DNA of 64,000 bases from Tetramitus jugosus (lineage: Eukaryota; Protista; Heterolobosea). Both the position numbers and the translations under genes were made by a program. The notes beneath the pieces were generated by a model. It was not told the origin of the DNA, did no database searches, and was given only the letters and a program-made list of their open reading frames with translations. The stretch lies in NCBI GenBank assembly GCA_937625935.1, contig OW569348.1:558001-622000 (forward strand), given 5' to 3'. This document shows positions 1 to 64,000 of the stretch, one piece after another (the first letter of the stretch is position 1; each line of letters begins with the position of its first letter).

Positions 1-117
1 TGGTTGTTGTTTGATAAGAGGAGGAAGCAATAGAAGAAGAAGAAGAAGCAACACGTGTTAGTTCGTCCATACACACCAACATCTAAAAGTTCAAAATTTG
101 TTTGTTCAATGACATAC

Positions 118-578
118 CTGACTGACCAGCCGTATCCCACAAACTTAGAGAAATAGATTCATTGCCGTACAAGACGCAAGCAGAGTAATTATCGAACACT
201 GTTGGCACATACTCCTCAGGGAAGCTGTTTGTCTATTGTTGTTTGAATTCACAATTAAAAGCAAGAAGTGTTAATGAAGGCCTTGGCTCAGAGCAAAACA
301 ATTATTGTTATTGCTGTTGTGTTTGTTTTTTCAAATCATTCAAAAGTGTGTGATAGATGGTGGTACTGTGCTCTAGCACATTGCAGTGAAGAAAACCAAA
401 GGGCAACTCTCTCGTTCATGAGGTAATAGAGAAGTCGTGTATGCGTGAAAGTGATGAATTGAATTTAAATGTGTTGTGTGTGTGTGATGAGAGAGAGACA
501 TACAGTGTATGAGATGAGCAAACTAGTCTTACCAACGGCACCATCGCCGAGAACAACGCACTTAAGTGTTACTGACAT
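118..578 (-). CDS. Rho/Rac-family small GTPase, 5' part (exons 578-504 and 232-118; continues off the window start)
   Basis: Not in the ORF track. Hand translation gives [25 protein letters not shown] | [38 protein letters not shown], containing the G1 box, the effector motif YVPTVFDNY and the G3 box. Both introns start GTATGT (503, 117); the first ends TAG at 233. Confidence 0.95.
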
Positions 579-1038
579 ATTGTTATTGACTTTCTAGAAA
601 CGAGTTATTTTGTTCTTTGTTTACTTTTGTCCTCTCTTGCGCCTCTGATGGGAAAATACGGTGAGTGTCGTTCGTTTTTGTTTGTTGATGAGGACAAAAG
701 CCGCTCTCACAGATGTCACTCACTGACAGCTGACGGAAATAGTGGCGGATTGTAAAGCTTCATATTCATGATTTTTAGGAAACTCGGAGTAAAATACCAC
801 GGGGTTTTGTTTATTGAGCGTTCAATCAACACTGACGGACTTTTAGTGCAGACAAAGATAGAACAACGCTTGTTTCGACCTTGTTGGCGGCCATGTGGCA
901 TCACTGATTTGTTCTCTCGAAAAAAAAACATTTGTGATCAATCACAAAATCCAAACAAAAACTTCGAAAAAAAAAGCAAACATCATCACAACCATCGTCA
1001 CTTTCGCTTGAGCGCAACAAACGACAACAATAGACAGA

Positions 1039-3967
1039 ATGGAGCCATACAAGAAGGATGACGACGAGGAATTCTATACATTTCCATTTCAGAACTTGGA
1101 ACCAACATCCGTTCTGCAGGAATCCAGAGAATTTAACAATACGCCGATCAAAGCAAGACAATGTGTTTTGATTATTACGAAGCTGTTGTATGTTTTGGGT
1201 CAAGGAACACACTTTTCTAAATTGGAAGCTACAGATGTGTTCTTCAATTGCACAAAGCTTTTCATTACTGATGATGTGAGTATTGTTGTTGTTGTTGTTG
1301 TATTCTTATGATCATGACTATGAATTCCACACACCACAGATGATGCTAACACACGCTATGATTCTTCATTTTTAACGACAAATATTGATTCAATTGTCGA
1401 CAATTGTGATCATATATGTGACCTTATTTTCGTTGATAATGAACAGCCAAAATTGAAGCGTATGCTGTATTTGATTATTGCAGAATTGGCTGCAGACGCT
1501 GAGAATAGTTTTGCTGCTGCAAACAGTTTATTGAAGGCAATGAGCTCCAACACGGATGAACACAAGTCTCATGCCATTCGTACCTTGAGAAGAATCACTG
1601 ATGTATGTTATTTGTTGTTTGTTATGTGATTATTGTTATTGTTGTTGTTGTTGTTGTTGTGAGAAGATTTTGTTAACACGTATGGAATTTTCAACTTGAT
1701 TTTGTGATCAATAGGCCTCCATGTTTGGTGCAATGGACAGACATTTGAAGCAAGCAGTTGTCGATCAATCACCATCCGTTGCTTCTAGTGCTCTCATTTC
1801 TGGTTTGCACTTGAGTGATTCCAATTTGGATCTTGTCAAGAGATGGAGCAATGAAATTCAATCGGCTCTCAAGAACAGATATCACATGGTACAGTACCAC
1901 GCACTCGCTCTCATGTACAAGCTCAGATATCAAGATGCCTTGGCTGTTTCAAAGCTCGTTTCTTCCAATATTACCAACTTTAGATCGCCATTGGCTCACA
2001 CATTGCTCATCAAGTATGCATTGCGTGTGTTGAAACTGGAGACTAGCATGACTAGTGAACGAAGTGTCACAATTCTCAAATATTTGGACACTTGTTTGAC
2101 CTATAAGAATGATATGATTGTTCTGGAGGCAGCAAAGGCACTGTGTAGCCTCGATCAACTGACTTCCGAGGAGTTGACACCTGCTGTTTCTGCTCTGCAA
2201 TCATTCCTGGCCTCCATGAAGCCCGTTCAAAAGTTCTCGGCCATTAGAGTGTTGAACGATCTTGCAAACAAGTACCCTGTCCTTGTTTCCATGTGTAACA
2301 ATGAAATTGAAGCATTGGTGAGCGATTCGAACAGTCACACTGCCACTCTAGCCATTACTACTCTGCTAAAGGTCGGAAAAGAGTCCAATATCGATCGATT
2401 GATTAAGCAAATTTCTCAGTTTGTGACCGATGTGCCTGATGAGTTCCGTGTCGTTGTGGTGCAATCCATTCGTTCACTTTGTTTGCGATTCCCTTCCAAG
2501 CATCACGCTCTTTTGTCATTCTTGAGCAATGCATTGAGAGCTGAGGGCGGATACGATTACAAGAAGGCAATCGTAGAAGCTATTATTGAGTTGATTCAGA
2601 AGATACCAGAATCCAAGGAGGACGGCATCAGTTACTTGTGTGAATTTATTGAAGATTGCGAATTTACTCTTTTGTTGCAACAAGTTTTGCACTTTTTGGG
2701 ATCAGAGGCTCCAAAGAGCGAAAATCCAGCCAAGTGCATTCGTTTTGTCTACAATAGAATCATGCTCGAAAGCGCACCAGTGCGTGCTTCTGCAGTTATT
2801 ACCTTGGCAAAGTTTGCCGCTCAAGTTCCACATCTCAGACCTTCCATTGTCGATATTTTGAAGAGAATATTCAGTGATCAGGATGATGAGGTTAGAGATA
2901 GAGCTGTGTTCTTTGTCAGAGTGTTGGAGACTAATGATGAGAATTCTATTCATTCCTTGATTATTGAGGAGCTTCCTGTTGATGCTTTCTCGCTCGAACA
3001 AAGCTTAATCTCATATTTGAAGGATGAGGAACCACAGGCTGATTTTGATCTTTCTCAAGTTGTTGAGATTGAGAAGCATGAACCAGTTGCTGCGCAACAG
3101 AAGAGAGGAGTCAGTGCAACCAGTGCCACATCACCAACCGAACAAACAGAAACAGTTCAGGTTGCTGTCACCTCGTATGAGGAGACACTTGGTAAGATAC
3201 CTCAACTCTCAAGCTTGGGCAAGCCTTTCAAGAGCTGTGCTCCCGTGTATATCACCGAAGAGGACTCTGATTATGTTGTTACTGTTGTGAAGCATATTTA
3301 TCCAGAGAATATTGTTTTCCAATTCAACGTGGTCAACATGGTCGAATCGCAACAATTGGAGGCTGTGCATGTTGAAATGATTGAGTCTAATGACACTGAT
3401 TTGGAAGAACAATTCTTTGTTGAGGCCAACGCAATCTCTTACAACTCATCTGTTGCATCATTTGTATGCATGAAGAGAACTGCCCCAGACTCCTTCTCCT
3501 CTGTTGAATTCAAGAACATTTTGAGATTCCAGGTGCGATCTATTGATTCGGAAACAGGCGAGCCAGGAGATATTGATGTGGAAGATGAAGAAGAAGAATA
3601 TGATTTGCAAGAGTTCAGAGTCAACATTTCTGATTACATGAGAAAGGTGCCAGTGTCCTTCAAGGAAGAATGGGACAGATTAGACGGTGAAGAATACAGC
3701 GACACAGCACAATTTTCCTCCTCCAAGAACTTGCAGGAATGTGTAGATGAAGTGATCCAGCGAGTGGGTATAACTCCAATGAACGATGCCACCGTATCAA
3801 AGAAAGCCAACCACTCCCTGTACTTTAGTGGAAAGTTCACAAATGAAAAGACAATGTTGCTAGCTGTTCAATTGGCCATCAAGGATGATATCGCGATGAT
3901 CAAGGTTGCCTGCCGATCTGAAGATGAAGAAGTTAGAAATTGCGTAGCCCAGCTTTTGCTTCAATAA
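1039..3967 (+). CDS. COPG: Coatomer subunit gamma (exons 1039-1275, 1447-1602, 1715-3967; ~881 aa)
   Basis: Motifs VLQESREFN, LCEFIEDCEF, RFVYNRIMLE and DDEVRDRA. Introns GTGAGT..CAG (1276-1446) and GTATGT..TAG (1603-1714) join in frame. Confidence 0.96.
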
Positions 3968-4026
3968 GAGTTCAGCAATAAATTTGTACAAACCATAACA
4001 TCTGTTCCACTGATTGTTTTCCTGAT

Positions 4027-6360
4027 TTATTGCTTCATTTTGGCCAATTCTTCTTCACGTTTTGCCTCGAACATCTTCCATTTAGCGTAGTTCTCCTTGT
4101 CCAGGTTGTGCTCATTCTCGAGCTTGTTCATTCGTTGTTCCATTTCATCATTCGTCAACACAAGTTTGCCAGATTCAATATCAACCTGTTCCTCGCTAAA
4201 CTGCTTGGCCAATTTCCTGGATGCTTGATGGAGCAAGTTGTGACATTCGTCAATCTTCTCATCAAAGAGACTGCCATATGCCATTGAAATGTTGCATGCT
4301 TGCTCAAAGTTTCTCTTTGCTTCTTCAAACTTGTTGGTATCCAACTCGATTTTACCCATACCCATACAGACATCAGCGACATCAACATGGAATTCATGTG
4401 GGAATGCACTGTTGTATGCATCATAACTCTCCCGGAAGTATTCGTACGCAGTATTGACTTCCTTCAATGTGTACATAAAGTAGTTACCAAGATTCAACAA
4501 GGAGCTAGCAACGACGTAGTTGCTGATTGTTTCGCCGTTGACTGCAGGTTCGACAAGAGACTTACCCAAGTCGAGTGCCTTCTCAAACATGGCAATAGCT
4601 TCCAGTTTCTCTCCTCTCTTCTTATGCAGTAGAGCCAGTGCATTCATAATGAAAGCAGAGTCATATTTGAGAGACTTGAGTGCTTTAGACATGCTATTCT
4701 TTTCCTTGTCTCCGTAGAACATGTGAATGATAGCATTGTGAATGCTCAGAGATCTGCGGAAGTATTTCTCAGCAATCTTTAGGTGTGCGAGCAGTTGATT
4801 AGGGTCCTCTGTAGCCTTGACCTTCCAGTTCAGTGTTGCCAATGTCAGATAGCACTTGGCCATTTCAGTCCATCGACGAGACATGCGAGCAATGTCCATC
4901 TCACCTGCAGTCTTGATTGATTCGTCTCTGCTTTCACCAATTTGCTGCATGATTCTTCTTTCAACTTCCTCTGTGGCCTCTTGTTCACTCAAGATCATTT
5001 CGTCATCAATTGGTCTCTTTTCAAAGATGCTCAATGCTTGCTTTGTAAAGTCTTCTGATTGATCAAATTGACGTCTTTGACTGAACAGTACACCCAATGA
5101 GTACAAGAGACTGGCAACACGATCATCTTCATCACCAAATGCTAATTTAGCAAACTCAACAGCCTTCTTGAAGATAATTTCTGCTTCGTGAGCCTTTGAG
5201 TCCAAAATCTCAAACGTAACGTCCATTCCGTTGTAGAATCTGATGCATGCTGTACCCAGAGTCATGTACACCTTGACAAGAGCATCATACGCTTCAGGCG
5301 ATGCTGTCTCCATGAAAACAAACTGCAGTCTCTTCACTTCGGACAATGTGTGATAACAGCTGCGATATTGTTCCATCTCAAACTGAATATTACCCTTGTT
5401 GATCAATGTTTGAACATAGTCCAGTGGAATCGAAGTTTTTTCTTCATCTACAACTGAGATCTCATCAGGCACATCTTCAAACTCACCCAACTCCTCTTCA
5501 TCAACTGCATTGGCAGGCAGAGCAGTTCCCACCATTCCCTCCAGTTCCTTTCTTTCTTTTTCACGAATCTCCAGCACTTCTCTCTTGCTCACAATACCCT
5601 TTTGTCTCTCATAGGGCACACGTTTCATGACAAAGCATGATTCGTAGCTAATGGCTGCACTCGTGTGCGTATCCAAACCCTCCTGCATCATACCATTCTG
5701 CTTGTACATTGAACCCAGATTGTTCAACGACTTGGACACTGCATAGATTTGATCCGTGACTTGTTTCTTGTCTGCCTTGCTTGATGCCTTGAGTTCACTC
5801 AGAATGCTTGCTTCAATGTCGACCAGTGTCTTTTGAGTCTTGAGAGCTTCCTTGTGCTTGAACAGTTTGTTGAATTGCAGTTCGGCCAATAGGCGATAGG
5901 CATTGCTCGTGGATGCACCGGTTTTTCCATGAGCCAAATCACACTCCTCACACAGAATCTTGCAGTGCTTCTCAGCTCTTCTAAAGTCACCCAATTCACA
6001 GCACAATTGAACCAAATTCTCCAACAATTGAATCAGTTTGCTCGTGCTCAAATCATCTCTCTTGTTAAGGTACTGATCTTCGAGCTTCAAAATTTTGTCC
6101 TCCAATTGGCGCGCATTCTTGGGTGTGTATTTCTCCGCTTCCAAATAAAGTTGCATGAGTGGATCGAGAGAATGGATGCGTGTGGTAGAGAAGGAACGTG
6201 TCAATGACAATAGTGGGTTGGATGAGTGAGAATGATGACGATGAACGGATGACAATGATGATTGAGTGTGCAACAAATGTTGAGCAGCAGCTCTATTCAT
6301 CTTCTTTTGTGTTGACTGAAGGAACAGTGTTGATTTGCTTTGGTGGATCAATCTTCTCAT
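4027..6360 (-). CDS. TPR-repeat protein with possible mitochondrial presequence
   Basis: Repeated TPR-like helices (SLNNLGSMY, LYSLGVLF..QFDQSEDFTKQAL, LLNLGNYF). First ATG is at 6360; the ORF track start is a TTG. The N-terminus is R/S/L/H-rich and free of acidic residues. Confidence 0.75.
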   Translation of the reverse strand: MRRLIHQSKSTLFLQSTQKKMNRAAAQHLLHTQSSLSSVHRHHSHSSNPLLSLTRSFSTTRIHSLDPLMQLYLEAEKYTPKNARQLEDKILKLEDQYLNKRDDLSTSKLIQLLENLVQLCCELGDFRRAEKHCKILCEECDLAHGKTGASTSNAYRLLAELQFNKLFKHKEALKTQKTLVDIEASILSELKASSKADKKQVTDQIYAVSKSLNNLGSMYKQNGMMQEGLDTHTSAAISYESCFVMKRVPYERQKGIVSKREVLEIREKERKELEGMVGTALPANAVDEEELGEFEDVPDEISVVDEEKTSIPLDYVQTLINKGNIQFEMEQYRSCYHTLSEVKRLQFVFMETASPEAYDALVKVYMTLGTACIRFYNGMDVTFEILDSKAHEAEIIFKKAVEFAKLAFGDEDDRVASLLYSLGVLFSQRRQFDQSEDFTKQALSIFEKRPIDDEMILSEQEATEEVERRIMQQIGESRDESIKTAGEMDIARMSRRWTEMAKCYLTLATLNWKVKATEDPNQLLAHLKIAEKYFRRSLSIHNAIIHMFYGDKEKNSMSKALKSLKYDSAFIMNALALLHKKRGEKLEAIAMFEKALDLGKSLVEPAVNGETISNYVVASSLLNLGNYFMYTLKEVNTAYEYFRESYDAYNSAFPHEFHVDVADVCMGMGKIELDTNKFEEAKRNFEQACNISMAYGSLFDEKIDECHNLLHQASRKLAKQFSEEQVDIESGKLVLTNDEMEQRMNKLENEHNLDKENYAKWKMFEAKREEELAKMKQ

Positions 6361-6477
6361 TTTTTTTTGTGTTTGCAATAATCCCAGGATTGAATTTGCT
6401 GTTTTTGTTTTTTCACAGTTCGGGGTGTGGAGTTTTTCCTTTGTTCGTCCGGTGCGGAGTATTTTTATGTGCAGAGA

Positions 6478-8008
6478 CTATTCGAACAGGTCTGCCAATT
6501 GCTTAATGATGGGCATGGCATCTGGTGTGGAAAGAAACCGTAGAAATGGACCAGCACTCAAATATTTCCGGACTGTTTGTTGACCCTCCTCGAGGAACGA
6601 AAGCCTTGCCATTTCGTTGAATGATGATTGTATCCTTTGCTGCTGTTGCTGTGGTGTGGATTGAGTGACGGAACAGAAGGCTTCGAACCGCGACAGGAGG
6701 TGGGAATTGGAGCTGAGGCATGCCAACTCTCTCTTTGAATCTGGTTTGACAAACTCATTGTACACGAAGCGAACAAAGCCAGACAAATCCTCAAACGAGT
6801 GCCTCCCAGTTTCCACGATATCCAAAAATTGCAACAACTCTTCATTGTATTCCAACTGTAGATGAGTTCTAAATATTTTCCTAGCTTGTTCATTGGACAG
6901 AATATAGTTGAACACTTCGTCTTCTCGGTTCTGCTTGATCGCAAACATACTATCCTTCTGAGACCATTCATTAAACATGAAATTTGCAATCTTGAGCACA
7001 TAGGTTGGCTGTATTCTCTCAAATGCACCATAGGCATTTCGCTCTAGCACAGATCCTGTCCATTTGAAGCACGTAGAGCCATCTTGCTTCACCATCAATA
7101 CACCTGGTTGGCAAATGCCTTGTGAGTACTCGTTTGAGCTCTCTAATTGAAATCCGTTGGTGCTCTCAGGGTTACACTTCTTGAACAGAGTCACTAACCG
7201 TTCATATGTCTCCGTATCTTTCATTGTAATGTTCATGTGATAGAGTGTCGCCGCCATGTTTGTCGGATCGGAGCAAATATCAAACTCCAACTTCCATTCT
7301 CGAATCTCCTTCTTGACCAATTCTTCGCTCTGCGCACAAACACCAATCAATGAACCTCCAATGTGTTTCACATTCTGATGAATTGCATTGTATTCAATCA
7401 AGTTTTTTCCACAAAAGTCACACCTGTCGTACCAAAAAACAGAATACAATAAAACAAACATCAAATGGAGTGAGTGATGTGTGTTCAATGATAAATGTGA
7501 GAAACGAACGAAACGTCGATGAAAGCTTCTGAGACACATACCAATTTCCTCTATAAAATACTACAATTGTGAACTTGTTGTTTGATAATTGTCGAAATAG
7601 CTCTGATGTATCAATGACTCTTCCATAGGGATTCATGTACATTTGAAATAGTTGACCTAGACTTGTTGTTGTTGTTGATCCTCCATGACTTCTACTACTA
7701 TGACTGTTGTGTTGATTCATTGAATGATCATCCATGTCCATGTTATCATTATTATCACTACTCGTATTATTATTTTGAAACATGTAAATATTGTGATTAT
7801 TGCTCGAATACATGGAGCATGGATTAAAGAGAGAGCTGGAGGATGTTGATGGTGGCAGTGATAAATGGACCGAGTTGTAGTTGTTGTTGTTGCTGGTTTG
7901 ATCACCGAGAGAAAATCCGGTCAAATAATCGTTATCGTCCATCTCATCAGTGTGCTTGTTGTTCGTGGTGGTGGTGGTGCCATATGGGTGATTGTTGTTG
8001 AGATTCAT
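6478..8008 (-). CDS. AhpC/TSA-like (CxxC) redoxin domain fused to a C-terminal RGS domain (exons 8008-7542, 7423-6478)
   Basis: Removing intron 7541-7424 (GTATGT..CAG) creates VVFYRGNW-CDFC, followed by SDP and QPGVLMV redoxin motifs. The C-terminal IFRTHLQLEYNEELLQFL..VYNEFVKPDSKREL..FLRFLST resembles an RGS box. Confidence 0.8.
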
Positions 8009-8348
8009 ACGAATAAAATATGTCTTTGGTTTCAAAAATTGTTGGTGGTCTTTAAATGCTCTGGATGTGTTGGTTTTATTTTAGGTAACAATATCGTAGT
8101 GTGTTGTTGCTCGTGTTTGATCCTCGACCGAGTTGATTGATAGATGGGATATGAGCGAAGAATGTTTTTGGTTTCGGTTTGATTGTTGGATTGCTTGCTT
8201 GAATGTGGGCGTGTCAGGTTTCCGATGCATCGCTCTGTTTGACCCTTTGGTGATCAGGGCAATTCCCCAAAGGAGATACTGCGCAGGCTGTGGATTCATG
8301 CGTCAGAGCACAGGGAAACAGAAAAATAGAAAATGAGGATTTATAACC

Positions 8349-9386
8349 TTATAACTTTAGTCTTTTGGAATTGTTGGCACCAACATCCACATCATCATTC
8401 GAAGCATCCTCTTGTCCATTAGGTTGTTGCTCCACAGCTTGTCTCTTGTTCTGTTCCTTGTCATATTTGATGTAGTTCTCGCCCTTTCTGTGCGTAAACT
8501 TCAAATCTGGACGTTCCTTGTAATGATGCTGAATCAAATCATATTGATACGCATAAAAGAATAGCAAATCATCATACTCTCCACTGTACAACTCTTGTTG
8601 CTGCTCCTCTCCAACAGTACTCTTTAGCTTCAACTTGTTCATCTCGATTTGATACTCCTTGAAGAAATAGTAAATGGCTTCAATCGTTGCCAAGAATTCT
8701 TCGCCGTGCTGTTGATAACGCCAAAACTTTGTCTTTTGAGACGTAATCTTGCATCGAGTCAATTGAGACAATCTCTCATCTCTGAATATTCCCTTGCTCT
8801 GTTGCCATGTTGAATCAATGAACACCACATACTTGATCTCTTGTTCCTTGTTTAATGATGATGATGATGATGATGATTCAGTAGTACTAGTAGTTATGTT
8901 TTCACTGCTATGATGATTATTGTTGTTGTGATAAAAGCTATTTCTGCGAATGACTTCTTCCACTGTAATGGCATCTGCACTAGGGTACAATAGAACAGCA
9001 TTCGATGCATGATCAATCAACTCTTGTGGAATATCTGGGTACTCATAAATCTCAACAGAGTCCGGACACAGTACCTTGGCATGAATGGCAGTGCTCTTTC
9101 CCTTCTTCTCATTCTTGTGTTGAATCACAATTGTTTTGAGTGGTAAATGAAATTGTGGAATGGATGATGTTGTTGTTGTTGTTGTTGCTTCTTGTTCATT
9201 ATTGTTGGATGTTGTTTTTGTTGTTGTGTTTGGTAATGGTGTTTGACAGTGATAGCAAAAGAATTTGAAAGTCTTGTTGCATTTGGGACATGATGCTCTG
9301 GTCATTTGAGACAGAACAGAGTGTGGATCAACAGAGAACCTGAGGTCATTGAGATTGTTTGTGGTGCTTGATGCTGTTTGTTCCAT
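8349..9386 (-). CDS. DTWD1: tRNA-uridine aminocarboxypropyltransferase (DTW domain protein 1)
   Basis: CPKC..FCYHC zinc motif, KSTAIHAK, FIDSTW and FWRYQ..LATIEAIYYF. First ATG at 9386. Confidence 0.88.
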   Translation of the reverse strand: MEQTASSTTNNLNDLRFSVDPHSVLSQMTRASCPKCNKTFKFFCYHCQTPLPNTTTKTTSNNNEQEATTTTTTSSIPQFHLPLKTIVIQHKNEKKGKSTAIHAKVLCPDSVEIYEYPDIPQELIDHASNAVLLYPSADAITVEEVIRRNSFYHNNNNHHSSENITTSTTESSSSSSSLNKEQEIKYVVFIDSTWQQSKGIFRDERLSQLTRCKITSQKTKFWRYQQHGEEFLATIEAIYYFFKEYQIEMNKLKLKSTVGEEQQQELYSGEYDDLLFFYAYQYDLIQHHYKERPDLKFTHRKGENYIKYDKEQNKRQAVEQQPNGQEDASNDDVDVGANNSKRLKL

Positions 9387-9509
9387 CGTGATGTTATCAA
9401 GAAAAATAATAGGTCTTGTCGTTGAATTTGTGATGGTTAAGAAGCCAAGATGTGAAAAAAACAAGTTCAATTGGGGCGACGAAGCAGTGCGGAGTATTAA
9501 GGAGAAAAC

Positions 9510-11198
9510 ATGGAGTTTTGCTTCTCACATCCTCTTTTTGAGATGGGCTCACTATCAAAATACCCAAAAACAGAGCTAGCAGCAGACATGAAGGAATCTC
9601 TTGATCACACGCAACAAGAAGATTTTGAGAGAAATCTGGAACTACAAGAGGTTGATCTGAGTACCACCACTGGCGGTGATGACAGCATGACAACCACCCA
9701 GATGCAAAAGAATGAGGACGAGGGAGACATGAATTTGCAACAAGAGGCAGGAGAGTTGCACTCGATGACTGAAAAGTCGCACTTCAGATCTGATATTGTG
9801 AAAACGCTTCTATTGTGCTTTTCATTCATGTTGCTCGGACTTTCGGTGAGTGCATTGGGTCCTTCGCTGATTCGGCTGTCACAAAACACTGGGAAAACGG
9901 TGGAAATGATGGGTGTAGTGTTTACGATCCGAGGAATTGGATATGTAGCAACAGCAATCCTCGTAGGTCTCATTTTGGACAAGTTTTCAGTCTATTCAGA
10001 CACCCATGTGTTCGTTCCAAAGCATCCCGTGCTACTCTTTTTGTTGAAGAGAATGGAGAAAGGTATTGTGATTGTCGGAATGCTTCTCATGGCGTTAGGC
10101 ATGTTTCTGACGCCCTTGTTGAGAAGTTTTCCTCTCTTAGTTGTTGTAAACTTGATGATTGGTGTTGGATGTGGCCTGGTTGACTGTGTGTCCAATATTA
10201 TGTTGTGTTGGATCTGGGGTGATGCTGTTAATCCGTACATGCAAGCTCTCCACTTTTGTTTTGGTGTAGGTGCTTTCGTGTTCCCTTTGTTGTTGCAGAT
10301 TGCTGAAATAGTGTTTGACCCAACCAAGAATCGCAAAGAGACCAGGTTTTGGAACACTTTGACATTGTCCTATTACCCAACAGTGGTCCTAATGATATTT
10401 GGTGCTGTCTTATTCATGTTTTTCTCCTTTGAGAAATCAACTCCTGCAACAAAGAAGTTCGATTCAGATGGATCGCTTGTGGTACAAGATGATGATGCTA
10501 CTGCAACAACACCTGTTCACACTGAAGCAAGTGACGAAACACACGTGGCGCAAGATTATCCAATCGACGGTACACCACCCAGGAACAGAGTAGTGCAGTG
10601 GGTAAAATCACTCGACTGGAAACAAATTACTGTGTGTCTTCTAACCGGTGTTGCTCTTCTCTTCTATGTGGGCAGTGAAGTCGGATATGGTGGATTGATT
10701 TTTACATATGTTTCTCTAACGAGCAAGGATTTTGAGAAGACTGCTTCGTTGTTGACAAGCGCGTTCTGGTTGTCATTTACGATCGGAAGACTCATCTCCA
10801 TACCTATCAGCAAGTATGTCAGTGCAGTGGTGATGCTAGTTGCCGATCTAGCAATAACAATGCTTGGAGTGATTGTATTAGTTATTACTAGCAATAAGAT
10901 TGTCATTTGGATAGCTTCGGTGGTGATTGGATTTGCCATGGCAAGTCAATATCCAGCAACCTTGGCTCTGCCCACATCACACTTAAACATGAAAGTGAGT
11001 GGTGTCATGACATCTATAATGGTTGTTTGTGGCGCTCTTGGTGAAATGGTTATTCCTGCAATCATGGCTCGGTTCATTCCACAGCTCATGTACATTTTGT
11101 TGGGAGTTATCGGTGTTGCCACAGTCATTTATGCGGTGTTATTATTCGGTTTTAGACCTAACCCCTCTGGAGAGTCATCCAAGGACACAAAAACATAA
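9510..11198 (+). CDS. MFS transporter (MFSD4/fucose-permease-like, ~12 TM)
   Basis: Two bundles of about six hydrophobic helices around a hydrophilic loop. Motifs LGPSL, PYMQALHFCFGVGA, YVGSEVGYGG and FWLSFTIGRL. Start may be 9543. Confidence 0.88.
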   Translation: MEFCFSHPLFEMGSLSKYPKTELAADMKESLDHTQQEDFERNLELQEVDLSTTTGGDDSMTTTQMQKNEDEGDMNLQQEAGELHSMTEKSHFRSDIVKTLLLCFSFMLLGLSVSALGPSLIRLSQNTGKTVEMMGVVFTIRGIGYVATAILVGLILDKFSVYSDTHVFVPKHPVLLFLLKRMEKGIVIVGMLLMALGMFLTPLLRSFPLLVVVNLMIGVGCGLVDCVSNIMLCWIWGDAVNPYMQALHFCFGVGAFVFPLLLQIAEIVFDPTKNRKETRFWNTLTLSYYPTVVLMIFGAVLFMFFSFEKSTPATKKFDSDGSLVVQDDDATATTPVHTEASDETHVAQDYPIDGTPPRNRVVQWVKSLDWKQITVCLLTGVALLFYVGSEVGYGGLIFTYVSLTSKDFEKTASLLTSAFWLSFTIGRLISIPISKYVSAVVMLVADLAITMLGVIVLVITSNKIVIWIASVVIGFAMASQYPATLALPTSHLNMKVSGVMTSIMVVCGALGEMVIPAIMARFIPQLMYILLGVIGVATVIYAVLLFGFRPNPSGESSKDTKT

Positions 11199-11509
11199 AA
11201 TCTGTTGCTGACGATCGCTTTCTGTCCTTGTTTGCGCTGTAGTCTGGATTTTCGCTACCCTATCCGATGGTCTATTTTTTCGCGTAAACCGATTCGCGTA
11301 TCTTCATGGTCTGCTTCTGAGTTGAACTCATCAACAAACATCTCAAACGATCCAAATCCCAAAAAGAACTCACTGCTTTTGCCAGAGACGTCATAAATCT
11401 GTTTTCTCTGCCACTCACTCCCTGTAGAGAAAAAAAGAAGAACAACTCTAAACTACAGGCGACCGACGTCTAAACGACCGACCAGTGCGATATCACAAAC
11501 GAGTCGCCA

Positions 11510-13381
11510 ATGAAGCTCCCGGCACTCAAGTTGCCTCAGTCAAACTCGAACAACAAACTCTTCAAAAAACAATCGACGACAACAACCGCAGAAAAATCAG
11601 AGATTGACCCCTACACTCTCTACTACCTACACTCTCATCATCATCATGTGGATCCATCCACGATAGACAACCATAACGACAATATTGGAGCAGGAGATGA
11701 TGATGATGATCAAGATAATAATATAGAGGATGATGCTCAACACTTGCCTTATCCATCTCGAACGAGAGCACTCACTTCTACTCCTTGTTCACCTGATGAT
11801 AATGATGATAACAATGATAATCAGATGAAGAATGATAATCAACAAACTTTGAGCAATAATAATAACAACAGGTCAAATGATGATGATGATGAAGATGGAA
11901 TGAAAAAGTTGATTCAGAGTCATTATCACGTGTCTCCAGAATGGACAAGCAATGGTCAATCCATGTCCATTCGTTCATTGACTCTCTCTGTTGATTTGAA
12001 CGATTTTGTTGTTGATGATTACTTTGATACAGATACCACATCAGATGCAACAACAACAATTGCTAAAACGGCAACAGAAACAACAGAAACGATTGTGAAG
12101 AATCAAAAGATGGAAAAAGAAACATCATCATCATCTGTGATTGTATCACTCATGTATTCTGAACCGTTGCTCATTCAATTAATGAATGAGTCGGAGGAAG
12201 TCATGTCCACGATTCGTGCATCCAAAAAGAAGATGACAACTTTGTCTCAGTTGGTTCATTCGAGGCGATGGATTCAATCTCTTGCTTCTTATTCTTCTAA
12301 TGAAACAGCGACAACAAGTGGTAGTAGTAGTAGTAGTAGTACTGCTGCTCTGCCAAGGAAAGATGATTTGTTAAAGTCGAGAGAGTTCACATGTATTGTA
12401 TGGCAACAATTGAGTGAGTTGCACCAGTTGGTTCATGATTTACCACCGAATTGTTATCAATTGTTTCTGAAGAAGAAGTTAAAGTTTCATTTGCATCAGA
12501 GTATGAACACCCCGACTACTCCTACTACGACAAATGAAGATGCGAATAACGATACATGTGATGCGATGAATGATAATCGCAACAGCAGAGAGGGTATCGT
12601 AGGAATTGAAGAAAATGGAGAAACGATATTTGCTCATGATTCCATCAATCAAATCTTGGCCGATGTGCCAAGAAGTAAATTAGGAACGGGATTTGTGGAT
12701 GAGTATGAAGCAGCGTTGACCGGTGATCAAGTACTGATTGAGCGAACCAAACTGTTTAACGTACTGTACAGTGTGTGCATGTTTTATCCCACTATTGGTT
12801 ATTGTCAGGGAATGAGCTACATTTGTACAATGTTGTTGCGAGTGATGGATCAGTCGGAAGAGCTCACATTCTTCATGATGCTCAATCTGATTGACAAGTA
12901 TGATCTGAGGGCGCTATTTGTTCCCTCGTTTCCACTGTTGAAGAAGATTCAGTTTGTGTTTGAGTCACTGATGCTCAAGAGACATTCGAAGCTGTGGAAT
13001 CACTTGAGTAACATGGGTGTATCGAGTGAGTTGTTCATTCCAAAGTGGATATTGCCCATGTTTTGCCTAGATTTCCCTCAGGACTTTGTTTTGAGAGTGT
13101 GGGACTGTTTCCTGTTGGACGGGTGGAAGTCCATTTATCAAGTCTTGTGCTCCATCCTTGTTCATAATCAGTCAACACTCTTCGGTTGTAAGGATCCTGC
13201 CAAAATCATTTTTGTGTTGCAGGAGCTGCCACTATCCTTAACGCGAACAGAAGACCAATGTAAAGTATTCGAGGCTTGTCCAAAGATGTTCAAGGATCGG
13301 GATCTGACAAGTGCGTTGAGCAAGTATGACAAGATGTTCCAACAGAAGCGCAGATCCAAAGTTCGGTCTCTGCTCATGTAA
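11510..13381 (+). CDS. TBC-domain Rab GTPase-activating protein
   Basis: IxxDxxR (ILADVPR) and YCQGM catalytic fingers plus LRVWDCFLLDG. Low-complexity N-terminus. Confidence 0.9.
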   Translation: MKLPALKLPQSNSNNKLFKKQSTTTTAEKSEIDPYTLYYLHSHHHHVDPSTIDNHNDNIGAGDDDDDQDNNIEDDAQHLPYPSRTRALTSTPCSPDDNDDNNDNQMKNDNQQTLSNNNNNRSNDDDDEDGMKKLIQSHYHVSPEWTSNGQSMSIRSLTLSVDLNDFVVDDYFDTDTTSDATTTIAKTATETTETIVKNQKMEKETSSSSVIVSLMYSEPLLIQLMNESEEVMSTIRASKKKMTTLSQLVHSRRWIQSLASYSSNETATTSGSSSSSSTAALPRKDDLLKSREFTCIVWQQLSELHQLVHDLPPNCYQLFLKKKLKFHLHQSMNTPTTPTTTNEDANNDTCDAMNDNRNSREGIVGIEENGETIFAHDSINQILADVPRSKLGTGFVDEYEAALTGDQVLIERTKLFNVLYSVCMFYPTIGYCQGMSYICTMLLRVMDQSEELTFFMMLNLIDKYDLRALFVPSFPLLKKIQFVFESLMLKRHSKLWNHLSNMGVSSELFIPKWILPMFCLDFPQDFVLRVWDCFLLDGWKSIYQVLCSILVHNQSTLFGCKDPAKIIFVLQELPLSLTRTEDQCKVFEACPKMFKDRDLTSALSKYDKMFQQKRRSKVRSLLM

Positions 13382-13392
13382 ATTTTAATAAC

Positions 13393-14835
13393 TTATTCAT
13401 TTATTGTCTCTCGTTGTTGTTCGTGTCCTTGAAGTATCTCCTTTATGTTGCGTATGAAGTGAATAGCGAACAAAAGTTCGGAATTGGACCAGATGGCAGT
13501 CGAATGCATCATGTCACTGATCGCGAACAACGTCTTCTGTTGATCTTCACTCGTCACAGCTCTATCTCGCAACATTTCTTGAAAATGATTGTTCATGAAC
13601 CGTTGTATCTGCTCATTCGTATTTATCCATGTGCATCCATAGGATTCACATGCCTTCAACAGTCCAAACAATATTGCGTTGTCGCCCGTGTAACAATTGA
13701 AGAAATAATTGGTGTTTGGAGATACGTACACCATGCGCTTTTCTGTTCCCGACTTGTCACTGATCCACCTTGTATCCAGTGTCTTCAAGTCATATGTCTC
13801 GGGCTTTGGCTCACCATAGAGCAATCCATTATGATCATTCATAAACTGGGAAAAGAAATTCTCAACACCCTCTTGTATCACGGAGTTGTTGTTGATAATA
13901 TCATCATCATTGGATGATGAGATGAGCAATGCCAAATATACCCACACGTCTTGCCACAGGAATCTACAATTTGGTTTCTTGTCCTTCTTGTCCATGTCAA
14001 TGTATGACTTGATGTTCGACACGTGACCAAAGCCAAACTCCTCCAACAATATTCTTCGCAACTCACTCTTGATATGATCATAGGAATCAGATGTTGACAA
14101 CAAAAGTGTAATTCCCTTTGATTCCATCACTACCACAGCAATCAACAATAGAGCATGATCCACAGCTCTAAAATACGACTCCACACGAACATGATCACCA
14201 CCAACATGATCATGTTGTGGTACATGACGAATCTTTGTCACATACATTTTGTGTTGTTGGTGATAAAACAGCTCATGAATCTCTCTAAATTGTTCACTTG
14301 GACTGTTCATTGAACGAACATCATTTTCTTTCTTATTGTTGTTACTGCAAGAAGGATACAGCACAATAGTGTTCATCAACAGTGCAATCACCTGACTCAC
14401 TAGCTTATACACGTGATCTCGATGCTCTGTTCGATGATAGAGCTGAAGCAAATGAGCATTGGATGCTGCATTCTCATGACTCCACCACTCTGTTTCAGTT
14501 CTCTGATGAAACATGTGTGTAATTGGGTCATAGTTCAATCGTATGACACTGTTCACTACTTTTGACATGGCATTCTTGATCTCTTGTTGTAGTTCTTGTT
14601 GTTGTTCATCATTCTTATGGTGAAGGTGATAGTAGTAGTTGATGGCCATGAGACAATTGTGCCACACTCCTTCATTGTGAAGACCAGATGGTTCATGATA
14701 AAAGTTGAGAACGAGATCCAACAACTCATGATGATTACAGTTGTTGTTGTTGTTGTTGTTAGATGATGGATAAGTGGCCCAGATGCCTTTGATGATTTGG
14801 GAAGAGAGTCGATTCAAATGGTCATTGGAAGTCAT
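13393..14835 (-). CDS. Hypothetical protein (~480 aa)
   Basis: Long uninterrupted ORF with N/H/Q tracts like neighbouring genes. First ATG at 14835. No family recognised with confidence. Confidence 0.7.
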   Translation of the reverse strand: MTSNDHLNRLSSQIIKGIWATYPSSNNNNNNNCNHHELLDLVLNFYHEPSGLHNEGVWHNCLMAINYYYHLHHKNDEQQQELQQEIKNAMSKVVNSVIRLNYDPITHMFHQRTETEWWSHENAASNAHLLQLYHRTEHRDHVYKLVSQVIALLMNTIVLYPSCSNNNKKENDVRSMNSPSEQFREIHELFYHQQHKMYVTKIRHVPQHDHVGGDHVRVESYFRAVDHALLLIAVVVMESKGITLLLSTSDSYDHIKSELRRILLEEFGFGHVSNIKSYIDMDKKDKKPNCRFLWQDVWVYLALLISSSNDDDIINNNSVIQEGVENFFSQFMNDHNGLLYGEPKPETYDLKTLDTRWISDKSGTEKRMVYVSPNTNYFFNCYTGDNAILFGLLKACESYGCTWINTNEQIQRFMNNHFQEMLRDRAVTSEDQQKTLFAISDMMHSTAIWSNSELLFAIHFIRNIKEILQGHEQQRETINE

Positions 14836-15009
14836 TCTTGTTTGGGTCCAGAGCTTTCTTTGATCTACCAAGGATTGGTTTTGTGTGAAATCGCGGACCA
14901 GAAAATCCGTCGATTTGTTTACCCCATAGAGGGACTTTCAAGAGTCTTTTCGTGTCAATCTTTCATAAAACGACTAGTTCAACTGCAGGAATCTACAGGA
15001 TGATTAGAT

Positions 15010-18000
15010 TTATTGATTGTTTGGAGAGACAGGTGAGTCTCTTACTTCGTCCTCCAATGGAGGAGGTGGGGGTGGAGGGGTGGAAGGTGGAGATTCCACA
15101 TGTACGTACTGTGGTTCTTCAACTGGTGGTTGAACAAATGGTTGAGTATCCACATGTTGACTCAAATCTGGTGAGGATACAAACGATGACGTTCTGAAGG
15201 AGCCTGTTCGACTCAAGAGACCAAATGCAGTATTGTCGACCATGCGTTGGAATATTTCTGCATTCTCGCCAGTCAGAGCCAACTCGAGTGATTGGATCCA
15301 GACCATCTTCATCATTTGCTCTCTTGAGAATGTAAGTTTGGTGTTCGTTACTCCATTGAAGAACTTGTCAGAATTGGAGGATTGTGCTGCTACCGATTGC
15401 TCAAAGCCTCGAATAGGGGCTAAAAAGTTGAATGTGGATAACACTTGCTCTTGTTGCCAGTGTTTACTCTTGTCTTGATTCATTTCATTCAACAGGTAGT
15501 TGAGAGCTGTGTGGGCACTAGCTGAGAGAATCTTGTTTTTGTGAATTGATGTCTCTCTTAAGTTGTATGACAGTTGAACGCAATCATCGGCAGTCCATAC
15601 TTCGGCAGAGTAGAGCGATGGCAATAGATTGGATAAGAGGTGCATTGAGGGCACAGACCATCCTTCTGGTCCATGAATCATGATACTGATCAATAGACTT
15701 GTAATAAAACTACCGTTCTTGCTACTGAAAACGCTGACAAAGACCTTTGAGAAGGTTTGAGAGAAAGTGTCGAGTTTCAAACGATACTCGTCCGTAGATT
15801 GATCAATCGCACCGCTAGAATATAGGGAAGGTGCAAATCGGTCAATACTTTGCTTAAATACTTCGAGGAATCGCTGCAAGCCCTTGTTTCCTTGCGTAAT
15901 AACTGAGAGAATCTTGTCTCTTCGAGAAACACGACCACAGCAAACCAGCATATAGTAACAAAGTACAACAACAGCACTGAACATGTTATCCTGAGGCAGA
16001 GTATCTAATGAAGCAAAGGATTCAAGCATTTCCAACGTACTATCGTACGTCTTGTATGAGAATAATCCCTTTGTCAATGCCTTCGAGATAGTTGCATCCA
16101 TTGACTCGAATTCTGCTGGCCAGTGATTGATTGGCAGGATACGGGTTGGATGGGTTGACAGTTGGCGAAGTTTGAGTATCATTCGGAGAGCGCAAGCAAA
16201 ATGGTCGATGTTCCAAGAGTGAATCAATGTAATGGAGATCTTGAACAGGAGACAGTTGACATCATTTCTCGCACAAACTTCATCTGGTATCTTTTCCAAA
16301 ATATTGAATATGATTTGAATTTTGTGTTGATTCTTCGTCCTGATAGCATCGAACAAACACAAGCTAAGAGTTTCAACGATCGAACTGTCAAATTGAGTAT
16401 TCAAGTGATAAAACAGATGGAAACTTTCCAACGATGTCTGAATATCTCTTGCCTGTATAGCGGATATCAAGGCAACACTTGCTGTTTTCTGTGCTAGTCC
16501 AGGACAGTGTGAAATCTCGAAAAAGCGAACATAGTTTCTAATGAATTCGCCATCACGTGAATACTTCAAATCCAACTTAGTGTCTTGTGAACTGTTGTTC
16601 CTGAAGGTCGATTTCATAAATTCCAACGCAGAAGACAAGTGAGTATCTGAGACTCTTCGACGAATAACCAAGTTCTGGAATAGGTTCTCCAGAAGGATAG
16701 TTGCTTCCTTTCTTGGATTTAAACGAGTTGAGTGGAAATCTACAATAGCTTGCACCAATAGAACTGGTAAATGAGGTATAAAGTCTAGAGCGTGCTCATA
16801 GGCCAGCTGTGACAAAATTTGGAGTGCATTTGATTCAGCGACACATAACTCCCTTACGTCCGTATTCATTTGATTATTCAGTTGCCATAGAGTAAATTCT
16901 AACTTGTTATGAGGATACACCAATTCATAATTCTTCAGATGTGACATTAGTTGCTGTATGATAGATGCAGTGCTATTGACATCTCTGGCACACCAGAATA
17001 AGATGTTTCGAAGCATTTGTTGTAATACTGCTGAAGAATTCGCAGAGGATCCCAGCTCCGCTATAATCATATCGACCACAGTCTTCGACACTGATGTACA
17101 TGTTTCCCTTGAACGCATCAGCTGATACCAAATACGCTCCAAGTACAATTGGAAACTTGTCGTTTGTGTTCGAAGCAACTGTTGAGAACAATCACCGTTT
17201 GGACTTGCTTGAGAAACAGATGTTCTACTCGCTTTTCTCGTTGAACTTCGATTGGTTTTGCGTGCTTCGTTCTCATAGGCATACTCGGTCAACTTCTTCG
17301 TAATATTAAATATAGATCGATGAATTTGTTGTGGAGGAGAGTAGACCACACGTTTTCCGTGACTGATGGATTGCTGAAGTAATTGACCATAATTATAGGC
17401 CCAAGGCTCTAAGATGCGCAAGGTAATCTCTCTGTTGTAATCGTTCAAGTCCAGTACAACTCTCTCAGCTTCAGCAAATATCTCAACTGTTAGTTTGATA
17501 TCCTTGGAGGCACAGTACGCTGACAGATCTAGTATGCTTGGAATACAAGCATTTTCATCCTCTGACGAATGGAAAAGAAGATAGCATCCATAATCTAAAT
17601 CATTGTTCTCCGCATCGCATATCGACTGAATCAAATCCAACGCAGCAGAACGTAAAGGAGCATTGTTGCTGGCACATGCGTTCGTTAGACCAAGGAATAG
17701 ACAAGCTCCGATGTTTGTTTGCCATTTATCCTTATCTTGCACACAGTACACAAACAAACTCTTCATTACCTGTGCTATGGCTTGCATGTAGTGAACACAA
17801 ATATCATGAATCGCTTCTAATTTCATATCATCATCTTCTATCTCCTTATAGAGATTGTCAGTGTCAGGTGCGTCCTTCTTGGTGAACACACTGAATGAAT
17901 TAGTCGATTGATGAGGGCTTGTTGTTCTCAGTTGTTGGAATCGCTTTGCCTTGGCCTGCTGGAAATCAGAAGACTTGAACGTCTTCAACAATAACTCTGC

Positions 18001-21000
18001 CCTTGTATTCATTACGAATAATTTGAATAATTGCGGATTCAGCTCAAGCAGTGTGGCCATTCCATTGGTGATCAATGCTTTATCAACCTTGTAATAGCTG
18101 ATGACCGTGTGGAAATACTCTAATATTTCGGTCATCAACTCTGTGCTTTGAACTTCAGAGAATTGCAGAATTGATGTGAGAGCATTGATGGCAACAGAAT
18201 CAATGGTAGCTATAGGATTGTTCAGTGAAACGAAATCAAATACAGATTTTGTTAACGTGGCAGCTCCTGATTTTAGCATTAGAGGGCTATTACTATTATA
18301 GTGTTCATCGAGTGTTCCTCCGTATAGTCGAATAGCTGCCATACAAAGCTTGTAGAGATGATTGAAGTAATGTTGGATAATATTCGAGGCTTGTTTCCAC
18401 ATATCAGCATTCATAGTACTCGCTGGAATATCATTTGCTTGCAGCTCTCCAGTTGTCCAGTTGACAATCAATTGCTCGTAATACGATAAAACGGTTTGGT
18501 CATCATTCTGGAATAGGTACTCTGTAGAAATTGATTCACCACGAGAAATATAAGTCTCTAACAATTCTAAAATATTGCTCTCGAATATCAAGTCTGATGA
18601 TTCGACTCTTTCCTTCTTCTTTTCCTTGATAACAATTCTTGGAGCGCCTACAGATCTGATTTGCTCAAATACAACATGTAAATTGCTTTCGGGAACACAA
18701 GCCAGTACTTGCAACACGATAAAGTGGAGTCGCTCATGCAACGCCTTGTTCTTACTTGCGAGTAATTGGATAAGATCGCGAACAAAGACAGCTGCTGATT
18801 CCTTCTTACCAGATCGAATTGCTTTGCACATAAACTTTGTCAAATTCATCATAAGAACAATTTCCTTATTCGTAATGATGCCTCCTCGAATAATAGGGGC
18901 GTTCCAAATCTTAAGAGTCTCGTGCCATGCAAACACCAAGCTTGCGTTGTCTGATAGTTTGAAAAATACTGATAGGGAATTCCAAATCGAGTCTATATCA
19001 CAAGAGAATTGCTTGGATAATGGACCAACCATAGATACATCTCTTTCCTGCACTTCTTCACATCGTTCAAGCTTCAACAAATCATCAAAGATATAAGTTG
19101 CACAAAGATCATTCATACACATTCTGACGTTCTCTCGAGCCAGAGTAGAGAACAGCTGAGTAGCTTTGACTCGTACTGCAGAGTTCGGATGAACAATCCA
19201 TATTAAACATAATCCCTCCAGTCTTTGCCTGATACTTCTATAATCTTCAGGTGCAAGTTTCAGACCTTGTTCCGTGCAGCAAGTGACAAATATTTCAATG
19301 CAGGAACACAAGTCATTCAACAATCGAACTGCGTCATCAGCTGGAATCTCATTCACTCTCAACAGCACTTTAAGGTAGGTCTCTAACACATCAGTGAAGC
19401 TCACAAGAGGGTCTATCTGTACATTCATGTTCAAGGATGTGGACGCTGCGATTGAAATGGGTAAATCAGGTGAGAGCAAAAAGGTGCCAATGACTTTTCG
19501 CGCTTGTTTCATCAAGTCCTCAGATGGAGCTCTAATTCTTGGTAGGCAGGATATTGTTGGCAGAACAATCTTGTTGTTCTTCATGAGTGATTCATCCTGT
19601 AGGCAATCATTCAACAGAATACCCAATGTGACATCATATGGCGCTAATTGTTGCAAAGGTGTGAATTGTACAATTTTTGATAGTGCATTCAGCACAATGA
19701 TGCGCTTCTCAGTACTAGGCTGAGAGCGCAACACCTCTTCAATAAACTTACAGCTCGCTGGCAAGTTGGTTCTGGCGTACTCAACGAGAAATTGTTCAAT
19801 TGTGGCGTGTTCCTCCTCGCCCAGAACATTCTTCTTGTTGAAAAGAATGCTGTGTGCTCCATTGACACAATTAGAGATCTTGACTACTTCCTTTTGTAGA
19901 ATCTTTGATGGAGAGTATTGCAAATATTGAACAAAGTATTGGAAAATAGGGCATCGCTCCTTCTTCTCCTTGAGTGAAGCTGTCATGTTCTTCAAGGCGG
20001 CATCCAACATTTCTGAACCACTCTTCAAGTATAAATCCTCTGGTAGCACACTGATAATGCAGAACATGGTACCTGTGCAAATGACTCGATGCTTTGACTT
20101 TGACTTGATAATCTTTTGCATCAGATCAAACAATTGTACCAACAGAGAGCACAACTTGCGCTCTTCGTCGGCACTAAACTGTTGGAATTGTTGATACTCA
20201 AATTTTCTAATGTTGATGCGATCGATTTGTTGTTGAGGCACAGTTGAGCTAAAGAATTGTAATGCATTGGGAGAGAAGGACCTACTGATCTCGGAGCTTG
20301 GTGTCGCAGGCGAAACAGGTGTTCCACTCTGACTGTTGCTCGCTCCCCAGTTATTGAAAGAGAGAATGTCAATTAGAATCTTGTTGATTCCACTGCAGAG
20401 TTCCGGATAGAGTGAAGTTGTTCCCTTGGTCACCTGAGGGATCTTTGTCGCCAGTGCCTCCAATAGCTTCATGACTCTACTCGATGCCTTTCCCAACGAA
20501 TACAGCAGAACCTTTAACACTTGAGAATAGATTGCCATTTCCTTTGCTTCTGCGTCCTTCTTTGGATTCATGGCATCAAATCGCTTCATATAATAGTTTA
20601 GAATCGGCTCTAGAAACACTTGACTCATGGAACCGAGCAGCAATGAAGCCTGATTTCGGATCGCATACGGCGTATCCAACGTAATTCTCGCAAAGCAACT
20701 GTCCAAAATCTCAGTGCAACTCATATCGACAGATGACGATGACGATGATTGTGGAGAACTACAATTCAATGAAACATAATAGTCAAAGCACTGACGCATC
20801 AATTGCAACAGATAGCAGTCGATTGAAGAATCAAACGTCTCATAATCCAACGGTGGTATCTCATTACCCGAAAACTGTTTTTTTCTCTTCTTGATAAACT
20901 GTTGAATGAGTGGATCGTCCAGTGTGACACTAAACTGCTCCAACATTCTTCTCAGTTGACTCATGATGAATCCCATGTTGCCACCATTGAAACACAATAG

Positions 21001-21480
21001 TGTGAGACATTGACCCACCGATCTCATATTCGGTTCAAACAACAACTTGTCATCAAAATGACTCTCCCATTTTTCAATGTGCAATTTGATGGCTTCTTCA
21101 CTCATGGACCAATTGACTTGACCGTGCAACAAGTGATTTCTTGTTTTCAATCTCTTGATAAACTGCTCCTTCAAGTATTGTTTCTCCTCTTGTTTTGCTC
21201 TATGGATGACTCGTAATTGTTCCACGTGTCGAACTGTCATGGCAGAGCTGTTGGTCGTTGTGGAGATGACTGACTCTGACATGACAAGGTACTCCAATTG
21301 GATCAATAGTCCCTGTATCACTGCTTGGCCATTGAGTGCTGTTGCTACTGCTGGTGGTTGTTGTTGTTGGTGTGATGATGATGATGATTGATCATTTGTG
21401 GTGTGAATACTACTACTGCTACTACTGCTGTTGTTGTTGTTAGTGCTATTATTGTTGCTATTATTTCCAATGGGTACCAT
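15010..21480 (-). CDS. Furry/Tao3/MOR2-PAG1-like large helical scaffold (2156 aa)
   Basis: HEAT/ARM-like throughout. Segments ASLLLGSMSQVF, LEGLCLIWIVHPNSAVRVKA and FIPHLPVLLVQAIVDF..ATILLENL resemble conserved Furry blocks. Confidence 0.7.
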   Translation of the reverse strand: MVPIGNNSNNNSTNNNNSSSSSSSIHTTNDQSSSSSHQQQQPPAVATALNGQAVIQGLLIQLEYLVMSESVISTTTNSSAMTVRHVEQLRVIHRAKQEEKQYLKEQFIKRLKTRNHLLHGQVNWSMSEEAIKLHIEKWESHFDDKLLFEPNMRSVGQCLTLLCFNGGNMGFIMSQLRRMLEQFSVTLDDPLIQQFIKKRKKQFSGNEIPPLDYETFDSSIDCYLLQLMRQCFDYYVSLNCSSPQSSSSSSVDMSCTEILDSCFARITLDTPYAIRNQASLLLGSMSQVFLEPILNYYMKRFDAMNPKKDAEAKEMAIYSQVLKVLLYSLGKASSRVMKLLEALATKIPQVTKGTTSLYPELCSGINKILIDILSFNNWGASNSQSGTPVSPATPSSEISRSFSPNALQFFSSTVPQQQIDRINIRKFEYQQFQQFSADEERKLCSLLVQLFDLMQKIIKSKSKHRVICTGTMFCIISVLPEDLYLKSGSEMLDAALKNMTASLKEKKERCPIFQYFVQYLQYSPSKILQKEVVKISNCVNGAHSILFNKKNVLGEEEHATIEQFLVEYARTNLPASCKFIEEVLRSQPSTEKRIIVLNALSKIVQFTPLQQLAPYDVTLGILLNDCLQDESLMKNNKIVLPTISCLPRIRAPSEDLMKQARKVIGTFLLSPDLPISIAASTSLNMNVQIDPLVSFTDVLETYLKVLLRVNEIPADDAVRLLNDLCSCIEIFVTCCTEQGLKLAPEDYRSIRQRLEGLCLIWIVHPNSAVRVKATQLFSTLARENVRMCMNDLCATYIFDDLLKLERCEEVQERDVSMVGPLSKQFSCDIDSIWNSLSVFFKLSDNASLVFAWHETLKIWNAPIIRGGIITNKEIVLMMNLTKFMCKAIRSGKKESAAVFVRDLIQLLASKNKALHERLHFIVLQVLACVPESNLHVVFEQIRSVGAPRIVIKEKKKERVESSDLIFESNILELLETYISRGESISTEYLFQNDDQTVLSYYEQLIVNWTTGELQANDIPASTMNADMWKQASNIIQHYFNHLYKLCMAAIRLYGGTLDEHYNSNSPLMLKSGAATLTKSVFDFVSLNNPIATIDSVAINALTSILQFSEVQSTELMTEILEYFHTVISYYKVDKALITNGMATLLELNPQLFKLFVMNTRAELLLKTFKSSDFQQAKAKRFQQLRTTSPHQSTNSFSVFTKKDAPDTDNLYKEIEDDDMKLEAIHDICVHYMQAIAQVMKSLFVYCVQDKDKWQTNIGACLFLGLTNACASNNAPLRSAALDLIQSICDAENNDLDYGCYLLFHSSEDENACIPSILDLSAYCASKDIKLTVEIFAEAERVVLDLNDYNREITLRILEPWAYNYGQLLQQSISHGKRVVYSPPQQIHRSIFNITKKLTEYAYENEARKTNRSSTRKASRTSVSQASPNGDCSQQLLRTQTTSFQLYLERIWYQLMRSRETCTSVSKTVVDMIIAELGSSANSSAVLQQMLRNILFWCARDVNSTASIIQQLMSHLKNYELVYPHNKLEFTLWQLNNQMNTDVRELCVAESNALQILSQLAYEHALDFIPHLPVLLVQAIVDFHSTRLNPRKEATILLENLFQNLVIRRRVSDTHLSSALEFMKSTFRNNSSQDTKLDLKYSRDGEFIRNYVRFFEISHCPGLAQKTASVALISAIQARDIQTSLESFHLFYHLNTQFDSSIVETLSLCLFDAIRTKNQHKIQIIFNILEKIPDEVCARNDVNCLLFKISITLIHSWNIDHFACALRMILKLRQLSTHPTRILPINHWPAEFESMDATISKALTKGLFSYKTYDSTLEMLESFASLDTLPQDNMFSAVVVLCYYMLVCCGRVSRRDKILSVITQGNKGLQRFLEVFKQSIDRFAPSLYSSGAIDQSTDEYRLKLDTFSQTFSKVFVSVFSSKNGSFITSLLISIMIHGPEGWSVPSMHLLSNLLPSLYSAEVWTADDCVQLSYNLRETSIHKNKILSASAHTALNYLLNEMNQDKSKHWQQEQVLSTFNFLAPIRGFEQSVAAQSSNSDKFFNGVTNTKLTFSREQMMKMVWIQSLELALTGENAEIFQRMVDNTAFGLLSRTGSFRTSSFVSSPDLSQHVDTQPFVQPPVEEPQYVHVESPPSTPPPPPPPLEDEVRDSPVSPNNQ

Positions 21481-21946
21481 TTGTTAGGATGTTGTCACCA
21501 CAGTTAATGTTCGTTGTTGTTGTTATTGTTGTTGATGTCAAAAATGATTGGTCCAGGATGTGAGAACGAACAACAAGACAGAGTTGGTGATGGTTTCTAG
21601 AAGTGTTGATTGTTTGTTTAGGAGAAGCACTCTGGACGATGTGCGATAGCCCCAGAATAGAGAACATTAGACAAGGAAGGAGGATATCATCCACGTCAAA
21701 AATCTCACAGCCTCATCAACTCTCAATAACACGATCGTGACACCAACAAACATCTCCCCGATTGTGAAGCCTATTCCTCCGAGCAAAAAAATATCGGCGA
21801 CAGGCACAAGAAAAATGGACAGACAAAAAATAATAAAAATGAAAACGCGATAAAACATAGCGACATTATACTTGCCAAGACCTGCCACAACCAAAGATTC
21901 GGAGCATCAGGAGCCTCTATTTTAGCGAAATTATTATACTCAATAA

Positions 21947-22029
21947 GCATTGATGCTCGAGCGGTCAAGAGGTTGGACTTGAAATCCAATACCGGAAACG
22001 GTGCGCAGGTTCGAATCCTGTTCAATGCG
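21947..22029 (+). tRNA. tRNA-Ser(UGA)
   Basis: Acceptor stem GCATTGA/TCAATGC with discriminator G. Anticodon arm TTGGA-CTTGAAA-TCCAA, long variable arm ACCG-GAAA-CGGT, T-loop GGTTCGAATCC, downstream TTTT. Confidence 0.96.
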
Positions 22030-22183
22030 AACGTTTTGTCCTTCGCTTCGTTCGGCTCTTCTTATGGTCCACATTCCGTTACTAACTTCCCCTGGCCAAA
22101 CACTTGAGAAAGGTTTCATTTGCATTGGTTCGAAAAGGTTTTATGTAAATAACAAGAGGCTCATGCCGCCACACGGTTGTCTC

Positions 22184-23407
22184 TTATCTGACTCTTGGAG
22201 CAGGAGAAGGAGCCTTTCGTGTAATTTGGTTCAAATCCTGTGCAATCTCATCAGCAGACAACGAAAAGCTCTTTATGCTCAATTCATCGGGCAAAATTCT
22301 CTTCTTTGTGTACTTGTCCAATGCTGCATAACCAAACTTGACTTGCACGGTGTGAGTGTTGCTGGTATGGCTTCCGTTTTGACCACCATTCGTAGTGGCA
22401 GCAGCACCAGTGTCATCTCCCTTTCTCTTTCTCAATTTTCTAGTGGAGGCACCACCCACCACTCCTGCTGAAGCAGTCATGGGAGTCTTGTCCAATGATT
22501 CATAATCTAAGTAAGATTTAAGAATAAAAAATAACGTGTAAAGACAAAATATCGTGTGACAAGTATTGTTAGTTTCACAGACTGTGCCCTGAGCATGACC
22601 AGAAACGAATAATAATAATAATAATAATAGTACTTGGACAGACAAAAAGCTGGTCCTCCTACACTCAATGAAATGATTAGTAAACATACCGAATACATGT
22701 GCATCTGGAGCATTCTCTCCCTTGCTTTGCTTGTCCATCAACATGTTTAGCATACGTTCTCTGAATTGTGATACTTCATTCTATATATAATTATCATAAT
22801 GATTAATTATCATACATGATCATCAATAAGAACAATAACAAATTCAACAATAACAACTTCCATTACGTACCTCAAAATCATCATTTGCCTGTTTAATCTC
22901 CGCATCACAAATATTCCTCAGATTCTGTATTTGGATGTCTCTGTACTTTTCTGCTGCTTCTCTCTTTATTTCTCTCATCTTCTTCAATGATTCACACTTG
23001 ACCAAGAATTGTTCATGTGTATTGTTCATGAGTGATTCAATTTCATGAGCCAGTCTTGTCTTGAAGTTTTCTTTTGCTTGTTCCTCCTCGGTCAACAACA
23101 CTACTTTTCTCTTCTTATTGTTGTTATTTTCATTGTCTTCAGTTTTCTTCTTGTTGTTTTCATCTTCTTGTGCTTCTTGTGCTTCTTCGTCATGGTTGAG
23201 TGAAGCGAGACGAATTCTTTTTCTTGATTTAGTGTTTGTTGTTGCAGGTGTAGTCGTGGTAGTAGTGGTTGATGATGGTGTGTTGGTTTGATCATCATTG
23301 GCAGCATTGGTGGAGGTGGACTGTTGTTGTTCATCAGCAGCAGTGGTGGTTGCTGGTGCTGGTTGTAGAGTGTCACTGGTGGTGATTGGTTTCTCTTGAT
23401 CGCTCAT
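22184..23407 (-). CDS. Sds3/BRMS1-like Sin3-HDAC subunit (exons 23407-22871, 22780-22690, 22506-22184)
   Basis: Coiled coil EIESLMNNTHEQFL..YRDIQIQNLRNICDAEIKQANDDFE|NEVSQFRERML, then TRKLRKR and LSADEIAQDLNQI. Two GT-AG introns join in frame. Confidence 0.75.
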
Positions 23408-23505
23408 GTTTGTTAGTGTTTTGCTGGAAGTCGTGTGTTCTGTTTTTTTTTGCTGCCAAAAAAGTTTTTTGTTGTATGATTTTGGCGCGTGAGTGATCGC
23501 TGGGT

Positions 23506-26500
23506 TTATTCCAGATCGGTGTCTGTTAGATGGTGGCTGTGTTCGTCAGAAGCAGAAACGAGTATGTTGGAGCTTTGACAAACTTCTCGGCTCGTGCACA
23601 AGCTCTGTACTTTTTGCAACAATTCTAGCGGATTGAAATTGGTGTGTTGATTGGGCAATGAGTGGAAAGGGTTGTCAATCCACACTAGATTGCGACTACC
23701 AAACTCCAGTATGACACATCCAGTCTCGTGAATGAATCGCCGACTATATCTTTCGGGCATGTGCTCTGGGAAGAAGTTGTATGGACTGCGGCACAGTTTC
23801 TGTTTGATCACTGTTGCAGCTGCATCAGATGGGAGCGTTATGTTCACAAATGTTCGGAACGGATGGATATCCATTTCCTTGTGTGTGTAGGTGGAAAATC
23901 CATGATTAATGTCGCCTGATGATTCAACATGTCGTATGTACGTATCTGTGTCCACAGGTGTTTGAACAAGGACAAAGTTAAATCTGCTTGCTCTTCGAAT
24001 CAGTGTGTGCACATAGTCATTAATCAGCATTCCAGAGCAGACGAGCCATTGAATCTTGACACCAAATGTTTCAGATGGATGATAAGTTGGCTTGTAGTGC
24101 AAGTGGAACCACTCGTGACGATCTGTACTATCATCAGTTACGATTTTCTCCAGTCGAATATACTTGTTGGAAGGCTGCTCCTGGTCTAAATGATCCAGGG
24201 TGGTGACATCGACATCGAAGTTATTGTCATTGGATTTCGAGAGCTTGAAATTTCGATTAAAGAATGTTTCTTTAAACTTGTTGAATGCTTTGACTCGATT
24301 CTTGTACATGGCTTCTCTGTGCTGACTTGTTAGATTGGATGAGGACTCCGACCCTGTCAAACTAGATGGGTACATCGTGTCGTCAAAAGAGCTCGGCGAT
24401 GCACAGTTTTCAGAGGAAGGAGAGCATGGAGACGATGATAAAAGCTGCGAATTAATGGACTGTTGTGTACTCAAGGTCTGCATGATCGATGGACTCACAA
24501 AATATTTCATGTTACTCTGCGTGATGGGTATCAAGTGAAACTGGATCGACCTGTTGTGGAGATCGTTACCCATTGAAGGCTGAGAGCCACATATTAAATC
24601 ATCCAACTTATCCCAGTTGTACGCAACCTGAGAATAAAATCTAATGTTTCTATTCTCAAAATTGCCCACAGTCGAGTTCCACAATAAATATTTGTAACTG
24701 TACATGCTCTTGTTGTCAGATATACAATTGTCAGGGATTTCAACGGGTTTCACTTCGCTGCTGATGCTTGTTGATCGACTACGTGTCTTTTTCGTCTCTT
24801 TTGTGATATATCTATCGACTATGATAGATCCTGTACCCTCATGCTTGATTTGATGCAATTGATTTGCTGAACACAAGTAGACATTTGTTGAAGGAGTACT
24901 GGAATCATCTGCAACGTTCGTTGAAGATGCACTCGATGCATTCTGATGAGTATCTTTTTGTTCATCCAGTGTATTGTCATTCATGGGTGTAACCTTGAGT
25001 TGACGCACTCCTGACTGGTCGTTGATTGGTGTCGTATCGGGCACATATACTTGAAATCCTTCGTGGAGACGTTGTAGCACTAATTCTCTCAGCAGCATAT
25101 GGCTGTTGGTGTACTGCCCGCTCTGATCAACAATAGCCTTACTCCGAAGCTCGTAGTCATCACTATTCTTCAACAAACTTCCTGGCCAATAATCAGTCGT
25201 CAATGGCATACATGCTGGCTCTGTCAAGGACTGCCAATTAATTTTGGTTAGGAAATGTTTGATGTACTCTGCTTTCTGTGTTGGTCTAAGACCTGAACTA
25301 CTTGGGTGCAAGTGAGCCCATCTCCTTCTGTGAAATGTGTTCTTTTGATGTCTCTGTTGGAAGCTCGCTGGACCCTGCATAGCTTCAGACCGATCGATAT
25401 CAAACGGATTGAATAGAGAGTGCATGTACAATTGCTCCTTGGCTGACGAATCCTGTCGAGGATATCGGCCTCCTACAACGAGCTTGCTCTGATTGCTGTC
25501 TGACTCAGAAGTTATAGAGTTTCTCGTTCGAGGTGATGAGAGTCGTGGTGAAGTTGGAGTATCAGACAGGGAGAACACAGATTCGTCATGGTCTTCGAAA
25601 GCACTAGGTTTCATCTCCATATTGAGCGATTGAAAGCTGGGTAGTTTTGGCAGTTTCATATTGTGCATATTCATCAGCTGCTCTGACGGAATAGGCATCT
25701 TACATGTAGTGATAAATCGAGCTGGATTATGAGAGGCTAAATTGCCCAGATAAAAGGAAATGTTGATCCAGTCCGGAGATCTATAATAGTAATACTCACC
25801 ACTAGTAGTTGTGCTCTTTTTCACGTACTTCAATATTGGTACACTGTGCAATGGGGGCTGAGTCAAACAAATTAAATCTACACTCAAACCATGATCCATC
25901 AACCGCTTCGTCGTGATACGACCAAGAGCTGGATATAGATTATTAAACAGACCGACTCCCGGCGAAATAATAACAATCTCTTGGCCTGTTCTCGTCAAGT
26001 CTCGATTGGCATAATAAGTATCATATGCATTCAGCACTAAATTGATTGCCTCTAAGAAATTTCCATCTTGAGCAGATGAATTAGCGAGAGTCAATTGATT
26101 GGATGCGCTCACTTTCTGAATGGACGACGGATACGAAATAAATTCTCTCTTCAATCGCACAAGCATATCTTGCGGAGATAGATGCTGCGTATCATTCCAA
26201 TCGATCACCTTGTAAAAATCAATGTACTTCCGTCCGTCTTTCATCTGAATAATCGAGCTGTATTCATTGTTGTTGCCGTGCTTCTCGTCTTCTGTTTGCG
26301 TAGATTGTGTTGGTAGGGTTGTCCGATTGTCATGTGATGATACAAAATGCCTAGAAAAGAAGATCATGCACAACGAGTGATTCGTGTCCAGTCCTCTCCA
26401 CTTTTCAAAAATTTCCTTGACAAAACCGTTGACAGCCTTCTCAAAATACAAATTACCATCGTCATACTCGTGAACAGGTGTATACTCCCACATTTCCTTA

Positions 26501-27588
26501 CTCATTTGAAACAACCAGTACAAGATGGCTGATTTTGATCGGAATGTAATCTTTGTGTGCTCGTGAACAATAATACCAGTCGACACTTTTTGATTCTTTG
26601 TTTCACCATTGGGCATCCTTACCTTCCGTATCAACTCCTTTACCTGTGCATTAAAACCATTCCATTGAATACTCTTGCACGCAAACACACTCTTGTTGCT
26701 CAACCAGATAGAAAAGCGCCACATGTCACTCCGAGATATGAAATGATCTCGAACTGAAATCTCCACATAATCCAAGTAGGCTCTCTCCGGTTTCACACAA
26801 CGCACCAAAACTTCCTTTCGATTCTGAAGTCCAAACAAGTCTGCCACACTCTTCAGAACACTCAAGTACTGTACTCCACGCATCTGTTGTAGTGAGTCCA
26901 CCCGTACCATGAGTGGTTCAACATATGATTGTTCTGATTGTTGTTGTTGTTGTTGATGATGATGTGGTGGTTGTTGTGGTTGTGGTTGATGAGTAGTTGC
27001 ATTAGTGTTATTGTTCAGATTGGTGGTTGATATCGTTAATTGTGATGTCGTATTGTTGTTCGAAGATTGATGACTCGTATTCATAGTATTGATCGTGTTT
27101 TGATTGATTGTTGATTGAGGAGCAGCAGCTGTACTATGATGATTCGAATAATGACTAGCTATGGTAGTAGTGCTGGCATTGATCGCATAGGAGGAATGAT
27201 TACTGGTTGTTGTTGTTGTTGTTGTTGATTCTGAATCACTGGATAAATGATCATCTGATGATAAACTGACTGGAGTCGATGTTGTTGTTGGTGTCGATGC
27301 AGAGTGTGGTTGTGATGAGAGAGATGCTGATGTCGATGACAATGACGAAGAAGAAGAAGACGGCTTTGGTTGTGGAACAACAATCTCCAACACATCGCCG
27401 ATTTGAATCATAGGGAACACTTGTGTGTTGATCAGTACTTCATTCGTCGAAAAATCATCATTGTGAATGAAGAGCGTCACTTTTTTGAAGGAGAATTTGT
27501 TGGATCGTTGAAAAACATTGGATGATGACGTTGCAGGATTGTTGGAATATGCTGAAGCCTGCTTTCTCAGCAAATTTCGTTTGCTCAT
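23506..27588 (-). CDS. DEPDC5: GATOR1 subunit DEPDC5/Iml1
   Basis: Motifs ISRSDMWR, FRSKSA..QMSKEMW, YFEKAVNGF, GNFLEAINL, DLTRTGQ, PPLHSVP, RRRWAH and WQSLTEPACMPLTTDY. Confidence 0.95.
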   Translation of the reverse strand: MSKRNLLRKQASAYSNNPATSSSNVFQRSNKFSFKKVTLFIHNDDFSTNEVLINTQVFPMIQIGDVLEIVVPQPKPSSSSSSLSSTSASLSSQPHSASTPTTTSTPVSLSSDDHLSSDSESTTTTTTTSNHSSYAINASTTTIASHYSNHHSTAAAPQSTINQNTINTMNTSHQSSNNNTTSQLTISTTNLNNNTNATTHQPQPQQPPHHHQQQQQQSEQSYVEPLMVRVDSLQQMRGVQYLSVLKSVADLFGLQNRKEVLVRCVKPERAYLDYVEISVRDHFISRSDMWRFSIWLSNKSVFACKSIQWNGFNAQVKELIRKVRMPNGETKNQKVSTGIIVHEHTKITFRSKSAILYWLFQMSKEMWEYTPVHEYDDGNLYFEKAVNGFVKEIFEKWRGLDTNHSLCMIFFSRHFVSSHDNRTTLPTQSTQTEDEKHGNNNEYSSIIQMKDGRKYIDFYKVIDWNDTQHLSPQDMLVRLKREFISYPSSIQKVSASNQLTLANSSAQDGNFLEAINLVLNAYDTYYANRDLTRTGQEIVIISPGVGLFNNLYPALGRITTKRLMDHGLSVDLICLTQPPLHSVPILKYVKKSTTTSGEYYYYRSPDWINISFYLGNLASHNPARFITTCKMPIPSEQLMNMHNMKLPKLPSFQSLNMEMKPSAFEDHDESVFSLSDTPTSPRLSSPRTRNSITSESDSNQSKLVVGGRYPRQDSSAKEQLYMHSLFNPFDIDRSEAMQGPASFQQRHQKNTFHRRRWAHLHPSSSGLRPTQKAEYIKHFLTKINWQSLTEPACMPLTTDYWPGSLLKNSDDYELRSKAIVDQSGQYTNSHMLLRELVLQRLHEGFQVYVPDTTPINDQSGVRQLKVTPMNDNTLDEQKDTHQNASSASSTNVADDSSTPSTNVYLCSANQLHQIKHEGTGSIIVDRYITKETKKTRSRSTSISSEVKPVEIPDNCISDNKSMYSYKYLLWNSTVGNFENRNIRFYSQVAYNWDKLDDLICGSQPSMGNDLHNRSIQFHLIPITQSNMKYFVSPSIMQTLSTQQSINSQLLSSSPCSPSSENCASPSSFDDTMYPSSLTGSESSSNLTSQHREAMYKNRVKAFNKFKETFFNRNFKLSKSNDNNFDVDVTTLDHLDQEQPSNKYIRLEKIVTDDSTDRHEWFHLHYKPTYHPSETFGVKIQWLVCSGMLINDYVHTLIRRASRFNFVLVQTPVDTDTYIRHVESSGDINHGFSTYTHKEMDIHPFRTFVNITLPSDAAATVIKQKLCRSPYNFFPEHMPERYSRRFIHETGCVILEFGSRNLVWIDNPFHSLPNQHTNFNPLELLQKVQSLCTSREVCQSSNILVSASDEHSHHLTDTDLE

Positions 27589-27767
27589 TCGTCGTGTGAG
27601 AGCAGATTGGTGTTGTTGTCACTAGGTTTTGTGTTTTGGTGTTGTTTTCGTGGAAATGGAATTGTCGGTATTTTTGATCATGTTTCCCCGAGAACCGTTC
27701 ACTAATTACTGTTTGAGATCAACACAAAGTCGACAAACAACCAGAAGAAAAGGAATCGTCCAACAAC

Positions 27768-29852
27768 ATGTCTTATGATACTGGAGTAGAGAATTTGGCC
27801 AAGGAGTTTTACAATGTTATCCAGAAGCCTTCAATCGTCGCTAAATTGCTTGTCCAGAATCCTAACATTCTCCTCTATCAAGATCCATACAAAGGAAATG
27901 CGTTGCAGGCAGCCTTAAGAACCACCGTAGCCAATGAGAGTAGTGCACTCACAATTTTGAACTATGCGGAATCTCATAGTATGATCAACTCGTACGAAGA
28001 TAACATTACTCTCTGTCCATTCTACCTGGCAATAATGAAGGGCTATTTCAATTGTCTGGCAATAATGGTCAACACAAAACAAGGCAAGTACATTATTGAT
28101 AGATATCCTTCCTTGGTATTAATCTCTGCGATCAACAACGGAAGTACCAAGATGATCTCCAAGGTGCTCCAGTTCCCTCAAGTTGCTCGAATTCTCAATG
28201 TTCCTTACAACAATGAAGGCGACACTTACTTGCACTTAACGGTGATGAGAAAGGAAGCAAATTTAGCTAAATCAAAAACCATTGACATTGTAAGAGCATT
28301 AATCAGGTATGTAGGGACAGTATTATCTTCTTGAATTCGTATCTTATGGTGACTCACATTGACTTGTTACAGCAATGGAGCGAATCCGACAATTGCCAAT
28401 AAACAAGGAAAACGACCTTCGTTATTGGCGAAGAATGAACAAGTATGGAACTATTTGAGAGAGTGTGAAGTGGAAATGGAGGAAGAATACAAGAGCTCTA
28501 TGAATGACACCATCCATGAATTAACGCAACAGAATGATTCGAGAGAATCCCTCATCTCTCGCCTAATGACAGAAAACAAAAGTAAAGAATTTTCTTTCTC
28601 TGAGAAAGTGAAAGAGGCAGAAGCGAACACTGAACTAGTAAGATTGCAACTTAACGAGGAGATTAAGGAGAGGGACGAAAAGATCGAACAACAAATTGTT
28701 GAGATTCTATCATTGCAGAAAGAAAAAGAGAACCTCTTAACTACTATACACTTGAAATCCGAACAACATATCACTAATATTCTCAATCTCCAACAACAAC
28801 ACAATGCCGAAAAAGAATTGATTCATAGGGAGTTGGAGACGATGGCAAAAGCACTATCAGAGCTCACAGCCGGTTTCCAACAGACAAAGACCAACATGAT
28901 AGGACTTCAGAATGAAGCCCTAAAGGGATTTCATACTCAACATATCACTCGTTTTAACAACTTGCAACAGAATTTACAAATTGTGCAGCAAAATCAAACT
29001 AGTTATGGGGAAAAGATGACAGAACTCAAAGATAATTTGTTTCACGTTCAACAGGACTACGATGATAAGATTAACGTTCTTAAGGAAACTACTGATAATA
29101 GTATTGTAATATTAAAGAAGGAAACCAAGACGAACCGCGAGGGTATTACTCAACTTCAACAAGATTTGGAAGGTGTTGTAAACACCATGGAGTTTAATCG
29201 CCAATCAAGTGAATTCAAAATCACTGAAACTAACAAAAAGTTTGACGGTGAGAGTGTTCGGATCAAGGAACATTTGACCTCTCACGACAATCAATTGATA
29301 TCTCATAGTGATCAGATTGGAACCTTATCAGGTGTAGTTGAAACCAATCGAAACCTGACAGAGCAAAGAATCGTCATTAACGAAGAGAGAATCGCCACTA
29401 ATTCGCTCGAGATTGAAAGCACAAACACAAGATTGGCAGATCACACAAAGAGACAGCAACAGGATAAGAAAAAGATCTTTGAAGAGATTGAAAAGGATAG
29501 AGATGTTCAACGTCAAACCAACACCCGGGTTGACCAATTGTTCGAAGACTCTTCTAAACACTCCAACGAGATTCTAGTGCTGAAGGACATTGGAGACAGA
29601 AGATACAAGGAACATTCAGAACAATTGAATGCTCTAGAGGAGACAACTGTGTCCATTAAGGATGATATCGTGAGTAACAAGAGGGAAGATAAGCGCAAGT
29701 TTGACACATTGTTCGAAAGAGTCGAAAATAGTGAATACTTTCAGAGTGAGAAGATTCATGAAGTAGTGATCGAGAAGATGTTGGAAGAGAAGAAGAGACA
29801 GCTGGAACAATTGGAACATTCACTATTGAGCAATCAGCACTTTAGTCAATAA
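27768..29852 (+). CDS. Ankyrin-repeat protein with long C-terminal coiled coil (exons 27768-28306, 28373-29852)
   Basis: GDTYLHL..IVRALI|SNGANPTIANKQGKRP ankyrin repeat is restored across intron 28307-28372 (GTATGT..CAG). E/K/Q heptad-rich tail. Confidence 0.85.
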
Positions 29853-29999
29853 AAATGGGTAATGTCGCTTCACCTCTCAAACAACAACCTGTTAATACAT
29901 CATCATTCAGCAAAGTCCATAATTTTTCCTGTGCACATCCTTTTCGTTTCAAATATATCATGTTGTGGTGTTGACAACTGACTCAGATCCACACATTAC

Positions 30000-30588
30000 T
30001 TATTGAGAGTTGTTGCCAGTCGATGCCACAAGAACGACTAGAATGTGAGTGGTGGTCATCGTAATCAAGTAGGTGACACCTTCGAATTTGATTTCCATTT
30101 TGTGGAACCGATTCGGAACAGCAGCCACAGCAGCTGAAGATTTGTTGTTGGGCGATACAGTCGACTCATTGTCCTGCAGTGATGACGATGGTGATGGAGA
30201 TCCATGTTGACTGTCCTCTTCAATCAAGGATGATGTTGATTGTTGTTTTTGGTGCTGTGATGATGATTGATGAGCATTGTTGTTCGATTCCAAAATACCT
30301 CTCACATCCTGCAACATGTAATAAATGTTTGTTGTGACGGATGGATTGTTCAATAATTGACCTGTGCTCGTGAGAACGTGACCTTCATAGTCCATGACAG
30401 CCACTCCCAATTGACCTGGAATGGTCTGAAGATCCTTGAATTGAGTGTCTTGTGCGTGTAGTGCCTGTGCTAAACTCTATATGTGTGATGACAGACAGTT
30501 GGTTAATTTGCTCACCTGGGTGTTTCAAACTAGAGAGAGGATATTCCAATGATTACTACTGGACAATAAATGATTTGGAACATACCAT
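30000..30588 (-). CDS. LAMTOR4: Ragulator subunit LAMTOR4-like (coding exon 1 = ATG only, 30588-30586; exon 2 30476-30000)
   Basis: MSLAQALHAQDTQFKDLQTIPGQLGVAVMDYEGHVLTSTGQL...RFHKMEIKFEGVTYLITMTTTHILVV parallels the LAMTOR4 pattern IPDQLGYLVL..VLASSGDL..FKRLSVVF. Intron GTATGT..TAG at 30585-30477. Confidence 0.75.
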
Positions 30589-30735
30589 TGTTCTCTTATG
30601 ATAGTTTGATTGTCTTGTTTGAATTTCGGAGAAAAAAAGCAATTGGAAATTTGTCAGCCGGCAAGACAAATCACAAATCAAAAACACCACACGACACCAA
30701 CGAACTGTGGCCACAGACAACTCACCAGCCAGCTG

Positions 30736-31240
30736 CGGTGCCAGTAGCTGCTTTTTTTTTTTTTTTAATTCAACCAATGGTTGCGCTGTTTATTCGTTGT
30801 TGATTCTCTTTACATTATGTAACTGTTTCGTTTATGACGGCAGAATGCCGTCACTGTTGCATTGTTTGTTGCTGGTGCTCGCAGAGCATCAGCAACCAGC
30901 CATCTCCTTGGAGCTTGTGAAGAGGCGAAGCATCACCTCAATACATCTCCTCTTAGTATTATCCACGAACTGTTTCGCTTTCTTCTTGGCGATATCCTTC
31001 TTAATTCCATTTTTTTGAGCCCTTTGGCAACTTGTTTCGCTGCTTGCGTTTCCACACCTAACATACCTAACATGTATTGTTTCCCAGTCTTCCTTTGCTC
31101 GTTAGTTGTGCGCCTGCCGTTGCACCACTGTTGGTTATCAAACCATATGTCCACACATTGTGACTTATGCAGTCCCATTGAGCTCAGCTTCGCAGCAACC
31201 TCCTTTGCAAATTCTGGCCATCCTCGGTGCAAGTAGTTGC
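30736..31240 (+). repeat. 16-bp target-site duplication (14/16 identical) at 30736-30751 and 31225-31240
   Basis: Direct repeats abut the poly(T) end and the truncated 5' end of the insertion. Confidence 0.75.
30752..31224 (-). mobile_element. 5'-truncated poly(A)-tailed retro-insertion, probable non-LTR retrotransposon 3' end, upstream of tRNA-Pro
   Basis: A15 tail (T15 at 30752-30766) with AATAAA 22 nt before it. Start-less ORF remnant with one frameshift, ending at TGA 30889. Flanked by a 16-bp direct repeat: CGGTGCCAGTAGCTGC (30736-30751) and CGGTGCAAGTAGTTGC (31225-31240). Confidence 0.75.
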
Positions 31241-31282
31241 GATCAATGGGTCGAAATATGATATATCGGACTATCAACATAT

Positions 31283-31354
31283 GGGACAATGGTCTAGTGG
31301 TATGATTCTCGCTTTGGGTGCGAGAGGTCCGGAGTTCGATTCTCCGTTGTCCCC
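31283..31354 (+). tRNA. tRNA-Pro(UGG)
   Basis: Acceptor stem GGGACAA/TTGTCCC, D-loop TGGTCTAGTGG, anticodon arm CTCGC-TTTGGGT-GCGAG, T-loop GTTCGATTC, T5 Pol III terminator at 31357-31361. Confidence 0.97.
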
Positions 31355-31404
31355 TGTTTTTGCATGGAGCTTCATTTTTGATTCGACAAGAAAACCTCTC
31401 AAAG

Positions 31405-33096
31405 ATGCATGCTTCTCAATTGCTGATATTTTTGTTGGTGATTTGTATCATCATAGCTGCTCAATGTCTCATTTGTCATGCTTCCCATGTTCGGAGGATT
31501 CCAATGGATGGCATGCTTTCCACCGGCCCCGTTGAATGGAAAGTGTCATCATCATTGTCATCATCCAGTGCATATGTGATTGGAATTGTGACTCACTCTC
31601 CTGTCGTCAATGTGTACAACATGTCGAGCACTAATGTAGTCCAGACACAATTACTCTATCAGGACTGTGTTGTGATAGATAAAGATGAGTTGAGTGCTGC
31701 AAACGACTCAAATGATCGCATACATGTCAAAGTACCGACCTTTATCACTTCTACGCTCTATTTTGATCACGATAAGGATCATATGCCAAAATTGAATGCA
31801 ATGAACAATGGTACAATGATTCTAATGGATGGCCATGTTGTGTTGAGTGAATTGAGTATCATGGACCAGAGTGATCCGTTGTTTGTGGGAACTGTGTGCT
31901 CTGCTTGGATATCGAGAAGCGATGATGACAGTAATGTCAACAATAATGACTTTGGAACGGTTCCTGCACCGTCCTTGATTGTTTCACGTGTGGAAGCCTA
32001 TTTGTACCAAATAGACTGCAGTATCACCTTATGCAAAACGAGTGATGTATTGATGAAAATGTCGTTGGGAACAAGTGTGAAGCGTTATCCGAGAATGGAG
32101 TCTAATCGCCGACTTTTAGCCGCTCTCTTGCCAAGTGGCGGTACTCCATTTCCTAGTAGTACGCTCGCTAGTGGCGATGATGATCCTCGGAGTGATACCT
32201 ATCCTGTACAAATATTCATGCCAAAATCAGTCACTAACCAAACATACTCTAGCACTCAATCACGGCTCGCATTTGTGATGGCGAGAGATGTCTCCTTCTA
32301 TTATGATGATCTGGACCTTTATTTGAATGATGATAGATCGACCACTATTCGCCGTCAAGTGGTGGCTGATACAGCAAAGCAAACGATTGGTTGGCCGTAT
32401 GTTGCCGGTGGAAGGTCGAGCTATGACTCGAGCAACAACGAAGTACAAACCGGTGTAGATATCCATGGTCTTGTCGGATTAATATTCTCAGTTGTGTCCA
32501 TACGGCTTCCACGTACCATTGATTCTATATTTCTCTTCTCCAGCAACATTACTCGTCTAGCCAAAGATCCTTTCCTGCCTGGAGATTTGCTGTTCCTAAA
32601 GAAGCGAAATAACGATCAAATCAGTCACATTATGGTCTACGTGGGTGATGACACCGTCATTGAGACATGCACAAGTTGTAATGTGACAAATGCTTTGCCG
32701 CTCTATGATCGATTGAACATCAAGAAGTCATCCGGTATCCAATGGGGCAGAGTTGTTCTATCAGAGTACAAATTGTTCTGGGGCAGATATGTAGTGGATC
32801 CTACGATTGATACAGACCTGCAGGGTGTGCCCTTGCTTGTCCTTCAGATTGTGCTTTACTCTGTAGCATTCGGCAGTATCGTACTGTTGATATTAGCCCT
32901 TATCCTCAAGCGATTGTTACTCAAAGCCTCCACTTTCAATCGAGTAACAGCAAATGAGGACAAGGGAATTGCTAAAACATTCTTCAACATGTTCAAGGGC
33001 AATGATGATGACTCTGATGATGATCAAGACAGTCATGACGATATAGAATATGAACTGAGAATCAGAGACGATGAAGCAATACCTGCATCTACATAG
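31405..33096 (+). CDS. Type I membrane protein with NlpC/P60-like domain lacking the catalytic Cys
   Basis: Signal peptide MHASQLLIFLLVICIIIAAQC. AKQTIGWPYVAGG..GVDIHGLV..RLPR..PGDLLF..SHIMVYVGD follows the NlpC/P60 pattern. TM segment LLVLQIVLYSVAFGSIVLLILALIL and an acidic tail. Confidence 0.8.
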   Translation: MHASQLLIFLLVICIIIAAQCLICHASHVRRIPMDGMLSTGPVEWKVSSSLSSSSAYVIGIVTHSPVVNVYNMSSTNVVQTQLLYQDCVVIDKDELSAANDSNDRIHVKVPTFITSTLYFDHDKDHMPKLNAMNNGTMILMDGHVVLSELSIMDQSDPLFVGTVCSAWISRSDDDSNVNNNDFGTVPAPSLIVSRVEAYLYQIDCSITLCKTSDVLMKMSLGTSVKRYPRMESNRRLLAALLPSGGTPFPSSTLASGDDDPRSDTYPVQIFMPKSVTNQTYSSTQSRLAFVMARDVSFYYDDLDLYLNDDRSTTIRRQVVADTAKQTIGWPYVAGGRSSYDSSNNEVQTGVDIHGLVGLIFSVVSIRLPRTIDSIFLFSSNITRLAKDPFLPGDLLFLKKRNNDQISHIMVYVGDDTVIETCTSCNVTNALPLYDRLNIKKSSGIQWGRVVLSEYKLFWGRYVVDPTIDTDLQGVPLLVLQIVLYSVAFGSIVLLILALILKRLLLKASTFNRVTANEDKGIAKTFFNMFKGNDDDSDDDQDSHDDIEYELRIRDDEAIPAST

Positions 33097-33313
33097 CCAC
33101 TGGACGACAGGTCATAGCATTTATCATTATCAGCAATTTGGTCCTCCAAAGCTAACAACTCTGACCATGATTGTATTCAGCGGACAACCAAATCGGCAAG
33201 AGGAGTTTTGCTCGGAGTTCGGAGTTGTATCGGTGAAATTCACGATTGTAACGTGTTTTTCGGTTCAAATTTGCATGTCCAGCAATTCCAACCAAACACA
33301 ACAAAAAACAAAA

Positions 33314-34983
33314 ATGAAATCAATTATTATTGCATTATTGGCTATTTTATGCTTTGCTGCAGCTGTAACTGCTGACTTGCCAGTTCACTGCTTGTTCCAC
33401 CAAATTCGTACGTGCACCTCATTTTTTTTTGCTTTCTTCCGCATTGTCAACTTTTCACTGACTCTTTGTGTGTTTGTGTGTAATTGCTTGATGATTATAG
33501 GTGGAGAATGGACTCTTTCTTTGACCAGAGATGGTGAGAGCAAGGACATTATGGAAGTCTGCACCCTAGAGTCCCCATTGGACGACATTCAACGCAAGGT
33601 TGTTGTCAATCTTGACGTTCCTGATGTCGTGAGAGATCAAAATGGAAAGAACATTGGTCACTGGACATTGATTTATGGTATGTTTGAACTGTATACTGTA
33701 CAACAACAACAACAACAACAACAAGCATGCTTGCTTGACAGAGTGTATAGAGCTAACAAAATAATAATCCTATATCTTATCAATCATATATATATATATA
33801 TATAGACCAAGGATTTGAATTGTCATTTGATGACAGAAAGTTCTTTGCCTTCTTCAACTACACCAAGGAAGGTGATGATGTGACTTCTCACTGCGATCAA
33901 ACCTTTACTGGATGGTATCACACAAGCATTGCCAACTCCAACAACTGGGGTTGCTTCAGAGCTTCCAAGAGCCCATCTTCCCTCGACAACATTATTCCAA
34001 TGAAGACTGTTCACAAGGTTTCATCTACCAAGTCTTCTACTGTCGTCAAGTACTTTAGAAACAACAAGTCAAAGATTGCTCAAATCAACAACTCTAACCT
34101 CGGATGGACCGCAAAGGCCTACCCACAATTCGAAGGAAGAAGCGTTGCTGACATGCAAAGAATGGCTGGTGCACAAAAGGTGAACCATGCCAATCACTCT
34201 GCCATGAAGAGCTATGCAAAGCTCATGAGCTCAATTGACAAGCAAGCAACTCGTGCTGCTGTGACTGTTGACCTTCCAAAGCAATTTGACTGGAGAAACG
34301 TTTCTGGTGTCAACTATGTTTCCCCTGTGCGCAACCAAGGCAGCTGTGGCAGTTGCTATGCTTTTGCTACCGTGGGTATGTTTGAAGCTAGAGTCAGAAT
34401 TCAATCCAAGAATCAACAACAACCAATCTTCTCCCCTCAAGACATTGTCTCCTGCAGCTTGTACTCCCAGGGATGTGACGGTGGTTTCCCATTCTTGATT
34501 GCCAAGTATGCTGAAGACTTTGGTTTGACTCCTGAGAATTGCGATCCATATATTGGTGAGGACTCCAAGTGCTCCAACACTTGCCCAGCCACCACCACTA
34601 GACTCTATGCCAACCAATATCAATATGTTGGTGGATACTATGGTGCAACCAATGAACAAAACATGATGGAAGAAGTTTACAAGAATGGACCTGTTGCTAT
34701 CGCTTTCCAAGTCTACAATGATTTCTTCAACTATCACGGTGGTGTCTACAAGCACGGTAATGCCCTCAAGACTGACCCAGAAGAGCCTGGTTTCGAAGAG
34801 ACCAATCACGCTGTTCTTTTGGTTGGTTGGGGAGAGACTGAACAAGGCGTCAAGTACTGGATCGTCAAGAACAGTTGGGGAAGTGACTGGGGTGTCAATG
34901 GATACTTCATGATTGTCAGAGGTATTGACAATTGTGCAGTTGAGAGCTTGGCTGTTGCCGCTCATCCTCTTGCTTTCGCTTAA
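33314..34983 (+). CDS. CTSC: Cathepsin C / dipeptidyl peptidase I (exons 33314-33407, 33501-33677, 33806-34983)
   Basis: Signal peptide, exclusion domain (DLPVHC, WTLIY|DQGFE), QGSCGSCYAF, TNHAVLLVGWG and KNSWG. Two GT-AG introns. Confidence 0.96.
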
Positions 34984-35043
34984 TTAAGTAAAGTTTAGGT
35001 ACTTTTCTATGAATTGAAAACGTTGTTGGCATATCTTTTTATT

Positions 35044-38000
35044 TTACAGTTGACTGTCCAAATCCATGAGTAACAATTGACGCACGTCAATGTCGTCCTT
35101 GTCGATCTTCGAGCCCTTGTACACCATGGATTGAATGTCCATCTTGAGTCCTGCAATCTGCAGAATACGCTCCTCTACAGTATTCTTGTTCACTAATCGC
35201 ATAACGGTTACCTTTCTCTTTTGACCAATACGATGAACTCTATCCATCGCTTGCGAGTCTAACGTCGGATTCCAATCACAATCATAGAAGATGACATGAT
35301 TCGCCCGTGTTAAATTGATACCAATACCACCAGCTCTTGTTGATAGCAGGAAAATGAATGTTCGATCCTCGGTGCTTTGGAACTTTTGTACAAAACCTTC
35401 TCTGACTTGAACGGGCGTACTGCCATCCATTCTCATAAAGCTATAATTTTTCATTGTACAATATGTCTCCAATAAGTCAAGCATACGAGTCATCTGACAG
35501 AATATGAGTACTTTGTTTGGTAGTCTGTTCTCTGGTTCTGGATCAATACGCAACTGATTCAAAATTCCATCCAGCAACCTCATCTTTGAGCATTGAGCCA
35601 CGAAGTTCCACACTTCTGGATGCCTTAATATGTTCCTATGTTCAACGAACACAGGCCTTAGTAGAGCTTGCTGTTGGAGAGAGTGTCTAATAACTGAGCA
35701 ATTCTCTTCGATTGGTGGTGATGCGACTTTAGCTGATACCAGCTCATGCACTCTGGGCGTGTATCGTAAACTCACACGCTCAACTAGTTCTTCCCTCATA
35801 TCATTTAAAATATCACCTTTCAATTCACGGTTAATGAATGAAACTGTGTTCACTGGGACGGTATAAGGCAACTCACGTGCAGCCTCTCTACAAAAACGAT
35901 TGCTCATAATTGGACCGGACTCAGCCATCATTTCCCAGTATATGACACTGGGTAGTTCGAACTTGATCGGATTACGCATCGAAGGCATAACCAATGGGTC
36001 AGACTCGCGGAATGGCAATGGCTCCTTGAATATGTATGGACTGGAGAAGTCCAAGCCACGAATTTGATGATTGGAAGCAATGTCAATAAATTGAGGCGGT
36101 ATCTCCTTCTCACCGTCGAGGAACAGGTAGGGATGATTACAAATCTTCCTCAGCTGCATGACTGTGTTGAATAGAGCACGTGTATTATTCTTCTTGTTCA
36201 AAGATTTTCTGTGACTCACAACCGTGTTTCTAATATCAATATACGCCTCTTTTTGTTGCTTGTTCACCTCACAGTGTAGAACCATTTCTTCTTTTGGTGC
36301 CAATTCACTCTCTACTTCAGTCTTCAAACGTCTAAGCATAAATGGTCTCAAAATCATATGCAATCTCTGTAGTTGCATCTCATCCAATTCGACCTTGTTC
36401 AAATTCTTCTTCTTTCCCTTGACACCTTCAGGTGTGAACCACTCTTCAAATTCATTCCTGTTGTCGAACAGTTTGGGCATGACAAAATGCAAAAGAGCCC
36501 AAAGTTCACCTAGATGGTTCTGAATGGGTGTACCTGTGAGCAACATTCTACCACGAACATCCAACTCGAGCAAGCGCTTCCATCTGACACTCTCACTCGA
36601 TTTAATCGCATGAGCCTCATCCAAAACCAAGAAGTGGAATTTGTGTTTGGACATGGTCTTAAAATCTTCAATAATCATACCATAGCTCGACAATATTACA
36701 TTGTATTCGTCATCCTTGATGCCAGCACGTAAAACCTTACGCTGCTGTGTACCGCCCCAATAAGGTAAAACCTTGAGCTGTGGACTAAACTTTGAAAATT
36801 CGGACAACCAATTATGCAGTGTCGTTGTCGGCGTAATGATCAAGAATGGATACTTGGGCTTATGTACATTGTTAATATAGGTCAGAAAGGCAATAGTTTG
36901 CACTGTCTTTCCGAGACCCATCTCATCACACAGCATACCATTGATACCCTGATCGTACAAGTTGACCAACCAATTCAAGGCTTGGAATTGATACTTTTTC
37001 AGCTTACCATGGAATCCTTTCGGCTCCGTAACAATCTCAGACGACGTTGTCTGATATTCATCGACTACGGAGGAGTTATCAGAAAAGTGATCCAAGCGCT
37101 CGCGCTCTGCACTGCTCGCTTTCAAGGCACGTTGTTTTGCACTTTCAAACTCGTCATCCTGCAACTCCTGTACAACCAATTCATTCTTGTCCACTGATCC
37201 ATCTGCCCCCGTATTCTTCTTGGCCATAAAGTGAGAGTACAACTCTGTTTGAGTCAACAAGAAGTTGAGTTTTCTGTCTTGTCGTTCCTTTTCGCGTCTC
37301 TCGGCCTCGTCACGAGAGGCCTTCTTCACACGTTCCACTTGTGCCTTCTCATGCTTTTTCCAAAATGCTTCAATCTCTGTCGCAATAGTCGCATTGATCG
37401 CTGCCTTCCCTGCACGAGATTTTCTCTGTTGTTGAGTTCGGCTACACAGCTCCATGATACGCTTCTGTGCCTGGAGAGCCAAGTTGAGACACATTTCTCT
37501 CCTCCTTCTACTCTTTTGAAATTGATCCTTGGTTGACTTGGGAGCACTCTTTGCTCGTGCTCTTCGATTGGCAGCAATTTGCTCTTGTCTCTGTCTACGC
37601 AGTGATTCCTCTGCATCGTGCAACTCCTTGGACAACAATTGTTGTTCCTGTTTATAGTTGATGAGAAATTGAGGAATAGATGGTCTTTCCATTCTTGCCT
37701 GTTGATAACTAAAAGACATGACATCGCCAAACAGTCGGTTCAATCGATCATCATTGTTCTGATACAGCTGTGATTGATCATATCTCATGTGATAACAGTC
37801 TTCTTCCAACCATGAGGAGGATGTAGATGATGTTAATGATGAAATGCGCCTGCGCTTCGATCCATCTACACCTCTCTTCCTATATTGACAAATAATGACA
37901 CTGGGTATGGTGCTTGATTGCTGTTGTTGTTGCTGTTCCATCAGCTTCTCCTCCTTTTCCAAATACTTGTCAAACTTTGAATTCACAAATTCATGTTCAT

Positions 38001-38601
38001 ACATTTCCTCTAGTATTGAGATGTTGTTTCCATTGTGAAAAACATGGTTATCACCATTGGTCAACAACCCATTCCCATTCTTACTATTATAGTTTTTGTT
38101 GTAGTCATCATCATCATCCGATTCTTCATCTTCTTCTTCATCTTCTTCAATGTCATCATCAGCACATAATTTCAACTGTTCTAACACTCCGAATGGGTTC
38201 CATATGCTTGATGCTGTTGTTGTTGTTGTTATCGCTTGTTGTGCATCCATCATCATCACAGCAGCAGCACTAGTGGTACTGTATTCATCATCACCACTAC
38301 CACTACCACTAGAACCAGAACCATTGGTATGATGATCATCATTACCAGTGTGGTGATGATGTGATTGCTGTTGTTGTTGAAGATGATAGTGATCTTGAAT
38401 GGTTGAAGCAGCGTTCACAAGAGCAGTGTATGACTCAAAAATGTAAGCTTGTTGCTCTTTTCGTGGTCTACCACATGATTCTCTCTTCCGTTTGTGTGAT
38501 GATGATGATTGTGCACCTGTTGTGGTAGAGGTTGTCGTAGTCGTAGTAGAGCTACTGCTACTTCGTCTCTTGTTGGTCGAAGTAGTCGTTGAGGTAGTCA
38601 T
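35044..38601 (-). CDS. INO80: Chromatin-remodelling ATPase INO80
   Basis: DBINO motif RKLNFLLTQTELYSHFM, plus DEMGLGKT, DEAH, LLTGTPIQN, a split helicase insert, LSTRAGGIGINL and QAMDRVHRIGQ. First ATG at 38601. Confidence 0.93.
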   Translation of the reverse strand: MTTSTTTSTNKRRSSSSSTTTTTTSTTTGAQSSSSHKRKRESCGRPRKEQQAYIFESYTALVNAASTIQDHYHLQQQQQSHHHHTGNDDHHTNGSGSSGSGSGDDEYSTTSAAAVMMMDAQQAITTTTTASSIWNPFGVLEQLKLCADDDIEEDEEEDEESDDDDDYNKNYNSKNGNGLLTNGDNHVFHNGNNISILEEMYEHEFVNSKFDKYLEKEEKLMEQQQQQQSSTIPSVIICQYRKRGVDGSKRRRISSLTSSTSSSWLEEDCYHMRYDQSQLYQNNDDRLNRLFGDVMSFSYQQARMERPSIPQFLINYKQEQQLLSKELHDAEESLRRQRQEQIAANRRARAKSAPKSTKDQFQKSRRRREMCLNLALQAQKRIMELCSRTQQQRKSRAGKAAINATIATEIEAFWKKHEKAQVERVKKASRDEAERREKERQDRKLNFLLTQTELYSHFMAKKNTGADGSVDKNELVVQELQDDEFESAKQRALKASSAERERLDHFSDNSSVVDEYQTTSSEIVTEPKGFHGKLKKYQFQALNWLVNLYDQGINGMLCDEMGLGKTVQTIAFLTYINNVHKPKYPFLIITPTTTLHNWLSEFSKFSPQLKVLPYWGGTQQRKVLRAGIKDDEYNVILSSYGMIIEDFKTMSKHKFHFLVLDEAHAIKSSESVRWKRLLELDVRGRMLLTGTPIQNHLGELWALLHFVMPKLFDNRNEFEEWFTPEGVKGKKKNLNKVELDEMQLQRLHMILRPFMLRRLKTEVESELAPKEEMVLHCEVNKQQKEAYIDIRNTVVSHRKSLNKKNNTRALFNTVMQLRKICNHPYLFLDGEKEIPPQFIDIASNHQIRGLDFSSPYIFKEPLPFRESDPLVMPSMRNPIKFELPSVIYWEMMAESGPIMSNRFCREAARELPYTVPVNTVSFINRELKGDILNDMREELVERVSLRYTPRVHELVSAKVASPPIEENCSVIRHSLQQQALLRPVFVEHRNILRHPEVWNFVAQCSKMRLLDGILNQLRIDPEPENRLPNKVLIFCQMTRMLDLLETYCTMKNYSFMRMDGSTPVQVREGFVQKFQSTEDRTFIFLLSTRAGGIGINLTRANHVIFYDCDWNPTLDSQAMDRVHRIGQKRKVTVMRLVNKNTVEERILQIAGLKMDIQSMVYKGSKIDKDDIDVRQLLLMDLDSQL

Positions 38602-39027
38602 TAATAATGTGTCTTTGTGTTTTTGTGATTTGTTGACGTGTGTTTGAAGCGATTGGAAGGTGGAAATTTTCTTCAAGTGCGAGGCATACAAATCACAAGA
38701 AAAAAAGCTACACGACCATCCATGCGTGAAGTCTTGGTCATGATAAAGCCAGATCCTTCATGTCGAAAACCAATGTTTTTTGCCCACCGCCAAAACTACG
38801 AGCATTTTCCCGGTTGAATATTGTCCGATAGATATTCATACAACCGAAGCAAACGTAAACAAAAATGAAAACATTTCCTTTTCGTCCACAAATGGATCAT
38901 TGTAATCTTGAGATAGAAGGGTATTTATATGTAAGGATCGGTTGTTTAACAAGTTAAAAGGTTGAACTATGCCTTTGACATTATCAAAACAAAACAACGT
39001 AAGCACTTTAGACAACAAATAGAAAGT

Positions 39028-39672
39028 ATGGGAGGCTGGATATCAATCAATCTTCCATTATGTTTTCCTGGGGATGCTCAGGTACAATTAAAGAACGGAC
39101 AACCAAAGAGAATGGATCAACTGCAATTGGGAGACCAAGTGCTCGTTGCAAGGAAGGACGGATCATTGTGCTATGACTCAGTGTATTCGTTCATTCACAG
39201 AGAAGAGAACACTTCTGCTACCTATAGAGAAATTTATGCCAGTGATCTCAAGATTACTCTATCGGACTATCATTTGATTTATAGAGTGTCTGCTCAGACA
39301 GAGAAGGGCTATGAGGTCGTACCGGCTCAGGAGATTAAGCTCAATGACCAACTATTCCTAGTCCGGAATGGTAGAGTTCTTTCTCAGCATGTCACCCACA
39401 TTGTTGATGAGGTATCGAAGGTCGGAGTCTATGCACCAGTGACATTCAATGGTTCTATTGTGGTTGATGGAGTAGTGGCTTCATGCTATGCTCAATATGA
39501 TAAGATCAAGAGCCAAAGGGTTGCTCATGCGGTGATGATGCCTCTGAGAATGAGAGCGAAGATGAGAACAACCCCTCTAGAACAAACCGAGATGGGAGAA
39601 GGTTGGAACAGGTATTGCTTGGTCTTGGGAAAGGGAGTATATCCTGTGTACAAATTAATTAGCTCAAGTTAA
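39028..39672 (+). CDS. Hedgehog-type Hint (Hog) autoprocessing protein with an 11-aa N-terminal extein
   Basis: CFPGDAQV..MDQLQLGDQVL, FIHR, LSDYHLIY and GVYAPVTFNGSIVVDGVVASCYA, followed by an SRR-like segment VAHAVMMPLR..GWNRYCLVL. First ATG at 39028; nucleophilic Cys codon at 39061. Confidence 0.88.
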   Translation: MGGWISINLPLCFPGDAQVQLKNGQPKRMDQLQLGDQVLVARKDGSLCYDSVYSFIHREENTSATYREIYASDLKITLSDYHLIYRVSAQTEKGYEVVPAQEIKLNDQLFLVRNGRVLSQHVTHIVDEVSKVGVYAPVTFNGSIVVDGVVASCYAQYDKIKSQRVAHAVMMPLRMRAKMRTTPLEQTEMGEGWNRYCLVLGKGVYPVYKLISSS

Positions 39673-39729
39673 CCAATACTTGAACATTTTTAACGAATTG
39701 TAAATACACCACACATCTTGTAAATTACT

Positions 39730-42700
39730 TCATAGTCTGTTCTCTTGCATCTTTTCGAGCAACTTATTGTACCCGCTACTGATGGTATTGGTGATATCTT
39801 TGATCTCTCGTGATATCACAGCTTGACTATCAGAGCATTGAAATAGATTCACGACCTTCAAACAATACGCCATCCATTGTTCAGCCTTGTCTAATCTCTG
39901 GAGTTTGAAAAAGTAAACACTGTTGTTCCATGCTTTGGTAATCAACAGTCTCAACAACTTTGCCACACTTTCATTCTCGTCATATTCTTGACTATAATGC
40001 GTACTGAGAACTGAATAGAGCGATTCAAATGGCGAGTAAGAATCTTCTCTCAATTTACATCCATCAATCCACAATCGATGATAATTGATGATCGATTTGA
40101 GATCGATACTTTTGCTCTCGATACCTTTCTGTATACAATATCTCAGCACATCATTAGCCAACTCCGTATACATCGAGCAGGAACAATTCTCACTACTAAT
40201 CATGTAAGCAAACAAGCGAAAGAGTTTCAAGTCTGCAGTAGGTTCTGACCTAGCTTCTTCCAACACCTTCCCTAGCTCTTTTGGATCCAATTTCAGCATT
40301 ATTTTGCACTGGTATTCGCAGAGTAGCACGAGAGGAATTGATTTATCCTCTTCAATTTTTCGAAGTTTTTCTAATCTATCGTACTCATTGTCGTTCGATG
40401 CAGATTCTTCAGACACCATCCTTCTCTTGATCTCCTTGATCTTTTCAGAGTATTGCTTGCACATACTGATCTCTTGGACAGTGAGCTCCAGTTTTTGGAT
40501 TGATTCTTGGACTTCGAACTTTGCGTGGAGATCTTGAGAAATCTTAAGAAGGCAGAATACTCTAATCAACATACAATTTCTCTGTGTTTCGAGAATCTTC
40601 AATGAAAATTGTCTGTATCGTGCGAAGTCTGTTGTGAATTTAAGAAGTATGTATGCTCTTTCCCAATCTTGATTCTGTTTTCCATACATTAGGGCAGTGT
40701 TCCATGCTAGAACATAAAACCATTCTATCTCTTCGTCAAAGTTCTTCCTGAAAATTTCTTTCACTCCGAGAGCGTACAACATTTCCATCATTGTTCTTAG
40801 GTAATGAATTAGCTTATCTACCTCTCCCAATTGTTTGCACAATAGACATATGTTTCGAAGTATTAGCCCTTTATCCTTAGGATCAATGTTAGACTTGGTG
40901 GTCAACAAGGTTTCCAAGGCCTCAAGTGCAATCAGATCACACCCAACTTCGTGAGCGTCATGAGCTGCCAAAGCAAAAACTCCTGCTTGAAAGTTCTCCG
41001 CATCGACCATCTTCTTCAGATAGAGACTCGCTTTCGTTACATCTTTCATCTGGATGAATATTTTGAAGAACTCATACATCGTTTGCTGGGAATTGGGATC
41101 CAACGCTTCAACATCGCTGGCAACCATTTCTGCTTCTTGAGGTCTCTTCAGATTCAGATAACATCGGGACATAAATCTCAGGATTTTTGCTCTATTGAAC
41201 GAATCATCAGTAGGCAGGAGTTTGATAGAGTATTGAAACCAAATGAGAGAGTCCTCATAACATTTCTCTTCATAGAGTGTGACAGCTTGATTCCAAACGA
41301 GGATATGGAAATCTTTCAACATCTCATTGTTCAATATGATGGAGTTTTGGGATATATTTGTTATCACGAGTTCGAGTACATGCTTGGCTCTATGTAGTCC
41401 ATTGTCAGAATCACCACGTAGAAGATATTCCACGTAAGCGAGTGTTACCATCTGGTTTCTATCATCTCCAGAGCCTGAATAGAGGTCTAAGAGTTTCTGG
41501 TATGCTTGCTCTACGAGTACGTGAACCTTGTACTGCGATGCCATTTGGCACAGGGACAGAGATATGTTCACTGGTGTTTCAGCAGAGTTGATTGCTTCCA
41601 TTACTACAGTGATTGCTTCCGTTTCTCTATTCATCAGAAAAAAAATCTTTGCTAAGATGTAGAGTCCAGAATGATTCTTACACTTTTCGTTTGCCATTTG
41701 ACAGCACGTTAGGGCATTTTCAAAGTTTTGAAGTTCGAGGTAGCAACTTGACATTAATCTCAGTACTCTAGCATGTCGAGAAGTATCTGTAGTGCAGTGC
41801 TCAAGTATTTCAAGTGACTCCCGTAACCAATCAATTGCATTCTGGAAGTCATTATGCTCATGCAGATCGACAGCAAAATTAAAAGCAAGAAGACCAAGCC
41901 GGTTCATTTCGCTAGACGCCAACTTTCGAATCAAGCCTTTGGATTCTCTGCATAAACTGAGAGCCACTTCTTTCGCACCACATCTCCACAACTGAAACAC
42001 AATATCATCAGATAAACAATGAATACAATACCATCATTGACAACAAACAATCAAAGAAGCGGACAGAAGGCATACATTTTCTATTCTACAAATAGTAGTG
42101 TTCACCATTGCTCGATACTCTTCTTGTGTTACGACTGAATCTGAAGACTCATTTTTCATTACCTTGTCAATGTACTATGAACGTGTGAAATAAAACCTTT
42201 GTAAGTAAACGAACCGATGTGAGAGCGCCAACAACAACAAAAGACTTGTCTTACCATCATGGCATGTTTGAATGCTTGTTCAGCCTTCTCATACTCTCCA
42301 ACCATTCCCCACTCTCTACCTATTCTGCACAATAGCTCTGCTACTTTAATATTCCTTTTCACTCCATGATTCACATAATCATCAGCTTCCAACCATCCAA
42401 TAGTGATCAAATCACATGCCAAAACTCTTAACTGGATCATCATCAAGGTGTGTGGAAGTGCGGATGAAACCACAGTGGAATTCGACGAGGAATACTTGAC
42501 ACAAGCATTCCAACATAGGCCACCGCTCTTCTTGAGAGTGTCTCTATGAAGCTTCTTGTGAGTCAGTAGAGCTGACAGGGGAGAATTCATGAGTGAGTCA
42601 ACAAGTGATCTCATGATTGAAAACTTTTCTTGCAGGATCTTTTGGCATTCTTCACTGTGAACAACTGCACGATCAAGCTTTGTGGAAAAGTCTAAAGAGA

Positions 42701-42820
42701 AACCAAAACAAAAAGAACAGTGTGAAAAGTGCTGAAAAGCTTCTAACGGGTTAAATCCAAATATTTACCTTTAAGAACTTCCAATCTCTCTGATAAATCA
42801 AGTTCTTGTTTGTTTGCCAT
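39730..42820 (-). CDS. ZIP4: Meiotic ZMM protein ZIP4/SPO22/TEX11 (exons 42820-42769, 42691-42255, 42174-42076, 41991-39730)
   Basis: TPR array with FHILVWNQAVTLYEEKCYEDSLIWFQYS..AKILRFMSRCYLNL, WFYVLAWN and LITKAWNNSV..AEQWM. Three GT-AG introns join in frame. Confidence 0.85.
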
Positions 42821-43207
42821 TTGTTTTGATGAATTCTCAAGATGTATGTAAAAAAACCTAAATGTTTTATGCTTTTGTTTTTTTGTATTCTGAGTATCTT
42901 TTAAGAGAAAATCGTAAATCGGACATTGGCGGGATTGTGCTCTTCCCGAATTTGATGGAAGCGAACAAAGAAGACGAACAGTGATTAACACTTGTCATCT
43001 TCTTTTCTCAAGGAAGGACGATGGTGGTATTGAGGGAAGATAAATGATGCCATACTTCACAGTTTTAGGCTTTGAATGCCACACAAATTCTAAAACTCCG
43101 AAGCAAGGAATAAATCAATGCAAGGGAACGGATCCATGCGAAATGAAGAGTTCCCGCAATTGGAACTCAATTTTCAGCAGTGTGAATTAAAGCCAATCAT
43201 CTAAAAA

Positions 43208-46200
43208 ATGAACTCGGTGTTTTTGTGTGTCATTTTCTCTTTGTTTATTGCCTTGGCAAGTAAGTACTGACCATTCTCGCTGACTTGTGAATGATAAACT
43301 TTCGACTAACAGGATCTTCATGTCAGTTCTTTGCCAAGCAGCAACAATAAACACAATTGCTGGCACCATTGGAAGTGAGGGATATTCAGGAGATGGAGGA
43401 CCTGCCCCAAGAGCTCAATTGCACTATCCGGATGATGTTGCAGTTTCAAGTGAAGGTGAGTTGTATATTGCTGACTCAAGAAACAATCGCATTCGAAAGA
43501 TTTTGAAGAATGGAACAATAATCACATTTGCTGGGAATGGAAGTGGAGGATTCTCAGGAGATGGAGGAGCTGCCTTAGAAGCCAAGCTGCTTTATCCACG
43601 CGGAGTTGCAGTTTCAGTGGAGAATGAGGTGTACATTGCTGATACAGGCAATCACCGCATTCGAAAGATTTTCTTGAATGGAACGATCACCACAATTGCT
43701 GGGAATGGAACGAAAGGATTTTTAGGAGATGGAGGGCTTGCCACAAGCGCTCAACTATCGTCTCCAGAGAGAGTGGCAGTGTCAAGACAGGAGGTGTTTT
43801 TTCCAGACAAGGACAACAACCGCATCCGAAAGATATTGTCGAATGGAACTATCATCGCAATTGCTGGGAATGGAGATAAAGGATATTCAGGAGACGGAGG
43901 ACCGGCCACACATGCTCAACTATATTATCCCAACGGAGTAGCTGTTTCAAGTGATGGTCATGTGTATATTGCGGATTCGTACAATCACCGCATTCGAAAG
44001 ATATTGTCGAGTGGAACTATCGTCACCATCGCTGGGAATGGAAAGTACGGGTATAGAGGAGATGGAGACACTGCAATAGGAGCTCAGTTATATTTCCCCA
44101 GTGGTGTCGCTATTTCAAGTGGTGGTGAGGTATTTATTGATGATTCGTACAATCACCGCATTCGAAAGGTATTCTTGAATGGAACGATCATCACAATTGC
44201 TGGGAATGGAACGAAAGGATCTTCAGGGGATGGTGGGCGTTCCACAATGGCTCAGCTTGATCTTCCGCGTTCAATTGTGCTTTCATTGGACGGGGATTTA
44301 TACATCACTGAGAGCAATCAGCACCGTGTTCGTCTATCTACTGAGGATGCAACATGTTATGGAATAGAGTCCCCAGATCCTGGAGTTTGCTCAGGACATG
44401 GCAAATGTGTGTCATCCAATGTATGTGTATGCGATTGTGGTTATGGTGCATCAAATTGTTCAGCTGTCATGTGCTATGGTCTCCTCTCTTCTTATCCTGG
44501 GATATGTTCAGGTCATGGATACTGCATATCACCTAATAATTGCTCATGTGACAGTGGTTATGGGGCTCTTGATTGTTCTGCAGAATTGTTCACCTGTGAT
44601 GACATACTGTCCATTGATGGTAGGGTTTGTTCGGGCCATGGTTCCTGCATAGCACTCAATAATTGTTCGTGTGATAGTGGTTATGTGGGGGATAATTGTT
44701 ATATGTTCTCCTGTTTTGGTACTGATTCTCTCGATCCTGATGTCTGTTTTGGTAATGGTACATGTATATTGCCTAACACCTGTTCATGCGACAGTGGGTA
44801 TGCTGGTCCCAAATGCAATGAAACTACTTGTTTTGGAGAAGTTGTCGAATCGGATGGAGTTTGTTCAGGTCATGGAGCGTGTATATCACCCAACAATTGT
44901 TCATGTTATGTTGGTTATGACGGTAACGATTGCTCTCGTAGTATCTGTTATGGAGCATCTGGTGAGGGAGTTTGTTCAGGTACTGGTACATGTACATCAC
45001 CCAATAATTGCTCGTGCGACAGGGGTTATGGAGGTGATAATTGTTCTATTGTGATTTGTCATGATTTTCACTCCACCAATCTACTAGTTTGTTCAGGGCA
45101 TGGCAATTGTACACATCCTGATACTTGTTCATGCCACAGTGGATATACTGGTGCTAACTGTTCTGGAGTAGTATGTTATGGCAAAGTTCCGACCAATAAT
45201 GAAGTTTGTTCGGGTCATGGAAAGTGTACAGGTCCCAATGAATGCGTGTGCAACAGTGGTTATAGTCGGTTTGATTGCTCTACTTTTACAGAACACAGTA
45301 CTAAGCTTGCCAAAAGAACTGCTATTCCATTGAGTGTTTTTGCAGTGTGTTCTCTGACGACGATAATAGGCATCATTATTCTGTACATGTACAAGCAGAG
45401 ACTGAAGAGGAGAAAGAATGATGAACTACAAGCGAAATTACTGGAGTATGAATTCTCAGATATTGGAGATGATGAGAAACCACAGATGCTAAGCACAATA
45501 CAGATTCGTATGGATGAGTTGACATTCTCTTCAAAGATTAGTGAAGGAGCAGGTGGAACAGTGTACAAGGGATTGTGGTACAATAGAACTGTTGCAATCA
45601 AGAGACTGAAAGTTGGAGGAGACGAATCATTTATCAGAGAGGTTTCAGTGTTGAATCGTTTGAGACATCCTAATGTCATCGCTCTCTATGGTTACAGTAT
45701 TGATCACAGTGACAACAAGTACATTATAACGGAATTTGCTGATAATGGAAGTTTAGATGATGCTTTGTACAGCAACAAACTGAAGAAATTTGAATCGAAA
45801 ATTTCAGCATTATTAGATATTGCACAAGGAATGCATTATCTTCACAGTCGTAACCCAAAGATTTTACACATGGACATCAAGCCTCAGAACGTATTAATGC
45901 AAAAGGATAACACGTGTAAACTGTGTGACTTTGGAGTCTCGAAAATCACTGACCACTCGCTCACTGTGGGAGTCAGTTTAGGAACATTGCAGTATATGTG
46001 TCCAGAGTTGCTCTCCCAAAGTGATTATGATGAGAAATGTGATGTTTATAGTTTTGGAATCATGATGCACGAAGTTTTCACACTTGAGAAGCCATATATG
46101 TCTTCTGACACTCATTCGTTTTCATTGGGTCTCCAGATCTTGCAAGGAAAACGACCCATAATACCATCATGGGTGAAACAAGATGACTGTGACTGCAAAC

Positions 46201-46385
46201 TCGTTTCAGATTTCTTTTTCAAGAGTAATCAACTGAAACATGCGCTCTCTGACAAGGATATCAGTCAAATAGTAATCAAATTCTTCCAGTTATGTGCTGC
46301 TTGTTGGTCACAAGACCCAGCTCAAAGACCATGTTTTGAAGATGTAACTAAATTGTTGAGGGAATTACACGTATCCATTTCCTGA
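43208..46385 (+). CDS. Receptor-like TKL kinase: signal peptide, 6 NHL repeats, 8 EGF-like repeats, TM, kinase (exons 43208-43259, 43327-46385)
   Basis: Removing intron 43260-43326 (GTAAGT, branch GACTAAC, CAG) gives the signal peptide MNSVFLCVIFSLFIALAILCQA. IAGNG..GDGG NHL units, CSGHG EGF units, then VAIK, HMDIKPQN and DFG. Confidence 0.92.
43354..44330 (+). repeat. Intragenic tandem NHL repeats (~165-168 bp unit, 6 copies)
   Basis: Near-identical DNA blocks AATCACCGCATTCGAAAG..ATTGCTGGGAATGGA recur at about 168-bp spacing. Confidence 0.85.
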
Positions 46386-46542
46386 AACTTCAAATCCCCA
46401 GTTGTATTGTTCAAACAGGATTTGACAACGAGTTGAGCTATAGTGCTATTGATTACTGTGCCAGAAACAACTTTCCATTACGATGCGTGACGGTCAATAA
46501 CATTGGCTGCACGAAAAAGGATTTATTACAAGTACTTTACAA

Positions 46543-48456
46543 CTACACCTTGTCTGTGAACCAAGAACAAGGTCTTCTTGTGGCTCCCCACCATCCATTT
46601 CCATTTCGACATGTACCATCAGCGTGATTCACTCTGGCCGAGTAGTACAAGTTCGAATAGTGCTCCGAGTAGTCTCCGTTTCCCTTGTCACATGACGTCC
46701 AAGGTACAATAGCGTCATTATCCTCATCATAGCTCGTGTACATAGAGAATAATGACAGTGGCAGACTGTATGTCGTAGTGAGACCAAATGCTGAATTGCC
46801 ACAAAGTGCCCCCTTCACATACTGTTTTGCAATCTTGGATAGGCCTTTCAACTTCTCAAACGATGGATCCAATGTATCATACACTGGATAGCTGTGATTT
46901 GTTCCTGGTATACAGTATCCTGCCTTTGTGATCACCCATTTCATCAATAGTGGATTTAGATCCGATGGCCAATTACCATCGTGAATGTGGCGACAAATAT
47001 TTCGTATCGTATGAGCAGCCTTTGAACCCAAGAGTGAACCCTGTGTTTCATACCAGGACGTAGTGTTCACATCAATGGAGCATATACCATTTTGAATTGC
47101 ATCAGCCAAGATCACGTTCGCCATTGAGTGAGCAAATATAATCTTGTCACGAATGACCGTATCGCCAGGTTTCTGGTAAATCAATGCTAGTTTACAATAC
47201 GACTCCTGTAGACCCTTATCGTCCCATCCCTTTTCCTTGGTGTCCTCTCTGATGAACCATCGTTCACTGCACTGGGGCGTATATTGTTCCACGCGACCCC
47301 AGTATTCAGGATAGGAATGTACTGGTTCCCCAGCCTCCGATGCATCATTACCTGCTCCATGTAAGAATATACAGACTTTTCCTTGCTTGTTTTTGCTCAT
47401 CAGGAGGGACTTGTTGGTCTCTTCATGTGTCTGACAGGATAATTGGTCCTTGATCCATGGATAACGACACGAGTGCTCATAAGACTGGAACCAACTCGAT
47501 TCATCATCGTTATGTTGTTGAAGGGATTTCTTCTTGGGTGTTGTTGATGAAAGCGCTCTATTCATTGGTTGTCGTATGATTCTCTCCTTGCGAATATTGG
47601 CACACACGCGATCAATGGTCGACCTTGTTTGTTCCACTAGCCAACCAATGATCCTTCTCTCTGAAAACGATTCGAAATCAACAACGAACTCTCGGCCAAT
47701 CAACCGCACTGGAACAGATGAGGAAGAATGATGTCGGTCGACAATTGATTTATCATCACTGTGGTGTGGCACGAAAGACACACAGAGCACATAGGTTTGC
47801 TCCGCAAATTTCACTGTATGAACACTGAGTCCCTGTGTTATGCACTGCTTTACTTCTCTGTCAAACACTTGATTGGCTAACTTTGGATCCATGTGCCCCA
47901 TATTTCTCAATGAATCAAACACAAGCTCCAATGGTGGAATGTCATTCGGGTCTCTGATACAATGGAAATCCTGTTCTGGATACTCTCTCAATTTCAAGTA
48001 CGCTCGCTCATGTCCATTCTGTGATAGTGCTCTACCGTTGTTCATGTTCTTCATTGCCATTTCACCGTGGTACAAGTGCAATACTTTGTTCTCTTCGCTG
48101 TCCATGTCGTCATACATGTAGAATATTGCCTCAGTTTCATTGAAAAATCGGATATCATGAACATTCATGACTCCGTGCATCACCAACTTATTCCTGTTGG
48201 TTCGATCTCTAATGTTGAATGAAGTGGAGAACTGAGAAGGGAACTCTGGTCTCTGTTGTCCATTGTCTGTCGTGGTAGCAGTAGTGGTGGCAGATGATGA
48301 TGACCGTGGTGGGAGTGATCTACCATGCCGTACATGTGTCAATGTGGCTTGAACAAGTGATGACCGACTATTATTGGAGAGATGGCCATGATAAAATAGA
48401 GTGATGACGATGACTACCAGCAGACACAACAGTATGTGTTTCCTCTTATTTATCAT
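46543..48456 (-). CDS. Secreted or signal-anchored alpha/beta-hydrolase-like protein
   Basis: N-terminal hydrophobic segment, CIFLHGAG, nucleophile elbow AHSMA, NDAIV and NHAD. Cys-rich C-terminal half. Confidence 0.7.
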   Translation of the reverse strand: MINKRKHILLCLLVVIVITLFYHGHLSNNSRSSLVQATLTHVRHGRSLPPRSSSSATTTATTTDNGQQRPEFPSQFSTSFNIRDRTNRNKLVMHGVMNVHDIRFFNETEAIFYMYDDMDSEENKVLHLYHGEMAMKNMNNGRALSQNGHERAYLKLREYPEQDFHCIRDPNDIPPLELVFDSLRNMGHMDPKLANQVFDREVKQCITQGLSVHTVKFAEQTYVLCVSFVPHHSDDKSIVDRHHSSSSVPVRLIGREFVVDFESFSERRIIGWLVEQTRSTIDRVCANIRKERIIRQPMNRALSSTTPKKKSLQQHNDDESSWFQSYEHSCRYPWIKDQLSCQTHEETNKSLLMSKNKQGKVCIFLHGAGNDASEAGEPVHSYPEYWGRVEQYTPQCSERWFIREDTKEKGWDDKGLQESYCKLALIYQKPGDTVIRDKIIFAHSMANVILADAIQNGICSIDVNTTSWYETQGSLLGSKAAHTIRNICRHIHDGNWPSDLNPLLMKWVITKAGYCIPGTNHSYPVYDTLDPSFEKLKGLSKIAKQYVKGALCGNSAFGLTTTYSLPLSLFSMYTSYDEDNDAIVPWTSCDKGNGDYSEHYSNLYYSARVNHADGTCRNGNGWWGATRRPCSWFTDKV

Positions 48457-48808
48457 CTCTATTGTTTACTAGTTGAAGTATTAATTTGTATTTACAGTGT
48501 TTTCTTTGTATGTTGTTGGTACTAAGTTTTGTCGATCGTGCCATTATCATCATTTCAAATGTTTTATGAAGTGGGTATTTCGAAGTTTTCGGAAAAATTT
48601 GTTATTGTATTTTTGGCAATTGTATTTTTTTTGGCTGCCTCACCAAACTCAGATTGGTTGAACGTCACACTACAATACAGCCAACTCAACTTCTGGTTTT
48701 ATGGTTATTTACAGATGTTAGAGTCTGCAAATAACCATAAATTTGTGAAAAATGGCAAATTCCTTGCCGCTGCAAGTGTCCCACAAACAACACTGACCAC
48801 AATCTGAC

Positions 48809-50047
48809 ATGCCATCGACAATGGGACAAGAACAATCGATTCGTATTCCATCCACAAATTCCCCTCGCTCAGAAGAGCACAATCTTCCTTCAGAATCATC
48901 CTTGACTGCAAGATCCGGACAAGAACAAGAATCCATCACTCCTGCATCTGATGCATCAACAAGGGACGATGACTGGAAACATCGCTACACAATGCTCAAC
49001 TCTCAATTCTCAAAACTCCAACAAGAGAATTATCTGTTGAAGAGGAAAGTGGACGATCTTCGACTGAAAAATGAAGAACTGGAAAGAAAGTTACAACAAG
49101 CAACTCGTTCTACCACCTCCGGCTCTCCGTCACAGCAACAACAACAACAAATTCCTTTGCCCTCAAGTGTTCCATCAACTGAAACTTCACAACAAAGACC
49201 ACAACCACGACAACCACAAGAAGCTCCGGATGACGAAGAAACAATCGAAAGAAAAAGAAGACAGGAACAAGAAGATCGGGAGTATGCTCTACGTTTGCAG
49301 CGAGAAATGATGAGCAGTGATGAGGAAGACGAAGGAGGAATCGAAAGGCCACAGCTGGTCAGCAGTGACGATGACGACGACGATGATCATCCAATGCCCT
49401 ATCACAGACGGCCAATGTCCGATGATTTTCCAGACATGATCATGCATCGAATGATGCCACATGTTGCCTCTTCGCCGTCAATGATGAGAAGGAGTGACGA
49501 TGTAATGACACCTGACGAGTTTCTTCAGGAATTGTTTGTACCTCGCACCGCTCAACAACGTTATTCTCCCGCTGCTGCACGAGCAAGTCATCACCGTCGG
49601 GGGCGAGGAGGATTCTATGGTAGCATCAGCAGCAGTGGCAGTGAAGGAAGGAATAGTAGTCCGTTGCATCCCTTCTTGCGATTGATGACAGGCATGGACA
49701 TCATTCCTGGAAGTGAGCAACCAGCGTCCTACGAGGAACTCCTCAGATTGGATGAAAGAGCAGTGAGAGTGGGTGTACCCGAACAACGATTGAATCAATT
49801 CCCCACGCATACATTCCATGCTCGAACACGACCACAGACCTCCACAACATCCGATTCTGCAACAGCGACCACGAGCAGCACCGAAACTGATCAGGATGAC
49901 AAATGTCTCATTTGTTTCGAAGAGTACGAAGAAGGAGACAAGATTAGAACTATTCCGTGTATGCACAAATTCCATGCCAACTGCATTGATACATGGTTCA
50001 GGGAACATCACGACTGCCCCATTTGTAAATTTGACGTCAATGAATAA
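48809..50047 (+). CDS. RING-H2 E3 ubiquitin ligase with coiled coil and UIM-like motif
   Basis: CLICFEEY..IPCMHKFHANCIDTW..CPIC, SYEELLRL and EDREYALRLQ. A second ATG (48821) gives MGQEQS, a myristoylation-type start. Confidence 0.92.
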   Translation: MPSTMGQEQSIRIPSTNSPRSEEHNLPSESSLTARSGQEQESITPASDASTRDDDWKHRYTMLNSQFSKLQQENYLLKRKVDDLRLKNEELERKLQQATRSTTSGSPSQQQQQQIPLPSSVPSTETSQQRPQPRQPQEAPDDEETIERKRRQEQEDREYALRLQREMMSSDEEDEGGIERPQLVSSDDDDDDDHPMPYHRRPMSDDFPDMIMHRMMPHVASSPSMMRRSDDVMTPDEFLQELFVPRTAQQRYSPAAARASHHRRGRGGFYGSISSSGSEGRNSSPLHPFLRLMTGMDIIPGSEQPASYEELLRLDERAVRVGVPEQRLNQFPTHTFHARTRPQTSTTSDSATATTSSTETDQDDKCLICFEEYEEGDKIRTIPCMHKFHANCIDTWFREHHDCPICKFDVNE

Positions 50048-50117
50048 TAAGAGTAAGGGTATTTTAATAAAAATAAATTATACAAAAATGAGTGAAGGAA
50101 TGTCTTCTACACTATTC

Positions 50118-51896
50118 CTAATTCGTAGCACGCATCTCTTGCGCTATCCTTGCTTCTTCAGCATCTAGAAGGGGCATGAGCGACAATGAGGTTCCAACTA
50201 CTAATTGTGGCGTTTTTCGACTCGATTTCTTCGAATATTTCCTCCTGCGGAATCTGTTGAGGAATGGGAAAGCGAGCCTTACCATCTCCCAACTAAACGT
50301 CTGGAATGTGCAAGCAAAATCGACTAGAAGCGCCGTAATGTACAAAATCTGAAAGTTCATGGACCTGTAATAGTGTCCAAACACAGTCTCCTTGGTAATA
50401 TCAATAATCAAGAATATCAGCTGGAAGCACATGAGCAGCAACAATATCGTAACCACCATTGCAAACTTTGTCAGCTTCAAATTGAAAAAGTTCAAATGAG
50501 GTATCGTCGCCTTGATTCTTATCCACAACCGTATCGCATATATGGCTATCCCCATTGCTAACATACCGATAATCACCAATCCCGTAGGCACAAATATCTG
50601 CTCTAAACGTCTTCCATTGCTCTTCTTTAGTGAACTGATTCCGAGACTAGTGAATGGAATGGCTGAGAATGCAATAATCAGCAGATATATAACTCCTAGA
50701 ATGATCTTCAAGTGAAGCGCCATTGAATGAGTCTTCTCCTTCGAATTGGCCCTATAGATAATGTTGATCCATACAAAGAATATGGTACACAGTACCATCA
50801 ACAGGGCCAAAAAGCTCAGAATTTGAAAGAAGCCTGTTCCGACCACCATTCGATACAGATACAGCTTCTCAAACGGTATCCACAATAGGAACTCTGCTGC
50901 ACTCAACAAAAAGTGCACACAGAGAGCCACTGTGATTAGCAAGTGCGTGTCCATGAGACAGTTGAACATTCTTCGAATCCGAGCACCAATACCATTGCCG
51001 CCATTCTCTCTCGTCTTGAACAATTGCTTCACCACAATCACCAGAAATGGAAACAGAATAAACAGCACTGCAAACACAAACAATAGCAGATATGTGATGG
51101 TCATTCCCATTGGAAAGATATCATAGATCAATGGCTTTGTAAAAAAGGAGAAAAAGTCACACTTGTATGCCATGAATGCCGTTTTGGACGATATCTGACA
51201 ATGACACATGAGTGGTATTGAAAAATTCTTGATTGCCATCAATCGCGGAGTAAACAATGGATATCCGTCCTTGAGAGACTTTGAACAATGACCAAATGGA
51301 TAATAGTAATCGGGGCATGATCCCTTGGTCACCTTCTCATGAAATGACTCAAAATCTTCTCTCTCACAATAACGACAATAGTTCATCAGAGTCGTGTACT
51401 CACTCAATCGAACATAGGTTTGAACATCCATCGGATAGGATGATACCTTGGGCATGGGCACATACCGTTCACCACAAAAGAAATCCTCGCATGACTTGAA
51501 TCGTGATGCATTATAGTATTGAAATGTGCTGAATTGATCTGTCAGCTCTGGAACTGCACAAAGATCCATCTCATCCGTATCATAGAACGTATTGAACACT
51601 GCATATGAGTTCTTGTTGAACACTCTCATGGGTATGAGTGAATAATCTGGTACAATGAACAATGACTCACAAGAGTTGATGCGATATGCGGGGTAATACT
51701 TGCAATTGCTCCAACCAAATTTGGCATGAACAAAAAAAGAGGATGATGATGAGTGTGCAATGTTGATGATGGTATGTGGATCATGATGATGGTGATGATG
51801 ATGTAAAAAATAGTAGTGAGGCTGTATCTCGAGAATCAAAAGCCAAATCAGCACCGACAAGTAGAGAATACGCGTATGCGCATGAAATGTCATCAT
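50118..51896 (-). CDS. Multi-pass (~7 TM) membrane protein with Cys-rich N-terminal ectodomain
   Basis: N-terminal hydrophobic stretch, a Cys/Tyr-rich region, about seven hydrophobic helices and a basic tail. Confidence 0.72.
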   Translation of the reverse strand: MMTFHAHTRILYLSVLIWLLILEIQPHYYFLHHHHHHHDPHTIINIAHSSSSSFFVHAKFGWSNCKYYPAYRINSCESLFIVPDYSLIPMRVFNKNSYAVFNTFYDTDEMDLCAVPELTDQFSTFQYYNASRFKSCEDFFCGERYVPMPKVSSYPMDVQTYVRLSEYTTLMNYCRYCEREDFESFHEKVTKGSCPDYYYPFGHCSKSLKDGYPLFTPRLMAIKNFSIPLMCHCQISSKTAFMAYKCDFFSFFTKPLIYDIFPMGMTITYLLLFVFAVLFILFPFLVIVVKQLFKTRENGGNGIGARIRRMFNCLMDTHLLITVALCVHFLLSAAEFLLWIPFEKLYLYRMVVGTGFFQILSFLALLMVLCTIFFVWINIIYRANSKEKTHSMALHLKIILGVIYLLIIAFSAIPFTSLGISSLKKSNGRRLEQIFVPTGLVIIGMLAMGIAIYAIRLWIRIKATIPHLNFFNLKLTKFAMVVTILLLLMCFQLIFLIIDITKETVFGHYYRSMNFQILYITALLVDFACTFQTFSWEMVRLAFPFLNRFRRRKYSKKSSRKTPQLVVGTSLSLMPLLDAEEARIAQEMRATN

Positions 51897-52508
51897 ATGT
51901 AAATGTATCTATCACACACACACTGTTCAGTATAGTAGTAAAAATATTTTGAATATCAACAGTGTATGATGATGGTGATGATGGATGTCAAGAGCTGTTG
52001 TTCTCTCTGTACGTGAACAAAATACGATGAAAGATTTTTTTTGTTTTTTGATAGGAGAAGAGAACGGAGTAAATTTTTTTTTCGCTCCATACCATATCGA
52101 TTGGGTATGCAACAGTGTGAGAGATTGTCGGAACTATTAATCCAAAACTCAACATCTTTGACGCTCAACACAAACTGAACTGTCTTAACCCTTGTTACGT
52201 TGTTTTCTTCCCAGAGGTGTATTGATTATCTCACTCGAAGAATGATACTTGAGGCTATCAACGTGTGTAACTACACTCAGCGAATAAGGCATGTTTCCAT
52301 TTTTCTCTCTGCCTTGTTCCGGGCAATTGTCCGGCATTACGATCGGACTTCTACAGTTACAGTTCAAAATCGCCGTTTTCCTTAACTGTTCACTTGTTTG
52401 TTGCGACCAGTCGCAAAACCAACTAGCAACCACTTTGGTGCACATCACTCGAGCATAAACGCTCTTTCCACTCGTCTATAGTTTTCTTATTCGATAAAAT
52501 AGCACAGC

Positions 52509-54019
52509 ATGGATGGATCACAGTCTTGGGTGAACCCTCAACAAGTTCAACTCCTGCCCTCTCAACAATCGTCCAGTCAATTGCAGAGATATATTCTGAG
52601 TCCTCAAAACTTTGGTATTCAAGATTGCTTGAATAGTTGCGAAGCTGGTGATATTATTATCCTCACAAACAAGCTCAAAGTTGGTCTGATGCACGTAAAG
52701 AGCAACAAGAAACACTCGAACGACGTGTACATGGAGATGTTTATCTCTGGATTGAGGAAAGATCGTCGATTCTCAGATGCGACCGTGTTGAAGCAAGGGA
52801 GGAGCAAAGTATTCAATCAACACTTCCAGATGGAAATGATGAACTATCAGAAATCACTATTGGTTGCTCATATGTGGGAGAGAAACAAGGGAGGAGATAT
52901 TCTCGTGGCTGTGTGTGCAATTAACATCGGTAGGACAGACCTTCCAATCGATTCACCATCTACGGTCCAAGCGCCACTATATGCGATTCATAACGAAGAA
53001 GCAGACGTACAAAAACAAATCGGAGTCGCTACTTTCCGACTAACTGCGCTTAACTTTTCGAACAACTTGAAGACCAAGTCGAGTCATCAACATTTTGGAA
53101 GCGAAGGGTTTGTCAGCACTACCACCAACAAGTACAATGTGAGAAGCTCTCTATCGCTTCTGACAACCATTATTACACAAGCTGATGATCTGCGGTTCGA
53201 TCGTGTATTTGGATTCATGTTTGCCGAAGATTATCTGGCTCATGCTAAAACAGGAGACTGTTTTCTCCATTCTGGAAACACAACTGCATCGAGTGTAATT
53301 CAAATTGCCACAGAGAGTATCTGGTCTCGTAAGTACAATCAATCCATACTGTGTCTAACTCTCTCTCCAATATGATTATTAACAATATGTCGGTTGTTTC
53401 AATCATAGATGTTGGGATGATACTGGTAGATCCTCCAGATCGAGTAAGAACTCTTTACAAGCTCGATAGTAGCAAGCGTGTATTTGTATTGGACTCCGAT
53501 TTAGCAACTGTGGATGAACGAACTGACGGTGGAGTCCAGATTGTGGATATTACCACATTTGTGTATAAGTACTTTAAGGATTGGGAGCCGAATAATTTGA
53601 GTGCTATCCGGCAATTGAACTTCATCAACCAAAAAGCAAAGATTACAGTGTCAGAGTACCCCGGTCTTGAACGCTGGTTAATTCAAATATATAATGCAAA
53701 ATACCAGCAGAGATTTCTTGAAATGGTAGCTGCTGTGCAGAGACTCAACACTCAGAGCACAGAGCAATCTCTATTCTGTTCGGAATTGTTGGGATTCAAT
53801 TATCGGACGATGGGTATCCTACCACACGATTATGTCGTCAGCAATCTAATGCCTGCAGACTTTGGACCAGACAGAGCCACTCTCAACAAATTCTTCCAGC
53901 AAAGTAGTTTAGTGCTGGGTCCTCCGGTGAGAATAAGATCCAAGGCATTTGATGCGGAGACCAAGCGCCTTGGTCGAGTGGTTGACAATCCAAGCTCCAA
54001 TTGCTGCTCTGTTCAATGA
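52509..54019 (+). CDS. C2 domain + permuted papain-like (YiiX/YebB-type NlpC/P60) protein (exons 52509-53328, 53409-54019)
   Basis: NDVYMEM..KVFNQHF..HMWERN..DILV is C2-like. KTGDCFLHSG..WS|HVGMI..LFCSELL has His-before-Cys order. Intron 53329-53408 is GTAAGT..TAG. Confidence 0.78.
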
Positions 54020-54072
54020 ATAAGTGACAATTAGTTTATAAATTTCAAATTTATTACACAATTCTAGCTGCT

Positions 54073-55919
54073 TTAATAGGATGCATCACCCTTGTCAATA
54101 ACATCATCAATCTTCAAAATTAGCTTGACAACTTGAGTGGCCAATCTGATTTGTTGTTGCTTTCCAATCAAAGTCTCATAGACACCTTGTTCCTTCATGT
54201 CGGATGTACCCTTACCAACACAATCAATACCCAATCTTGGGTTCTTCGACTTGACTTGTTCAGCCTTGACCTTTGCCAAGTGTTGAATGGCAGAGAGACC
54301 AGAGTTCTCAGCAAGAGCAATTGGGACACCATCGAGTGCATCAGCAAATGCCTTCAAAGCATACTGTTCAACAGATCCGAGCTTGTCAGCTTCTTCAGCA
54401 ATCTTGATGGAGCAAGCCATTTCAGCAGAGCCACCACCATAGACAATTCTATTGTCACGGACCAAGTTTCTCACGACACACAAGGCATCATGAATAGATC
54501 TCTTTGCTTCTTCAATGATCATCTTGTTACCACCTCTCAAGAAAATGGTGACAGCATTTGTGTTTGCACAATTTTCAATGTAAATCATCCGGTCTCTGGT
54601 AGTACCAAACACAACTTCTCTCACAGTACCAGCTGATCCGAGCTTATCAGAAGACAATTCTTCAAATCTAGGAACAATTCTACCACCAGTGGCAATAGCA
54701 ATCAATTCAATTTCGACACCACCGACCCAACGAACAGCAGGCAAATTGTTGTGCAAAAGCAAGTGATTTGCCTCATCGTCAAAGCCCCATTGGCAAATGA
54801 CAAGATTGGCACCAGAATCCTTCACCTTTTGTACCATATTTACAAAATATTCTTGTTCCTTCTTGTACATGGCTTCATATTGTGCAGCATCCTTAATTTC
54901 AATAGTGTTCTTGTTCTTTGGCTTTGGAGGCTCAAATGGACAAGTCAAAATGGCAATCTTGGCGTCCTTGATCTCCTTTGGCATTTGAGAGTGACTCATC
55001 TCCTTGTCAACAATGACACCGTTGACCAAGATGGAGTCTTCCAACTTTCCACCAGTCTTACCCTCCAATTTGATCAAATCCATGTTCACGTCCTTTCTGT
55101 CCAAGTCAGCAACATCCAAAACAGCCTTGACACACATCTCTGCAAACTTGTCCTTGAACTTGTTGACAATCTTTGAGGTCAGTGTAGTAGCAGCTGTTCT
55201 CAACAATGGATCATAATTCTCTCTGGTAAATTCCAGCTTGTCACTGATTCTCTCCAATTCAACAACCGCAATATCAGAAGCCTTTTCATAGCCTTGAGAG
55301 ATGGTCATTGGGTGAATACCCTTGTCCAACAGTGCCATTGCCTGTTCGAGCAATGATCCTGCTAAAACTACAACACCAGTGGTACCATCACCAATCTCAT
55401 CGTCTTGTGACTTTGACAATTCGACCAACAATTTACCAATATGATGCTTGACATCCATCTTTTGTAGAATGGTGGCACCGTCATTGGTGACTGTGACTTC
55501 ACCATCAGAGTCAACAAGCATCTTGTCCATACCTCTTGGTCCTAGAGAAGTTCTTAACACTTTTGATACAGATACAGCAGCGAGAATGTTGCTCTGTGAA
55601 TTTTCATTTTTGTGCATTGATGATCATGTACATTGAGGTAAGAAAATCATTAGATTCCAAAAAAAAGAGAGTTTAGTTTTCATGTGTTGTGTGGTGTGTT
55701 TTGTGCATTTTGTTTGATGAATGACATGAGTGTGCTCAATGTGTGAAAGCTATTCTTCATGATCCTTATCATCATGTCATTGTCATCATCATCACTGTCA
55801 AATAAAATGTAGTGTTTGTTAGGTACCTTTTGAGCTTGAAGACCCTTTACACGCTTTTTGCTGTCTTGTTCGCTAATGATAATAAATGGTCTTCCATATT
55901 CGTCGTATACAAGGGACAT
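54073..55919 (-). CDS. CCT5: T-complex protein 1 subunit epsilon (exons 55919-55827, 55593-54073)
   Basis: [37 protein letters not shown] and [13 protein letters not shown]. Confidence 0.97.
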
Positions 55920-56137
55920 GATCAAAGGATAGTATTTAAAAGTTTTTGTTTTTGATTGATGATGTTGGTGGTGTGTGTTTTCCTGTAGGGACGAATGGTG
56001 ATTTTTTTTGCTTGTGAATAGGAATATTGGGAGGCGCCAAAAATTTCCAGCGTTGTAAAGTTCACTTGATGTTTTGCTTTACTCTGGTCGAATCCCTTCC
56101 GGTCTTGTGAACTGACTCCACAAAAGGAACAATGTTC

Positions 56138-57082
56138 TCAGGATGACGGAATGAGATCTAACCGCACGTGTGAGTAATGTTTTTCATGGTGCTCTGTGAT
56201 CGACAAAACTTTGAAACGAGAGAATGGCGGCAGCAGGATCTCTTTTTCCTCTGAGAATTCCGATATGAAATTGAGTGGAGCTCCCCTCCATCCAGTTGCT
56301 TCCAGAATGGTTTTTCCTTTGGCGAACCTCTCTGCGACAGACAACTCTGTTGAGAAGCTGTTGAATCCCTTCATTGTGATGATTGCTCCTTCGTGAATAT
56401 CTATTGAATGACTTATGCCTTTGAATATTGGAGTTGATTGTTGTTGTGACGCTTTAGTCAACCCAGAGTTCAAATAATGTATTGTGGTTTGCCATATTAC
56501 AAAATCGTCCTTCTTCATTCCCTCGTTGACACTCGTATGAAGGTCTCCATCTTCCATCGTGTATGCCCGAAGCACGATGAGCTCGTTTTGGTTTAGCATT
56601 GGATAATTAGTGTTGTAATGTCCAAGATTCAGATCAACAAACAATGCAGCAGTATTGTACACATTCTCGAAGCCATTTTCGCACATTTCTTGCTTTAATG
56701 TCTTTGGCACTTGAAAGTCAGCGTTGAGACATGCCGGTTGATCAAGACACATGTTCTCTGGTATTGACTCCAGATAGTTTGTGTCAACGTGCTTGGGCTC
56801 GTGGCTCTCTCCTTTGAATATGATGCAATGGTTAGCAAATCTGCTGCCTCGCTGCTCCCCAGATGGAGAGAGATCTGAAGTATCCGTACCCAATGCTCGG
56901 CGATTAGGTGAACATAACGTACAGAGTGGACATGGCTCTAATTGCAGTTTCTTTACGTCCCAAAAGGAATAATCGTTAATTTCTCGTAGAGCGGATGGAA
57001 TTGTGAGTTCATTGTTTCTGAGCTGGGAACAGTCAATGGAAACATGATAATAATTGGACTGAGTGCTTGCATAGAGAGACAT
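56138..57082 (-). CDS. Standalone ARTC-class (R-S-E) mono-ADP-ribosyltransferase-like protein
   Basis: LRAYTMED..VN..LNSGLTK, IFKG (R site occupied by K), GFNSFST and SEFSEEKEILLPPFSRFKV. Confidence 0.8.
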   Translation of the reverse strand: MSLYASTQSNYYHVSIDCSQLRNNELTIPSALREINDYSFWDVKKLQLEPCPLCTLCSPNRRALGTDTSDLSPSGEQRGSRFANHCIIFKGESHEPKHVDTNYLESIPENMCLDQPACLNADFQVPKTLKQEMCENGFENVYNTAALFVDLNLGHYNTNYPMLNQNELIVLRAYTMEDGDLHTSVNEGMKKDDFVIWQTTIHYLNSGLTKASQQQSTPIFKGISHSIDIHEGAIITMKGFNSFSTELSVAERFAKGKTILEATGWRGAPLNFISEFSEEKEILLPPFSRFKVLSITEHHEKHYSHVRLDLIPSS

Positions 57083-57303
57083 TGTTGTGCAGCTTTGACA
57101 CGAATCAGATTATCTGGAAAAGACAGACGACATATTTCTCCGGAATGAATTTTTCCTCCAGTTCACTCAAACCATTGATGCCACGCGTCATCCATTTTTT
57201 CATTGTAACGAGAGTTAGATCAGAATTGCTCCGCTCTTACATTTTCCTCCACACCAGCAAAAAAACTATCATCACAAGAACACATATTTTTCACAGCAAC
57301 ACC

Positions 57304-58094
57304 ATGTCCAACAGAAAGTCCACCACCTCCCCAATCAGAAAAGACGATGACGAATTCCTCAACAGTTTGGTTCAAGAGACCACTGTCGAAACCGTTATAA
57401 ACAACAATCAAAAATTATTCTTCTTCTTTGTTGCTCTGATCAGCACATGGTTGCCATCATACTTGTATCAAGGTGTTAAGGGATTGGAATTCAGTGGAAT
57501 GTCCATTCTTTTGTTCTTGATTGTCTCCAATGCTGCAGCCTACGTGTTGTATTTGGGATACTTGAATATTTTCATTAGAACTAAGCCAACGTATGTGCAG
57601 CACTGCTCTCTGTTTTTTGCACTTGTCATATTTTGTTGTTGTGGTTGTGGTTGTTGGATCCTGCGCCACATGGCAGTGGTTCTCACCCAACTGTTGAACT
57701 TTGTTTTTTGAATCCAATACTGACCAAACAACAATGCTTGATATTCTCTCATTTTGATAATGTGCACAAATTTGCTGATATTCACGCACATACCATTGTT
57801 CATGCACACACATGCACACGCACACACAGTTTGACCAGAAAGTTCGATGTCATTTTGGATCAAGCAGGCGTTGCAAAGAAGAACAATGAAACCAGAGATC
57901 AATTGATCGAGTTGGGTACCACTGGTTTCTCCCTCTTCTTCTCCAACACCTTGTACCTGGGATTGACCTTGTTCTTTGGATTCTATGCTTTCGGAAGAGC
58001 TGATGTCAGAGTGAGCTACACTTTCTCATTGATTGCATCTGCTGCTGCAGTGTACTTCTTGAGCACCACCAAGCCTCGTGTCAAGTCCGAGTAA
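57304..58094 (+). CDS. SSR3: Translocon-associated protein subunit gamma (exons 57304-57590, 57830-58094)
   Basis: Four TM helices, DDEFL N-terminus and FSLFFSNTLYL..FY..SYTFS motif. Intron GTATGT..CAG. Confidence 0.82.
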
Positions 58095-58232
58095 GCTCAT
58101 CAATCCGCTTCCAATCATCGATTGATTTTTGTACCAATTTAACAATAATAACGGTATCACGCACGATATCAATTTGAATACATGCTCAAATGTGAATTAT
58201 TACTATTGTAGTTATTATTGTGATTACTGTGT

Positions 58233-59759
58233 TTATTGTTCGTACAACTCCCGAGAACGCTTGTTCTCTCTGTTTTCGAGCTCTGACTCTGTGTAGTCTC
58301 TCTGCTTGACCAAAGTGATGGCACCGACTCGTGAATCTTGTTCCTCTCCTCCTGCAAATTTGGTTGACTTTGATGTCAGAATGATCTTGGCTCTACCCAG
58401 TGAATTGTATCTTGCTTCCTTTTGATCCTTGTGCATGACCATGAAAAAGTGTTCTTCAGATGATTGTGGATCATCTGGGTTCACACCTCCCATATCCAAC
58501 ACATACTCCTTGATCGTTTCATATCTGCTGACTTGATCTTCATCGTCGTTGCCATTTTCTTCAGAAGCCTGGTCCTGATGACTGAGCTTTCTCTTCTTCT
58601 TTGGCAACAAGTAATGTACAATATTGTTCACATTTCCAGATTCATCCTCCTGGGTTGCAGATATGATCATTGAACTCTTGTATAGTTCCTGACTCAGGGT
58701 ATCACGCAATTTTCGTTGTTCTGCTGGATTCATTCGATCATAACCAGGGTCCTCTTCTAGGAATTTGGACCTTGGAATAGGATCAGAGTCAAAAGTGATA
58801 CGTGCAAAAGTGTTGCCCCACAATTCCTCATCCGGTATCACTGAAACCATCTCAACAGGCTTCAACAGTGGATTGTTGGATGGATGTCTGAGCAATTTCA
58901 AGTCTCTTGCATTGTTTGTCGACTGATACTGAGCAAATTCAGCGTCCAATTGACTCGACAGTTGAAACAGTTTCTCCACGTGTTCCATCTCGGCATCTGG
59001 TCCAAAATCATCCAGTGAGCGATCAGTCGAGTACAATGACGATGCTGATGCTCTTCCAGCGGTTTGAGCAATCCCTCTCTTGCCAAATGATGGTGGTTCC
59101 ATCTCAGAGCTCTTGAGATTACTACCACCAGCACCACTCACTCGTCTATTGTCCATGGACGATGGTTTTTGTTGTCCGAGTGGTTCCATGCCCAACAACA
59201 CACGGTCCTCATCATCCAAATGACCGTTATTATTGTTATTGCTCATATTTTTCATATTCGTTACAGATTGTTTTGCATAAGTGTTTGGATTGATCAAATC
59301 AATGGGAATACCGAGATCAGGCTCAGTCAACAACAAAAATTTGTAATTTTGTTCGAGAGTGGTGGCCTTGTATGGCACAAATCGTTTCAAATCAAACGAA
59401 AAATTTAAAACTTTGGTTTCGATTTTTGGCTCTGGAAGAACACTTTGAAATTTCAAGTGAGGACATTGGAATGCACTCTTTCTCTTTTGTAGTTGAAATG
59501 GTTCAATTTTGGCCAATTGTTCTTTTGAGATGGTGATGGATGTTGATGATGCAGATGATGCTGTTGATTGTGATGAAGGAGCACTGGATGAAGCTCCTCT
59601 CGTTGAACTACTACTGCCAGTAGGACGATTTTTGTTGTGATGGTGATGATGATGGTGAGAAGAGGAAGATGATGATGATGATGGACGGTTATGGGAGCGA
59701 TCACCACCGCTGTGGTGATGATGATGTTGTTGCTGTGAGGAAGCGATCGTGGAACTCAT
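58233..59759 (-). CDS. PAF1: RNA polymerase II-associated factor 1
   Basis: KFQSVLPEP..K..RFVPYKATTLEQNY..LLTEPDLGIPIDLINP, HPS..LKPVE..PD and TFDSDP. First ATG at 59759. Confidence 0.9.
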   Translation of the reverse strand: MSSTIASSQQQHHHHHSGGDRSHNRPSSSSSSSSHHHHHHHNKNRPTGSSSSTRGASSSAPSSQSTASSASSTSITISKEQLAKIEPFQLQKRKSAFQCPHLKFQSVLPEPKIETKVLNFSFDLKRFVPYKATTLEQNYKFLLLTEPDLGIPIDLINPNTYAKQSVTNMKNMSNNNNNGHLDDEDRVLLGMEPLGQQKPSSMDNRRVSGAGGSNLKSSEMEPPSFGKRGIAQTAGRASASSLYSTDRSLDDFGPDAEMEHVEKLFQLSSQLDAEFAQYQSTNNARDLKLLRHPSNNPLLKPVEMVSVIPDEELWGNTFARITFDSDPIPRSKFLEEDPGYDRMNPAEQRKLRDTLSQELYKSSMIISATQEDESGNVNNIVHYLLPKKKRKLSHQDQASEENGNDDEDQVSRYETIKEYVLDMGGVNPDDPQSSEEHFFMVMHKDQKEARYNSLGRAKIILTSKSTKFAGGEEQDSRVGAITLVKQRDYTESELENRENKRSRELYEQ

Positions 59760-59989
59760 CTTGTTTCGTTTGCTGAATTTTTGTGTTTTTCGGCGCACAA
59801 ATTTTCAGTTTGTAAAATACAATATTCGCCGATTCAGAATTCTACGAAAAAACGGTTGGTGTTTTTCTCGATCAAAAACAAAAACTCTTGTTGAAATAGC
59901 TCGATCGGTTTTGATTTTATACTTTGGAAGATTATTGAATGCTCAAATATCATAACAAGAGTTGTACAGTAAAAGAGTGAACAGCAGAC

Positions 59990-61804
59990 ATGGATCAGAT
60001 ATTGAACAACAGACCTCAAAGAACTACTGTTGCTAGTAAAAATAGTAACATGAAATATGGCAGTAGCAGTAACAACGAACAAATAAATGGAAAAGAATCA
60101 AATTTCGCTACAACAACGATTCATAGTCACCACTATGACACGAGAACTGATTCATCTGCACTAAATCCACAGATTAGGAACAAGTGGAGTCATTTATTAA
60201 CGAACCTCAATAACAACACTGTTAATACCCTTGTGGTTAAGAACAATGAGCCATCAAATCAACATAATTCAACCGATGATTTAATATCTTTCAAACAACA
60301 ACCGACAACGAGTGCTTATTTTCAATCATTACAATCCAAAGCTCCAAGTGACAACGGATCGACTTCTCACAATGTACTTTTCCAAGATGAGGACACAACT
60401 GTTGTTGATCCATCCATGAATCACTTCCAAACAAAGTACTTGAAATCACCAACCTCGATCGACGAAAAGTCAAATTCATCGGTAACCAACAGTAATCCGT
60501 CGTCTACCGATATGAACACTGGGCATTCCAATAGTAGTGTTCGTAACTCACTAAGTTCAATCACTTCAAACGACCTTTTGGAAAATGGGCAATTCTATCA
60601 TCACGGTTCAAACAGTGGTACGAACAACAATAGCCCATCTGTGAGTCCGATGGTGTTCAACTCTATGGGTGCAAATGTGTTTCCTAGTGGATTCTATCCA
60701 GTGTTTGTTCCAGCAAATTTTATGGGACCAAACAACCAGCAACCAAACCAAGCATCTACCAGTTCTTTAAACAACGATTGTGCTCAATGTCCTTGTCAAT
60801 TTCAAATTGAATCTCAAAAGGAGGCTATCAGTGAACAGAAAAGAGTAATTCAGGCTCTGGCAGAGAAGATAGACTCTCTCACAAGGGTTACAATGGAGTT
60901 GCATAATGAAATAATATCACTCAAAAGAGATCAGAGCGAACGACAAGATAGATATCATTCTCCAGAAGCCCGTAGAACAACGAATCAAGAAACACAATCC
61001 AATGACAAAATCTCACCAGCACCTAATATTCCTCCAGACGAAGATGAAGTAATAACTCTCCCTTCACATCGATCATTATCCTATTTAGAAGTTAAGGAGG
61101 ATAGAACGAGGAAGACCGAGAATACGAGTCCAATATTCTACTCTAACCCTGCATTAGACTTCGAGGCAGAGTATCAGATTCAATCCAGCTTACCAACAAA
61201 GAACTCGGTAGTAAGTGAAACAGAAGAATATATTAGAGTTTCTCCAGAGCAGATATCTTCTTCTTCAAGCTTCCACGACGATATCCAGGACCCTCTCCCT
61301 GCGAGGAGTGTCTCTATACAAAATCATGTGCTCATAGAAAAGAGGGGAAAGATAGCCACAACAAGGCCCATCTCAAGAGAAAAGAAGAACAACAATATTC
61401 CTCACAAGCATAAGAATCGTTACTCTCATTACTCCAGCTCTGAAGGTTCTTCCTCGAGCGATTCAGAGTCAGATAGCTCCACCACTTCAGACTCGGACTC
61501 TGATCCCTATCCACAAAAAGCTCGAGGGAACCGGATGAAGAAAGGTGGAAAGAGCAATGCTCGAACCTCTACCAATGTGCACAACAGATACACTGATGAT
61601 AGCATACGGTTCCACTATGAATCGAGCGATTTTAGTGAAGTGTACTCTTTGGGAACAAAGGATTACATACGTAATCTCCAGTCAACATCAACTCCACCCA
61701 AAGGAGAGCATGAAGAACTAATGTTTAGTGACATTAGTGGTGACAGCCACCAAGCGCTGTATGACAAACAGAAAACAAAGAGGAGAAATAAATCCAGATC
61801 GTGA
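59990..61804 (+). CDS. Hypothetical S/N-rich disordered protein with a central coiled coil
   Basis: 604-aa ORF with coiled coil QKEAISEQKRVIQALAEKIDSLTRVTMELHNEIISLK. Confidence 0.72.
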   Translation: MDQILNNRPQRTTVASKNSNMKYGSSSNNEQINGKESNFATTTIHSHHYDTRTDSSALNPQIRNKWSHLLTNLNNNTVNTLVVKNNEPSNQHNSTDDLISFKQQPTTSAYFQSLQSKAPSDNGSTSHNVLFQDEDTTVVDPSMNHFQTKYLKSPTSIDEKSNSSVTNSNPSSTDMNTGHSNSSVRNSLSSITSNDLLENGQFYHHGSNSGTNNNSPSVSPMVFNSMGANVFPSGFYPVFVPANFMGPNNQQPNQASTSSLNNDCAQCPCQFQIESQKEAISEQKRVIQALAEKIDSLTRVTMELHNEIISLKRDQSERQDRYHSPEARRTTNQETQSNDKISPAPNIPPDEDEVITLPSHRSLSYLEVKEDRTRKTENTSPIFYSNPALDFEAEYQIQSSLPTKNSVVSETEEYIRVSPEQISSSSSFHDDIQDPLPARSVSIQNHVLIEKRGKIATTRPISREKKNNNIPHKHKNRYSHYSSSEGSSSSDSESDSSTTSDSDSDPYPQKARGNRMKKGGKSNARTSTNVHNRYTDDSIRFHYESSDFSEVYSLGTKDYIRNLQSTSTPPKGEHEELMFSDISGDSHQALYDKQKTKRRNKSRS

Positions 61805-61815
61805 TCGAAAAACAA

Positions 61816-62523
61816 ATGCACACTTCGTCATCCTCATTCCATTCTACTTCTCTCATCACAGCTGCACTCATCAGTTCTTTCTTCTGCTTATTCTTTGTGA
61901 TCCATTTGTCCACAGCAGAACAACCAAAAAAGACCATTGATCACACGCTGGTTCAAACTCTGTCACCCAATGTCATACTGTTTGGTCAGCGGATAGAACC
62001 TCACTCTGGTTTTCGAATCTATGAACTCACTGGATTACAACAGAACCAAAAGTACGAAGTCAAAATATCCTATTCTGCAATTCAACCAGCGTACTTTCAC
62101 ATTGAGACATTGTCCGAACTGCCACCATCTTTGTTATCACATGGTGCTGCACCGCCATCACACAGTCGAAAGTTGTTGAACATTGAAAAGATTGTGTTGA
62201 ATACTAAGGAGAATCCTGATGGCAAAATCTATGTACGTGTGACTGCCGAGCGAGAATCCCATTCATTTGATACTGCCATTGAATCGGAAGACATTGTTTA
62301 TGACATTGTAGTGGAACAATTGTTGTTGGGAGTGTTGCCTCAATCCTCCCTACCCTTACTGTTCATTCTATTGTTTATTGTTGTAGTTGTATTTGTGGTG
62401 ACTGTTGTCGTTGGCAGAAGTGACAAACGAATTGGTAGTGGGCGCTCACTCATGCGACTCTGGTTACGATTCGATGATGATGATGATATCAATGGAGACG
62501 ACAACGGAAGCAAACAATTGTAA
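61816..62523 (+). CDS. Uncharacterised single-pass membrane protein (signal peptide, luminal domain, TM)
   Basis: Signal peptide, then LTGL..YEVKISY..RKLLNIEK..YDIVVEQLLLGV, a pattern I recall from uncharacterised plant/fungal proteins. C-terminal TM. Confidence 0.72.
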   Translation: MHTSSSSFHSTSLITAALISSFFCLFFVIHLSTAEQPKKTIDHTLVQTLSPNVILFGQRIEPHSGFRIYELTGLQQNQKYEVKISYSAIQPAYFHIETLSELPPSLLSHGAAPPSHSRKLLNIEKIVLNTKENPDGKIYVRVTAERESHSFDTAIESEDIVYDIVVEQLLLGVLPQSSLPLLFILLFIVVVVFVVTVVVGRSDKRIGSGRSLMRLWLRFDDDDDINGDDNGSKQL

Positions 62524-62581
62524 TGACCATGAACATAACAACTATAGCAATAATATGAGAGATGTCAGTCAAAAATCGCTT

Positions 62582-63555
62582 CTAGAGTTCAGTTGACTCC
62601 AGGTACTTTACATGATCATAGGTATTTTGACCTCCAAACTCCTTTTGGACTTGCTTTGGATCCACAAACTGAAACAGTTCAGAATAGTCCTTAATGGTCA
62701 CAATCTTTGATTTGGTGACAGGGTCCAAGAATGGAGTCACAGTAGTCAACAGAGCACTGAATGACCAATTAGGTTTGATGACAAAGCATCGCAACATTCT
62801 CTCTGGATACATTTGAATGGTTTCTATAATGTCCTTGAACATGGATAGCTCTAGATTGGAGAAGCCAACATTGGATCCATCACTGTTTCCAGAACAAAAA
62901 AGTAACACAAACACACGAACACACGAACATGTACAAATAAAGAAATGTGTCAACTACTACTATTCACCTATTGAGTTCAACTCATGAATTGATAGTCAAT
63001 CAATTCATGTAGTAAAAATGAATAGTGGATAACATACTAAATAATGACACATTTTCCATCACTGTTATTCTCACTCTTCATCATCAACTTTACACCTTCT
63101 TCAATCGTATAGTAAGCAAATCGTAGACACTCGTCATAATCTCTCTGTGATGGCAAGTGATACTGTGGTTTCATGACACAGACAGGATGACCCTCCTTGT
63201 CTACACCGCACCAATATGCCTTTTGAGTCCTCATCTCTCTCATGACTTGATTCCCCTGAACAGCAAACGGTCTCTTATCCATTCTCCACTTGACCCACTT
63301 GTCAATAGCTTTCAATGTCTTGTCATTGTCCCATTGATTGGCAATTGCAAATCTACGAATAGAGTCTCTCAACTGTTGTTCATCACAAATGACAAGGTCA
63401 TTGGGATCTACTACCAATTGTTGTTGTTGTTGTACTTGTACTTGTGAATTGTTGGTACTGTCAGTGGCAGCAGTAGAAGAAGCATCGATATAGGTGCTCT
63501 TGACAAATTGATAAATTTGGTCAATTAATTGTTGTTGACTACTGGAGAGAGACAT
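62582..63555 (-). CDS. CRAL-TRIO (Sec14-like) lipid-binding protein (exons 63555-63038, 62882-62582)
   Basis: RFAIANQWD..WVKWR, GVDKEGHPV, II|YDGSN, YPERM..PFLDPVTKSKI and KEFGG. Intron GTATGT..CAG. Confidence 0.92.
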
Positions 63556-64000
63556 TTTGATACACGTGATGTAGTTGGTTGTTGTTATTGTTGTTGTTGT
63601 TTTGTTATTCTGTGTTGTTTGTTCGCTCGTCGTGTGAAGTTTGTCCAAGGGATTTTTCCATTTTGCGCGGAAATGGACACCCCGTTCTTGGCCTGGAGTG
63701 GAACAATGGGTTGGAATATCTCCTCTTCATTTACGAATGAACCACCAACCCATGCAGTATGTATGGGTTGCTCTGTTTCTGTGCATATTTTGCATCCAGA
63801 TGTGATAGGTTGTCATGCACATAAAGATTGTCAACAAATATCTTCAAACAAAGAATAACAAAAAAACTGATCACCACCGAAAAACAAAAGCAGATAAAAA
63901 AATGACCAAAGTTCACCAAAGTCGACTCGCACTCGTGAACGACGTGTATCCAAAAGTACAATCATCACACAAGAGTGGTTCCAACACAACGACTCTTCTC

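What the first reader, a model, noticed from the sequence alone, without database searches (positions are those of the whole stretch)
39028..39672. Hedgehog-type autoprocessor carrying only an 11-residue cargo: candidate doubly lipidated micropeptide
Seen: MGGWISINLPL|CFPG.. followed by a full Hint domain and an SRR-like tail, with no signal peptide or signalling domain; the start fits the MGxxxS N-myristoylation consensus. Known: Hog domains cleave before this Cys and attach sterol to the new C-terminus. Inference: the product could be myristoyl-GGWISINLPL-sterol, a ribosomally made lipopeptide mimicking the dual lipidation of Hedgehog, or the protein acts as a cytosolic sterol sensor. Deviations (L at -1 instead of G, SxxH for TxxH, H for the Hedgehog general-base Asp) could change the nucleophile or reduce activity.
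Basis: partly seen in the sequence, partly recalled or inferred. Interest (0 to 1): 0.8.

Follow-up and report, generated by a model that had tools for sequence, protein, structure and literature searches.

The report
Stand-alone Hedgehog-type self-cutter, 11-residue cargo
A soil amoeba carries a small, conserved gene that is nothing but the self-cutting, lipid-attaching half of the Hedgehog protein preceded by only eleven amino acids, so its product is probably a tiny lipid-tagged peptide made inside the cell rather than a secreted signalling protein.

Summary
It matches Pfam Hint/Hog (PF01079, E=7e-41), and its AlphaFold model (pLDDT 90) superposes on Drosophila Hedgehog-C at 1.4 Å. Only 11 residues (MGGWISINLPL) precede the catalytic Cys.

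The tiny cargo is a family trait, not an annotation artefact. A paralogue in this genome, a syntenic orthologue and three metagenomic relatives form one supported clade with 5-12-residue cargoes. In three of them an in-frame stop with no usable AG before the Cys codon rules out an upstream exon. Gly2 is kept in 4 of 6 clade members and in a second tiny-cargo clade, but the paralogue lacks it.

The Asp-to-His swap is experimentally active in Drosophila.

Cleavage, the sterol adduct and myristoylation are inferred, not shown. RNA evidence covers only the 3' half of the gene. Secreted "Short-hog" and "Hog-only" proteins are known in nematodes. I found no description of a signal-less, Met-Gly-initiated class.

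The scan also flagged the paralogue on other DNA of this genome (s1-553324).

Verdict: a new variant of a known kind; interest 0.7.

The parts
39028..39672 (+). Complete single-exon coding sequence, 214 codons plus TAA: stand-alone Hog protein
   Evidence: ORF and translation; Pfam PF01079 E=7e-41; AF2 pLDDT 90.1; Foldseek 6TYY/1AT0 TM 0.93
39028..39060 (+). N-extein ('cargo'), 11 codons MGGWISINLPL; Gly2 and Ser6 fit the N-myristoylation pattern; uncharged and hydrophobic (GRAVY 0.90 without Met)
   Evidence: conserved as MGGFFSIGLRL (P0001), MGGWCSIGLS (P0008), MRHGWVSINFPL (paralogue)
39061..39063 (+). TGT codon of Cys12, the predicted nucleophile for the N-to-S acyl shift; the scissile bond is Leu11-Cys12
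   Evidence: aligned to Cys1 of Drosophila Hh-C; invariant in 34-sequence alignment A2
39061..39492 (+). Hint module (residues 12-155), all-beta; contains His57 (39196-39198, position of Drosophila D46/D303), Ser79-x-x-His82 (39262-39273) and the S-C153-Y-A motif (Cys codon 39484-39486)
39493..39669 (+). SRR/ARR-like tail (residues 156-214): helices at 163-179 and 195-213. AH..P.R motif kept; the Hedgehog 'HWY' hinge reads W-N-R-Y; Cys197 is invariant within the clade
38602..39027 (.). 426-nt A-rich intergenic leader shared with the divergently transcribed upstream gene. In-frame TAA at 38947. No coding conservation with relatives. The second haplotype carries indels here (38940, 39012).
35044..38601 (-). 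Upstream neighbour: large SNF2/INO80-like helicase ORF, divergent (family named from the translation only, not scanned). It leaves no room for a large upstream exon.
   Evidence: RNA-library contigs reach 38587
39730..42000 (-). Downstream neighbour: SPO22/ZIP4 meiosis gene, convergent, ending 58 nt after the Hog stop. The same neighbour lies next to orthologue P0001.
   Evidence: Pfam PF08631 E=7.9e-22; synteny in L003

Best explanation
This is a real, constrained, single-exon gene for a cytosolic, stand-alone Hog protein whose only 'cargo' is the first 11 residues. Shown: the fold and every catalytic position of Hedgehog-C are present, the tiny cargo and its sequence are conserved, and the cargo cannot be extended in relatives. 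Inferred mechanism, in four steps. (1) The initiator Met is removed and Gly2 is probably N-myristoylated co-translationally. (2) The Hint module shifts the Leu11-Cys12 peptide bond to a thioester (Cys12, Ser79, His82). (3) A hydroxyl nucleophile held by the helical tail and activated by His57, most likely a membrane sterol, attacks the thioester. (4) This releases a 10-residue hydrophobic peptide esterified at its C-terminus, and so lipidated at both ends if step 1 occurs, plus the spent 203-residue Hog domain. My odds: self-cleavage-competent Hog with a genuine 11-residue cargo 0.8; adduct is a sterol 0.45; Gly2 is myristoylated 0.45; both on one peptide about 0.25-0.3.
For: Pfam Hint 140.6 bits. 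The phmmer alignment starts at Cys1 of Hh-C. AF2 pLDDT 90.1, pTM 0.87. Foldseek best hits are 6TYY and 1AT0, TM 0.93, rmsd 1.4-1.5 Å. Cys12, His82, Ser152 and Gly/Pro/Thr core positions are invariant, and His57, Cys153, His167, Pro172 and Arg174 are at least 90% conserved in A2. The clade of six tiny-cargo proteins has support 96/88. In-frame stops with no AG before the Cys codon occur in L003, L013 and L017/L018; L012 has one AG, inside the cargo codons. There is no conserved upstream coding sequence, while the first 150 nt of the CDS match at 1e-10 to 1e-23. dN/dS is 0.12-0.30 where computable. Soil metatranscriptome contigs cover 39289-39703 and 39372-39566. The myristoylation pattern is met by the window protein, P0001, P0008, P0017 (MGICC, with Cys next to Gly as in dual-acylated proteins) and P0026. 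NMT is present, as are an oxidosqualene-cyclase-type gene and a sterol methyltransferase. The D303H swap in Drosophila Hh-C keeps its structure and activity and widens sterol tolerance (review PMC9163320; PDB 6TYY is that mutant).
Against: No biochemical evidence exists for cleavage, adduct or acylation. The 5' end of the transcript was not seen: there was no RNA-library coverage of 38588-39259, those libraries may contain DNA, and in the window itself 73 GT-AG combinations could in principle add up to 55 residues. The paralogue and P0016 lack Gly2. The Hedgehog HWY hinge of the sterol pocket is not conserved (W-N-R-Y here), so the adduct may not be a sterol. Sterol transfer is demonstrated only for true Hedgehogs (PMC2362128). 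Residues 1-6 are disordered in the model. Absence of a signal peptide was judged by eye only.
Confidence: 0.55

Rival explanations
1. Sterol-triggered switch. The myristoylated hydrophobic N-terminus is only a membrane anchor that holds the Hog domain at the cytosolic leaflet. Sterol-dependent self-cleavage is the point of the protein: it releases or destroys the 203-residue domain (whose new N-terminal Cys could act as a degron), so the protein reports or buffers membrane sterol. The peptide is a by-product.
For: There is no signalling domain. The Hog domain is at least as conserved as the peptide. The clade has an invariant Cys197 and tail motifs absent from Hedgehog. The cargo shrinks to 5 residues in P0017, which is hard to see as an information-bearing peptide.
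Against: The cargo sequence GW(I/V)SIN(L/F)PL is kept even in the paralogue that has lost Gly2. This argues that the peptide itself, not just an acyl anchor, is under selection. No partner or effector surface is known for a free Hog domain.
Confidence: 0.2
2. Self-cleavage with a non-sterol acceptor. The thioester is resolved by water, by another small alcohol or lipid, or by an amine on a protein or lipid, as in the intein-like BUBL proteins of Tetrahymena that conjugate their cargo to other molecules.
For: The tail differs from the Hedgehog SRR at the HWY hinge. Burglin's 'adduct recognition region' caveat applies (PMC2362128). The Tetrahymena BIL2 domain is the next-best structural match. 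His at the base position widens substrate tolerance in Drosophila Hh-C (PMC9163320).
Against: The helix-loop-helix tail and the AH..P.R motif are homologous to the SRR. The match to Hh-C (TM 0.93) is much closer than to BIL (TM about 0.72). Sterol synthesis genes are present.
Confidence: 0.15
3. The true protein is longer: an unrecognised upstream exon, or a non-canonical start, adds a larger N-terminal domain or a signal peptide.
For: The 5' end of the mRNA was not observed. AG dinucleotides lie upstream (39021, 39025 and others), and open GT-AG combinations exist.
Against: Only 426 nt separate the ATG from the divergent upstream gene. The best hypothetical exon adds 55 non-conserved residues. 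Relatives L003, L013 and L017/18 have in-frame stops with no AG before the Cys codon. The candidate acceptors in the window and the paralogue are in different phases. DNA haplotypes carry 1-nt and 3-nt indels in the leader, and none are listed inside the CDS.
Confidence: 0.05
4. An inactive relic: a Hog domain that lost its cargo and is drifting.
For: C. elegans hog-1 is thought to have arisen by loss of the N-terminal domain (PMC2362128).
Against: All catalytic residues are intact. dN/dS is well below 1. Two paralogues have been kept since before the split from the P0001 species. Synteny is conserved. The gene appears in RNA libraries.
Confidence: 0.03

Closest known systems
Hedgehog C-terminal autoprocessing domain (Drosophila Hh-C; PDB 1AT0, and 6TYY = D46H mutant)
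   Same: Same fold (TM 0.93, rmsd 1.4 Å). Same catalytic Cys1, [S/T]xxH and SCYA Cys, and a homologous helical tail. The natural His57 equals the engineered, active D46H/D303H variant (PMC9163320).
   Different: No Hedge signalling domain and no signal peptide, so it is cytosolic rather than in the ER lumen. The cargo is 11 residues. Leu rather than Gly at -1. The HWY hinge of the sterol pocket is replaced. The tail is shorter (59 residues).
Nematode 'Short-hog' and 'Hog-only' proteins (Xiphinema Shog1/Shog2, Trichinella Xhog3, C. elegans hog-1; Burglin 2008, PMC2362128)
   Same: Hog domains with very short predicted N-terminal products (15, 25 and 34 residues) or none.
   Different: Those have signal peptides and are secreted animal proteins derived from Hh-related genes. 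This class has no signal peptide and a Met-Gly start, occurs in protists, and forms a separate clade.
GmGIN1 of Glomus mosseae (GTPase-Hog fusion without signal peptide; cited in PMC2362128)
   Same: A precedent for a Hog domain working in the cytosol without secretion.
   Different: GIN1 carries a large GTPase cargo; here the cargo is a peptide.
Cytosolically made lipopeptide signals such as fungal a-factor, and dually acylated MGC-type N-termini (own knowledge)
   Same: A short hydrophobic peptide made in the cytosol and lipidated. P0017's MGICC resembles myristoyl-plus-palmitoyl motifs.
   Different: The chemistry differs: prenylation and carboxymethylation, or thio-acylation by separate enzymes, against a self-catalysed C-terminal ester. 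This is an analogy only.
Inteins and bacterial-intein-like (BIL/BUBL) domains
   Same: Hint fold and an N-terminal thioester step.
   Different: No C-extein and no terminal Asn cyclisation. Structural similarity is much weaker (TM 0.7-0.8 by target) than to Hh-C.

Membership tests
Hog domain (Hint + SRR/ARR), Pfam PF01079 | Profile match above the curated cut-off | tested here: met
   140.6 bits against 29.7, E=7e-41, residues 11-192
Hog domain (Hint + SRR/ARR), Pfam PF01079 | Catalytic Cys as first residue of the Hint module | tested here: met
   Cys12 aligns with Cys1 of 1AT0/6TYY; invariant in A2
Hog domain (Hint + SRR/ARR), Pfam PF01079 | Block B [T/S]xxH | tested here: met
   S79-D-Y-H82; His invariant; Ser in 87 and Thr in 75 of 165 relatives
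Hog domain (Hint + SRR/ARR), Pfam PF01079 | General base at the Drosophila D46/D303 position | tested here: met
   His57; His in 124 and Asp in 35 of 165 relatives; D303H is active in Drosophila Hh-C (PMC9163320)
Hog domain (Hint + SRR/ARR), Pfam PF01079 | SCYA motif Cys (Drosophila C143/C400) | tested here: met
   S152-C153-Y-A
Hog domain (Hint + SRR/ARR), Pfam PF01079 | Hint fold | tested here: met
   AF2 pLDDT 90.1; Foldseek 6TYY/1AT0 TM 0.93
Hog domain (Hint + SRR/ARR), Pfam PF01079 | C-terminal sterol/adduct recognition helices | tested here: inconclusive
   Helices at 163-179 and 195-213, and the AH..P.R motif is kept. The HWY hinge is replaced by W-N-R-Y, so the ligand is unknown.
Hog domain (Hint + SRR/ARR), Pfam PF01079 | Self-cleavage with transfer of the N-terminal fragment to an adduct | not testable with these tools
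   Needs biochemistry
Hedgehog proper (Hedge + Hog, secreted morphogen) | N-terminal Hedge signalling domain | tested here: not met
   Only 11 residues precede Cys12; Pfam finds Hint alone
Hedgehog proper (Hedge + Hog, secreted morphogen) | Signal peptide / ER entry | tested here: not met
   By inspection only, with no predictor available. Residues from Cys12 on form the Hint fold's first strand, and P0017 has just 5 residues before its Cys.
Inteins | C-terminal Asn plus a downstream C-extein nucleophile for splicing | tested here: not met
   The Hint module is followed by the helical tail and the stop codon. The best relatives are Hh-C, not inteins.
N-myristoyltransferase substrates | Gly2 and the pattern G-{EDRKHPFYW}-x(2)-[STAGCN]-{P} | tested here: met
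   G-G-W-I-S-I passes
N-myristoyltransferase substrates | The enzyme is encoded by the organism | tested here: met
   PF01233 206.5 bits on contig C35
N-myristoyltransferase substrates | Motif conserved in relatives | tested here: inconclusive
   Kept in P0001, P0008, P0017 and P0026. Lost in the paralogue, P0016 and P0099/L021. P0084 has Gly2 but fails the pattern.
N-myristoyltransferase substrates | Acyl group actually attached | not testable with these tools
   Needs mass spectrometry or metabolic labelling

The most novel reading that the evidence does not exclude
Free-living amoebae and other protists make, in the cytosol and from a dedicated single-use enzyme, a ribosomally encoded peptide of about 10 residues that carries a myristoyl group at one end and a sterol ester at the other. 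This would be a minimal 'Hedgehog without the Hedge', acting as a membrane-resident or exported lipopeptide signal. Tiny-cargo Hogs of this kind, rather than secreted morphogen precursors, would then be close to the ancestral use of the Hog domain.
Probability: 0.2. Interest if true: 0.9.

Novelty: new variant of a known kind. Interest (0 to 1): 0.7.

Why it matters
Covalent sterol attachment to a polypeptide is regarded as unique to Hedgehog-family proteins in animals, and what Hog domains do outside animals is an open question. This small, intron-less gene has all catalytic residues, no signal peptide and a conserved 5-12-residue cargo, which makes it a very simple experimental system. One recombinant protein and a handful of sterols would show whether protist Hog domains esterify sterols. 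A peptide of predictable mass could then be sought directly in cells. If the product exists, it would be a new class of ribosomally made lipopeptide. It would also show that Hedgehog-type lipidation can operate in the cytosol, and that His at the general-base position, engineered in Drosophila, is the widespread natural state.

Tried and rejected
1. Reading the 5' end of the transcript from public runs. Only assembled contigs were available. Two soil metatranscriptomes cover the 3' half, and nothing covers 38588-39259, so the start stays unobserved.

2. Scanning JGI metagenome contigs for more clade members. Only distant relatives (39% identity or less) with long cargoes came back, apart from L021.

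3. A second word search with the paralogue found no new close relatives.

4. Identifying the source of orthologue P0001 (GCA_037189345.1) through the paper library gave no hit. I did not establish the identity of the window's organism. Other notes of this scan call it a heterolobosean amoeba.

5. Zhao et al. 2019 (PMC7106946) is not held, so I used the review PMC9163320 instead.

6. The ESM Atlas feature search returned only generic Hint clusters.

7. dN/dS: synonymous sites are saturated for two of the four pairs.

8. A functional link to the neighbouring meiosis gene SPO22/ZIP4 was considered and rejected. The synteny holds only for the nearest orthologue, and P0008 and P0016 have other neighbours.

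9. The idea that many short database hits are the same class was rejected. Most are exon-3 fragments of animal Hedgehog genes ending ...SSIAxKTGG|CF.

Full report
**1. What is in the sequence**

window:39028-39672 (+) is an uninterrupted 214-codon ORF that starts MGGWISINLPL-CFPGD and ends at TAA.
- Pfam finds one domain, Hint/Hog PF01079: 140.6 bits against a cut-off of 29.7, E=7e-41, residues 11-192.
- Against solved structures, the best sequence matches are Drosophila Hedgehog chains. The alignment to the isolated C-terminal domain starts exactly at Cys12 = Cys1.
- An AlphaFold2 model built on a 34-sequence alignment is confident (pLDDT 90.1, pTM 0.87). Only residues 1-6 are disordered. It shows an all-beta disc followed by helices at 163-179 and 195-213.
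- Foldseek places the model on 6TYY and 1AT0 (Drosophila Hh-C) with target-normalised TM 0.93 and rmsd 1.4-1.5 Å. The Tetrahymena BIL domain and inteins follow well behind.

**2. Is the 11-residue cargo real?**

The gene sits in a slot of about 1 kb.
- Upstream, a large SNF2/INO80-like ORF runs on the other strand. RNA-library contigs of that gene reach 38587. This leaves 426 nt of A-rich leader.
- Downstream, a SPO22/ZIP4 gene (Pfam E=7.9e-22) converges and ends 58 nt after the stop codon.
- In the window an in-frame TAA lies at 38947, and several AGs follow it. A brute-force search finds 73 GT-AG combinations that stay open into Cys12, the longest adding 55 residues. The window alone therefore cannot exclude an upstream exon.

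Comparison with relatives can exclude it.
- The genome has exactly two Hint loci. The paralogue (L001:1468-2130, 54% identical) begins MRHGWVSINFPL-CFPGD.
- P0001, from an NCBI assembly, is 214 aa and begins MGGFFSIGLRL-CFPGD. It has the same SPO22 neighbour on the opposite strand, so it is a syntenic orthologue.
- P0008 begins MGGWCSIGLS-CFPGE, P0016 begins MPYLSLSCRI-CFPGE, and P0017 begins MGICC-CFSPD.
- In L003 (P0001) a TAA lies two codons before the ATG, and there is no AG anywhere before the Cys codon.
- L013 (P0017) and L017/L018 (P0026, MGLYVGF-CFPAD) show the same, and L012 (P0016) has a single AG, which lies inside the cargo codons.
- Upstream regions of family members share no coding similarity (tblastx finds nothing better than E 0.4). 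The first 150 nt of the coding regions match at 1e-10 to 1e-23.
- The nearest AGs before the ATG in the window and in the paralogue would be in different intron phases.
- DNA runs of the source organism show a second haplotype with 1-nt and 3-nt indels and clustered SNPs in the leader. No indel is listed inside the CDS, and no difference in its first 290 nt.

I conclude that the short cargo is genuine.

**3. Family and evolution**

A profile of the four closest proteins was searched against 1.84 billion representatives and found 7,928 Hog proteins. The top hits are P0001, P0002 (a fragment of the P0008 cluster), P0016 and P0017. After them come long, Hedgehog-sized proteins.

A maximum-likelihood tree groups the window protein, P0001 (its sister), the paralogue, P0008, P0016 and P0017 with support 96/88.
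- All six have cargoes of 5-12 residues.
- The duplication that gave the two copies in this genome predates the split from the P0001 species.
- A neighbouring clade (P0026, P0084 MGWWIIPL, P0099 and L021 MPGHQxDGC) also has tiny cargoes and comes from contigs of about 50% GC. These are therefore different organisms.
- Gly2 occurs in 4 of 6 members of the first clade and 2 of 3 of the second. The simplest reading is an ancestral Met-Gly start lost three times.
- Where synonymous distance is not saturated, dN/dS is 0.12-0.30.

Many other short database entries are not this class. They are exon-3 fragments of animal Hedgehog genes.

**4. The 'deviations'**

I aligned the 165 nearest Hog proteins to the profile.
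- The residue at the Drosophila D46/D303 position is His in 124 and Asp in 35.
- The first residue of block B is Ser in 87 and Thr in 75.
- The -1 residue is Gly in only 51 of 150, with Leu second at 16.

The engineered D303H Drosophila domain keeps its structure and activity and accepts a wider range of sterols (review PMC9163320). One of the two best structural matches, 6TYY, is that mutant.

The real difference lies in the tail. The Hedgehog HWY hinge, which lines the cholesterol pocket (PMC7906309), reads W-N-R-Y here, and the clade has an invariant Cys197. Burglin called this region in non-Hedgehog Hogs an 'adduct recognition region' because the adduct is unknown (PMC2362128).

**5. Mechanism**

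Shown: the fold, the catalytic residues, the conserved tiny cargo, and presence in RNA libraries. Soil metatranscriptome contigs of 415 nt (39289-39703) and 195 nt (39372-39566) match at 97-99% identity. Such libraries can contain DNA.

Inferred: an N-to-S acyl shift at Leu11-Cys12, then attack of the thioester by a hydroxyl nucleophile, most likely a sterol. The genome encodes an oxidosqualene-cyclase-type enzyme and a sterol methyltransferase.

Also inferred: N-myristoylation of Gly2.
- The N-terminus passes the PROSITE-type pattern, as do P0001, P0008, P0017 and P0026.
- NMT is encoded in the genome.
- P0017's MGICC resembles classical myristoyl-plus-palmitoyl motifs.
- Against an obligatory role, the paralogue and P0016 lack Gly2. 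The paralogue nevertheless keeps the core GW(I/V)SIN(L/F)PL, which suggests that the peptide sequence itself matters.

The cargoes are hydrophobic and nearly uncharged.

**6. Comparison with what is known**

Burglin (2008) described 'Short-hog' proteins in Enoplea nematodes with predicted products of 15-34 residues. He also described a 'Hog-only' gene in C. elegans. The short-cargo proteins he describes in detail carry signal peptides. He reported GmGIN1 as a Hog protein without a signal peptide but with a GTPase cargo, and found no Hog in Dictyostelium.

Two full-text searches for Hog or Hint domains together with myristoylation, or in amoebae, found no description of a signal-less, Met-Gly-initiated tiny-cargo class.

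The protein is a member of the Hog family. It is not a Hedgehog and not an intein. I class it as a new variant of a known kind.

**7. Context from the scan**

Another first-stage note (s1-553324) flagged the paralogue with the same reading, so the scan found this thing twice in one genome. Other follow-up notes call the organism a heterolobosean soil amoeba (Tetramitus jugosus). I did not test that. It fits the soil metatranscriptome hits and the intron-poor, 41% GC, 26-Mb genome.

**8. Limits**
- There is no biochemistry.
- The 5' end of the mRNA was not observed.
- No signal-peptide or myristoylation predictor was available.
- The clade is small: six proteins, plus three or four in the second clade. 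Its members are related, so counts of Gly2 are not independent.

Noticed in passing
L028:1375-1854 and L031:1386-1868 (JGI metagenome contigs): Hog domains whose upstream cargo ends with a subtilisin-like protease domain (a GTSMATPH serine motif about 70 residues before the CFPGE cleavage site). These look like protease-Hog fusions, which would give a lipid-anchored protease.
   Followed up: no
window 38940-39012 and 39321-39415: DNA runs of the source organism (X21, X22) carry a second haplotype. It has a 1-nt deletion at 38940, a 3-nt deletion at 39012 and SNPs at 38986-38989 in the leader. It also has a few mostly conservative substitutions in loop residues 98-130 of the Hog protein. The source is therefore heterozygous or a strain mixture.
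   Followed up: partly
L013:1-30 versus L013:57-86: The first 22 or so bases of this 955-nt contig repeat the start of the P0017 coding sequence (GGGCATTTGTTGTTGTTTTTCT...). This is either an assembly artefact or a short tandem duplication of the cargo-coding segment.
   Followed up: no
window 39616-39618 (Cys197) and the equivalent position in L001, P0001, P0008, P0016, P0017: A Cys in the last helix of the tail (motif G-x-N-x-Y-C) is invariant in the tiny-cargo clade, where Hedgehog has Ala (HWYA). It could be a clade-specific catalytic or acylation site.
   Followed up: no
G000:C35:116549-116956 and G000:C10:64224-64847: There are two NMT-like loci. The strong one (206 bits) has two stops inside the match, so it holds an intron or is broken. 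The second lies in a 596-aa open frame and matches more weakly.
   Followed up: no
window 35044-38601 (-): The large SNF2/INO80-like helicase ORF has long Thr/Ser/Gln/His/Asp low-complexity runs at its N-terminus. Soil RNA-library contigs over this part show 3- and 6-nt length variants in the repeats (38211-38583).
   Followed up: no
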